NCBI RefSeq assembly: GCF_000150275.1
Contig: NW_002060944.1
Coordinates: 9,388,556-9,452,555 of the forward strand
DNA length: 64,000 nucleotides
Direction: 5' to 3'
DNA from: Trichoplax adhaerens
Lineage: Eukaryota; Animalia; Placozoa
Positions 1 to 64,000 of the stretch are shown here, in pieces (the first letter of the stretch is position 1; the number at the start of each line of letters is the position of its first letter). Made by a program: the position numbers and the translations under genes. A model generated the notes under the pieces. The model was given only the letters and a program-made list of their open reading frames with translations, did no database searches and had not been told where the DNA came from.

Positions 1-309
1 TTGCCATTTCCGTCTTATTTTCTATTTTCCTCAATAAATCTCCTAATGTGGCTTCAAGCGTCACGTCATAAAATTCCAAAGTTTCAAATTCATAACAAAA
101 AGTCTAAATCTCAAAAATCAACTCTTACGATATTTTTCACAAATAAAAGTCCAAAAATTAAAAAAGAAAAATTACAATTCAGATATAAATTAAAAACAAA
201 CCCGACCGGTTCCAAAACAGGAAAATTATATCGGACACAAACCCGACCGGTCCCAGAATCCGAAAACTATATCGGACACAAATCCGGAAAAATTCGGTTT
301 TTATAAAGA
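1..309 (-). mobile_element. Probable Helitron-like element 5' end (continues beyond window start)
   Basis: Minus strand reads A|TCTTTATAAAAAACCGAA at 310/309 (TC start after A). Subterminal repeats AAACCCGACCGG (x2) and TATATCGGACACAAA (x2) lie at ~198-285. It truncates an LTR-like fragment. Confidence 0.35.
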
Positions 310-310
310 T

Positions 311-764
311 CGCAGTAATCGCTTATCAAAAAAATTTATATGACTATTACAACTACTTTTCTGATATTAGTATCGCTTAGTATTCGCGAGTACTGACAGT
401 TGATGTTTTAGCGTCAGATTGTACTGTAACTGTACGATTATAGACTACATTACAGTACTATATCGTCATGTTATAAATCCCCTTTCTCTAAGGATAGGGT
501 TTTACTACTAAGCCAAATTCCTTTACAATTTGAATAGACGATCAAACGCCCTTTCTTTAGATTAGGCATTTGCTCTATAGGGCTACTTCTATAGTAATCT
601 ATATAATACCTTGTAAAATAATGAAAAAGAAAAGATGGCGACATGATGATTTGGCAGGGTAAAACTTAAAGACACTATCACTTTCTAGGTATTTTCTATA
701 GTAAAATAATACTAATTACATACTAAAAACTACAAAGGACTCTACTTTTTAGTCCTTTACTACA
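311..764. mobile_element. Truncated LTR-like fragment
   Basis: Ends ...GTCCTTTACTACA at 764, then paralogous spacer sequence (CAAATATGCG) resumes. The reverse complement of this end (TGTAGTAAAGGACTAAAA) recurs at ~6489 and ~8296. Confidence 0.4.
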
Positions 765-1462
765 CAAATATGCGAAATCGATGCTTAATTTCGTAAAAGA
801 TTTCATTTTTAAAGTATGTATGACTAAATATAATGAATAATTATCACACAATTAACGATATTTCAAAATAGTATAAAAATTATTAAGATGCTACTAAAGA
901 ACGAAGAACTACTGAGGTAGTTTATATTTGCCATAGTAATTAAGCAAATTATCAAAACGAATAATAACGAATCTATATGACAGAATAAGTTACGACTTAA
1001 CTTTTTTTATTCAAACATTTTGATGTTGCTTAGACCCGTACATAAATATATCGCTATGATAGGGAATGAAATTCTGCCTATCTTAAAGCTTCTATAGTCA
1101 GTTATTTCATTTAAATACCAAAGCGCATTCCTCATCATGGAGTAACGATCAAGAACTGACATCGCAATCATTTTATGAACTTGTAACAAATGGTTTTCCA
1201 TATTAATAACTAATACACATTTGCGGATTTGTTATAAATATTAATTATTAGTAGTGAAAGAACTAGTAACATTACCATATATTTTACAGCAATCTGACGA
1301 AAGTAAACCTATGATTAAAGTCATTTCTAAATTTCTAGCCAAGACTTATGTAACTTTGCGCTATGAAATATTAAAATTTATCCAACTATAAGCAAATCAT
1401 AGCATTACTAGTCGCACTAACACTTAAAATTAAACAATTTTTAAAAGATACGTCTATTCGTC

Positions 1463-1830
1463 AGTTACGAAGCGAGATTTTTATTAGTTATGCTGATATA
1501 GTTTCTATATTATAAGCCCACTATAACAGTGCAGTCACTTAGGCATCAATTTGTAGTATGCAAGTCCATAGAAGTTGTAGATAAACTAGCTGCCTGATAT
1601 GTTATTATTTATTGTAACGTAATTATCGGCTGTTATCTTATTTGTAAGAATATTGTCGCATTCTTTGGTATTTTTAATATGCCGTTAGTAAACTGTTAGC
1701 TTTGTTCGACTATATAGCGATATAGTCAGAATAATAAAGTTTAGTTCAATACTCTAGCTCTACTGAACTCGTCTGGAGATTTATAGTAAATCTTCCTTGT
1801 TGAAAGTAGAAGAGTTTCAAAAACGTAACA
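1463..1830. mobile_element. Solo-LTR-like insertion (368 bp)
   Basis: Termini [A]GTTACG...CGTAACA; 5-bp TSD TCGTC (1458-1462/1831-1835); empty site TATTCGTCTATTT at ~18121. Confidence 0.75.
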
Positions 1831-2150
1831 TCGTCTATTTAAGTTTAATCTATAAATCTACTATCAATAAAATAGCCGTATAAACTTAATAGGACTCTTA
1901 CTTATCACACATGGGTTTTAAACTGTAACCTTAAACTTATTCGAATCCGATTATATTTTATTGTTAACTTATACTTAGATTAATTATAGTAGCTTGCTGA
2001 AATTGTATAACTCAGTTTACTTTCGAAATATCTAAGCATGTGGATAATAATTTCATTACAAAAAACAATCCATATTTTATTAATTACGTAATGATGAATA
2101 TACGTGAATAAATAATACAGCAGGCAAGTACGTTGGAAGCGTTAAGACTA

Positions 2151-3862
2151 TTAAATCTCTACAATTACAATATTTTCTTGTTAGCTAGATTTTGCTTTGC
2201 TAGAAGCACACTAGGTTCAATTTTAAGATGGAGGCAATCTGATATCGGAGTTCGACAATGTAGCCGACTTCTAATATTTGAAATCGAAAGATTAGGTGAA
2301 TCACTGGAGTAGGAGCTACATTAGAATAATGAAGTATACTAATTATTTTCTGAAATTTAGATATTTGGGTAGGTGTTCCATTTAAGCAACTAATAGCTCC
2401 AGAAGTCGAAAGGACATAAAATGCAAATATATTTGTAGAGGTTATAAGAATGAGCAATATTTGAAATCGCCTTTCAAAAGCAGACGATAATTGAAATCTA
2501 AATCTTAACCTTGACTTTCTTAGTTTGATTATTATCATCATATTGTTACAAATCTCCTTTGTAACAAGAAATCGGGTCTTAAACACTATCTTTACTAGTG
2601 CTCGTGTTCCCAACTAAATTAGGGACCTATCGTAGTTGAACTAACTCTCAGCTACATAAATAAGCTACCAATGAGTAATAGGTTTAAATACTTCACTTTA
2701 TGTTTCGTTAAACTTAGTCATAAAATGTACGAGAGAAAAACGTAATATTTTTAGTAATAATAGTCAAAAGATCCTGCAAGTGACTAACTGGAACTGAGTA
2801 GCTAAGCTAGTGCTCGGCTTTTTATAGTCTCGGCCAACGCCGATGGTGCACTTGTGAATATTCTTGACATAGCGACTTACACAGTACAGTATACATATCC
2901 TAGTATTGCAACTAGAGCCTCAAGGCTCAGCAAAGTAATTTGCACCTTACACTTAAGATGTTATTAATTAACGTTTACTGACTAAGCGTGTTAGCTCCGA
3001 CACGTCAACAATACTGAACTTTCTGATACCTTAGCAATAACAAGTACTTAATAATAAATATTAATATCTAATAAGCTACTGGAGCAAACAATAATTTAAA
3101 TCAGATATTTTAATTAACATAGCAATTAATATTTCGGAGCACGGCTACGTAACACATAAATAAGACGGTTGTAGTAGAATAGGCGAGAATAATGTAACTA
3201 AACACGCTAAATGCCCTTATCGTATGATTTGGCGTTAAATAATATTCGCCAAGATATAAATTACGATAAAACTCAAAATAGTACGCGGACCTAAGATGAT
3301 AATAATATAAATCAAAGGTAGCATTTCCTACAGCTGCAGCAACTCCTAATATCCCTAATATTGCAGTTATAATTTTGGCTCTTTTTATAGTCAATCTCCA
3401 ATTGCTACGCGGATAAACAGTTAGCACAAAGTGATCGACCCCGATACATAAAGTAAATGTTGTTGCCATCTATAAACTTATGCTTGCTACAAAATATACT
3501 ACGCCGCATGTCACGCTTACTGACTATAGATTCTTTATTAACGAAAAACTAGCACTTGAGCCGTAGATATGTCGATAGTAGTGAGTGTAATAAGAGTCTG
3601 ATATGACGACTATAAATATATAAATAGAACCCATAAGATCGCAAAGAATTAAGTTCAGTAACAACCATACCGAAGGATTCTTAATAATAACCGTTGAATG
3701 ACGATTATATTCTTTCATTCTTACTGAGAATTTATAAATAAGTGATTCCCATACGACATAACTGATAAGAAATAGATTTAACGGTAATCCTATGATAGAC
3801 CATGGTATCAGACGTATCGAGTCAAGCTCAAGAAACACAGAATATCGGCTAAAATTATCCAT
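2151..3862 (-). pseudogene. GPCR array copy 1, pseudogene (LGR-like 7TM, no ectodomain)
   Basis: ORF fragments 3524-3883, 3110-3469 and 2200-2613 align to the intact paralogs. Frameshifts, plus a 611-bp LTR insertion at the end of TM5. Confidence 0.9.
2544..3154. mobile_element. Solo-LTR-like insertion disrupting GPCR copy 1 (611 bp)
   Basis: Termini TGTTAC...GTAACA; TSD CATAT/CATAA (one mismatch). Removing it restores codon-for-codon alignment with paralogs. Confidence 0.85.
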
Positions 3863-4844
3863 AAAGTCGTCTATTTCGATCAATATATTGTTCTATATAG
3901 GGTGTAATGAATAATGTAGAGCAAGTTGTAGAATAAAATATTACGTATGCATGATTTTAATCGTAAATATTAGTCTTACTTATAATAAATAATGTATGGT
4001 TAGATATAGAATAAAAGACTGCCAATATGTGATCTTAATCGTTAAAAATGAGTCTTATTGAGAACGATTGAATAAATGCTAATAGCTATATTATGATTTA
4101 GAATTAACGACGAGATTTATAAAAATTTAACTGTTAAAATTCTAATCAAAATGTGGCACTTTAATATTATATTTTGCTAGTAGAAAGGAAACGGGAAATA
4201 AACTGCTAGATTAGATTAAATGTCAGGATACAGGGTTCGGATGATAATAAATATGTTAACATTTAATACGAGATAGAAGTAATTCCAAAATTCAACTTTA
4301 TCATTTCTGGGAGTCGTTACTTAAGTTATAAACTAACATCCATAATGTAGCTAATAGAAAGGAAAATTAATCATTGAGTTTTTTTGAGCTGAAATAGAGA
4401 TATTGACGATAATAATAACAACAATAAAATTAAGATAAATGTGATGAAGGGTTCGAAGAATCAGCAGCTACGGATTTAATAGCCATTCACTGAAACTATG
4501 CAAGGGATTTTAATAAAGGTGATGGAGGTACAATGCAGTAGTTACGGTAGATCAGTATATAAGCTATCGTGAAGTGGTAACGTGAGGAAGTACTACTAAT
4601 ACGAATAGTGTAACTGAACAAATCTGAGTAGAAATCATCAGTATTTATAGNNNNNNNNNNNNNNNNNNNNNNNNNNNNNNNNNNNNNNNNNNNNNNNNNN
4701 CACTTTATATTTCTGGGAGTCGTTACTTAAGTTATAAACTAACATCCATAATGTAGCTAATAGAAAGGAAAATTAATCATTCAATTTTTTTGAGCTGAAA
4801 ATAGAGATATTGACGATAATAATAACAATAAAATTTAAGATAAA

Positions 4845-5327
4845 TGTGATGAAGGGTTCGAAGAATCAGCGGCTACGGACTTGGAAGGTCATTCACAGAA
4901 AATATGCAAGGGATTTTAATAAAGGTGAATACCTTATTTTAGATAGTGATGGAGGTAAAATGCGGTAGTTACGGTAGATCAGTGTATAAGCTATCGTGAA
5001 GTAGTAACGTGAGGAAGTACTACTACTACGAATAGTGTAATTGAACAATCTGAGGTAGAAATCATCAGTATTTATAGTTTTAGAGAGATAACACATGCAG
5101 AGAACGGTATTGTAGAATTAAATACATCATATACCACAAACAGGCTATATAAAAGTAAATGATTGTAGGAAATACCGAAGACTGTAGGTGCTATAGATAA
5201 CTAAACATGACATGCTATATTTGAGCATAGTTAAAATAGACTGTAGAGGTATCTATATTCGGAACATAACAAAATGTCTTTATTTACGAACATGTCTAAA
5301 AACTACAGTGAAACTAAACACACTACA
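4845..5327. mobile_element. Solo-LTR-like insertion (483 bp), same family as 6866-7835 in opposite orientation; partial duplicate at 4440-4650 before the gap
   Basis: Termini TGTGATG...CACTACA; TSD ATAAA (4840-4844/5328-5332); empty site in paralogous spacers (~12160, ~20050). Confidence 0.85.
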
Positions 5328-6865
5328 ATAAACTATCGTAGCTTGATTTGTCGCTCATTCCTAACTTTTTGATGTATAGCTTTTACTTGTTAAGTTGTTG
5401 ATCGCAAAATCTAATTTAATACCCAGAATGAAATAAAATTAGATTTTGTAGAAGAGACAGTTCTTGAATAAGTTTCGTTGTAGCTAAGATTTTTCTATAG
5501 GATGAACAATATCTGATAAATAAAGTGAATTCAGTAAATCCGCTATATTTGATTTTTTATTTTCGTAAACGGTTAATATAGCGATTACTTTATAAATGAT
5601 ACCTAACATATGGTTAAATTCTTCTAATCTAATCTAGCACAATATTTAATAAGAGACTACGAGGTCAATATTACAATCCATGTCATTCATTATATAATTA
5701 TAAATGTGTATTGAAAAGTAAAATACATAATAGCCAGAATGTTTATCACTAAATGAAATTTAATTTCCTTTGTATTTGGCTATAGTCATCTTTTATTTTA
5801 CTCGTTTTCTTTGTGATTTTACTTAATAGCTATCTTTGCGGATATTTTCTAAACATTATTTCCATGCAGTGTTTTATCTTTTATTATAAAATAGGAGGAT
5901 ATTATATACTAGCAAGGTTATTACACGAGCCTATTTCTAACTAATGTAATGAATACTTGTTTTTATAAATCTATTTTTAAAGAATGGATTATAAGTAGAG
6001 TGAATAAAACGGTAATCCTTCGACAACAAATAGGAAATTTTTTTGCATTGCTATTAAAATTCAGCTAACTTAAAAATATCTCTGCATTGTCACCAAAGTA
6101 ATAATAATCTATTATATTTGTCAGAGATTAGTAGTCAAGTACGAATCAAGTTTTTACCAAGTTATTCTAAGGCGCTTATGGTTATATCGGTTCAACTTTA
6201 GCTTACTTAAAAATAAAGTAGAGTGCAGTAGAATATCATGATATCAAAGCTTCTCCATAAATCAAACTTTTACGGCAATAAAGTACTTACGTCGGAATCT
6301 ACGGATTATATTTTCATTACTGACAGTAATTTTTAGTAGAAATATACCTACAGTGAAAGAAAAAATTCTTTCACAGCTTTAAGATATGGCTTGACTGTAA
6401 CGTAGTCCACACATCCAAAATTGGGGATTGTTACGAGTAAGTTAGCAGCTACCCATTTTCTAAGAGAGATTATATGATTATTTGTTACTGTAGTAAAGGA
6501 CTAAAAGCGGAGTCCTTTATGGGTAAATAAAATGATAATCTTTCGATAATCAATAAGAAAATACTGTTACGGTTTTTCTAAAACTCGACTAATTTAAAAA
6601 TATCTCTGTCTGTATTATTAACAATTTATCACTAAAGTAATAATAACCTTGTATTATGTTGTCGAGTCATAGTAGTTAAGTAAAAATTAGATTTCTACCA
6701 AGTTAATCCAAGAGGTTTAATATTATACTAGTTGAACTTTAGCTTACTTAAAATAACGTAGAATGCAATAGAGTATCATGATATCAAAGTATCTCCACAA
6801 ATCGAAATATTACGACAATAGAGTGTCGTAATTATTTCGGAATCTACAGATTATGGTTTCATTAA

Positions 6866-7835
6866 TGTAGTGTATTTAGAATATACTGTAACTATATTAT
6901 ACTCTTAAATATAGACATGTTGTATTGCTCTTTGTCACAACCGAGATTGTAACACAAGAATTAAACGGGATTCTTTCCTCTAAAGTAGACTTAACTATCT
7001 AAGCAACTAACTCTAAGCACTCTTTAATCAACCAAACTTAGATTCGAGTCTTAGACGATAGATTACTCACGTTAAGGATCAAAACTTTATTCTAGAAGCT
7101 ATTTTATTAAAATGTCCGATTGAACGCACAACTTACAATTACGACTAGCAACTGATAACCATCTGTCATCGACTAACGTAACTAACTCTCAATTAAGAAC
7201 TTTGAGACTTTATATATCCTCACCAACTTCGTTGGTGCAAAAACAGTAATTAATTAATAACCCAGTCTACATACTTATTATAGCCAGAATCACAACACAC
7301 TTTCTATGACATTTAATATTAGTTAATTAGTAGCTAGGTGTCAACATATGATTCATCACACAACAAAATTATAATATTGATGATGCATTAATTAATGAAT
7401 GTCACACTCTTATATTTAGACAGATCTACAGTCCGCTTACTCTACATTCATATATAGACTACTGTATTTAGTTATTACGGTACTCGCTGTTTTCTATAAT
7501 CATCTGCTATTTTGTAACCTGTTATGGTAGATATTGTATCTAATTCCACAATCCTATTCTCTGCATGTGCTCTATCTTTAAAACTATAAATAACGCCGAT
7601 TTCTACCTCAGAGTTCTTTAGCCTCTCAGTTAGTCTTCTAGTTAGTCTCTCACAGTCTAATACTTCTACTCGTTACTCACGACAGCTTGCACGCTGATCT
7701 ACGGTGACAACCTTACTGTACTTCACTTCACATTACTAACCTGCAATAAAGCATAACTTTTATAAACCCTTTGGTGTAATAATTGTAAATGGCGACTAAA
7801 TCTCAATCCTCTGAGATATTGAACCCTCCATCACA
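6866..7835. mobile_element. Solo-LTR-like insertion carrying a nested LTR
   Basis: Termini TGTAGTG...CATCACA; TSD ATTAA (6861-6865/7836-7840); empty site at ~8660. Confidence 0.85.
6933..7406. mobile_element. Nested solo-LTR-like insertion (474 bp)
   Basis: Termini TGTCACA...GTCACA; TSD CTCTT (6928-6932/7407-7411). Confidence 0.8.
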
Positions 7836-10574
7836 ATTAATGATAATAATAATGTAATAAAGAAAGATATTTATAATGAAAGAAAAATTCTTTCATAGTT
7901 TTAAGATAGAATGTTACTGTAATGTAGTCGATGTATCCAAAATTTGGAACTAGTACAAGTGCGACGTAAGTTAGCAGTCATTTACTTTCTGAGCGAGCTA
8001 TGATAAGTTATTACGTCTGAATTTTTATTAGTAAAAACAGCTATAGCTTATCGATATAATTGCTTTCAAATTTATAGATTCTGACACTTGATAATTTTNN
8101 NNNNNNNNNNNNNNNNNNNNNNNNNNNNNNNNNNNNNNNNNNNNNNNNAATATGCCTACAGTGAAAGAAAAAATTCTTTCACAGCTTTAAGATATGGCTT
8201 GACTGTAACGTAGTCGACACATCCAAAATTTGGGATTGTTACGAGTAAGTTAGCAGCTACCCATTTTCTAAGAGAGGATATATGATAATTTGTTACTGTA
8301 GTAAAGGACTAAAAGCGAAGTCCTTTATGGGTGAATAAAATGGTAATCTTTCGATAATCAATAAGAAAATACTTTTGCAGTTTTTCTAAAACTCAGCTAA
8401 CTTAAAAATATCTCTGTCTGTATTATCACTAAAGTAATAATAACCTTGTATTGTGTCGTCGAGTCATAGTAGTTAAGTAAAAATTCGATTTCTACCTAGT
8501 TAATCCAAGAAATTTAATGTTATACTAGTTGAATTTTAGCTTACTTAAAATAACGTAGAATGCACTAGAGTATCACGATATCAAAGTATCTCCACAAATC
8601 GAAATATTACGACAATAGAGTGTCGTACTTATCTCGGAATCTACAGATTATGGTTTCATTAATGATAATAATAATGTATTAAAGAAAGATATTTATAATG
8701 AAAGAAAAATTCTTTCATAGTTTTAAGATAGAATATTACTGTAATGTAGTCGATACATCCAAAACTTGGAATTAGTACAAGTGCGACGTAAGTTAGCAAC
8801 CATTTACTTTCTGAGAGAAGAGCTGTGATAAGTTATTACGTCTGAATTTCTATTAGTAAAAGCAGCTATAGCTTATCGATATTATTCATTTGTTGGACTA
8901 TGTCTAGTCTTTAATCAATATACTGACGCAACGTAACACATAGATTCCTGTAAATAAAAATACCTTTTATTTATGAGCTCGACCTTACATACTAGCTCAC
9001 TTACAGCTTATTTGGTACATTTGATAACACATAATGCCTGATATTTACGCTTATCTATATGCGTAATGCTGCACCACATTACCTTAATAATTTCAATCAT
9101 CTGGTAACTACTGTACTGTACTGTACTTTAGCGTAATGAATATTTTGGCAGCTACACGTAACATTATATTGCAAAATGTGTATACTCCTATTCTCTGAGA
9201 TAGAGTTTGCTGGTTCCTTTAGACACTTATAAATGTTTATCTAAGTTACCGGTATAATTTACTTATAACACGATCTCATTAGTCATCTTTTACAATGTCA
9301 CACAAGTCTACTTCGCTAGACTGCTACTTTTCTACTTCACATAAAGTCCTCGTTATATACTTGATATTTTAGAATTTTAACTTAATACTTTTTTAATCTG
9401 TGTTAGCGTTACTTCTCTCTAGTTTGTTCCTTATTTTAAATTTATCACAACAGGCAAATATGCGATATTGATGATTGAATTTTGTGAAAGTCTCAATTTA
9501 AAGTATACAAAACTAGATATAATGAATAATTATGGGTATAAATTTTCTAAATAGTATAATAACTATTTCGATGTTACTAAAGAACGAAAAACTATTTCAG
9601 TATTTTGTATCTCTCTTATTTATTAAACTAATTATCCAGATGAACAATGATGTGTTAGCGTGATAGATGCAATAAAAGATGAGAATCATATTACTTTACA
9701 AAAAAAACATAGAGAAAGATAGTATTCTTACTTTATCTTACTCTGTCAACGTTAGGTATCGCTATTTTTTCTTCTTCGCTTTCTCGTGAGGTTTGATATA
9801 AATTACTGTACTATAGAAATTATTTATAAAGTCTACCATGGAAAACTTGAATATACACTTTTCAATAATTGTACTATAAGCTTTCAAGTTTATACACTCT
9901 GACACTTGATCATTTTTGATAAACTATAACATAGTGTACGAGTTCTGTACCCTTAAATAGGTAGTTTAGTCAACATGCTTTTGGCAGCTGCCTAATCTTA
10001 AGAAATAGCGATAGACCTTAGACCTACATCTGTCAATATTACGGCAATCTATCTTTAAGATCCGGCGTTTGATAGAATTAAGTATGTTAACATCGTTTTG
10101 TAATTTCTAGCCACGACTCGGGCAACTTTGTATTGCAAGAATATTAAAAATTACCCGAAAACAGGTAAATCATAGCGTTAATAGATGCTACTAGATGTAA
10201 CTGTACTTTAACTTTAGTGATTATTAAAAGATACGTCTATTCGCCTGTTTAAGTTTAATCAATACGGTAAATCTACTATCGATAAAATAGCCGTACGAAC
10301 TTAATACGAAGCTTATTTAATATGAAAGGCTTCTAAACTGTACCGTTACACTTATTCGAATCTAATACACTTTATTATTGACTTACACGTATACCTAAAC
10401 TTATTATAGTAAACGTGTTAAAATTGTGTAATTCAGTTTATTTACGAAATATCTTGGCTAGCTAATAATACTTTTATTACAAGAAACAATCCGTATTAGA
10501 TAATCACATAATGTTAGGTGAATAAATAAACAGAAATATCACAGCAGATGAGTACGTTTGAAGTCTTAGTACTA

Positions 10575-11675
10575 TTAAATCTCTGTAACTACGATATTTT
10601 CGTGTATGTTAGATTTCGTTTCGCTAGGAGCAATAGGTTCAACTTTAGGATAGATACAACTTAATATCGTAGATTGACAATGTAGCTGACTTCTAATACC
10701 ATGAAATCGAAAGATTAAGTAAATTATTGGATCAAGAGCTGCATTAGAATAAGGAAGTATACTAATTATTTTCTGAAGTTTCGATGCTTGGTTCGTCGTT
10801 CCATTTAGGTAATCAATAGCTGCAGAGGTCGTAATAAAAAAAAAAGCAAATATATTTGTAGAGGTAATGAGAATAAGCATTACCTGAAATCGTCTTTCAA
10901 AAGTAGACGATAATTGAGATCTAAATAGTAATCTTGACTTTTTTAGTTTATATATTATTATCGTATATAAGACGGCTGTAGCAGAATAGGCGAGAATAAA
11001 GTAACCTAATATGATTGCTGTCCTTATAATATGACTTGGGGTCAAATAATATTCGCCAACACATATGTTACGATAAAACTCAAAATGATACGCGGACCTA
11101 AGATGATAATAAGAGAAATTGAAAAGAGCAGTTCCTACACTTGCAACAACACCTAATATCCATGATATCGTAGTTAAAATTTTAGCTCTTTTTATAGTCA
11201 ATCTCCAATTGCTACGCGGATAGACCGTTAATATGAAGCGATCGACCCCGATACATAAAGTAAATGTTGCTGCCATATATAAATTCATGCTTGCTAGAAA
11301 CTGTGCTACGCCGCATGTTGCACTAACTGACCATTCATTCTTTATTAACGAAAAATTAGCACTTGAACCGTAGATATGTCGATAGTAGTGAGTGTAATAA
11401 GAGTCCGATATAACGAGTATAAACATATAAATTGAACCCATAAGATCGCAAAGAAGTAAGTTAAATAACAGCCATACGGAGGGATTCTTAACAACAACCA
11501 TTGAATGACGATTATATGCTTTCTTTCTTACTGAGAATTTATAGATAAGTGATTCCCATATTGTATAACTGATAAGGAATAGATTTAACGGTAATCCAAT
11601 TAGAGCGATAGACCATGCTATCGGACGTATCGAGTCAAGCTCAAGAAACACAGAATATCGGCTAAAATTATCCAT
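10575..11675 (-). CDS. Class A GPCR, LGR/RXFP-like 7TM without ectodomain (copy 2, 366 aa)
   Basis: Seven hydrophobic segments; TM2 NLLLCDLMG, ECL1 W and TM3 Cys (WSVSATCG), DRF, ECL2 FYRNIC, TM7 LPYSNAALDPIIY. Confidence 0.9.
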   Translation of the reverse strand: MDNFSRYSVFLELDSIRPIAWSIALIGLPLNLFLISYTIWESLIYKFSVRKKAYNRHSMVVVKNPSVWLLFNLLLCDLMGSIYMFILVISDSYYTHYYRHIYGSSANFSLIKNEWSVSATCGVAQFLASMNLYMAATFTLCIGVDRFILTVYPRSNWRLTIKRAKILTTISWILGVVASVGTALFNFSYYHLRSAYHFEFYRNICVGEYYLTPSHIIRTAIILGYFILAYSATAVLYTIIIYKLKKSRLLFRSQLSSTFERRFQVMLILITSTNIFAFFFITTSAAIDYLNGTTNQASKLQKIISILPYSNAALDPIIYLIFRFHGIRSQLHCQSTILSCIYPKVEPIAPSETKSNIHENIVVTEI

Positions 11676-12963
11676 GAAGTCGTCTAATTCGATCGATATA
11701 TAATTCTATTTGTGGTATATGGATAATGTACCAATGTATAATTTAAATTATAAAATTTTAATCTTATTGAGAATGCTAGAATAAACATTCACAAGATATA
11801 CTATGATTTAGGATCAACCACGAGATTTTTATAAAAGTTTTACTGTTTACAGTTGTCAGCAAAATGTGACACTATACAATTAATCATTAGTACAACGGAA
11901 GTAAGAAACGAGCTATCAGATTAGATCAAATGATAGGGCACATGTCATGGATAATAATAAATACGCATAAGTTAACAGTTAACACGAGAGCGAAGTAATT
12001 CCAAATAGCTAGCTTTTTCCTTTCTGGAAGCTGCTATTTAAGTTAATATTTTAGTACGAATAAGCACCTATAATGTTCATAACAGAAAGAATAAAATAAT
12101 CAATAACCGCTTTTAAATCGAAAATGGAGATATTCATAATAATAAATAGGCAATAAAATTAACAAACACTATCTTAGCATGATTTGTCATTGATTTCTAA
12201 CTTTTCGACGTATAACTTTTACTTGCAGTTACTTTGTTGATCGCAAAGCCTAGCTTATTACTCAGAATAAGATAAACTTAGATTTTGTAGGAGAAATGGT
12301 TACTGAAGTAAGTTTTGCTGTAGTTAAGACTTCTTTATGCGACGAACAATATCTGATAAATGAAGCGAATTTGGTAAGTCTGCTATATTTAATTTTTTTT
12401 ATTTTAATAAACGGTGAATACAGCGATTATTTTACAAAAGATGATTAACATAGAGTTAAATACTATCTAATCTAGCACAATGATTAGTATAAGATTATAC
12501 AGAAAATATTACAGTCTATGTCATCCACCATATAATTATTAATGTGTATAGAAAACAAAAATACATAATAGCCTCGAATATTTGTCACAAAATGAATTCT
12601 ATTACCATTATATTTAGTTATAGAGTGTGAAATTTACTAGGATAATCTTTACATAATTTATATTCAAATTTATCAATTATAAGCGTATCCTAAGATTAAA
12701 CCATTTTCTATGAACGCAACACACTAAGCCGTGAATTAGGCATAAACCAATACCGGTACATGAAAAGGAATAAACAAAAGTTCAAAGTCAGCCAAGCAAT
12801 CTTTTACTTTACTCCTTTTCTTTGTGAATTTACTGAATAGCTATTTTTACGGATCTTTCTAAAAATTATTTTCATGCCTTATTTTGCCTATTATTATAAA
12901 CAGAATGATATCATACACTAGCAAGGTTGCTACACGAGCTTATTTCTAACTATTGTGATGAAT

Positions 12964-13223
12964 TGTAGTGAAGCCCCAAATAAGCTTAAGACTAAGATTA
13001 TGGGCGTATTTAAATATGCCCATTGAAGATGTATAGTGTACCCATTACTCTTATTGTACTCACGTACCTTACTGATTTTTACTTTATATACTCATATATT
13101 AGAGTTTTTTAGAGGATTGTGATCAGTGTAACTGTAAATAAATTCAATTCCATTTTATATAATTGCTTTCGTATAATCTCGACCGGCACAATTCGCAGCG
13201 GTCTCCGGGCAGATCCCGGTTAC
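12964..13223. mobile_element. LTR-like element with non-matching flanks (260 bp)
   Basis: Starts TGTAGTG exactly where homology to paralogous spacers breaks, contains AATAAA, ends CCCGGTTACA; no TSD. Confidence 0.5.
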
Positions 13224-14336
13224 ATATTATTTCAATATAAAGTGTTCGCTATACCCTGTTCTGTTTACAGTATAGTATACTGTACTTTATTGACGAAACC
13301 GGACAATTTATTGAATAAATTAATTTCACGCCATATTAAATTGAACGTCGTAAAATATTTAATCACCTTCGTAATATTAAAGTACACTTGTTACGGAGCT
13401 TGATGCTCCTTGATAAGTGGCTAGTAGTAAAGTTGTAATAGGAATGACTGTAAAGATTATAATTAATCTTGCAAAATACTGTCGTGTTATTAAAAATATT
13501 ATTAAAGATTGTTATGTTGTAGACAGTAATCCTCAATTTTTAATTGATTCTTCTTATTATTATTTATGGCTTTGTAATATATTGACTCTTATTAATTAAT
13601 TCTGTCGAAGTATCGTTGGACTCGATTTTTATAGTATAAGAATAAGTCAGATTTCGTTTACTGAGGATCTGCGAAGTTAGTCGGGGAACCTTAAGAGTAG
13701 ATAATTTAGTTTAGGCACGATCACCAAAGCTGTTTTGTAACAACACTTTACTGCATTCGATTAATTTTATGCTGGATAGGATTGAAGACTGCAAAGTATT
13801 CAATTCACCCTCGCTATATCAAGCCAATACTATTAATATTGTTTTGATCCTTACTACAGTATACTGTACTGTAGTAAGAGAGTTCCAATAAATACAATGC
13901 AATCTATTCTAGCCGACAGTTTGCACGTCACAATTTCTTAAAAAGTTGTTATGCAACGAGAAGAATATGCAAATAAAAGCTATATTCTATAAAATTATTG
14001 GATATCTTCATGGATGTATTTAAATATCCAATCGCAAATGTTTTAGCTATCGGTGACAAAAACTTTGTTAACTTATTCTTCACAATTTATAACGCCTTAC
14101 CAACAATTTCCTATAGCTAAAGTACTGTTTGTAATTATCACGCGTTCATAGTTTCCATACTGTACGTACAGTTACACGACTTTTACAGTCAGGAAAAGAT
14201 TTTAAGACAGACACACACAAACATACACTCGCAAACATGTTACACATACACAAACAAACATGTCACATATACACACATATAAACTTTCATGCAAACACAT
14301 ACACACACACTTATGGTTTTATATTATACTACTAGA
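13224..14336 (-). mobile_element. Helitron-like non-autonomous element (5' end at 14336, 3' end not found)
   Basis: Minus strand reads A|TCTAGTAGTATAATATAAAACC followed by a degenerate (TG)n tract (14205-14310). Inserted at an A/T junction about 52 bp past the copy 3 stop codon. Confidence 0.5.
13389..13742. mobile_element. Solo-LTR-like insertion (354 bp) nested in the Helitron-like element
   Basis: Termini TGTTAC...GTAACA; TSD ACACT (13384-13388/13743-13747). Confidence 0.8.
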
Positions 14337-14388
14337 TGCATATAAACGTAACTCAGCAGGTTAGTCCATTTTAAGCGCTTTAGCACTA

Positions 14389-15489
14389 TTAAATCTCTGT
14401 GATCACAACATTTTCATGTTGGCTCGATTTTGTTTCGCTAGGAGCAGTAGGTTCAACTTTAGGATGAACACAATTTAATATCGAATATTGACAATGTAGT
14501 TGACTTCTAATACTGTGAAATCGAAAAATTAGATAAATTATTGGATCAAGTGCTGCATTTGAATAAGGAAGTATAATAATTATTTTCTGAAGTATAAATA
14601 CTTGATTTGGTGTTCCATTTAGGAAACTAATAGCCGCAGAGATTGAAAGGACAAAAAAAGTAATTATGTTCGTAGAGGCCATAAGAATAAGCACTAACTG
14701 AAATCGTCTTTCATAAATAGACGATAATTGAGATCTAAATGTTAATCTTGACTTTCTTAATTTACATATTAATATCGTATATAGAACAGCCGTAGTAGAA
14801 TATGCGAGAATAAGGTAACCTAACACAGTAAACAGCCTTATGATATGATTTGGGGTCAAATAATGTTCGCCCAGGCATAAATTACGATAAAAATCGAAAT
14901 AGTACGCAGATCTAAGATGAAAATAAGAGAAATTAAAGATAACAGTTCCTAAAGCCGCAGCAGCCGCTAATATCCATGATATCGCAGTGATAATTTTGGT
15001 TTTTTTTAATGTCAATTTCCTAGTACTGTGTGGATAGACAGTTAATATGAAGCGATCGACCCCGATACATAAAGTTAATGTGGCCGCCATATATAAATTT
15101 ATGCTTGCTAGAAACTGTGCTACGCCGCATGTCGCGCTAACTGACCATACATTCTCTATTAGAGAAAAATTAGCTTTTGAACCATATATATGTCGATAGT
15201 AGTGAGTGTAATAAGAGTCCGATATGACGAGTATAAACATATAAATAGAACCTATAAGATTGCAAAGAAGTAAGTTAAATAACAACAATACCGAAGGATT
15301 CTTAACAATAACCATTGAATGCTGACGAAATTCTTTCTTTCTTACAGAGAATTTATAAATAAATGATTCCCATATTGTATAACTGATAAGAAATAGATTT
15401 AACGGCAATCCAATTAGAGCGATAGACCATGCTATCGGACGTATCAAGTCAAGCTCAAGAAACACAGAATATCGGCTAAAATTATCCAT
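14389..15489 (-). CDS. Class A GPCR, LGR-like 7TM without ectodomain (copy 3, 366 aa from first ATG)
   Basis: Intact ORF with the same motifs as copy 2. The ORF-track start at 15510 is TTG; the first ATG is at 15489. Confidence 0.9.
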   Translation of the reverse strand: MDNFSRYSVFLELDLIRPIAWSIALIGLPLNLFLISYTIWESFIYKFSVRKKEFRQHSMVIVKNPSVLLLFNLLLCNLIGSIYMFILVISDSYYTHYYRHIYGSKANFSLIENVWSVSATCGVAQFLASINLYMAATLTLCIGVDRFILTVYPHSTRKLTLKKTKIITAISWILAAAAALGTVIFNFSYFHLRSAYYFDFYRNLCLGEHYLTPNHIIRLFTVLGYLILAYSTTAVLYTILICKLRKSRLTFRSQLSSIYERRFQLVLILMASTNIITFFVLSISAAISFLNGTPNQVFILQKIIIILPYSNAALDPIIYLIFRFHSIRSQLHCQYSILNCVHPKVEPTAPSETKSSQHENVVITEI

Positions 15490-18451
15490 GAAGTCGTCTA
15501 ATTCGATCAATATATTCTTCTATTTACGGTGTAATGATTAATTTAGAGTAAAATATAGATCAACATATTGCTTGTATATGATTTTAATTGTAAAATTTTA
15601 GTGCTATTGAGAACGATAGAATAAATATTAAAATAAGATATATTTTGATTAGAATCAACCATGAGATATTTATAAAAATTTTACCTAACTTAATACTCAG
15701 AATGAAATAAATTTAGATTTTATAGAAGACATAGCTGTTGAAGTAAGTTTTATATTGTGGTTGAGGCTTCTCTGTGCGACGTATAATATCTGACAAATGA
15801 AGCGAATTCAGTAAATCTGTTCTATTTAATTCTTCTTCATCCTAATAAGCGGTCAATATAGCGATTAATTTACAATTGATGCGTAACATAGGGTTAAATT
15901 CTATCTAATATTACAAAATAGCCAATATGAGATTATGCAGTCAATATTACAGTCCATGTCATTAACCATATAATTATTAATGTGTGTAGAAAACTAGAAT
16001 GCAAAGCAGCCAGAATATTTGTCACCAAGTAAAAATTTCAATTTCCTTTGTATTATGTTATAGCGATTGAAATTTACTATAATAATAATCTTTACATAAG
16101 TTATGTTCAGGTTTATCTCTTTGTAAATGCATTCTAACACTAAACCATTTTCTATGAATGCAATACACGAAGACGTAAATTTTCTTTGTGAATTTACTTA
16201 ATAGCTATTTTTGCGGATGTTTTCTTAACATCATTTGCATGGAGGGCTTTGTTTTTTGTCATAAACAGAAGGAAATTACGTATTAGCAAGGTTGCTATAA
16301 TAGTCTATTTCTAACTATTGTAATGAATATTTATTTTTCTAAACTTACCTTTAAAAAATAGATTATTAATAGAGTAAATAAAATGGTACTTTCTTGATAA
16401 TGAATAGGAAGAACATATTTTGCGATCTTTCTAAAACTCAGCTAACTTAAAAGATCTCTATTTATATCATCACTAAAGTAATAATAGTCTTGTATAGTGT
16501 TGTCGAGTCGTAGTAGTTAAATATAAATCAGACTTCTACCAAGTTGATCTAAGGTGTATAAGGTTATACTAGTTGAACTTTTAGCTTACATAAAATAAAT
16601 TGGTATGCAATTGAATATTCTGATATCAACGAATCTCCACAAATCGAATTTTGCGATAATAGAGTACTTATCTCAGAATCTACACATTGTTTTGTTAACA
16701 AGCAATGTTAGTAATGTATTGAAGTAAGATATCTACAATGAAAGAAAAAGCTTTTTCATAGTTTTAATATAAAATTTTGCTGTAATGTAGTCGACACATC
16801 CAAAGTTTGGAACTAATACAACTAAGTTAGCAGACGTTTATTTTCTGGGAGGAAAGCTATGATAAGTTGTTACTTCTGAGTTTCTATTGGTAATAAAACA
16901 GCTATAGCTTATCGATATTATCCATTTATTGGGCTATGCTAAGTCTTTAATCAATATAGGGACGCAAATTAACCCATAGATCCCCGTAAAGAAAATAGTT
17001 TTTATTTTATAAGCTCAACCTTATACACTAGCTCACTTACAGTTTATACCGTACAGTTGTTAACATATAATACCAGACATCTACGCTAATCTGCACGCGT
17101 GGTACTGTATCACATCATCTTAATAATTGCAATCATCTGGTAACTACTGTACTTAGACTGCTACTTTTCTACTTCGCATTAAGTCCTCTTTATATACTTA
17201 ATATTTTGAAACCTCAACTTAACACTTACTTAATCTGTGTTTATGTTACTTATCTCTAGTCCCTTTATTATTTTGAATTTAACACAATAGAAGAATATGC
17301 GATATTCATGCTTGAATTTCGTAAAAGTCTTAATTTGAAGTATGTAAACTAGATATAAGGAATACTCGTAATTAACGGTATAGGTTTTCCAAATAGTATA
17401 ATAACTATTTTCGATGTTACTAAAGAACAGAAAACTATTTTGGTAGTTTATATTTCCCTTAATTATTAAAATAATTATCAAAACGAACAATAATGTATTA
17501 ACATGATACATGTAATAGAGGAATATATTCGGAGTCCTTTATAGTCTCTAGTATAAAAATCGTATTACTTTATTTAAAAAACACATAGAGAGTGATAGTA
17601 TTCTTACTGTACTTTATCTTACTCTGCTAAGGTTAGGTAGCGCTATCTTTTCTTCTCTGCTTTCTTGTAAGGCTTGATATAAATAACCGTACTACACTAT
17701 ACAAACTATTCACACGGTCTGCTGTAAAATACTTGACTGTACATTTTTCAATAATTATATAGCAGTACTGTAAGCTTTCAAGTTTATACACTCTGACGCT
17801 TCATAGTTTTTGATAAATTGTAACTTAGTGTACGAGTTCTGTATCCTCAAATACGTAGTTTAGTCACTAAGATGCTAGCAAATACCTAATCTTAAGAAAT
17901 AGCGATAGACCTTAGATCTAGATCTGTCAATATTACGACGATCTATCTTTAAGATCTGGCGTTTGATAGAATTAAGTATGTTAACATCGTTTCGTAATTT
18001 CTAACTACGACTCGTGTAATATTGTGTTATAAAATATTAAAAACTACCCGGAAACAGGTAAATCATAGTATTGATAGATATAAGTGTACTTTAACTTTAG
18101 TAATTATTAAAAGATACGTCTATTCGTCTATTTAAGCTTAACCAATACGGTAAATCTACTACCGATAAAATAGCCGTGTGAACTTAATACGGAGTTTGTT
18201 TAATATGAAAGGCTTCTAAACCGTACCGTTATACTCATTCGAATCTAATTACACTTTATTATTGACTTCTATCCAAACTTATTATTATAGTAAACGTGTT
18301 AAAATTGTGTAATTCAGTTTATTTACGAAATATCTTGGCAAGCTAATAATACTTTTACTACAAGAAACAATCCATATTGGATAATCACACAGTTTGTGGT
18401 GAATGTATAAAAATGTCACAGCAGACGAGTACGTTTGAAGTCTTAATACGA

Positions 18452-19543
18452 TTAAATCTCTGTAATTACGATATTTTCGTGTTGGCTAGATTTTTTTTTA
18501 CTAGAAGTAATAGGCTTAACTTTAGGAAGAGCACAACTTGATATCGAAGATTGACAACGTAGCCGACTTCTAATATCGTGAAATCGAAAGATTAAGTAAA
18601 TTATTGGATCAAGAGCTGCATTAGAATAAGGAAGTATACTAGTTATTTTCTGAAGTTTCGATACTTGATTCGGTGTTCCATTTAGATAATCAATAGCTGC
18701 AGTAGTCGAAATGACAAAAAAAGAAAATATATTAGTAGAGGTGATAAAAATAAGCACTATCTGAAATCGTCTTTCATAAGTAGACGATAGCTGCGATCTA
18801 AATATTAATCTTGACTTTCTCAGTTTGCATATTATTATCGCATACAAGACGGTCGTAGTAATATATGCGAGCATTAAGTAAGCTAAGACGATAAATGCCC
18901 TTACGGTATGACTTGGGGTCAAATAATATTCGCCAAGACATAAATTACGATAAAAATCAAAATAGTAAGGAGATCTAAGATGAAAATGAGAGAAAGTAAA
19001 GATAATATTTCCTACAGTCCCAGCAACTGCTAACACCCATAGTATCGCAGTTATAATTTTAGCTCTTTTTATAGTCAATCTCCAATTACTGTGTGGATAG
19101 ACAGTTAGTATGAAGCGATCGACTCCGATACATAAAGTCAATATTGCTGCCATCAATAAATTTATTGTTGCTAGAAAATGTGCTACGCCGCATGTCGCGC
19201 TAACTGACCATACATTCTGGATTAGAGAAAAATTAGTTCTTGAACCATAGATATGTCGATAGTAGCTGGTGTAATAAGAATCCGATATGACGAGTATAAA
19301 CATATAAATAGAACCCATAAGATCGCAAAGAATTAAGTTAAATAATAACCATACTGAAGGATTCCTAAAAGCAGTCATTGAATGACGATGATATTCTTTC
19401 TTTCTTACTGAGACAAGTGATTCCCATACTGTATAAATGATAAGAAATAGATTTAACGGCAATCCAATTAGAGCGATAGACCATGCTATGGGACGTATCG
19501 AGTCAATCTCAAGGAACACAGAATATCGGCTGAAATTATCCAT
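18452..19543 (-). CDS. Class A GPCR, LGR-like 7TM without ectodomain (copy 4, 363 aa)
   Basis: Intact ORF; 9-bp in-frame deletion in ICL1 relative to copies 2, 3 and 8. Confidence 0.9.
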   Translation of the reverse strand: MDNFSRYSVFLEIDSIRPIAWSIALIGLPLNLFLIIYTVWESLVSVRKKEYHRHSMTAFRNPSVWLLFNLILCDLMGSIYMFILVISDSYYTSYYRHIYGSRTNFSLIQNVWSVSATCGVAHFLATINLLMAAILTLCIGVDRFILTVYPHSNWRLTIKRAKIITAILWVLAVAGTVGNIIFTFSHFHLRSPYYFDFYRNLCLGEYYLTPSHTVRAFIVLAYLMLAYITTTVLYAIIICKLRKSRLIFRSQLSSTYERRFQIVLIFITSTNIFSFFVISTTAAIDYLNGTPNQVSKLQKITSILPYSNAALDPIIYLIFRFHDIRSRLRCQSSISSCALPKVKPITSSKKKSSQHENIVITEI

Positions 19544-21377
19544 AAAGTCGTCTAATTCGATCAATATATTATTCTATTTACAGTGTAATGGTTGAAGTAG
19601 AGTAAAATATAGAATAATATATTGCTTGTGTATAATTTTAATAGTTAAATTTTAGTCTTGTTGAGAATCACACAATAAATGCTAGTAAGGCATATTATGA
19701 TTAGAAGTTGACGATAGCATTTTTACAAAAATTTACTTTTAAGAGCTCGAAGTACAATGTGATACTGTACCATGAATCTTTAGTAGAAAGGGAAAAAAAC
19801 CAGCTGTGTGATTAGATCGAATTATAGGGTACAAGATGCAGATAATAATAAATATGCGTGTTTTAACAGTTAACACGACAGCGAGGTAATTCCAATAAGC
19901 TACGTAGCTTTTTAGCTTCTGAACGTTGGTATTAATGTTAATATTTTAGCACAAACAAGAATCTATTAAGTACTTCATACAAAGGACAAGTTAATTATTA
20001 ACCACTTTTGAGCGGAAAATAGAGATATTGATAATAATAAAGCCTATTAAATTAAGAAAAAACTGTCTTAGCTTGATTTCCGTTGATTTCTAACTTTTCG
20101 ATGTGCAACTATTACTTATTGTAAAGTTGTTGATTGTCAAATCTAATTTAATACTTAGAATGAAATAAATTTAGATTTCTAGAAGAGATAGCTGCTGAAG
20201 TTTTGTTGTAGCTAAGGCTTCTAAATAAGATGAATAATATCTGACAAATGATGTGACATCAGTAATTCTGCTATATTTAATTTTTCTTTATAAATGAATG
20301 GTTAACATGGTGATGGTATGACGCGAACTATCGTGAAGAATTAAATTACCAATTTAGCAAATTTAACATTAACATATGATAATTACAATTGGTTGCTTAC
20401 AGTAGGAACCACTGAAGTTATAATATATTACAGTATATCATTTATTGTACTGTAATAAAATTCTTACATAGTAATGGAATACAGTACAGCTATTGTAACT
20501 GAAGTTAAGGCTGATAATAAATTGTAGGTGTACTAAATAACTCCGTGAATCCACTTACTGTAGTCTGATTACGTACTGTAAAACCAGTTAGTAGATGTCA
20601 ATATCAATAATTATTACCCTATCCATCAATGTTATTTTCTGCCGAAAGGTATATAACCACATAGTTAAATGGTAAGTTCTCTAGTTGTGAAGAAGCAAAG
20701 CCGTATAAGTCCTTGTGAGTAGTCAAGCGATACCCAATTCCGGACAATTTAGAAATTTAGAGATTTGTCTCTACGTTAATCTAATCTGACAAGCGATCAA
20801 TGCACAAATGATGGCTATTTTGTAATTAGTTATAGGGTGTGAAATTTAATATAATAATCTCTACATGAGTTATCTTCAGATCTATTTCTGTAAATACGCA
20901 TCCCAACATTAAGCCATTTTCTATGAGTGGTAGGGTCACAAAACCGTACATTATACTAATTATTATAAACTAATACATTAATTAGACTAGCAAAAGTTCG
21001 AGTTCAACCCAGTCATCTTTTCATTTACTCATTTCTTTATGACTTGACTTAATAGCTTTTTTACGGATCTTTTCTAAATATTATTTTCATGCAGTATTTT
21101 GTCTGTTATTATAGAATAGAAGGACAGTATGTACTAGCAAGGTTACTACACGAACTTATTTCTAACTGTTATAATGAATACTTGTTTTAAATAAATTTAA
21201 GAATCGATTATGTGTAATATCTTTCGAGAATGAATAGGCAAAAAATATTTCATAATCTTAATAAAATTCAGCTAACTTTAGGTATTTCTGCTTGTATTAT
21301 CACCTAAGTAATAATAATCTTGTATTGTGTTGTCGAGTCATAGTAGTAAAGTATAAATCAGATTTCTTCATAGTTAG

Positions 21378-21639
21378 TGTTAGCAGTAACGATAGCGTCT
21401 GTTTTTTTGGTATGCTCTCAGTCAACTGAAGCGAGATCGTCAGCTAAGTTTCCACGTGAATATCTATCTTTATTCTGATTTCTCACCACCTTATATACTG
21501 TACAATACAGTACCTTTACTGATCTAGTACGGAACAGAACTAGTGCCGTCTAGCTCTGATAAGGTTGCAATACAACCGATATGAATACAATACAAGAAAT
21601 CCTATAATTAGATACAGAGACGCTAGTAAATCCGTAACA
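21378..21639. mobile_element. Solo-LTR-like insertion (262 bp)
   Basis: Termini TGTTA...TAACA; TSD GTTAG (21373-21377/21640-21644); absent from the paralogous spacer at ~16545. Confidence 0.8.
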
Positions 21640-22040
21640 GTTAGTCCAATGCTTTTACGGTTGTGCTGGTTGAACATTAGCTTACTTAAAGTAGAATGTA
21701 ATTGAATATTACAATCCCGAAGCACCTTCAAAAATTGAAATTTTACGAGAATAGAGTACCGAACTTATCTCGGAATCTACAGAGTACGGTTCCATTAATG
21801 ACAGTAATATATTGAAGAAAGAAAATATTTTTTTTATGGGTTAAAGATACAACTTTACCGTAATGTAGTCGACACATCGAAAATTTGGAATTACTACAAG
21901 TTAGTAGTTGTCTACTTTCTGAGAGTGGAGCTATGATAAGTTGTTACGTCTGAATTTCTATTAGTAACGACAGCTATACCTTATCGATATTGTTCATTTC
22001 TTAGACTGATACACGTAACATTATATAGCAAATAGAGAAT

Positions 22041-22670
22041 TGTCACAAAACAGCTTTGCAACAAGATAATGTTATGTACGATCAATTAGTCAATTCCTTG
22101 AACTACGTATCAAGGAACGATATCTGAACTATCAGAAACACTTTTGCTCTACTAGCAGACTACACAAAGACTTAAATGCCTTGTATTTTACTTTAAACAC
22201 TAAGTTTAACAATCCACTTTATTACTCGATATACTCCATTTAAATACTCTTCCTCAATAGTTCATGAGTCACAGTTAGTACGATTAACTTTGGAATCATT
22301 TGCTGTATTAGATATTAATTTTAGCTACTGCTCCCTTGATGCAGACAACAGTATTTACGAACATAGACATCTGATGACTAATACAGAATAGTCAGATCAC
22401 GATAAGTCCTATCACGGAACATTTCCACGATAATTTACAATCTATCATAAGTAAGTTACAATCACAATGATTCGAACTGTAAATAGATGATTTGCATTCC
22501 CTATTAAAACTATTAATTTCAGCATGTGTATATGAGTCTCTGTCATAAAACGTCAGTGCTATATTAAAACACAGTATATCCAAATTAGAAGTTAACTAAA
22601 TAAGGATAGGCTAACAGAATTATTCTAACATATATATTTCTACTCTAAAAAAGTATATAACACTGTCACA
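22041..22670. mobile_element. Solo-LTR-like insertion (630 bp)
   Basis: Termini TGTCACA...GTCACA; TSD AGAAT (22036-22040; right copy split by the next insert, intact at 23226-23230); empty site at ~9180. Confidence 0.8.
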
Positions 22671-22673
22671 AGA

Positions 22674-23223
22674 TGTAATGTAACTTAGTATTGTGATTGT
22701 AGACTGTTAGCCATGTGTAGTATAATGTACGGTAGATATTTATCCTAAGAGATATTTGGTAGCTATAACTATAGACTGTAGTGGTAGAGACTCTATGCTA
22801 GAGTACAGATGACTATATACAGTAAGCTGTTGAGTTACTAATATGGCTATAGGTAAAAATAGAATTGTAAATCATATATTAGGATATGGTTAATTCATTG
22901 TACTTTGGCTGGTGTGAATAATGTCTACGTAAGTACTGTAGTCGTATCCATATTGGATTAATGATGGTCCGTAGTAGAATAGTCTTACTAAGAATAATTT
23001 AACTATGTGTAAAATAAGGTAAAAGGTTGCCATGCGGATTGTAGCTGCGAATGCTACGGAAAGTATAAAAGCATGCAACTTTAGATTATTCTGTTAGTTC
23101 GTTGTAGAAGTCTTTAGAAGTAGTAATCGGCTAGAGTAGAGCTGTGTAGTTAATCTTTGTATAAGATTGAATAAAGCCCTTATTTTTCTAAAATTTGGAA
23201 TTTCGTGATTGGTATATATCACA
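22674..23223. mobile_element. Solo-LTR-like insertion (550 bp) inside the right TSD of the previous LTR
   Basis: Termini TGTAAT...ATCACA; TSD CAAGA (22669-22673/23224-23228); contains AATAAA. Confidence 0.8.
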
Positions 23224-23762
23224 CAAGAATACTCCTATTCTCTGAGATAGAGTTTGCTAGTTCTTTTAGGCACTTACAAACATTCCGTTTATCTAAGTTA
23301 CCGGTATGATTTATTTATATTACAATCTCGCTAGTCGCCTTTTACAATGTCACATAAGTCTAACTCACTAGACTGCTACATTTCTACTTCGCATTAAGTC
23401 CTCTTTATATACTTAATATTTTGAAACCTCAACTTAACACTTACTTAATCTGTGTTAATGTTACTTATCTCTAGTCTCTTTATTATTTTGAATTTAACCT
23501 AATAGAAGAATATGCGATACTCATGCTTGAATTTCGTAAAAGTCTTAATTTGAAGTATATAAACTAGATATAAGGAATACTCGTAATTAACGGTATAGGT
23601 TTTCCAAATAGTATAATAACTATTTTCGATGTTACTAAAGAACAGAAAACTATTTTGGTAGTTTATATTTCCCTTAATTATTAAAATAATTATCAAAATG
23701 AACAATAATGTATTAACATGATACATGTAATAGAGGAATATATTCGGAGTCCTTTATAGTCT

Positions 23763-24121
23763 TGTCACGTTCTGTAATAGTTACATAATTAGTATGTTAC
23801 CTTCTTTCTATATATGGCTAAATATCACGATGTTATCACGTCAGGCGTATATAGATGTAGTTATGGTACTATATTAAGCTTATCTATATATGTATTCTCA
23901 TGTTGCCATACTTGGCATGATAGTCTATTTGTAATGACTAAACTAGGGAAACCTTTCTGTTAGTGATGATCTTGTGATCTACGTCAGTAGATCAAAGGTC
24001 ACAATAAAGAAAGTATATAAACTCTTCATTTTAACAATATAGTTAGTTCTTCAACTTAATTACTGGGTCTCCTTGCTGAGTGCAGATCTAGTACTTGTTA
24101 CAAAATTTGGAAGTTGTAACA
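23763..24121. mobile_element. Solo-LTR-like insertion (359 bp), younger than the copy 4/5 duplication
   Basis: Termini TGTCAC...GTAACA; TSD AGTCT (23758-23762/24122-24126); empty site at ~17543. Confidence 0.85.
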
Positions 24122-25029
24122 AGTCTCTAGTATAAAAAACATATTACTTTATTTAAAAAACACATAGGGAGTGATAGTATTCTTACTGTACTTTATCTTA
24201 CTCTGCTAAGGTTAGGTAGCGCTATGTTTTCTTCTCTGCTTTCTTGTAAGGCTTAATATAAATTGCCGTACTACACTATACAAACTATTCACACGGTCTG
24301 CTGTAAATACTTGACTGTACACTGTTCAATAATTATATAGTAGTACTGTAATCTTTCAAGTTTATACACTCTGACGCTTCATAGTTTTTGATAAATTGTA
24401 ACTTAGTGTACGAGTTCTGTACCCTCAAATACGTAGTTTAGTCACTAAGATGCTAGCAAATACCTAATCTTAAGAAATAGCGATAGATCTTAGATCTAGA
24501 TCTGTCAATATTACGACAATCTATCTTTAAGATCTGGCGTTTGATAGAATTAAGTATGTTAACATTGTTTCGTAATTTCTAACTACGACTCGTGTAATAT
24601 TGTGTTATAAAATATTAAAAACTACCCGAAAACAGGTAAATCATAGTATTGATAGATATAAGTGTACTTTAACTTTAGTAATTATTAAAAGATACGTCTA
24701 TTCGTTTATTTAAGCTTAACCAATACGGTCAATCTACTACCGATAAAATAGCCGTGTGAACTTAGTACGGAGTTTGTTTAATATAAAAGGCTTCTAAACC
24801 GTACCGTTATACTCATTCGAATCTGATTACACTTTATTATTGACTTCTATCCAAACTTATTATTATAGTAAACGTGTTAAAATTGTGTAATTCAGTTTAT
24901 TTACGAAATATCTTGGCAAGCTAATAATACTTTTACTACAAGAAACAATCCATATTAGATAATCACACAGTTTTTGGTGAATGTATAAAAATGTCACAGC
25001 AGACGAGTACGTTTGAAGTCTTAATACGA

Positions 25030-26125
25030 TTAAATCTCTGTAATTACGATATTTTCGTGTTGGCTAGATTTTGTTTCACTAGAAGTAATAGGCTTAACTT
25101 TAGGATGAGCACAACTTGATATCGAAGATTGACAATGTAGCCGACTTCTAATATCGTGAAATCGAAAGATTAAGTAAATTATTGGATCAAGAGCTGCATT
25201 AGAATAAGGAAGTATACTAGTTATTTTCTGAAGTTTCGATACTTGGTTCGGTGTTCCATTTAGATAATCAATAGCTGCAGTAGTCGAAATGACAAAAAAA
25301 GAAAATATATTAGTAGAGGTGATAAAAATAAGCACTATCTGAAATCGTCTTTCATAAGTAGACGATAACTGAGATCTAAATATTAATCTTGACTTTCTCA
25401 GTTTGCATATTATTATCGCGTACAAGATGACCGTAGTAATATATGCGAGCATTAAGTAAGCTAAGACGATAAACGCCCTTACGGTATGACTTGGGGTCAA
25501 ATAATATTCGCCAAGACATAAATTACGATAAAAATCATAATAGTAAGGAGATCTAAGATGAAAATGAGAGAAATTAAAGATAATATTTCCTACAGTCCCA
25601 GCAACTGCTAACACCCATAGTATCGCAGTTATAATTTTAGCTCTTTTTATAGTCAATCTCCAATTACTGTGTGGATAGACAGTTAGTATGAAGCGATCGA
25701 CTCCGATACATAAAGTCAGTATTGCTGCCATGAATAAATTTATTGTTGCTAGAAAATGTGCTACGCCGCATGTCGCGCTAACTGACCATACATTCTCGAT
25801 TAGAGAAAAATTAGTTCTTGAACCATAGATATGTCGATAGTAGCTGGTGTAATAAGAGTCCGATATGACGAGTATAAACATATAAATAGAACCCATAAGA
25901 TCGCAAAAAAGTAAGTTAAGTAATAACCATACTGAAGGATTCCTGAAAGCAATCATTGAATGACGATGATATTCTTTCTTTCTTACTGAGAACTTTAAGT
26001 GATTCCCATACTGTATAAATGATAAGAAATAGATTTAACGGCAATCCAATTAGAGCGATAGACCATGCTATCGGACGTATCGAGTCAATCTCAAGGAACA
26101 CAGAATATCGGCTGAAATTATCCAT
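25030..26125 (-). pseudogene. GPCR array copy 5, single frameshift in ICL1 (pseudogene or sequencing error)
   Basis: ORFs 25916-26146 and 25030-25956 together give a protein nearly identical to copy 4; net 5-bp deletion at ~25995. Confidence 0.8.
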
Positions 26126-28478
26126 AAAGTCGTCTAATTCGATCAATATATTATTCTATTTACGGTGCCTGGATAATTTAGTGTAAGATATAGAATAATA
26201 TATAGTTTGTATATGATTTTAATCGTAAATATTAGTCTTACTTTTAATGTATAATTTATATTAAGGTGTAGAAAATACTATCCTCTGTGTATAATTTTAA
26301 TCGTTAAGTAATAGTCTTACGGAGTATGATAGAATAAATGCTAATAAGGTATACAGTGTTTTATGATTAAGAATTGATAATGAGATTTTTATAAGAATTT
26401 TACAGTTAACAGTTCTAATCAAAATGTTATGCTGTGTGTAATCGATTATTGGTAGAAAAGAAACAAGAAATGAGCTGCTAGATTAGATCAAATAATAGGA
26501 TGCAAGGCATGGATGCCAATAAATACGCATATGCTAACGCTTTGCACGACAGCTAAGTAATTCCAAAAACTTAGCTTTTTCTTTCTCAAAGCTGTTATTA
26601 AAATTAATATTTTAGTACGAATAAGCATTTATAAAGTACTTAATATAAAGGAAAAAATAATCATTAATCTTTTTTGAATCCTATGTAGAGATACTGGCAA
26701 TAACAAAGGCAATAAAATTAAGAAAAAATCAATATCTTAGTTTGATATATCGTTGATTTCTAAATTTTCGATGTGCAGCTTTTACTTACGGTTTATTTTT
26801 TGATAGTAAAATCTAATTTAATACTCAGAATAAAAAAGAATTTGGATTTTTAGAAGAGATAAATGCTGAAGTAAGTTTTGTTATAGTCTAGACTTCTCTG
26901 CAGGATGAATAATATCTGATAAATGAAATAACTTCGGTAAATCTGCTATATTTAATTTTTCTTCATTCTAATTAATGATTAATATAGCGATTAATTTATA
27001 AATGATCCTTAACATAGAGCTCAATCCTAAATAATCCTACACAATAGATAATATGAGATTATGTCAATTTATAGTCCACGTCATCTATCATATAATTATA
27101 AATGTGTGCTGAAAACTTAAACAAATAATAGCCGGAATACTTGCCGGTAAATGAAATTTTATTTCCTTTGTATTTGATTTTAGGGTGTGAAATTTACCGA
27201 TGCTATGATGATCTCTGAACAATTTGTCTTTAGATTTATTTCTTTATGTACGTATCCTAAAATTAAGCCATTTTCTCTGAACGCGGTATACTAAGCCATA
27301 AATTGTAGTAATTATAAACTATTATATGAATTAGACTAACAAAGGGTTGGAACCAACCCAGTCATCTTTTATTTTATTCGTTTTCTTTGCAAATATGCTC
27401 AATAGCTATCTTTCGTATGTTTTCTAAACATTGTTATCATGCAGTGTTTTGTCCGTTACTATAAAATGGAAGGATATTATGTAATAGCGAGGTTACCACA
27501 CGAATCTATTTCTAACTATAGTAATGAGCATTTGTTTTCAGTAGATTTACGATTCAAAAATAGATTGTAAGAAGAATGAATAAATTGGTAATCTATTTAC
27601 ATCTTTCGATAATAAATTGGAAAAATAGTTTTCTCAGTCTTATTAAAATTCAACTAACTTAAAAATAATTCTGTTTACATTATCCCTTACAGTAAGTAAT
27701 AATAAACTTCCATTATATTATCGAATCGCAGTAGTAAAGTGTGAATCAGATTTCTCCTAAGCTAATCCAAAGCGTGTAAGGTTATAATGGTTAAGCTTCA
27801 ACTTCCTTAAATAAAGTAGATTTCAGTAGAACATCATTAAACCAAGTGTTATGCATAAATCGAAATTTTTGTGATAGTAGAGTATTTATTTCAGAATCTG
27901 CAAATTATGGCTTCATTAAATGAAAGTAACATATTTGTTTAGATAGCTGTATCCCCACTCCTACTCTCCACCTCCACCAAATAAAAATGTTTTTGTATTT
28001 ATATTATTATAATATTATAAAAGAAAGATAATTATAGTTCGCAGTGCAGACATTTTAAACTACCCGTTGAAGTTTCTTTACCGAAGCTCGGTTTTGCTAA
28101 TCTAATCAAAGAGGCGAGTGCTGCACTGTGACAACTGTAGCGTTCTAATGATTAGAAATGGTCAGAAGTAGTTTACTGTAAACAAATGTTGAGATGGAAA
28201 TCTAAGAAAGAAGGCGAATGTTTTCATTTTCAGCTTGCTGTCTACCGTTGATAAAATAATAAAGATGACTCTTATTAAAAATCTGATGAAAACTTTTTGT
28301 TGAAAAGAAAAGGTCTTATAATTAAATTCTTTAAGGATACCAATTAAGATCTCCTGCAATGCTTATGTAAATAATGTATTTAAGCTATTTAACTAAAATT
28401 GAATTATACGTAACCAGATGATAATTTATTTATGTCATTAAATGTGCAAACAGAGTTATTTGCAGCTAGCACAGTGCT

Positions 28479-28896
28479 TGTCGCGACTGCTAGACTAGCG
28501 TCGCTAGATAATATTGTTCTTAAGGATTAATATCCTTAACTACCCATAGTTGTTACCGTTATCTTGTATTGCCGTACCGGTAAATGATAAATTAATGTTG
28601 TACGGTACAAGTATGTTTATTAGTCAATTGTGTTATACTGAAAAATGATATCTCAAGAATGTTATCGCAATGTTAGAGAAGTTATGCATATTCATGCCAA
28701 TGTAAGAGTATATAAATGAGGCGCTTTTACTATCTTGGGGAGTCGGTTCGAGTGTGAATTAGTAAGTTGGTTAGTTGTAGTTAATAAAGGTCGATTTCAA
28801 CCACCGATAGAAAAGAAAGGAAATTCATTTGTTGTTGGCTCAGCAGAAATTTCGCACGCTTCCGTAAATTCGTAAAGATCAAACTGAGTCACAACA
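28479..28896. mobile_element. Solo-LTR-like insertion (418 bp)
   Basis: Termini TGTCGCG...CACAACA; TSD GTGCT (28474-28478/28897-28901); TATA-like TATATAAA and AATAAA inside; empty site at ~40236. Confidence 0.85.
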
Positions 28897-29986
28897 GTGC
28901 TAAACATAATTAGTAGGCTGATTGAATGTTATCCAAATAAAATACTGTATAAAAGCAATTTATTTAGTAAATCTAATCTATTCTCACCCGAACCAAAATT
29001 AATAATGACAAACACAACCATCCCTAAACATGATAAATAAACCTACAATATTAATAGCAGCCGTTTTCGATTGACTAGCTGAGCCATGTTATAGATTACT
29101 ATAAAAGATGAGATTATCTACTTTATCACATATATAGAACTAAAATACTCATTAATTTCAATTGTGGCTAATTGTACTACACCTAGCAACTTGGTAATTA
29201 TTATAACAACTGTTATGAAATTCTCATCCTGTTGATGTATTGTTTTCGGTAATCAAATTTGACTGCAGATATAACTTTTATTTTCTAATTATGTCTTAGG
29301 AAATATTAAAACTGGAGTACCAAAACAGCTAATTTTTTTACGTAATATTTAGTCCTTAGGAGTAAATAATTTTTACATTTAATTAAGTTGAATTAGTTTT
29401 ATAGCTTCTATCTTATGTTTCAATGGCTAATTTGAGAAAGAGCATTAGGACATACACCAGTCAATCTCGATAGATATTGGGCCAGATGAAGTATAGAGTA
29501 TCGTATCATATTTGACTATAGCTTATTTCTGTGCTTAACCTATTGAGTGCATATCAATTTACTTTCGTGAAGTAATGAGATATCAGCACTTGAGGATGAT
29601 TGCATAGAACTGATAAAACTCGACTAAGCGCTATTTCTGGTGCACTTTATACGATACATTCTAAAAATTTAACAGCAATACCATTATCGTTAACATTGTT
29701 TTGTTGGCTCAAATAGATCATATCTAAATATTGCTCACAGAAAATTTGTAAGTAATATAGGTGGGTGAACATGACTTTATCCTAAAATAAAAATAAATTA
29801 TACTGGACTATTATAAATACAAACTAACTACTATACTGGCATTGTTAAGTCTAGAACTTGAATACAAATATAGCACGAACATGAAAAGACTACTCTTTCT
29901 AATCAAATTGTGTATCAAGAATTTAGATATACTGCATTTTATGTAGCTAAAATGCCAAATAAATAATTCTTGGCTCACGACGTAGT

Positions 29987-30923
29987 TTAATCTAAGAAAA
30001 TTTCATGATTGACAATATTGCTGGTCTTGCTTTCTTTCAAAGTAGCTGGGTAAACTTTCTGACGGCTGATCAGCAGAGACTGACGGCATAATTGACAATT
30101 AAGATCTTGAAATCGAAAGATTAAGTAAGTAGTGGATCAAGAATACCGTTGAACTAGGTGAAAACTGTAACTACTTTTTAAAATTGGCTGTACGTGTCGG
30201 GCACTTGATTGATAGTGCTGATACCTGAATGCAAATACGTTTGTTACGGAAATTGATGTAAGCATGATCTGAAGGCGTCTCTCTTACATAGGTGATAATT
30301 GAGATCCAAATGTTAAACTTGATTTCCTCAGTTTACATACCGTTAAAATATATAGTATTACGCGAATAGAATATGCTAGAACAAAGTAGCCTAATCGTAT
30401 AGATCCAAAGAGTGTGTGAATTGGTATCAGGTAAAAATCATCAATGCTGATGTTAGCATAAAAATCGATGAAATATAGCGATCTCTTATGGGCATAAACT
30501 TAGCGAATAGTAATAATTGCTTTCGTAACAAATTTAAATTCGATAGAAATTGGTCCACACAGCTTGTTGTGCTCATTGACCATTCATATTTAATTAACGA
30601 AAATGTACCATTGTAATTGAAGATATGTTGATAGTAGGGAATGTAGTAAGAATCTGATATAGTTAGAATTAAAACATAAACACTTCCTAAAAAATCAAAA
30701 ACTAATAAGTTAAATAACAGCCTAACGGAAGGATTTTAAGACTTATTGTGGGCTGCTGGCGGTACTCTAGTCTTGGTATGGAACTTTTATTGGTAATCGA
30801 CTCTGAAAATATATAAATATTAAGAATAAGATTTAAAGGGGAACCAACCATTGCAATCAACCATGCTAGCGAACGTAGAGAATCGATTTCAATGAAAACC
30901 GAGTATCTACTAATATTTGACAT
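29987..30923 (-). pseudogene. GPCR array copy 6, divergent pseudogene
   Basis: Starts MSNISRYSVFIEIDSLRSLAW and ends YLIFRFQ...NHEIFLD*. Frameshifts, and a deletion removing the DRF/TM4 region. Confidence 0.85.
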
Positions 30924-31849
30924 TTTTAAATTGGAAATTGAGCCATTTGATATTTGTTTAATTGTAATCAGAGTACGTACATAGCCAGTCGTTTATGCTA
31001 AGTCGTAGCATACAACGTATCACCTATACATATCTTATCTTCCAATACTAATCTAGAAGCGGAGAAAGTATAGATTAATTAATTATATGATAAAGCATTG
31101 AATAGCGCAGCCATCTACAATTAATGGCGGCGTCTGTGTATTTCAACTTTTATCGAATTTTTACGACTTATTCAAGCTTTTGTACCAGTTCGCTCGAATA
31201 AGTAAAATATAAATATTAATGCGTTTTTATAACATAACGGATATTACAATCTTATGAAAGTCTTTTATTGACGACTATTTCTATGCCATTAAGGCTATAA
31301 ATATTTATTCCGAAGATACCATACTGTATTATTAGTTGGTGAACGATTATAGAAACGCAATTATGCATAAAGTACGCGTATAATTGCTATCGTTGTTTGT
31401 GTTCAGAAATTATCGCGGAAGTAATAAAAAATGTTAATAATTACATCACCGTATAGAGATTGTTATTTAGTTTGTTTGCTGCATCAGGGTATCCTGTAGA
31501 TGATCCAGTATAGCGTATATCGCTCAATATTGCTCATGTTATCTAACGGAAGTACTAAAAATTTGCCACATATATTTCCTTACGAAAATTTTAGGCTATA
31601 GAATTGATATTTTACCGAAGTGAGATTAGAATCAGGTTATTCCAGAATAGTTTGCTAGTCTTGTTACCAAAACATATTAAAATCTCCTCGCATTATAAAA
31701 AAATTTATTTCATAGCCCGAAATGGAATAAAAATTAAAGTTTTTCAAAAGAGTAATGAAATAAAACGTTTTATTCGCATTAATATAAACGACAGTTCTTT
31801 CATTTATTAAAAAATGTGGGCTGTACGTCAAGTAAGCAATAACTTTTAC

Positions 31850-32860
31850 CTTTCACTTCTAGATACTATTTCGCTGCTGATAGAGCAGTCCACTCATATT
31901 TTAAAATTGAGATTAAGCGCACCGCAAGATCCAGTGCAGCATTAATGTAAGCACGTATAGTAAGCATTTTCTATAGTTTAGTAATTTGGTTCAGTGTTCT
32001 ATAAAGGAATTTTTAGCTATCACAGTTAAAGTGTAAATGTGCGAATCTATTTGTAGCAGTAATAATAATGAACATTATCTGAAATAGTTTTTTAGAATTA
32101 AATGATATTTAAGATGCAAATGCTAATCTTAATTTCACTCGCATTTATTTTTCTCTATATCAACAAGACTTCAACAATAGTATATGCTATCGTGCAGTAG
32201 CCTAACTTTATAAATACTACTACAACGTGAATTTATGTTAAATAATACCTACTGAGGCACAGGATTCGGTAAAACGTGAAGTAATATGCCGATCGAAGTT
32301 GAAAACAGGCTAAGCTACATGATAATTCCCATTATTGCAGCAAGACCTATAATCAATACCATAAGAGTGATAAATTGAGCTCTTTTGCAGTATATTTTCT
32401 TCTACTTTGTGAATGGGCAGTAAAATAAATCGATCGATACCTATAAAAAAGTTAACCATGCTAGCATAAATAAATAAATACTTGCTCGAAATTGAGCTAT
32501 GTCACATCTTGTACTGGTTGACTATTCATTCTTAATTAAAGTACCGTTTAAACTGTAAAAATATAGATAGTAACGAGTATAATAAGAATTTGATATCGCG
32601 AGAATTAAATATAAGTACAACACAAAAGATTATAAATCAGTAAGTTAAGAACAGTCAAATGGACGAACTTTTACGCGTAACAAGGAATAGCGACGACGTT
32701 CTTGTCTTATTGGAAATAGATTTGCTGCAGACTTCCGTATTGCATAGCAAAAAAGAAGTAGATTTAGCAGCAATCTGAATAATATGATAAATAAAGCCTC
32801 CAGACGTAGAAATCAGCTTCAGGGAAAATGGAATCCTGACTAAAATTATGTTTATGTCTA
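31850..32860 (-). pseudogene. GPCR array copy 7, highly decayed pseudogene
   Basis: Manual translation across frames gives NFSQDSIF, ISNSYYTRYY, LIKNE*STSTRCDIAQF, IGIDRFIL, LRSAYYFTFYRILCL and YINAALD, all collinear with the intact copies. Confidence 0.8.
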
Positions 32861-35727
32861 TAGAAGAAAGAATAATTGATAAATGTATAGTTAAAACTAC
32901 GGTACATTCGATAAAAAGAAGGTGGTGAAAAATAAAGTACAGCATTCTAACTTTTTATATATTTCCTTAGAATAAAAAATCTTATTTACTACGTAACTAT
33001 GATTAGACCACGTACATAATTTATTTCAGACTTATTTATCAAGTGTCACAAATTCAATAATACATTCTTTTTGCGATAGTCTAATAGTCGTCCTGAATTA
33101 GCACCATTTAGCTTAAGAAGTTAATTATAAGTTTTAATTTCTAAATCTCGCAGCAGCAGCTGGCATTGAAAATACAGAAGCTGTAGTCAAGTACTAAATA
33201 CATTGGAAGGAGATAAAGTAATTACTTCAGCGACAGAGATGAAAACTATCGTATTAAGTGAATTAGTAAAATTTAGCCAACATTGAAGCAGTCAATTTGT
33301 TTTGCTGATTACGTATTCATAATTTTTTGTGAGGATATCAAAATCATATGTACTAGTACACTTAATACATAATTTGACGATACCAGAAAATTATATCAGG
33401 CCATTTTATATCTCTGATCCAAGATTTCCTAGTTGTAATTTACAGTTATTAACAATTATTGACACAAAGAATCTTCGCGAACAAAAGCTATTAATATTCT
33501 ATTCTTTAGGATCGGATACCTCCAACTTAACGGTATTGATATTCCATACATGCAAATTCACCAAATACTCTATCGTAGTTAAGATGATGAAAGAACATCT
33601 TAAATAAACTACTACTCTAAACCTATTCTAACCTATTGTGTCTACTCGCAATTATTGTTGTAATTTGAAGTTTTATATAGGATAGCCTGGTAATGTCTAC
33701 GATACTCGGCATAAGCACATATCGACTGTAATAGCTACCCATAAATGCAAAAAGTAAATAAATCTATATGATCAACATAATCGTCTATATTAATTTACCT
33801 TACTAGCTCGATTGTTTAATGTCGTAAAAAGTTCAACTCGATCACAGGTACAAAATTCGCATATTGAATTTTTGAAGGATATTAATACAATAGCATTATC
33901 CAATATACCGGGCATACATAATAAATATAATTATAATTCATAATGAAAGAGATTATTTTTAAGGAATGATATTCATAACGAAAGACGTTGTCTCGTGATA
34001 ACTGTTAACTCATGGTATACATTTAATCAAGATAATCGTTTATTGAAACACTATATATCTATTCGAGTAAATTATTTACACTTTGCGCGTTATTTAATTA
34101 ATATAAGTCTGCAAATTAGTTTCTATCTGATAGTGATATTAACGCTACTTATAGAACTTGATAGAAGTAAAGTAAAGGGGCTGAAAGTCTAAGACAAGAA
34201 AGAAAATGTTAAATATGCTTCTACGCAACATTGCCAGGCATATTCTGATATTTCAACAGTGATATCAAGTTCATTAATTCCTCCTATTGAATATATAATA
34301 AAAATATTGCACCTTAAGAATCTTGATAAATAACAATAACAAATGTAAATAGAATTTAAAACCGTCTATCATATGCAGATGATAACTGAAAACCAAATAT
34401 TAATCTTAGCATCGTTAGCCTCCATATCACGACGATATATACTATCGCATTAATAGCATACCAGAAGTTATACATTGCAACCTAATCGAAAAAATCCAAT
34501 TATAGTGAGGAATAACCTCAGGTCAAAATCTCTATATATATTTCTATAAAAATCGATAAAATGTGGCTATCACTTATGAACGTAGGCAAAGCAAAGAGCA
34601 ACCACTGTTGTCGTTAGAGCTAAGTTTAAAACTCGTAAGACGATGGATTTCACAGTGTGTATAATAAAAACTAATTCAACGACAAGGAAGCGTAAAGAAA
34701 ATTCTATAAGCAAACTACTAGCTTAAACGCTTTTCTACTAACCGCACTTTACATCCTGCTACGTATAATAGTTGGAATTTTAATACGCACGTTCCGCTAT
34801 TATTTTCGTTGTTCAAGCGTATAATACAAGACATTGGCCTAATGATGGTTGCTAGTTTGTAATCACGCCATAGTTCTGATATCTGTTATTCATAATTATA
34901 CACATGTAATTACTTTGCCCTATGAGTCAATAACTAGCAAGTTCGGATGATTTATTTAAAATAGTAAATTAATTTTTATGATTTTTATCTTTTATTTAAA
35001 TAATAATTTGTGCCTTCTGCTTGTTGTGATTTAAATGAGAGCATTTTAAATTAATTATAATTTTTCGAAGAAAGAATTGCATTGCTTAATTAAGTAAGTT
35101 GTACGGTATAAAGATGAAATAAGATAATATAGGCTAATGTTTTATAAGCTGACTTCTATACATGATAAAATGCATCAGATATGCCGTACTGGCGCACAAT
35201 ATGATCACTGAAATTGAACACTCTAACCATATTTGCATGAAACATATTCATCAGATGCATTTGATTTACCCTTTTAAAATACTGCCTTAGCTACAACTAG
35301 AATTCTTTGAAAATTCTCGTTGCAAATTGAGTTAATTCTTATTCTGTGAGATGCAGCGCTTGCTAGTTCTTTTAGATACTAAAAAATTTTCCTTACATGT
35401 AGGTTATAAATTCACTTGCAGCATGATCCCAATAGTCATCTTTTACAATGTCATACTGGCTTACTTCCTTAGACGGCCACTTTTTACTTTGTATTAAGTC
35501 CGAGGGAATCCGAGCCGGTATAGTTCTAAAATTCCAATGTGATCCTTATCCAATCTGTTGTTGATGGTACTAATCTCTAGTGCATTCTCTATATTTTTTT
35601 AGCACAACCGACAAATATGCGATATGAATGCTTTAATTTCATATAATATGCAATTTGAAGTAGGCTCGTATACACCCATTAAGTACATGGAATATTTATT
35701 TTCAAAATAGCATAATAACTATTAAGA

Positions 35728-36260
35728 AGGGTCACAATCAAGGATTGGGACACAATGCGATCATTCAAATAGGTATTCATTACCCTCGTCGATCTAAGAA
35801 GCTTATTAGTAACTTGGTATAAAGTAAAATTGCTTTTCTAATAAATATAACTGTTTCTGTACTGATATAATTTGTACTAGTCTACCTTTAATCCCACAGA
35901 CAATTTTTACATCAACCTGTATATTCTATTCTGCATTACTATCAGATATTTTAGCTCAATCTCAGCATCATTCATCTAATCGGCTTCTGAAATCACATTT
36001 TATCTATCAATAATCCCTTTTAAAGAGATTTTTCTTCATGATTTCATGAATAAATTAGTTAACATTACAAATAATAATAACAAGTAAATAGCACTTTCGA
36101 AAAATCCGATAATAAACACAATAACTGTATATTAATGGCTATTTTATAAGCAGTCATAATAGTTAGCATGTTTTGATAATTATTAATAAATCTATGCACA
36201 GAAAATGCTTCTATTACTCAACTAATTAATAAATTTTACACTTTTAGTTTGCTATGTTCG
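35728..36260. mobile_element. Unclassified 533-bp insertion
   Basis: Flanked by direct repeat TAAGA (35723-35727/36261-36265); empty site TATTAAGATG at ~881; no TG...CA ends and no TIR. Confidence 0.5.
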
Positions 36261-37192
36261 TAAGACGTTAGTAAAGAAGAAAAAATTTATCCCCGTTGCT
36301 TATTTTTGCCTCATTTATAAAAAAAATTATCAAAATGAACAGCGATCTAATAGCATAATAGGATAAATTCTGATTTAATTTTTCGATCCTAACATTTTGA
36401 TGTTATTTTGCCCCATGCATAAATGAACCGCAGTGATGGTAAACAAAATTTTACTTACTGTAAGATGCATATACATATGCGTAAGGTTATTTCACATAAA
36501 TACCAAGGTAGATTTTAAATCATGGAATGGCGATCGAAAACTGCCTTGGTAATCATATTATGAATCTATAACTAGCAGTTTGTCATATTAACAACTTATA
36601 CATATTTCCAGATTCATTTTAAATGTAACTATTAATTTAATAAGAAACGATGACGTTACTGCTTTTCAGAACGAACTGACGAAATTCAAACAATGAATAA
36701 ACTCACCTCTAAATTTAGCCAAAACATGCCTAATATTGCACTATAAAAATACTGAGATTTGCCGAATAGTTAGCTAGTATTAATAGTGCTTTTACTTTGG
36801 CAATCTTTAAAGATACTTTTAGTCATCTATTAAAGTTCAACTAGTCAGCAAATTTCCTTTCAACAATATAACCGTGTAAGTATAATACAAGGATTATTCA
36901 ATACAAAGGGCTTCGAAAACGGTAACGTTATACTTATTCGAATCAAATTTGATTTTATTATTATCTTATGTCTAAATTTACTTTAATAAACTTGCTGAAA
37001 TTGTATAATTCTGTTAACTTACGAAACACTTAGGCAAGTTAGGTAAATTGTGATAGTGTATTTACGAAATATTCGGACAAGTTAGTTGTACTTTCATCAT
37101 AAGAACTAATCTACGTTTCATTAATCACATGTTTGCTTAATTTATGTCTGTAACTAACACTGCGAGCGTGTTCATTTGAAATCTTAGCGCGA

Positions 37193-38293
37193 TTAAACCT
37201 CTGTAATTACTATATTTTCATTTTGGCTAAATTTTGTTTCACTAGAAACAATCGGAATAACTTTAGGGCGGAGGCAATTTGATATCGGAGATTGACAATG
37301 TAGCTGACTTCTAATATCGTGAAATCGAAAGATTAGGTAAATCAAAGGATCAAGTACTGAATTAGAATAAGGAAGTAAAGTAATTATTTTTTGAAATTTA
37401 GATATTTGGGTTGGTGTTCCATTTACGAAACTAACCGCTGCCGAAGTCGAAATGAAAAAAAAAGCAAATATATTTGTCGAGGCAATGAGAATGAGCACTA
37501 CCTGAAATCGTCTTTCAAATGTAGACGATAATTGAGATCTAAATATTAATCTTGACTTTCTTAGTTTCCATATTATTCCCGTATACAAGCCAGCCGTAGT
37601 AGAGTAGGCGAGAATATAATAACCTAGACAGCTAAATGCCACTATGGAATGAATTGATGTCAAATAATATTCGCCAAGACATAAATTACGATAAAACTCA
37701 AAATAGTACGCAGACCTAAGGTGAAAGTAAGCGAAATTAAAGATGATAGTTCCGACTGACATAGTAACTCCTAATATCCATGATATTGTAGTTATAATTT
37801 TGGCTCTTTTTACTGTCAATTTCCAATTGCTATGTGGATAGGTAGTTAAAATAAAGCGATCAATCCCAATACATAAAGTTAGTGTTGCTGCCATGAATAA
37901 ATTCAAGTTTGCTAGAAACTGTGCTATGCCGCATGTTACGCTAATTGACCATGCATTCTTTATTAACGAAAAATTAGCACTTGAACCATGGATGTGTTGA
38001 TAGTAGTGAGTATAAAAAGAGTCCGATATGATGAGTATAAAAATATAAATACAACCCATAAGATCGCAAAGAATTAAGTTAAACAATAACCATACAGAAG
38101 GATTTTTATGAGCAATCATTGAATGATGACGGTGTTCTTTATTTCTTACTAAAAATTTATAAGTAATTGATTCCCATATCGTGTAGCTGATAAGAAATAG
38201 ATTTAACGGCAATCCAATCAAAGCGATACACCATGCTATCGGACGCATTACATCAACCTCAAGGAAGACAGAATATCGGCTGAAATTACCCAT
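37193..38293 (-). CDS. Class A GPCR, LGR-like 7TM without ectodomain (copy 8, 366 aa)
   Basis: Intact ORF with the same motif set (CDLMG, DRF, FYRNLCLG, NSVLDPLIY); in-frame TGA 10 codons upstream of the ATG. Confidence 0.9.
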   Translation of the reverse strand: MGNFSRYSVFLEVDVMRPIAWCIALIGLPLNLFLISYTIWESITYKFLVRNKEHRHHSMIAHKNPSVWLLFNLILCDLMGCIYIFILIISDSFYTHYYQHIHGSSANFSLIKNAWSISVTCGIAQFLANLNLFMAATLTLCIGIDRFILTTYPHSNWKLTVKRAKIITTISWILGVTMSVGTIIFNFAYFHLRSAYYFEFYRNLCLGEYYLTSIHSIVAFSCLGYYILAYSTTAGLYTGIIWKLRKSRLIFRSQLSSTFERRFQVVLILIASTNIFAFFFISTSAAVSFVNGTPTQISKFQKIITLLPYSNSVLDPLIYLIFRFHDIRSQLHCQSPISNCLRPKVIPIVSSETKFSQNENIVITEV

Positions 38294-41200
38294 TTCATTG
38301 ATTAAGCTTGACTTATATGATCAAAGTATTATTCTATTTATGGTATAGTGGATGACACAATGTAGGCTAAAATATAGAATAAAATATTGCCAATGTGTAA
38401 TTTTAATTGTTGAATATTAAGCTTATTAAGAATAAGCGATTAAATGATTATAAGGGATATTTTAATAAAGAATCAACGATATAATTTTATTAAAATCTTA
38501 CTGTATTAATATTTCTTATCAAAACTTTGACACTGTAAAATTAATCACTCGTAGAAAGCAAACAAGAAATGAGATATTAGATTAAGTAATAAGGTATAGA
38601 GCTTCGATGATAATAAATATCTCAATAGCTAACAACGGAGCGAAATAATTTCAAAAAGTCAACCTATTCGCGTCTGGAAGCTCTTATTAAAATTAATATT
38701 TAAAAGCACAAGCGATCGTTTATAATGCATATAAAGAAAAAATTCTTGACTTGTATTTAGCGAAAAATAGATGTATGGACAATAAGATAGAAGGCAATAA
38801 TAGGAGGATTAATAGAAACTATTGCTGTCTTAGCTTGATTTATCGATAATTTCTAATCTTTTGATGCAGCAGCTTTTGCGTAAATTGTTGATCGCAAAAT
38901 TTAATACTCAGAATGAGATTAATTTCGAGTATGTAGAAAAAATAGCTCTTAACGATAGTATTTTTGTGACGAAGGGTTTTCTTATGGGATGAATAGTGTC
39001 AACTAAACCTGACAATGAATTGACTTCAGTACGTATGCTATATTTAATTTCCTGTCATTTCAATAAGCGATAAACTTGGTAATCAATTTAAAAATGATCC
39101 ATACTATGTGGTTAAATTCTGTTTAAGCTACTACATTAGTTAATATGCGACTGTTTATTGGATATTTCTATCCATGTCAATCACTGTAAATTTATACTGT
39201 ATAGAAAAGCAAAACAAATAATAGCTAGAATACCTGTCGCGAAAATGAAATTTTATTTGTATTGTATTTGGTTGTATAGCGTACATCTTTACTATAATAT
39301 TCTCTACATAATCTGTCTTCAGTTCTATTTTTTTATTCATGAATCCTAATATTATACCCTTTTCTATCAGCGTGGTACACTAAGCCGTTAAATTATAGTG
39401 CCTATAACCTATCACGTGAATTAGCTTGTGAATCAGGTTAACGAAAGTCCCAAGTTAGTACAAAGATCTTCTAGTTTACTCCTTTCTACGCAAATCACTT
39501 AATGACGCTATTTTTGCTGATAATTTCCAAATATTACGTAACTTGCAGTGCTTTGCATATTATTATAAAGCGGAAGAATATTATGTGCCAGAAAGGTTGC
39601 TACAAGAGCCCGTTTCTAAGCAATGTATTAAATACTTGTTTTAATAAATTTACCCCTCAAAAGTGAATAGTAAGATAGTAGTGCCTTTTCCGCTATAAAC
39701 AGGAAAAAATTTCTCAAAGTCTTATTTAAATTTAGTGAAGTTAAAAATATTTTTGTTTGCATTGATCATTAAAGTAGTAATAACCTTCTATTTTATTGTT
39801 CACATTCAGATACTATAAACTATCGATTATTAACTCTTCATTAAACTCCGATTTGCCTAATTTAGTCTAAGACAGAAGAGTACGGTACTGTGATAGCTAC
39901 AGCTATATGGCGACTAGAAAAAGCTAAAATGAGTTTGCTGTAGACAAATGTTAAGAAAGCAATGTGACACACGAAACTCGTAGTTTTAAATATTAGATTA
40001 CAATCTACGGTTGATAATACAGTAAAGATGACTCTCGTTACCCATCTCTTCAAATATAGTTTGTCTAAAGGAATTATTATGTCTTAAACTAAATTCTTTA
40101 TGGATACGGATTAAGATTTTTAAAAATATTTACCTAAATAAAAAATTAAGCTATTAAACTAGAATTGGATTACAAATAAGCAAACGACAATTTATAGTTT
40201 TGACATTTATTTGCAACTAGAATTTTTCGAAGCCAGTACTAAACATGATTAGTAATCTGATTGCAAGTAGTCCAATAAAAAATGGTGCCTCAGTAATTTA
40301 TTTGGCTTAATTTATTATTATGCAAGCCAAAATCAACATTTGTAAACACAGCTATCCGTAAACGTAATAAATAAATCTATAACAATTGCAGCCTACTTTC
40401 AGTTGGCCAACAATGCCAGTTTATAGATTGCTATGAAAGAATGAGATTATCTACTTAATCATAGATAGAGAATTACGATAATCAATTATTTCAATAGCAG
40501 CTAACAATGCAACACATTCTATCCTGATAATAACCATTGTTGTTAAATTCCCATCTTGTTGGTTTATTATTTTCGATAGCCAGACTAAATCACTAGATAC
40601 AACTTTAATTTCCTAATTATAGTAAATTTTAGAGAATCTATTGTATTAAAAATTAGGAATACCATAACAGCAAATTTTTAACATCCTGTTCAGCCCCTTA
40701 CAGTAAATAACTTTTAAAATTTAATTAAAATAAATTAGTTTTGTGATTTCTATCTTATAATCGAATAGCCGATTTAAGAAAAATTCATTAGTCCTATCGG
40801 TCGACCTTGATAAAAGTTAAACTAGATTTACGTAGCACATAAAAAGTAGTACAGTTCGGTAGTAAAGTAGTTCAAGTTAATTTCAAGTGGGGGAATATCA
40901 AGAAAACTTAAGATATTGTACGTAATTTTTTTGATAATTTGGTTTGTTTGAGGCAGTAATCTGGCCTTTATTGTAATTCTTTTAAAGTTACTTAAAATTT
41001 AAATAAACTGGCATTTTCCTCTATTTTAGCGAAAAATTGCAAAGTGGCTATTCGTTTTTAGTAAAGTTAATGCTTTTCTCATTTTTATTTCTGCTATTGA
41101 AAGATGTAGAGTTATATTGCTCACGCCTAAAAGCAGGAATATCGAAAAGAAATTATTCCGATATAAATTACTGACCAAGTAATGCAAAAGCAATTTATTT

Positions 41201-43094
41201 AGTATGCATGCATCTTTGAAACACAAATGAAATATGGACGGAAATGAGATCGAAATTAACCTTGAATTATTTATACTTTAAAAATAAAAATATTAACCAT
41301 TTATTACGATCGAAAGTTCCTGCATCATCACTAACAATATTGACTGTAGATTAATTGTCAAATTATGTTTTCGACTTTTCACGTGTAACTTTGTTTGCTA
41401 TTATTTCTTCACTATTGCGTCATACTTTTTACTGTAACTTCATTTTAAACTTCATGTAAACATGAAAGTCTGCGGGTCAATTTCATTAAGCCTTCATAAA
41501 GGGGCAAACAAGAGTTTGAAATATAAGTAATCTTATATTACGAGCATAATTGAAAAGAGTAAACCCCATTATCTTAAGTATAGAATTAGAAGCAATATTA
41601 TTGAAATTTAAGTTATTATCAAGTTGCCAATTTTCATTACTCGAATGAAATAATATGCAATATCTTTTTATCGGCGTTGCATCGTAATATTTCAAGCACT
41701 CCAATTATAGCTTTTCTATCCTGTCAGTCTGAAGATTTTACGACCTTAACTTAGACTCGAGTTGAAAGATATCAAATTGCAGTTTATGCCACGGTACAGA
41801 TTAAATGATGGCTATAAATAGGATTTTAACGAAATAGACCTGCATCATCCGATCCTTCCGGAGCGTATAATCTGTTCTATAATTATAATTTCAAAAATTT
41901 CTATAATTTCTTTATCTCTTGACAGCTCCGATTAATCCATATCTATTTGCAGATTAAATGGGTAAAGTTCAAATCCATTGAGTAGCAACACAATATTAGA
42001 ATAATGATGCAATCGATATAAGCATTCAATAACATAAGTAAGTTAACCATCCTTAAAAGTGTAATTTACTTTCATTCATCATAGGTGATCTAATGACATA
42101 CATATATTTATTGCTACACTCACGGATTTTTAAATTTAATTATAATTATTATTAAGTAGGGAACCATAGCCACTATTTCTCAATTAGAAGTCGCTTCGAT
42201 ATAAATACATCGCTCTAGACACTACTTAAATCGTTTGTCTCGCAATAACCTTGGTGACTCAACAATTATCCAAAGTAAAACTAGCGTTTACTTTCTTAAC
42301 CTCTCATCAAGCATCTCTAATGCACCTTACTTAATATAAGACCTTAGCCACAGTCAAACACAAACTTCAAATCTAGTTAAATTATTATATTAAAGAGGTA
42401 ACGTACTCTGCTAAGTAACTCCAAATGTAACTTATTATTAATTACTTTAGTAGCTGGCTTATATGCCTTTGTACTGCTATTTACAGATTTTCGTGCAAGG
42501 AAATATTAATGAACAACTTAATAAATAAGTTACTTGACCATATAGCAATTGTTCCAGTAATTATAATTATTAACCGTGAAGGAAAAAACGCAACATGCTG
42601 CTTTCAATGTCATTTGCAGAATGAATTTTATTGCTTACCACTGATTTCACAACATACGATCACTTTATTAGCCTGCTGCAACTTCCTCTATAGAAGGCCT
42701 ATTCATAGATAAACTACAACGACATGGCCAATATTAACCATAGATTTCACAAAATATTATTCTGGTGATAGGTTTACTACATAACTTGTCAGAGAAGGTG
42801 TCTTACTCATAGAAAAATAAATTTTACCTTCGTTTTTATTGAAGAATTTAATCATTTCAGTATTACCCAATATATTTATTTAAAGACTGATATTGATAAT
42901 TTCTATTAATCTAATTCTTTATTGGAAGATGTTGTACCTTTCCTTAATTTTCCTGCTGAGTTATCATTTGCGGTATATAGATTGCGGCCAATATCCGAAA
43001 TTAAGGTATCATGAGGGAAGAAATTGCGATAAAAATGAAAGCAACTCAACGTATAAGTCTTTGATTGTGGTTTTCATCATATGTAGTCACAACA

Positions 43095-43645
43095 GAGGTT
43101 GATGGTCAGTAGTATTTGCAAAGGGACGTCCTTCCAGATACATTCGGAAAGTTCTTATTTCCCAAATCACTGCTAGCCACTCTTTCTCTACCGTAGAATA
43201 ATTCTTTTCGGCTTCAGTTATTTCCTACTAGCTTAGACCACAGGGTGTTACCATGGTGTGATTGCGTTAATACTGCATCAATGCCTAGATTTGAAGCATC
43301 GGTTTGTAAAGCAATTGGTAACTCTTCGCCGATGACCCATAATATTGGCGCTTTTACTAAATGTTGTTTTAATAATCTAAAGGCTTTATCGCAGTCTTTT
43401 GACCAGTTTACCTTGTTAGATTCTTTCTTAAAGATTTGGCGTATCAAAGGTTCGGTTATCATGGCATAATTAGGGATTAATTTTCGATAATAGCCAGTCA
43501 ATCCAAGAATGCCCTAAAGTCTCTCTTAATTTTCGGCTGCGAAAATCTTTCCACTGTTTCTAGTTTGAGCTGTTTCGATCGTGCTATCCCAGAGCCAATC
43601 TCGTGCCCGAAGTACGTTACTGTTCCGTCTGCAAACGTACACTAA
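43095..43645 (-). mobile_element. Ty3/gypsy pol remnant (RT thumb to RNase H), degenerate
   Basis: VTYLGHEIG, FLGLTGYYRKLIPNYA, LQTDASNLGIDAVLTQ, EKNYSTVEKEWLAVIW and TDHQPL motifs, with a stop and a frameshift; LTR-like end CTCCGTAACA at ~43685. Confidence 0.9.
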
Positions 43646-44399
43646 ATCTACTTAATTATCATGTACGGTGCTTTGCTCCGTAACATACTTACTAATTTTC
43701 TTTCTATTTCTTGAACAAACATTTCATTAATTGTATATTATGACTTGGCTGATTGTATGATAGAGCATATTGTGATATGACTATTTTGTGTCGGTAATCG
43801 GATATCGAAGTCCTTAATTATTTATGATATTAATTAGGTATTCAGATATAAATTTGCTACCTGACTTGTAGGTACTATTGATACTAATTATAACTTCTAG
43901 CTACCACACAAATATATATAAACCAGGCATATCGCATAATTGAGCTGGATTTTAAGCTCATGTATCCGCAAGACCTTTTGACTATAAACTTTTTTAGGCA
44001 AATTACACATCTAATTTTTATTCACGTATTTTAAAAAATCATGGAATTTCTCAACGATCAATTACCTGCATATCATCAAGATTTTCGACGTAGTATTAAA
44101 TTGCTATATTAAGATGCGTTTATCGTAACTACCTGTATGCTATATTTTGTTATTTTAAGAGCTAATTGCTTACTTAAGGATTATACAGTAAGTAAATCGT
44201 AACTTTCATAAAAAGTTTTTATGGAGATGAGAGCTGAGACAGTTTCAATGATTAAAAACTATGAATTCAGTTTAATTACCACAGCTCTTTTGATGCAAGA
44301 GCAAAGATCCGTTTTTATCATTATTATGTTAAGGTACGGTAACTAATATAACTCGATTAGCAAATAAGTAAGATTGCTTTGATAATTTTTACTCATTTT

Positions 44400-46980
44400 T
44401 ACTTCCAGAGTCTCGCTCTAGGTGTCTATCTGCATCAAGCAATCTCTACACTCAATATAACATCCTTTATGCGCGTATATAATTTAATCAATTTCACGAT
44501 TTCTTGTTTTATCTGCTAACGGCAACATTTTTCAGCAGAACTAAATAAAATTTCTTCCACTTTCCGTCAATAACTTGCAATTTCCCTCGTCTCACTTGAC
44601 TTAACACATATCACGGTAAGGTACCAATCTCAACTTCTCACACTGATTTTGTTATTTTTCTCATAAAATCTGGATAAAACTGGACCTGTATAGAGTTTCA
44701 TCCGTCATATATTACTGTAATCGAGTAATAAGTCATCAGCTGTCTATCAATGCATTACAAAAATTGAGAATACCTCCGTTTTTCCCGCACTATCTGAGCA
44801 AATTCTATAGGCTGGGAGTGTAAAGAAAACACTATTACTGTAGCACAATGAGTTATAACTAATTCATTAACTTAATGATCGAAGTGTTTCTATGTATTGG
44901 TATACTAGTAATTAATCAGTAATACTATTCAACTATCGCAAATGTCGATAGAAAATATCTTAAAGCTTAATCTCTGTATTGATTAGCATCTTCTCAGAGG
45001 TACTGTTGAGTTTTTATTACAATTGTTATTCAGAATTTAAACCAATTTGTTCATTAATTAACCCCTTGGTCTTAATCATCTCAATTGGATAATGCGCATT
45101 GCATGATTACGATTTAAGATATAGAACCTACGGAAGATGTATTATAATGTGCGAATAGCTAACGTTGCTATTAACTGATGTAAAATGGGTATAGGTGTAA
45201 GTGATTTAAATTAAAAAGGATGGAATAGTTTCTATTAGGAATAACTTTAGAAAAAGTCTTCCTTTAGTTCATCTTTAACTGTTGACTAACTTATGTTTCT
45301 GTTTTCCTGTTTACTTTACTATAATTTGCCTACAAATTAGAGTGCTGTGGGAAACTTTGAACTAATGCTGTTTATATTTGGTATTTTACTGTTTGCTTTA
45401 CGATGATCGGCTTTTACAGGAGACTTTTTCAGATTAAATTATTATGCTGTTTACTCTATAACAATTAATTGATTAGATTAGTTGTAGAAAAAATTTTAAT
45501 AAAGAGACGTACTATAAGAACCGCTTGCATACTTACAGGAGAGAATGAGCGAGAAAATGAATGATGCAGTAGAAAATTTTCTCATAGTGTTTGTAAACGG
45601 TTTGTAAACCAGTTTACTAAGTAGATGATATAGTAAATAGATTAAGCCAAAATTTTATCTTTTCTTATACTAACAATTTCCTGCAAATCTAGTAAAAAAT
45701 AGTCGCTTTAATTGCAATTCACTTTTCACATCCTTTTTTTTCTAGAAACAAATTGTTTTAAAACTAGATTTATCTTCGACACAGCATTTAAGCATTTATT
45801 GATTTCAACTTTCTTACGACTATCACTGAAATCTTGGATTAAGTAGTGTTCTCTCGCATCGTTTCAAGATTATTTTTGCCACTTAACTTCATTATTCTAA
45901 TCATTTACCTGTCTTCTTAATGATACCTCCCTGGTACCTATTTTGTAACTTTTCTTCAAGAAACTTTCAAATTATTAATCTTTAATTTAAACTGCCCAAG
46001 GTTTAGAAAATCTAATAATCATCCACCTTACTGTAAAAGTGCAGATTTAATCACTGTCTTAATCGTTATGCTGAATTATTTTGCGTCTAGCAGCATCATG
46101 AGCCTAATGCGACGAAGCGTATTTCCATTCCATTTGCAGCATTATCCACGGCGATAGTGATCCATTCTTAAGGAATGGATCCAGATATTAACCATCATAT
46201 TTGGCTTCACTAGCGTATACGCATTGAGTAACTTAATACCATCTTGATATTGATTACAAATCAAACATTATTTTATAAATGAATTATTTTCACCGTAAAT
46301 CAACATATTTGAACTTTGCCCAATATTGGAAATAGAATCTGTATTGTATACGTGACCATATTAATATGGTAGATAATTAGCTAGAATATACTAACGTAAT
46401 CACTACGTGAGGCATTATGCTATTGTAATACGGTTATAATTAATCTAGAAAACGACTTATTATCTTGATACGTAGATAAGTAATATCACATCGTCTTGAT
46501 GAATTAGACTCCGATAAACATTCAATTTCGGCATCGTTGCCATTTCGAACAACTAATATAAGATACAATCCTGCTATATAAATAATTTTTTTTTATATTT
46601 TCAACCTTGATATTTGGAAATAATCATTCCTTCTACACCGTGACGTTATAAATATAAATAATAACACTAATTTAATCCAAATGATTGTTTACTACTGCAT
46701 TTCAATCTTAGTACAAATTACCTTGATAATAAAATTTTTTTCTTTCAATGACGACAAATTCTTCTATCACAACTAACACCTTTTGCATTCTTCCAAAGAA
46801 ACCAGTTAAATATTATCCCATTTATTAATGGTTTCATAACTTAACATTTTAATTTACTCTGAATGCATTAATTTAATCTCGGATAATACTTTATCGCTTT
46901 GATGACAAAAAGCCGTCTCAATGCATCCGATGATATTGTACGAGTAGATTGATGATTATTATTTCTTTAACGTCATTGCT
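44400..46980 (-). pseudogene. Possible heavily decayed CARD/NB-ARC (APAF-1-like) gene
   Basis: Only weak fragments: DALRRLLSSKR*SIIRD, LVSLEEC, WITIAV, KLRLVPYRD (compare ILVTTRD), EEILF...EIVKL. Many stops. Confidence 0.2.
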
Positions 46981-46999
46981 AAATAACTAAAATCAAATA

Positions 47000-47905
47000 C
47001 TAACCTATTTATAATTGGCATACCTATAGATTATTTAACGTGCTTCTATTAAGTAAAGTACTAAGTGAGAAAACTTATTCACGACGGCATCAATCAATCA
47101 ATCAATCTAGTCAAGGATTGCAATCCAATTCGATTGATGACATCAAATCTGGCCCATAAGTCAGACATTACGTCACTATTTTGTTAACGCCAAACATTCT
47201 ACCCTAAGAACACGCTTTACACGAAGGATTCTATCCACTAATTTATTCATGATTGGCACACCTAAAGCTTATCTAATGAGCTACTTTTAAGTTAACTACT
47301 AAATGAGAAAGCTTATTTATGACGCTATCAACCAATCTAGATAAGGATTACAAACGACTTCAATTGGTAACATCAAATCTGACCGGCAAGTCAGATATTT
47401 GGTCACTGCAGCCTTAACCTTAAGTATCACCTCTATCAACATGTTTTACACGAAGGACTTTAACTACTAGCCTATTATGATTGGCACACCTTAAGATTAT
47501 TTAATATTTTCTTGACACCCGGGCAAAATACTCTATCAACACGTTTAATAGAAGGAATTTATTTACTAAGTTAGTTATGATTGGCACACCTAAAGGTTAA
47601 TTAATGTTCTCTGAACCCCAAACATTATACTCAATCAACACATTTTTAGGAAGGATTTTATCCACCAAGCTATTATGATTGGCACACCTACAGATTATTT
47701 AATGAGCTACTTTTTAAGTTAACTACTAAATGAGAGCACTTCTTCATAACGGTATCAATCAGTCAATTAATTAATCAATTTAGATGAGGATTGCAATCGA
47801 CTTCGATCGGTAACATCGAATCTGATCCTCAAGTCCGACATTTCGCCACGGCTTTCTTAACACAAAGCATTCTACTCTACCAATACATTTTATAGGAAGA
47901 ATTTT
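47000..47905. repeat. Compound tandem repeat (units ~230 and ~100 bp) with core TATGATTGGCACACCT
   Basis: ATTGG cores at 47014, 47252, 47480, 47580 and 47678 (spacings 238, 228, 100, 98). Confidence 0.85.
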
Positions 47906-48707
47906 GTCGTGTAGCTTCAAAGATGCTACCTCCCGCTAACAGTGATAATAACGTAACGTAATTCTTAATATTAATAGTAAGATAAGATCAAAGGACATTC
48001 ATCTCTAATAATCATATTAGCGCATTATCTATCAAGCAATTGTTCTGTGACAATAGCTGCAACAATAAAATTAACCTCGCAGTTTATGATTTATACTCTT
48101 ACTATTGAACATTAAATTATCTATTGTGATTCCATGCAACCAAGGTTTGACGTAATAATAAAATATGTTGATGACTTAATTTTAGATTAGACTTAATTTT
48201 ACATGCTGTCAAGTTATTTAACGATCAATTCTTCAATCCCACCTTACTGTATTCAATCTAGACATCATTTCTTACAAGTTACTTCCAGTAATAGTCGCTA
48301 CTTTGGGTACCGTATAGGACTTAATTTATCTTTTCCTTTTCCAACTTTTTTCTCTATTCCGATTGAGCTTATTAAATCGATCATCTGTAAGTGGTAATAG
48401 ATAATTCGTTGTAACATAATCTCTACAAGATTGATCATTTTGAAACGTATGTCTGTAAGTGCTAGTAAGGATTAACCGTTGCTAACATATTCTTAACAAT
48501 TTAAGCGTATTATTTCATATTGCCACATTAATTATCGGAGATGAGTAAAAAGGGTTAGTTTTAGTGGATTATGTGTGTTATCTTATAGAGAAGTGTGACA
48601 AGGCATCTTCTTACATTTGTAATGGATAGATTAATATCGATTTTATCAGTTTATCAACTGATGTCTGTTCTTTCTTAACCAGAGCTTAAATTTATCAAGC
48701 AATCAAG

Positions 48708-51700
48708 ATGTTAATGCTACATTGTATTCTGATTTTATCTTGTATGATGCAACAAGGTAAGGTATCTACTTACAATCCAACAATATTTCTATCTATTACA
48801 AGATTACAATGTATTATATGCAAATGTTATTCCATTACAGTATTTGGTCTACCATATTGCTATGGATTTGTTTCGGGCACAATCTGGTTCGATGTTAATG
48901 TAGCAGGAAAAAATGAAACAACGGTCATCAATTTCTGCCGATCAACATTCTACTTTGGTAGTAACTCCAATACAGGTGGGCGTGAGAATATTAACAGATA
49001 CAGGCGTAACCTATTTCTAATTTATTTAACTTCTTAAAAACAGCAATTAATGATGGTAGAACATTTATCACCAATAGAGTCCGTTAATTATATAATTACT
49101 GATCAGCTTTTATTTCTTCTCTATCCTCATCTTTCGTTATCTTTACCTACCTACGTCATGGCTAACCTTCTATCGTGATTTTTATTTATTCATTCCATGG
49201 CAATGCAACTGATTCTTAACTAAACATTTGACTTTGTAGTTATGAATTTGAGTAGATGATAAGAGGATCCTTAGATGTGGATTCAAGCAGATAATCTGGT
49301 TATTTTTTTTATTATAATGTCGATAATTCTCCGTTAAATTTAATTTGTTATTTACTTAGCCCTATGACGTCGATGATGATCAAAATCAATTTTGAAATTC
49401 TTTACATAACTGTCAATGCAATTTATCAATTTATTTATACGATATCAATAGCGTAGGAGTCCAAATGTCAGTAGATGATGAAAAGAAAGTTGCCGTAAAT
49501 AACGTCCTAAATAACTACGATCAAAGGTGCTAATAGCCACAAATTATCCCATCATTAGTGCTGCATTTAATTCTAATTATTAATATCATTGCAGATGCTT
49601 AGAAAGAAGAGTTTGAAACTTTACGCTTGTTTCTTTATGCTGGAAAGATCGCTTTTGCATTCTTACATCATACCCAATTTCTTGAAAATAGCTACCGATT
49701 GAGTTATAGCATCTTAGATTTTAGTATCAGCTGGTCATCCTGAATAGGTTATAAACAAAGGAATACATTTAGCTACAGTAAGCTATCTATCATCCCCCTT
49801 CAACGGGATTATGCACCACTCTAAACGGTACTTCAAGATAATATGACGTATACAATTACTTCTATTCGCAAAAATTTTAATTGTTAGCCTAAACTCTTCG
49901 ATATTATGGTTCACTTTAATAACCCCAATAGGAAATTAGTGAGATCGTTCTTGTACAAATGCAAAGTATATGGCTATCGAAATGGTAAAAAATACAATAT
50001 AACAAGAACTGACATAAAATGCCAAAGGGTTACTTTTTAATTAGCAGCACTAAATTTGAAAATGCTCAATTATAAATGCAAACTTATAAAGTGTGATCAT
50101 TATCAGCCTCTAATCCAGTAATACTACCGTATCAGATTAAATAGTATGATTCTGGATTATCAAGATAGAAAGGAACAGGTTATAATCAGTGAGAATAAAT
50201 CTTGATGATAAAAATTTCAAAGATGAAAATTACTGGTACTATGTACACTTTAAATTTCAACAAATGACATTAGATCAGATAGTAATTGTAAAATGCGATT
50301 CTTCTAACAAAAATCGATTAAAAGCATATTTGCTATGGAAGGAGTGCTAAATTAGCTACAGGTTTTCCTTGTATTTTAATTACGGAATTAAATTAGATAG
50401 CTCAATAAATTTAGAGTGTTGCGGAGATAAGTTCCTGAGTATAAAATAACTGTCATATTTGCTTTCAACTATAGCCTTCAGAATTCAATCCAAGTTCATC
50501 CGCATCGCTCTTCGTATCTTCTACTATACCTTTGAAATTGATTACATAGCACCGAAGTGTATATTAAATCGTCAAAGTCTGAAAACTAGTTCGGAAGTAA
50601 TTTAGTTATAAAAACGTACATAGTAAAGAAAGAAATTAAAATCATTTATTTGCCTATTACAGAATGAATCTCGATATAGCAGTACCACTTTCTAAGTCTT
50701 GAAGTGTATTCTAAGTTATCATGCTATTAATTTTATCCATTTAAAACTAAATTTTTAGCACCATCGATCATAAAATGTCGAAATTGTAACTTGAATGAAT
50801 GTATTTCATTAACTATAAAGTAAATCTTATTCAATTTCGTCTGTAGAATAATCCAATACCATATTTTAACCTAAATTTGATCTTTTTCTACCGTATAAAA
50901 ATCCTACCTTGTAATTAAGTCAACGTTATATTCATATCTTGAATTAAGGAATGACTTATAAAAAAATATTGAAATCATAACGGAGCAGACATTTTGCCCG
51001 ATCTCCTTTACTAAATATTTTTCATAAGCATTTATTTTATTCGTTTAATACATAGTACTGAGTGGCTTGGCAACACTGCCATGTCGAAAGACAGGAAGTG
51101 AATGGTCCTTAGGAAACGAGACGGAAGTAAATTTATGCGGATGTCGATTCACAGCCATGCAGCAACTACACCAGTCTGTTCAGGTTGTACAAAATAAAAT
51201 TTCAATCTGTTTCAAGCAATTTAATGCGTTGATATAACTCACCAAAAATTAAGTTGTGCTAATAGATATGGATATCGATCCTATTTTTATTGTGCAGAAC
51301 CTTACCAACACTACGTTGGATAGCTCCGTTTTCTCCTCTAGCATCGAAGTGGATGCAATCTTGCAAAATTCTTTCTATACCCGTCCTGTGAAAGTATTCG
51401 GTAAAGCACTTCATGTTGAAGATGCAATTGAAACAGTCTATCGCTTATTTCAATTACATGTTGGTCGTACATATCAAGTGAATAAGACCAAGATATGGAC
51501 CGCTAATGTAGGTTAATTTGTATGCTACTGGCATGATGCTGAATCATAATGAACTTGAACTAATCTTACACCCTTTGATCTTCATATTTTATTGATCAAA
51601 GTGCTTATATCAAGCTGCAAGCCGAATTATCAACATAACAGCATGCAATAATGTATGTAAAATACATTACGCAAATTAATTAATTCTAATATACTGAATC

Positions 51701-54700
51701 ATATTCAACTGCGATGCTTTTATATTTTTGCACGGTAGATACTGTAAGCTGGTTCGTGTTAAACTATTTCATTTGATATTCTACATTATGCACGAGTAAA
51801 GTTTATTTTTTTGTTAATAATAGACCTCCTTAATGAGTGCAATTCTTCCAACGCTAAAAAATGATATCCAAGATCAGGTACGATGTTGTCAAGACTACCA
51901 GCAAACTCAAAACATCGCCAATTGTCCGGCTAAAGAAGGTAAAGCCATCAATCATGATTTATAATCATGTTTTCTGTGTGAATGATTGAGCTTTTCGCAT
52001 GTTAATTGATGCCGCTAATGATCGAGATAAACTATTAAGCTTCAATGGTTCAAGAAAAGAATTAAATCAGGGCATCATTAGTAAATTAATAAATAAGTAG
52101 GTGAATTAATTAAAATAGTTAAACCTACAAGCTCTTAGTAATATATCCTGCATTATTAAGTGGGTAATCTTATCCTTACACAATCGTCTATTAAACGCTC
52201 TATAAACCTTTTCTTTATTGTAATCGTAAGTAAGATGTGAAAGAATTAAGTCTAATGTCGTCTAATATTAGAAAGCTATAGCTTAGCTTTTTTATTTACC
52301 AACATTTTATCACGCTGTTACTGATGGTATTTAATTTAAAGATTTTAAATCTCTTCCATTATTCGCGATGAATTTTTTCAGTACCATACTATAGAATTTA
52401 AGCATGAAGTTGCTTTTACATTTCCTATGAGTAAGAATGCCTTGCTAATTTATTCGTAATATTCTCTCGCAGCAAAAAGCTAGAGCAGGCTAAGATGCAT
52501 AATGGCTAGTTTAAGTGCTTCTAATGTAGAAGACCTAGTAGAGATCAATTATAAAATGTTCAATATGCTGGATCACACTAGCATACATGATGGCTACTTT
52601 AAGCACTACTAATGTACATGGCCTAGAAATGACCAATTTATAAAACGACTTAGCCAGAGATAGGTAATCGCAACGAGAAAACATATTACACAATACTAAT
52701 GGGCGAATCTTGTAGAATTTGCACATAATGCATTCCTTGATATATCTACTGCTCTGGATCCCTACTTTAACTGATCCGATCTCGATTGAAATTTGATTTT
52801 GATTTTCTATTGTAGAAATTGAAGACACATGCCCGACGAATTATGCTCGTGGTTTCTTATGGGAACCAACCAAAGTTAATGTTACAATCAAAAGTAACAG
52901 GAAGGAATCTTGCAAGTTATTTACTAGCGATATAGAGCCAATGGATCAGAATTTGCATGTTCATGGTAAGTTCAATTAGATATCTTAAGCAGATATAGCG
53001 GAAAGGCAGTATTACTCTCAGTAAGAATTCTAATAATTCCATAAACACAGATAGCTACATTCACTTTAAAAGTAGCGTGCATTCAAGTTCAGTAGTTTAT
53101 TATTCATCTAGTATATTTCAGTATGTATAAAATTATATTAGATTGCAATCTAGGATTAACTGAGTCATTCCTCTAGAGAAAATAGTTTCTCTTATGAAAA
53201 AAATAAACATTAGTAGATTACCAAGTGAAATGGCATTACCGCGATATCCACCCTCCTCTCTTCTCATTTATACTTTAGTCTATTCTTCATCCTTGATTTA
53301 ATGCATACCAATACTATGCTTCGTCATCATTGACATTTTTTCAACCCACCAATGTTAATTGTTGTTAAATAGTTAAGCACTACCAGGTTCAACGTTTCTA
53401 TTCTCATACTTACATTAGACTTCTATTCTCTCTTGTTTTTAGGCCATGTAAGTAGAACATGTACATCTAACAGGCAAGCCAGCTCTGTATGGGCTTCTGT
53501 TAATGGATGTAAATGTTTCGTGACAGCAATGACAGATGTATTGGCTAAAGTAAGAACTTGTTGTATTTTATACATTAAAACATTCTGATGTTAACCTGCG
53601 GGGTTCTTGCCAATTGCCCATGATTTAATATTAATTTGCCTTTCTCTTCTCATGAATTAATTATAATAGATGAAATTAACCGTGGCCAAGCAATATACCA
53701 TGCACTACTTGAGCACACTAACTAGTTTTGTTAGAAAATATTACAAGTATAACACAGACTTTAACATAGCAACGAATGCTCAAGAGTTACTTTCTCAATC
53801 TCAGCAACAGCAGACGGATTTACAAAGCATTTACTATACTGAATTTACTGGCGTAAGTCCTCCATTCTATACTAATTTACTTGCAATAGACATTTATATC
53901 AATTCTTTTCATCTGCCAGATATTGCAATAGATAAGTGAAATAGTCTATTTCAGATCGAATTTAATATCTTGGTACTATTTATGCTTGTATTAAAGTGCT
54001 TGGCAATGACAACGATGGACTTGATCAGTAATTGGCATTCTGACAAGAATTGTCCGGCACCGGTAATAAATTTTAAGGACTGTATTGAGTGGATTATTGC
54101 CCTTGAATTTCATAGTCATTCTCTTTTCCTTACAACGATCTATAGGATAGCTCCAAGGTAGCCATGAACAACACCTTCTACAATGCATTAGCCACACTAC
54201 TCAACATGCCCAAAGAAGATGTACTCAGTAATCCTGCTTATTCACTGGAAAATAATGATACTCTGACAATGGCCATCCAAAATATTAGCATGATGGAGTT
54301 AGGTCGATCCGATCCTTGCCCATTAGTTGGAACTGTTATTCCATTACCAGCATTTAAGCCAGGATCAGGAATAACATCACCAAATCCAACAACTGCAACC
54401 ACTCCTATGGTACGTAAGCAACTCTTCTATGATTGACTTGATTAACTTACAGTCCTATCATTGTTGCTATCGCGAAAAATGATGATAATTTTTTTGTCGC
54501 TACTACTTATGGATGCTTGCCAATAGACGTTGAATTTTAAGTACTTCTTTCTAGATGCAGATAGACAAACAATCTATCTACTTGTTACCAGTTACCAGTA
54601 CTTGTTACCAGAGGGTTGATTTACTTTGCTCGCTAGTTTTATTTTTAGCTGGATGATCGATGAATTAAAATAGCTACACAGTAGAAAAGCAGCTACTTTT

Positions 54701-54954
54701 ACTACGTATCGCCTTAACTTAACACTTGTAGTGAGATTGTTCTTTGGCTACTTTCTCGAGCTAGAAATAGTCTAATTTATCCCATCCATCTTCTCATGAT
54801 GCTTTCGATTTTATATTCATATTACCTCTAGAATATCATCACGACTTCAACTTCAAGTACAGGAACAACTTCTTCTTCGATAGGAAATTATCGCCAATCA
54901 CTAGCAATCATTTATTCTCTTGCTCTGTTGCTATGGTGCAGTCTACTATTATAG
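48708..54954 (+). CDS. Predicted GPI-anchored surface protein with two HRM (HormR)-like domains, ~534 aa, 12 exons
   Basis: Phase-consistent GT-AG exons: 48708-48756, 48841-48957 (or -48975), 51056-51183, 51298-51507, 51602-51652, 51824-51938, 52816-52965, 53443-53549, 53670-53852, 53955-54062, 54146-54409, 54832-54954. Signal peptide; C-x8-W...C...C...W...CxC pattern twice; S/T stalk; hydrophobic C-terminus; AATAAA at ~54962. Confidence 0.75.
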
Positions 54955-56559
54955 AATAGAAAATAAAAAAATCAATAAGCTTTTATTTAAGATCGATTAA
55001 TCACGTTTAAGTGGATTCAATCATGGAATTATTCTGTATCACATTTATTTTCAATATAATTTCGCTGTATATTATTATGATTTTCTATTAGTAAGAACGT
55101 TATCAATGAATGAGCCGTGTAATGGATATAAACTGTATTCGAGTTATTTTAATTGCAAGCATGGAAGTGCCATTACAGCAATGTTATCGGTAATGACAGC
55201 TAATCCTCATCAAATTGTCTACTCATATTTCTCTTATGTATTAACCATGATTTCAATTTAGAATACGAGTAGTTTCATAAAACGCCTATCAGGTAGCGCT
55301 ATTTGCACAACGATTTCAGAGCTAACGAGTAGAAACTTTTCGTATTCAAGATCTGATTATACTATTCTTCCAACAAGGACATTTTGACTACTCTAATGTG
55401 CTCGATATTGAGCAACTAATTATCGTATACGAGTATAAAGGTCGGTTCTAATTCTATTCTATCTGCATAATATATGACTTCTTTATTTTTTTTTTTATTT
55501 ATTCCTTATTATTATTGAATATTCAAATAACACTTTCATAGTCTACATCTATTATTCATCGCTAATATGACGGACAAAATTAAATCTATCTATGTATATG
55601 ATTGAATTCTTCATCAACTAGCTATCTCGACACTATGTAAAACGACACCTAGAAATGATGATGATGGTGATGCAAAGTTTCGACTAGTTGGTTATAACTT
55701 AATTATTTAGCAATTTGCGCCATCTATAACTTTTAACATACCATATAAGTACGCTTGTAATCTTTCACATATGGTAATAAACTCTATATATATAACAAAA
55801 TATGGTAAATTTATCCTTTCTGACTACATATCTATATAAGTTAAATATTGGGCAATTTGCACTCGAGCAATCTCAGGTCGATCATGTAGGTAGTTGACTG
55901 TATACACAAAATATCCTTTCGCTCTATTGTGACTCAATTATTGGGCAAATATAATCTTTCCATTACCTTTATGATACAAATCATGCCAGCTATCGTCGTT
56001 TACTTCTGTTGGGCATGACTGTGTAATGTAAAAAATTTGCCCATTGCCCTAATTTGCAAACACTCAGCCACGGTAGCCTAGTATATGCAGTGGCTTCTTC
56101 AAATGGTACAGTAGTAGACAAGTGTAGCCAGCAGCTAAGTTCATGACCAGATGGAGCAGTAAAAAGTTAGTAAGGTCCCTGGACTCATTTGAAGTCATTG
56201 GCTTCGTCCTTGTTACCGATTGAAATTGGTAACGAGGAAAATTAAACTACTACAGAAAACTAAAACTACAAGCCTACTGTCAGCTTTCTCCTGCCCGACA
56301 CCTACCTACAATACTATTTCAGATACTGACAATCTCCTATAGCCAAGGAGGAAGGTAAGCGTAGAGTCAAAAGGATAGATGTGGGTCTATTGGAGCACTA
56401 TGCAGCAGTCCTATAGGTCATAGGCAAAAATTTGCGATTCCATTCGTTACATTATGATGAACTGTTAGCAATTATTAGTCTATGATACTGTTCATATGAT
56501 TCTATCTCATAGCGTAGCGCAGGAAGTGAGAAAAGTACTGAGAAAAGGTATTTCAGGGT

Positions 56560-57300
56560 CTCGCTAAAGTCTCCAACTCCATCTAGTTTTGATGGCATTT
56601 TCAGTCTGAACTGCTCTGTTTACTTTCCTGCGTTAAATGGCTTCGCTGCCGTAACGGCTCAGAAGGAATAAATCTGCAAGTCAGAAATCCGTAATTTCAT
56701 CTAAATTGACAGCTTTATCTGCAGGTAACTGTTTTATTCGTTTACTTTCTTGCCTCAACTGGCTTCGTTGAAATAAATTTGCCTGCCTGCAAGTCAGAAA
56801 TCTGTAATTTCATCTAGTTTGACAGCTTTATCTGCTGGTAACTGCTTTATTCGTTTACTTTATTGCCTCCACTGGCTTTGTTGAAATAGATCTACATGTC
56901 TGCAAGTCTCCATCTAGTTATGATCGCATCTTCAGTCGGATCTGCTTTATTTGTTTTCTTTCCTGCCTTAATTAAATGACTTCGTTGCTATACCGGCTCC
57001 GAAGGAATAACTCTGCAAATCTGAAATCTACAACTTCATCTAGTTTTAGCAGTCTTATCTGCAGGTAACTGCTTTACTCGTTTACTTTACTGCCTCAATT
57101 GGCTTCGTTGCCGTACCGGCGAAGAAGAAATAAAATCTGCAAGTCTGCAATCGACCACTTCATCTAGTTTTTGACAGTCTTACTTGCTGATCTACTGCAA
57201 TATTAACAGTATTGACTGCAGACAACTGCTTTATTTGTTTCCTTTGCTGCCTTAATCAGCTTCGAGGCGAAGAAAGAATCAATCTACAAGCTCATTACAG
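56560..57300. repeat. Degenerate tandem repeat, ~100-126-bp units
   Basis: CATCTA anchors at 56580, 56698, 56811, 56911, 57037 and 57161, each followed by CTGCT(T/C)T...TGC...GCTTCG-type blocks. Confidence 0.85.
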
Positions 57301-57556
57301 CACTATCTGCTTTCTTATACCTTCTTAACTTAATTAATTAGCCTCTTCCTCTCTCCTCCTGCAGGAAGAGCTTGGAAAATGGGCAATCCTGCTTCGAATC
57401 TAGCACTGCGCAATACGTTTGCGCAGTCATAACGCACGTTTTCATCCCCTCTGTTGGGCGCATTCCTCGAGTCGGCATTTCCTTTTGCACTTTTCGAATT
57501 TGGATATATGATTAATTGCTTCTATTGCACTAGAATCTCCTCAAAACGCTCAAGGC

Positions 57557-59340
57557 ATGGCTGCTAAACAAGGCAAATCTTACGTAAGTATTTCTACTTG
57601 TATGGTATTCAATGACGATGAGATTAGATGGTAGTTTAGTCATAGTAATCCTTGAAAGAAGACAACATGGTGTTTGGGTTATCCCGTCGCCATGTCGGCG
57701 CAATAGGCCAACTTAAGAACCGAGAATTGGTCTAGCAGGCCAATTTCTTATTTACAAATGGACTTATGCTACAGTAGATGAGAGATAGAAAGGGAATATG
57801 AAATCGGATTTAGATATATCTTCTTCACCTTACAATCTCAGACTCCTAGGATGTAGGAGAGAGCGCAAGGAAGGAAAACCTTTCTTGCCACTGCAGCTTT
57901 TGAACTTCACATACCTGCACCATTTCGTCGCCAGTAATGAATTGTTATTTTCTATCGGATTAACAACAACGCCAAATTGTAGCGGTAGGTCCAGTAGCTG
58001 TGTGGGAAACACTATTTCCATGCTTTAATCTGCATACTAAAGTACTTGAAAAAGTGCTACAGCATTGTAACATGCAACACTATATTAGTCAATATGATGC
58101 AATGAATAGAAATGATTACTATAAAAGAACCCATTAGGACTTTAGTGCTAAAATATCCGAATATCAAAGACCGATCTCAACCAATGGCAGCAAAGACATT
58201 GTAATAATGCAGCTCTATTTTGTTGGCTGCAAAGAATCACTGAGTAATAGTCGTATGGACACTTGCGATGATGGAAAACCAGTAGAAAGAGGATTGGTAA
58301 TGCTGCAGTGTTGTAGGTTATTTCCCCCTTTAGCTTACCACGTCTACGTACGTCAGCGCAAGTAAATTAATAGACTGCAGTACTTTGCATGGCCTGTATC
58401 GAGAACAGATTTAGCCGATAGGTCCTTGTTCGAGTTGAGATAATAGTGTAGCAAGTTTTAAAATTAGCTGGATGCCCGTAAACATGTGTACTCAAATTGT
58501 CTCATAACAGACATTCTTTATTGCTGCAGGTGATCATCATAGATAATATCTTATTGAAATACGATTCGTCTACGTTATTTGAAAAGCTATCCCAAGTGGC
58601 TTCGATCAAATGGATGTCTTTAGATACTGAAAATAAGAGTGTAACTGTTCGTTTTAATGACGACCATGATGGTAAGATAACGGCATCAATTGATGCTTAA
58701 ATGATAAATAGATCAATTAAAATTTGCAAGAATAATTGTACGCGTATACCAGTGATAAACTGTATCATTAGAGGTTTCAGATTAGACAATTTCAGGTTGT
58801 AACCGCAACTTATATACTGTACAATTATTGGAAGACAAAATTAGGAGCCTGAAATATTTCTCGAGATTAATTAGTTACCCTATAAGCAAGTCCCCTTGAC
58901 ACTTAACTAAATGGGACTGATATAGCTCGTAATCTTCATAGATTTGATCACCTTATATGTGGTTATAAAATGCGAGTTCTATAATCGCTAAATATGGTCA
59001 TCGGTCATATTTATATTCCATGTCTACAGAACGTAGAATTAGTATTTAAATGACCAAGTTTAATCATCGATTTAACCAAGATACTGCATGTTGAAAGAAT
59101 ATTCCCATCTAGTTTACTGAATAAGTACTGTAGGCTATTTAGAGATTGGTCACGAACTAAATTAGCTCGCGATGTGATTATTCGAACTAGATCATTAACT
59201 TGTATTCTGCTATTTTTATCATATATCCTGACTCGATTACTCGTACCACTTCAACATATTTAGCCGAACTCCTCGGTGAATTAGGAGCAATTACGATTGA
59301 AAGTCAGCAGTTCAAATTACGCTTGGATCTTCTGGATTGA
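57557..59340 (+). CDS. Small RRM-like protein (81 aa if the 57557 ATG is the start), La RRM2/xRRM-like
   Basis: Exons 57557-57583, 58530-58671 and 59264-59340 join in phase, with GTAAG donors: MAAKQGKSYVIIIDNILLKYDSSTLFEKLSQVASIKWMSLDTENKSVTVRFNDDHDAELLGELGAITIESQQFKLRLDLLD*. Confidence 0.55.
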
Positions 59341-60377
59341 TACAGTGTGCCGCATGGCCCACTTCTCTTGATTTTGTTACGTATTCAACAGTAAGTCGTC
59401 AAGATTTCCTCCACAGCAAACCTTTTACGTGTAGGTCGGGATAATAAGTTTAATTTCATATCATGGTTTATTTATATAGTAGTATGAGATTAGAACACGT
59501 ATTTTGGAATGCATCAGTCAACTTTTTGAGGAATCATTATGTAATATCACACTTATGAAAGTTATAATGCATTGAATGCAGCATTAACTTTGCTATTAAT
59601 TATCAATCATTCGTCTACATATATATCATGGTAATGTATTTCTGTGTAAATGTGATATACGATATCCCCGTAGACCCTTACTCGAATCGGTGTAAAATCT
59701 CAACTTGGTAAGGCCAATTTTTGGTAATTTATGTTAAGCTAGTAAGAAAATGTAACGAATTGGTGTAGAATGAAGTAGATCTGCTCTGGATTGCATTTCT
59801 TATTTATGGTTATTGTTGATATGCTGTTGTGCGACTAATGTAATTTTGGTACCAATTAAAAAAGCGTAGAAATTTTTTCTACCGGTACAGTTAGGATTAA
59901 TCACTAATAATGCCGTAGCCACCTCATTCCCATTATTTGCAATAATAAAAAGAGTACTTTATTACCATAACAATTTTTTCTCCTTTCACAATGTTACACA
60001 AACCGAGAAAACGTAAAAAAGTGATTAAAAATCGGATTAAATGATAGCAAATTAATAAGTTACCATAAAAGTCTCACTGGAATAGCTATACTACTGTAAC
60101 GGTAGATTAGGCTTTACATTAATTATTAAAGTTCAGGAATAAATATCTTAAGATCCAATACCATTCTGCATATTTTAATATGGCTATGGTTAAAGGATAT
60201 GATTAGCATCATTCGTAATCAAATAGCAAACTAGTAATGTGTAGTTTTTAAGGAGATAAAGTATGAAACAAGCAATGTTTACTGTGTTTAGGCCAAGTTG
60301 TAATATCAAATTGTTATAGATTACAATTACTACAGTATATCGTACATTAATTTAGTAGATAGGGCAATAAATTAAGG

Positions 60378-63300
60378 CTATCGATGTCTTTTCCTTTCGT
60401 GCCCCTCCTGCACACTCGTTCCAGGTCGTAGATCTGTAACAATAAATGATACGTGTAATCATCTAACATTGGACAACTATTCTGACTAAAATATTTTGGC
60501 TACAGTGTTCTTAACTTAATTATAATTATTGCAGCCTTTTATAACTTTATCAAGTCCTTAAGAATTATCAAAAAGTTAGGTAACACGTTCTTTTAAATCT
60601 CGATGACAGTCTGGAGCGATGGTAAAAAGTCACTTACTTTGATCCACAACTGCGTTACTTTTTTTCTTTACTTTGGATTTAGTTCCATCCTCAACTTGCA
60701 AATGGTCATTCATAAGTTGTACATCTTGATCACTACCAAAGCTCGACCTAAATAAATTACAAAAGAATGGAAAATGTGACTCAAACAATGCAGTAATACG
60801 CACATTTTTTGATTTAATCACTGATATAGTTACCTTAAGACGCGTTGGCTTTCTGGTTCCGCAATCTCAAAATCATCCGTAAATAAAATAGTAAAATGAG
60901 GAACTGGAGCATCGACAGTAGGTATTATGCCCCGCGCACCCTGCGGGATTTGTCCCAGATTTCCATGGAATACCAATAAATCATCGACGGATACCTAGAA
61001 ACACATGGTACGATCAACCCACAGCATTGATAAATTACGGATTGAGATCGAATATAATTATTTACCGCAAATTCTTTGACACCCCTACTAAATGTCTTGC
61101 TATAATTCCAGAGTTTAATCATCGATACTGTAACTGGACGATCGAATACAATGTACACAACATTTATCTAGTTTAAAAGGTGTTGAAAAATAATTAATTC
61201 GTCGTTGCTTAAAAAATTCTTACTACATATTTTTTACTTCGTCACGAAGGCCAAATATAAAAAGTTCAATTTTTGCAGCACATATCGTAATCGCTGATAT
61301 ACTGAAACTACCCGTTCGAATCAACTTCATGACTTACTGTATCAGGAATGACTGGTGCTAACCATAAGTGATGGCCATCGTATGTGTCATTGATTCCATC
61401 AATAAGTTTATCAGGTGTTCGAATATCACCTGTGATACCTTCCAACGAATTAATACTATGAGGATAAGCCGTAATATCTGTTCGTCAATTAAGGAAAAAT
61501 AGAATTCTTTCTACGATATAAATGATACCCTAATCAACTTAAAACCAACAGTAAAATAACATAATTTTTACAAATACATTCACGATTACCAACACAATAT
61601 TAGTAGCGACACAAGGTTACAAGATACTATTTGGACTCAATGGAATTTTATCTCCATTGCGGTCATAAAGTTCCAATCCGTTAAGTCCGATATAATAAGG
61701 ATCTCCCCAAGTGGACAATAATTCAAATTTGAATACGACTATCAAAAAATAAGTAATGGATGATGTTAACCCACCATTCAAAACATAACGATTAGCATAG
61801 TTTAGTAACTATCACATCATTACTTACAACCACACGGCATCATTAGTGGTTCATAATCTGGGACAAGTTGATTAAGACTTAATTTATTGCGCCTAATAAT
61901 TTAATTAAGCACTGTTTAATATAGAGTAAAAACCGAAAACTAAGCGTATAGATACGAAAAAGGATGAAATCTTACTTCGACTTTCGATGTGCAATCTGAT
62001 CTTCACTCTTATCAAATATAGGAGAATGTCCTGGTGAAGCATCAAATATAATTGTTTGACCATAATCGTAGTGCATATTTCCAGGTCCTATACAGAAAGT
62101 TGAAATAGAATTAGTGGCTTCTCTAGGAAAGCAAAGTTACGTTTATTCGCACTGTATATGACATATACATGTGCAACAGAAGTACAGCACCGATTAATAC
62201 ACGTAGCAACTTCTTCAGGTTGTAAGGGTATAGATAAATCAATTATTGCAATTAACATTTAAAATTTTCCAAGAGGAAATAAATCAAGGATCTTGACCTT
62301 TTCTTAATAAAAATCCACTCGGTGGTGATACAACTACACCATCCAAGCTAACATGAACGATCTTCGCCTATTATTTATAATTATTCACAATAGATAAAAG
62401 AATCTTAGTAATTGACAACTTCCTAGTATCTAATGTATCTTTCTACATATGAAATTCTAACCCCTCTTATGGTATCTTCTAATGATTTATTGTAATTCCA
62501 GATTCGAAAACCAATAATATTTACTTTCTGACTAAAAGCTATCGTTAATATATGATTCCGACCAGGAGTAAAGGGTATTAACCACATATGCTCATCGCTA
62601 ACTGTAATTGTTGTTCCATCAACCAACCTAATAAGTTACATCGAATTTTCAGTGATTTTAAGCGCATTCAGTTCCATATTTCATCTCGTCAACGGTAACA
62701 TAAATATCCTTAACTTACTTGTCAATAGTCCTACAATCATCATCATATTCTGGAAGATCATTTAAATCTCTAGGATTAGCACTTAACATGTCGACGTTAA
62801 GTTCTAGTGAGTTTCCATCAGCTCCTAGGATCTTTAGCCCAGTTAGGCCCAAGTAATGCGGATCGGACCAGGTATCAACAAAATTAAACTGCAGTACTAT
62901 TAAGTAAGAGAAGACAGTTAAAACAGTTTGATATTATCAAAGAAATGTCAATTCCTATTACCTCCACAAACATTTTCAGTACTTTCCATCCTTGGAGAAT
63001 TTCCTAATAAGTAACAAATTTATCTATTACGGCCAAATTAACGACAATTCAATTCTATAAGATAAATAGCAATTAATCCAACTGTACTAACCTACTGTTG
63101 CTGTGTCAATTCCTACCGTAAGTGGCTGTTATAAGTGTAAGTAAATTGTTAGATTAACACATATCTACAAAGGACAAAATCTCATCCATCAGGAAGATAC
63201 TTTTACTTTCTGCTTACTTCATCTACACTTTCCATCCCCAAGTCGGCGGTTGGTGGTCTAGCATCTATTTGCGATACAATTTCTTCATCTTCAGAATCTG

Positions 63301-64000
63301 TTGCGATTCTAGGTGATAACCCATCAAAACTGTGGTCAAATTGGGAGATATTTTCCAATACGTCTTCATCGGTAGTAAAAAGAATGGTCTAAACCGATAG
63401 CAACAATAATGAAATATTAGATATATTCCACCAACTACTCAATTAATTTTACTTAATTATTTTAAATAAAGGAATTCAAAAACGATTTCTAGGCTGACTA
63501 ATATGATCAATTAGCAAACATCTATTTATTTCAGACAATCCACCAATAGATACATACATCACCAAAAGAAGCCGTTCCCCCTAACGCTCCACCGATAGCT
63601 CTATTTAAGAATTTATTAAAAGTTTCATTAATGTATTTCCAAGCAAACTTTTTCTTCTAACAATTCACCATACCTGGCAATTTCACCATCAAAAATTTTA
63701 TAACCGTCTAAGAATATTTCAACTCGACGTGCTCCACGATTAGAGTGAATACGAGACTTATTATAGTTCTGCATTATGTAGGTTAAATGATGTTTTTATC
63801 AGTAAAATTTATTCACATTTAATACTGCCAAAGTTCAAGTCTACGTTTCAGTAAACTCCATCCTAAACAACTAAATCTATATTATTTAACCTAATATAGC
63901 TTATTAAACATGAATAGAAACAACGTCATATCTAACCCATAATCGAATTATGGCAACCGTTTCACGCTTATCAAAGAGAATTGTAATAAAATGATTCTTT
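60378..64000 (-). CDS. KATNIP: Katanin-interacting protein (KIAA0556, DUF4457 repeats), 3' multi-exon part; 5' end outside window
   Basis: Exons encode NYNKSRIHSNRGAR, TWSDPHYLGLTGL, HMWLIPFTPG, IWNYNKSLEDTIRG, FELLSTWGDPYYIGLNGLELYD, HLWLAPVIP, IKLWNYSKT..RGVKEF, ending LRPGTSVQEGHERKRHR* at 60378. Confidence 0.92.

What the first reader, a model, noticed from the sequence alone, without database searches (positions are those of the whole stretch)
48708..54954. Adhesion/class B GPCR-type ectodomain freed from its 7TM: tandem HRM protein with a GPI-like tail
Seen: 12 phase-consistent exons, not evident as one gene in the ORF track. They encode a signal peptide; unit 1 (YCYGFVSGTIWFDVNVAG...FC...GLATLPCRKTGSEW...LCGC); a helical block; unit 2 (TCPTNYARGFLWEPTKVNVT...SC...GHVSRTCTSNRQASSVW...GCKC); a second helical block; a P/S/T stalk; and the terminus SSSIGNYRQSLAIIYSLALLLWCSLLL*. 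Both units share a phase-1 intron inside the motif and a phase-0 intron after it, indicating an internal duplication. Known: this Cys/Trp pattern is the hormone receptor motif (HormR) of secretin and adhesion GPCRs, where it precedes the helical GAIN-A subdomain. Inference: an ectodomain-only, GPI-anchored ligand binder, decoy or co-receptor, with no GPS or 7TM. I do not recognise this architecture from characterised proteins.
Basis: partly seen in the sequence, partly recalled or inferred. Interest (0 to 1): 0.8.

Follow-up and report, generated by a model that had tools for sequence, protein, structure and literature searches.

The report
Receptor ectodomain gene without its 7TM
This Trichoplax gene encodes only the outside part of a class B (secretin/adhesion-type) G-protein-coupled receptor, probably tied to the membrane by a lipid anchor. 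Its closest relative in the genome still carries the seven membrane helices, so this copy most likely binds a ligand without signalling itself.

Summary
Twelve GT-AG, phase-consistent exons at 48708-54954 (+) form a real Trichoplax adhaerens gene. Public models are partial: TRIADDRAFT_53957 lacks four exons, and TrispH2_009597 lacks the last.

Exons differ six times less than introns between T. adhaerens and Trichoplax sp. H2. A distant placozoan fragment keeps two exons at 56-57% identity. A published cell atlas lists the gene in a co-expression module.

The key new result is a paralogue on another scaffold. It matches nine ectodomain exons, seven checked with the same phases, then continues into 7tm_2 exons. 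This gene has no 7TM or GPS, and its downstream neighbour is convergent. "Ectodomain freed from its 7TM" is therefore supported.

HRM identity is probable for unit 2:
- It is the best Pfam hit, but below threshold.
- It is the top hit of profiles built from true Trichoplax HRM half-exons.
- It shares the same two intron positions and the 107-nt exon.

Unit 1 is HRM only by inference. GAIN-A identity of the helical blocks is not supported. Structure prediction failed.

The lipid-anchor tail exon fits the textbook signal and is unusual in the window, but no transcript or public model confirms it.

I rate this a new variant of a known kind, of moderate interest.

The parts
48708..48756 (+). Exon 1: start codon and signal peptide (MLMLHCILILSCMMQQ...), ends in phase 1
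   Evidence: It is the same start as database protein P0003. It holds the highest 17-residue hydropathy in P0003, 1.82.
48841..48975 (+). Exon 2: unit 1, N-terminal half (C-x8-W-x16-C), phase 1 to phase 1
   Evidence: It is 50% identical to the paralogue exon at C1411:5947494-5947625, with Smith-Waterman z 20.
51056..51183 (+). Exon 3: unit 1, C-terminal half (G-x-A-x3-C ... W ... C-x-C) and start of the first helix, phase 1 to phase 0
   Evidence: It is 57% identical over all 42 codons to a distant placozoan fragment, L044. It is similar to exon 8, z 4.5.
51298..51507 (+). Exon 4: helical block 1
   Evidence: It is 56% identical to L044 and P0002, and the similarity stops at the donor. Against the paralogue, z is 10.4.
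51602..51652 (+). Exon 5: small Cys-loop exon (C-x13-C), phase 0 to phase 0. It is absent from the T. adhaerens public model.
   Evidence: It is present in P0003. tblastn places it at 51602-51655 in the window and at 5945433-5945380 in the paralogue, at 56% identity. z is 13.4.
51824..51938 (+). Exon 6: end of block 1 (CC ... C-P), phase 0 to phase 1
   Evidence: z 12.5.
52816..52965 (+). Exon 7: unit 2, N-terminal half (C-x9-W-E-P-T ... C), phase 1 to phase 1
   Evidence: It lies in the Pfam HRM hit region of P0003, residues 233-291. It is the top hit of 2,417 open frames for the profile of true Trichoplax HRM N-halves.
53443..53549 (+). Exon 8: unit 2, C-terminal half ([G]-H-V-S-R-T-C ... 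W ... C-K-C) and start of a helix. It is 107 nt, phase 1 to phase 0.
   Evidence: It has the same length and phases as 5 of 7 true HRM C-half exons. It is the top hit of 2,417 frames for their profile, E 0.024.
53670..53852 (+). Exon 9: helical block 2
   Evidence: 38% identity to the paralogue; z 17.7.
53997..54062 (+). Exon 10: second small Cys-loop exon (C-x17-C)
   Evidence: It is joined this way in P0001 and P0003.
54146..54409 (+). Exon 11: end of block 2 (to C-P-L-V-G), then a Pro/Ser/Thr stalk. The similarity to the paralogue ends here.
   Evidence: (31% identity, E 2.5e-5; z 16.3; 52% S/T/P in the last 25 residues).
54832..54954 (+). Exon 12 (predicted, unverified): Ser/Thr stalk, candidate omega site (SSS-I-G), spacer NYRQS, a 17-residue uncharged hydrophobic end, and the stop codon
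   Evidence: Its hydropathy is 2.45, and it is the only one of 402 open C-terminal segments in the window with such a tail. It has no T. adhaerens/H2 difference and lies in a 348-nt difference-free run. It is not in any database model.
54962..54967 (+). AATAAA, a candidate polyadenylation signal that starts 8 nt after the stop of exon 12
   Evidence: Such hexamers occur 3.7 times per kb in the window, so this is only weak support.

Best explanation
This is a functional placozoan gene (TRIADDRAFT_53957 / TrispH2_009597). Its product is the complete extracellular part of a class B (7tm_2) receptor and nothing else. The product consists of:
- a signal peptide;
- two copies of a module made of a divergent hormone-receptor-motif (HRM)-like Cys/Trp domain and a Cys-stapled helical block;
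- a Pro/Ser/Thr stalk;
- most likely, a C-terminal signal that is exchanged for a GPI lipid anchor.

The gene arose by duplication of an ancestral receptor gene whose other descendant, on scaffold C1411, still has the seven helices. The duplication predates the split between Trichoplax and at least one more distant placozoan lineage.

Shown here: the gene structure, its constraint, its exon-by-exon homology to the receptor's ectodomain, and the absence of 7TM and GPS.

Inferred: the HRM fold, the use of the tail exon, GPI anchoring, and the function. The function I think most likely is a surface-tethered ligand binder that cannot signal. It would act as a decoy or ligand-presenting co-receptor for the kind of ligand its 7TM paralogue senses. 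A soluble isoform is possible if the last intron is retained.
For: Gene reality:
- All splice sites are canonical and the frame is continuous.
- Exons 1-11 are joined identically in P0003.
- Exons carry 0.25% T. adhaerens/H2 differences against 1.46% in introns.
- A 629-bp contig of another placozoan (L044) keeps exons 3 and 4 at 57% and 56% identity, with the same lengths and splice sites.
- TriadG53957 is a member (0.925) of a co-expression module in the placozoan cell atlas (PMC10580291, Table S3).

Derived from a receptor:
- Paralogue C1411:5947640-5939427 (-) matches nine ectodomain exons, z 8.6-20 with 0 of 500 shuffles reaching the score.
- The seven of these exons whose splice sites I read have the same intron phases.
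- It then continues after a 143-nt intron into exons that hit Pfam 7tm_2 at 44.8 and 25.9 bits.

No 7TM here:
- No 7tm_2 match falls on scaffold C1413.
- No GPS or GAIN match falls in the window.
- tblastn of the paralogue's TM exons against the window finds nothing.
- The next annotated gene is convergent.

HRM:
- It is the best Pfam hit for unit 2, E 0.03-0.05.
- hhalign P values are 0.0014 (N-half) and 0.035 (C-half) in the right register.
- Exons 7 and 8 are each the top hit among 2,417 open frames for profiles of true Trichoplax HRM half-exons.
- True HRM exons have the same phase-1 intron in the Gly codon before x-A-x-R-x-C, the same phase-0 intron 11-12 residues after the last Cys, and a 107-nt C-half exon.

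Extracellular nature: 18 Cys, 12 N-glycosylation sequons and no inner hydrophobic segment.

Tail:
- Rule-based fit to a GPI signal.
- Unique among 402 open C-terminal segments in the window.
- No T. adhaerens/H2 differences.
- PIG-T and GPAA1 genes are present in the genome.
Against: - HRM stays below Pfam's cut-off (15 bits against 26.2), and unit 1 gets no profile hit at all.
- A profile of the four N-halves finds no true HRM in the genome or in the PDB.
- Both structure models are unusable (AlphaFold2 pLDDT 33.7; ESM Atlas model 0.36), so the fold is untested.
- The tail exon is in neither public model. P0003 ends by read-through of the donor at 54409, and P0001 uses another exon at about 54527-54619.
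- Its codon score is neutral.
- No transcript-derived protein spanning the junction was found.
- No ligand, binding partner or localisation is known. The function is inference from architecture and paralogy alone.
Confidence: 0.58

Rival explanations
1. The protein is a soluble, secreted ectodomain. The predicted tail exon is not used, and the mRNA ends in or just after the last intron.
For: - The RNA-guided H2 model P0003 ends by reading through the donor at 54409 (VRKQFFYD, stop).
- The JGI model uses a different last exon.
- ATTAAA lies at 54664, inside the intron.
- The codon score of the tail exon is no better than that of the JGI exon.
- No junction-spanning protein is in the databases.
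Against: - The tail exon is the only one of 402 open C-terminal segments in the window with an uncharged end of hydropathy 2.45 or more.
- It continues the Ser/Thr composition of exon 11.
- It is in frame behind a good acceptor.
- It has no T. adhaerens/H2 difference, while its intron has 7 in 422 nt.
- AATAAA starts 8 nt after its stop.
- Both forms could coexist as isoforms.
Confidence: 0.25
2. The hydrophobic end is a true membrane helix, a relic of the ancestral TM1. The protein would then be a single-pass type I membrane protein with no cytoplasmic tail, not a GPI-anchored one.
For: In the paralogue, the exon that follows the exon-11 equivalent is also phase 0. It also encodes a Ser/Thr/Asn/Gly-rich stretch followed by TM1.
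Against: - The tail exon has no detectable similarity to the paralogue's TM1 exon (z 0.6; no tblastn hit).
- The protein ends with the hydrophobic stretch, with no basic stop-transfer residues.
- Small residues and a short polar spacer precede the stretch. By established knowledge of GPI signals, this is the signature of an anchor signal.
Confidence: 0.1
3. The two Cys/Trp units are not HRM domains. They would be an unrelated or convergent disulfide-rich fold that happens to sit in front of a class B 7TM in the paralogue.
For: - Every profile score is below formal significance.
- Unit 1 has no profile hit.
- The W-to-C spacing is 16 residues, against 12 in true Trichoplax HRMs, and the loop before the split Gly is 12-23 residues against 6.
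- There is no structural test.
Against: Independent weak signals all point to the same family and the same register:
- the best Pfam hit;
- two half-domain profiles whose top hits among 2,417 frames are adjacent exons in the right order;
- two shared intron positions and phases and the same 107-nt exon;
- the position in front of a 7tm_2 domain in the paralogue.
Confidence: 0.2
4. It is a decaying truncated duplicate, or the 5' part of a longer 7TM gene that assembly or annotation has split.
For: The public T. adhaerens model is fragmentary. Truncated duplicates of large receptor families are common.
Against: - Exons are six times more conserved than introns.
- An intact orthologous fragment exists in a distant placozoan.
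- The gene is expressed in the cell atlas.
- No frame disruption occurs in 12 exons.
- No 7tm_2 signal falls on the whole scaffold or in the window.
- The downstream neighbour is convergent in both H1 and H2.
Confidence: 0.04

Closest known systems
The paralogous class B receptor gene of T. adhaerens at G000:C1411:5947640-5939427 (minus strand)
   Same: It has the same ectodomain plan, matched over nine exons: Cys/Trp unit, helical block, small Cys-loop exon, C-P end, then a second copy. Identity is 21-56%, and the intron phases are the same at the seven exons whose splice sites were read.
   Different: The paralogue continues from the C-P-L-I-G motif through about 50 residues into seven helices that match Pfam 7tm_2. 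The window gene switches at that point to a Pro/Ser/Thr stalk and a terminal hydrophobic stretch.
HRM / HormR domain (Pfam PF02793) of secretin-family and adhesion GPCRs
   Same: - The Cys, Trp and Gly pattern is in register: C-x9-W-x-P-T ... C ... G-x-V-S-R-x-C-x9-W-x7-C.
- It is the best Pfam hit for unit 2.
- The intron positions and phases are the same as in true Trichoplax HRM exons.
- In the paralogue the unit sits N-terminal to a 7tm_2 domain.
   Different: - The score is below the gathering threshold.
- The loops are longer.
- An extra C-x-C follows the last conserved Cys.
- It occurs twice in tandem.
- It is followed by a helical block with no GAIN signal.
- In this gene it is not attached to any 7TM.
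Secreted Frizzled-related proteins (sFRPs) relative to Frizzled receptors (named from my own knowledge, not tested here)
   Same: A separate gene encodes only the ligand-binding ectodomain of a GPCR family. It acts outside the cell as a decoy or modulator.
   Different: The domain is different (Frizzled CRD, class F). sFRPs are secreted with a netrin-like domain and are not GPI-anchored. No functional data exist for the placozoan gene.
GPI-anchored ligand-binding co-receptors or decoys such as GFR-alpha, CNTFR-alpha and TRAIL-R3 (named from my own knowledge)
   Same: A lipid-anchored ectodomain without a signalling part either presents ligand to a transmembrane partner or withholds it.
   Different: The folds and partners are unrelated. 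Anchoring here is predicted only.

Membership tests
HRM / HormR domain (PF02793) | Score at or above Pfam's gathering threshold (26.2 bits) | tested here: not met
   P0003 scores 14.5 bits (E 0.049) and P0001 15.1 bits (E 0.031). Both cover unit 2 only, profile positions 2-50 of 66, and HRM is the top-ranked family. Single exons give nothing, but neither do true HRM half-exons scanned alone.
HRM / HormR domain (PF02793) | Conserved Cys/Trp/Gly skeleton in register with bona fide members | tested here: inconclusive
   - hhalign against 15 true Trichoplax N-halves gives P 0.0014, and against 7 C-halves P 0.035, with C, W and the last C aligned.
- HMMs of the true halves rank exon 7 and exon 8 first among 2,417 open frames, at E 0.26 and 0.024.
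- Unit 1 is not detected.
HRM / HormR domain (PF02793) | Gene structure shared with true HRM exons of the same genome | tested here: met
   - Eight true N-half exons end with a phase-1 intron in a Gly codon.
- Seven true C-half exons start with the rest of that Gly, then x-A-S/T-R-x-C, and end 11-12 residues after the last Cys in phase 0. Five of the seven are 107 nt.
- Exon 8 here is 107 nt, starts [G]-H-V-S-R-T-C and ends 11 residues after the last Cys in phase 0.
HRM / HormR domain (PF02793) | HormR fold with its disulfide pattern | tested here: inconclusive
   AlphaFold2 without an alignment gave mean pLDDT 33.7. The ESM Atlas model has pLDDT 0.36. No fold search was meaningful.
GAIN domain / GPS (PF16489, PF01825), the mark of adhesion GPCRs | GAIN subdomain A helices after HormR, subdomain B, and the GPS motif | tested here: not met
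   - No GAIN or GPS match falls in the window or in the paralogue. The same searches find 12 GAIN and 64 GPS matches elsewhere in the genome, several right behind true HRM exons.
- No GAIN hit on P0003.
- Profiles of the helical-block exons find nothing among 344 frames downstream of true HRMs.
Class B GPCR (7tm_2, PF00002) | Seven-helix domain | tested here: not met
   - None of 141 7tm_2 matches in the genome lies on scaffold C1413.
- The paralogue's TM exons find nothing in the window.
- No inner hydrophobic segment occurs in P0003.
- The gene is a relative of a class B GPCR, not a GPCR.
GPI-anchored proteins | N-terminal signal peptide plus a C-terminal signal: small omega and omega+2 residues, a polar spacer of 5-10 residues, and a terminal hydrophobic stretch with nothing after it | tested here: met
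   By inspection against the textbook rule:
- SSS-I-G gives omega = S with omega+2 = G or S.
- The spacer is NYRQS.
- 17 uncharged hydrophobic residues end the protein.
- A signal peptide is present.

No dedicated predictor was available, and the exon itself is unverified.
GPI-anchored proteins | Anchor attachment shown (PI-PLC release, mass spectrometry), and machinery present | not testable with these tools
   Only the machinery could be checked. PIG-T (Gpi16) and GPAA1 (Gaa1) genes are present.

The most novel reading that the evidence does not exclude
Placozoans, which coordinate behaviour by secreted peptides without neurons, keep a lipid-anchored, signalling-dead copy of a class B receptor's hormone-binding ectodomain. 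It would work as a dedicated decoy or ligand-presenting co-receptor, the first stand-alone HRM-type ligand trap. Its co-expression with SUN1-, Cor1/SYCP-, Argonaute/Piwi- and SETDB1-like genes would place that regulation in meiotic or germline-like cells.
Probability: 0.15. Interest if true: 0.7.

Novelty: new variant of a known kind. Interest (0 to 1): 0.45.

Why it matters
Class B receptors are thought to have gained their hormone-binding domain early in animal evolution, and placozoans signal largely through secreted peptides. A conserved gene that keeps only that ectodomain, next to a paralogue that keeps the 7TM, is a natural experiment. It shows how receptor ectodomains become free-standing modulators, much as sFRPs did for Frizzled.

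It also gives a concrete pair of genes to test for shared ligands.

On the practical side, it shows that both public gene models are wrong at one end or the other. The receptor family concerned, with tandem HRM-like plus helical modules and no GPS, escapes Pfam annotation.

Tried and rejected
- **Exon-by-exon Pfam scan.** It found nothing. This is uninformative, because true HRM half-exons also score nothing alone.
- **Sequence searches.** Two word-index searches with P0003 and with an alignment, and one with exon 11, found only the gene's own cluster or nothing. The representative search with exon 4 found only P0001 and the fragment P0002.
- **Structure.** The PDB sequence search was blank. 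The profile of the four N-halves against the PDB and the genome returned only themselves and noise. AlphaFold2 on P0003 without an alignment gave pLDDT 33.7 and was unusable. The ESM Atlas gave no usable neighbour.
- **Second AlphaFold job.** MAFFT could not place the paralogue's exon fragments on P0003 (alignments A1, A2, A7), so no better alignment was available.
- **Joined model.** The full-length proxy was the database protein P0003, which lacks exon 12.
- **Coding score of the tail exon.** The codon-usage score was neutral.
- **Tail exon as relic TM1.** It has no similarity to the paralogue's TM1 exon.
- **Internal duplication.** By sequence, only the two C-halves are similar (z 4.5). The other exon pairs are not, so the duplication rests mainly on the parallel exon-phase pattern.
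- **Rfam.** Nothing on 44-64 kb.
- **Literature.** No paper names the gene.

Full report
**Identity of the window**

The window's assembly has 105,631,681 bases in 1,414 contigs, and the window is G000:C1413:9388556-9452555. Database proteins that match the locus letter for letter are TRIADDRAFT_53957 of Trichoplax adhaerens (P0001, 405 aa) and TrispH2_009597 of Trichoplax sp. H2 (P0003, 494 aa). The organism is therefore the placozoan T. adhaerens.

**The observation**

I rebuilt the exon chain from the DNA. Eleven exons came out at once, and a twelfth small exon (51602-51652) was revealed by P0003 and by tblastn.
- All twelve have AG acceptors and GT donors and keep one frame.
- Their coordinates are 48708-48756, 48841-48975, 51056-51183, 51298-51507, 51602-51652, 51824-51938, 52816-52965, 53443-53549, 53670-53852, 53997-54062, 54146-54409 and 54832-54954.
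- Exon GC is 0.40 against 0.31 for introns.
It differs from the window's exon translations at two residues only, N221K and I463V.
- P0001 starts from a false upstream Met in the intron before exon 4, skips exon 5, and ends in a different last exon.

All searches were made exon by exon by reference, or with the database protein P0003 as a full-length proxy. P0003 lacks exon 12.

**Is it a living gene?**

Four results say it is.
- Aligned to the H2 locus (L010, 98.7% identity over 13.6 kb), the exons carry 4 differences in 1581 bases and the introns 68 in 4666.
- The longest difference-free runs coincide with exon groups.
- A 629-bp contig from an ENA metagenome assembly (L044) carries exons 3 and 4 of an orthologue at 57% and 56% identity. 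Exon lengths are 42 and 71 codons against 42 and 70, both splice sites are kept, and the similarity stops at the exon ends.
- In the placozoan cell atlas (PMC10580291, Table S3), Tadh_TriadG53957 belongs to WGCNA module Tadh.darkslateblue with membership 0.925. Other members include SUN1-, Cor1-, Argonaute/Piwi- and SETDB1/Tudor-like genes.

I could not find that module among the curated ones in the part of the table that is held. It is listed between a curated 'meiosis' module and a 'cell_cycle_1' module. The meiotic or germline flavour is therefore a lead, not a result.

**What it comes from**

Exon 2 has one other match in the genome, at C1411:5947494-5947625 (-), with 50% identity. Exons 4 and 11 hit the same region collinearly. 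Reading that locus (L001, L002) gave four results.
- A counterpart was found for nine ectodomain exons. The nine are window exons 2-9 and 11, and they include the 18-codon Cys-loop exon (56% identity).
- The intron phases are the same at the seven whose splice sites I read.
- Smith-Waterman scores for the nine exon pairs lie 8.6-20 standard deviations above shuffles.
- After the shared C-P-L-[IV]-G motif the paralogue goes on for about 50 residues, crosses a 143-nt intron, and enters exons that encode TM1 to TM7. Two of these match Pfam 7tm_2 at 44.8 and 25.9 bits, against a cut-off of 20.6.

The window gene has nothing of the kind.
- None of the 141 7tm_2 matches in the genome is on scaffold C1413.
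- The paralogue's TM exons find nothing in the window.
- There is no GPS or GAIN match.
- The next annotated gene, a DUF4457 protein, is on the opposite strand in both H1 and H2.

'Ectodomain freed from its 7TM' is therefore a tested statement. The duplication is older than the split from the L044 organism, because L044 groups with this gene and not with the paralogue.

**Is the Cys/Trp unit an HRM?**

Formal thresholds are not reached.
- Pfam HRM is the top hit on P0003 and P0001, but with 14.5-15.1 bits against 26.2, and for unit 2 only.
- A profile of the four N-halves finds no true HRM.
- Structure prediction failed.

Three independent lines nevertheless agree.
1. hhalign against 15 true Trichoplax HRM N-halves gives P 0.0014, and against 7 C-halves P 0.035. 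Both are in the right register.
2. HMMs built from those true half-exons were searched against all 2,417 open frames of the window and the paralogue locus. Each put a unit-2 exon of this gene first: exon 7 for the N-half (E 0.26, with the paralogue's counterpart second) and exon 8 for the C-half (E 0.024). Two independent searches pointing to adjacent exons in the right order is very unlikely by chance.
3. Gene structure matches. In eight true HRM genes the N-half exon ends with a phase-1 intron inside a Gly codon. In seven of them, the C-half exon completes that Gly, reads x-A-S/T-R-x-C ... W ... C, and ends 11-12 residues later in phase 0. Five of the seven exons are 107 nt. Exon 8 here is 107 nt, completes a Gly, reads H-V-S-R-T-C ... 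W ... C, and ends 11 residues after the last Cys in phase 0.

I put HRM homology of unit 2 at about 0.8. Unit 1 is HRM by inference from its similarity to unit 2 (C-halves z 4.5), the same phases, and the shared C, G, W, C columns.

**What is not supported**

The helical blocks give no GAIN signal by Pfam. They show no similarity to the exons that follow true HRMs in eight adhesion-type genes. The 7TM paralogue also lacks GPS and GAIN matches. The family is therefore better called class B with tandem HRM-like modules than 'adhesion'.

The internal duplication is old. Apart from the C-halves, the exon pairs of the two modules are no longer similar. The case rests on the parallel five-exon phase pattern.

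**The C-terminus**

This is the weak point. There are three candidate ends:
- read-through of the donor at 54409 (H2 model, eight more codons);
- an exon at about 54527-54619 (JGI model).

For exon 12:
- It continues the Ser/Thr stalk (75% S/T/P against 52% at the end of exon 11).
- Its last 17 residues have mean hydropathy 2.45 with no charge. That property is unique among the 402 open 40-codon C-terminal segments of the whole window on both strands.
- It has no T. adhaerens/H2 difference and sits in a 348-nt difference-free run, while its intron has 7 differences in 422 nt.
- AATAAA starts 8 nt after its stop.
- SSS-I-G, the spacer NYRQS and the hydrophobic end fit the textbook GPI signal (established knowledge; no predictor was available).
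- PIG-T and GPAA1 are encoded in the genome.

Against exon 12:
- No public model uses it.
- No transcript-derived protein could be found.
- Its codon score is neutral.
- ATTAAA at 54664 could serve a shorter mRNA.

I put use of exon 12 at about 0.65-0.7 and, given use, GPI rather than a bare membrane helix at about 0.85. Exon 12 shows no similarity to the paralogue's TM1 exon, so a relic-TM1 origin is possible only by position.

**Mechanism**

Shown: the mature product is a heavily glycosylatable (12 sequons), disulfide-rich (18 Cys) extracellular protein with no membrane-spanning or cytoplasmic part. It is homologous throughout to the ligand-facing part of a class B receptor.

Inferred: it binds a ligand, or the receptor itself, at the cell surface and cannot signal. 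It would act as a decoy or as a ligand-presenting co-receptor, and perhaps also as a soluble form when the last intron is retained. Ectodomain identity to the 7TM paralogue is only 21-56% per exon, so the ligands may have diverged.

**Comparison with what is known, and verdict**

The closest analogies are sFRPs (Frizzled ectodomain genes) and GPI-anchored co-receptors or decoys. I name these from my own knowledge and did not test them. I know of no characterised stand-alone HRM protein, and the library holds no paper that names this gene.

It may be the C1411 paralogue, and it agrees with what I read there.

Verdict:
- The GAIN-A and adhesion labels are wrong or untestable.
- It is a new variant of a known kind, of moderate interest.

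Noticed in passing
G000:C1411:5939427-5947655 (-), loci L001 and L002: This is a class B (7tm_2) receptor gene whose ectodomain is a tandem of two HRM-like plus helical modules. It has only about 50 residues between the last module and TM1, and no GPS or GAIN match. It lies at the edge of a cluster of GPS-less 7tm_2 genes (C1411: 5.88-5.95 Mb). Its annotated protein could not be retrieved.
   Followed up: partly
window 48708-54954: Both public gene models are faulty. TRIADDRAFT_53957 lacks exons 1-3 and exon 5, starts from an intronic Met, and ends in an unsupported exon at about 54527-54619. TrispH2_009597 ends by intron read-through at 54409.
   Followed up: yes
L012-L043 (eight true HRM genes on C1396-C1414): True Trichoplax HRM domains share one exon plan. 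A phase-1 intron lies in the Gly codon of C-P-x4-G. The C-half exon is 107-110 nt and ends in phase 0 after C-x-S-P-x-F-x5. GAIN starts in the next exon.
   Followed up: partly
window 56880-57279, 58542-58953, 59381-59780: Three 400-nt blocks without any T. adhaerens/H2 difference lie in the unannotated 5.4 kb between this gene and the convergent DUF4457 gene. GC rises to 0.41 at 56-58 kb. No ORF, Rfam or gene model explains them.
   Followed up: no
window 47431-47704 and 56674-56908: Tandem repeats of 99 bp (2.8 copies) lie upstream of the gene, and of 113 bp (2.1 copies) downstream. Looser copies extend over 46999-47905 and 56564-57182.
   Followed up: no
window about 60400-64000 (-): The convergent neighbour encodes a DUF4457 protein of 1574 aa in the H2 annotation, possibly katanin-interacting-protein-like.
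   Followed up: no
PMC10580291, Table S3, module Tadh.darkslateblue: The gene is co-expressed with SUN1-, Cor1/SYCP-, Argonaute/Piwi-, SETDB1/Tudor-, translin-associated-factor-X- and SLF1-like genes. This set looks meiotic or germline-like, but the module carries no curated label in the part of the table held.
   Followed up: partly
L044 (ENA ERZ27263980, contig k141_155534): A metagenome assembly holds a 629-bp piece of a placozoan genome about 56% identical in protein to T. adhaerens at this gene. The organism is unknown.
   Followed up: partly
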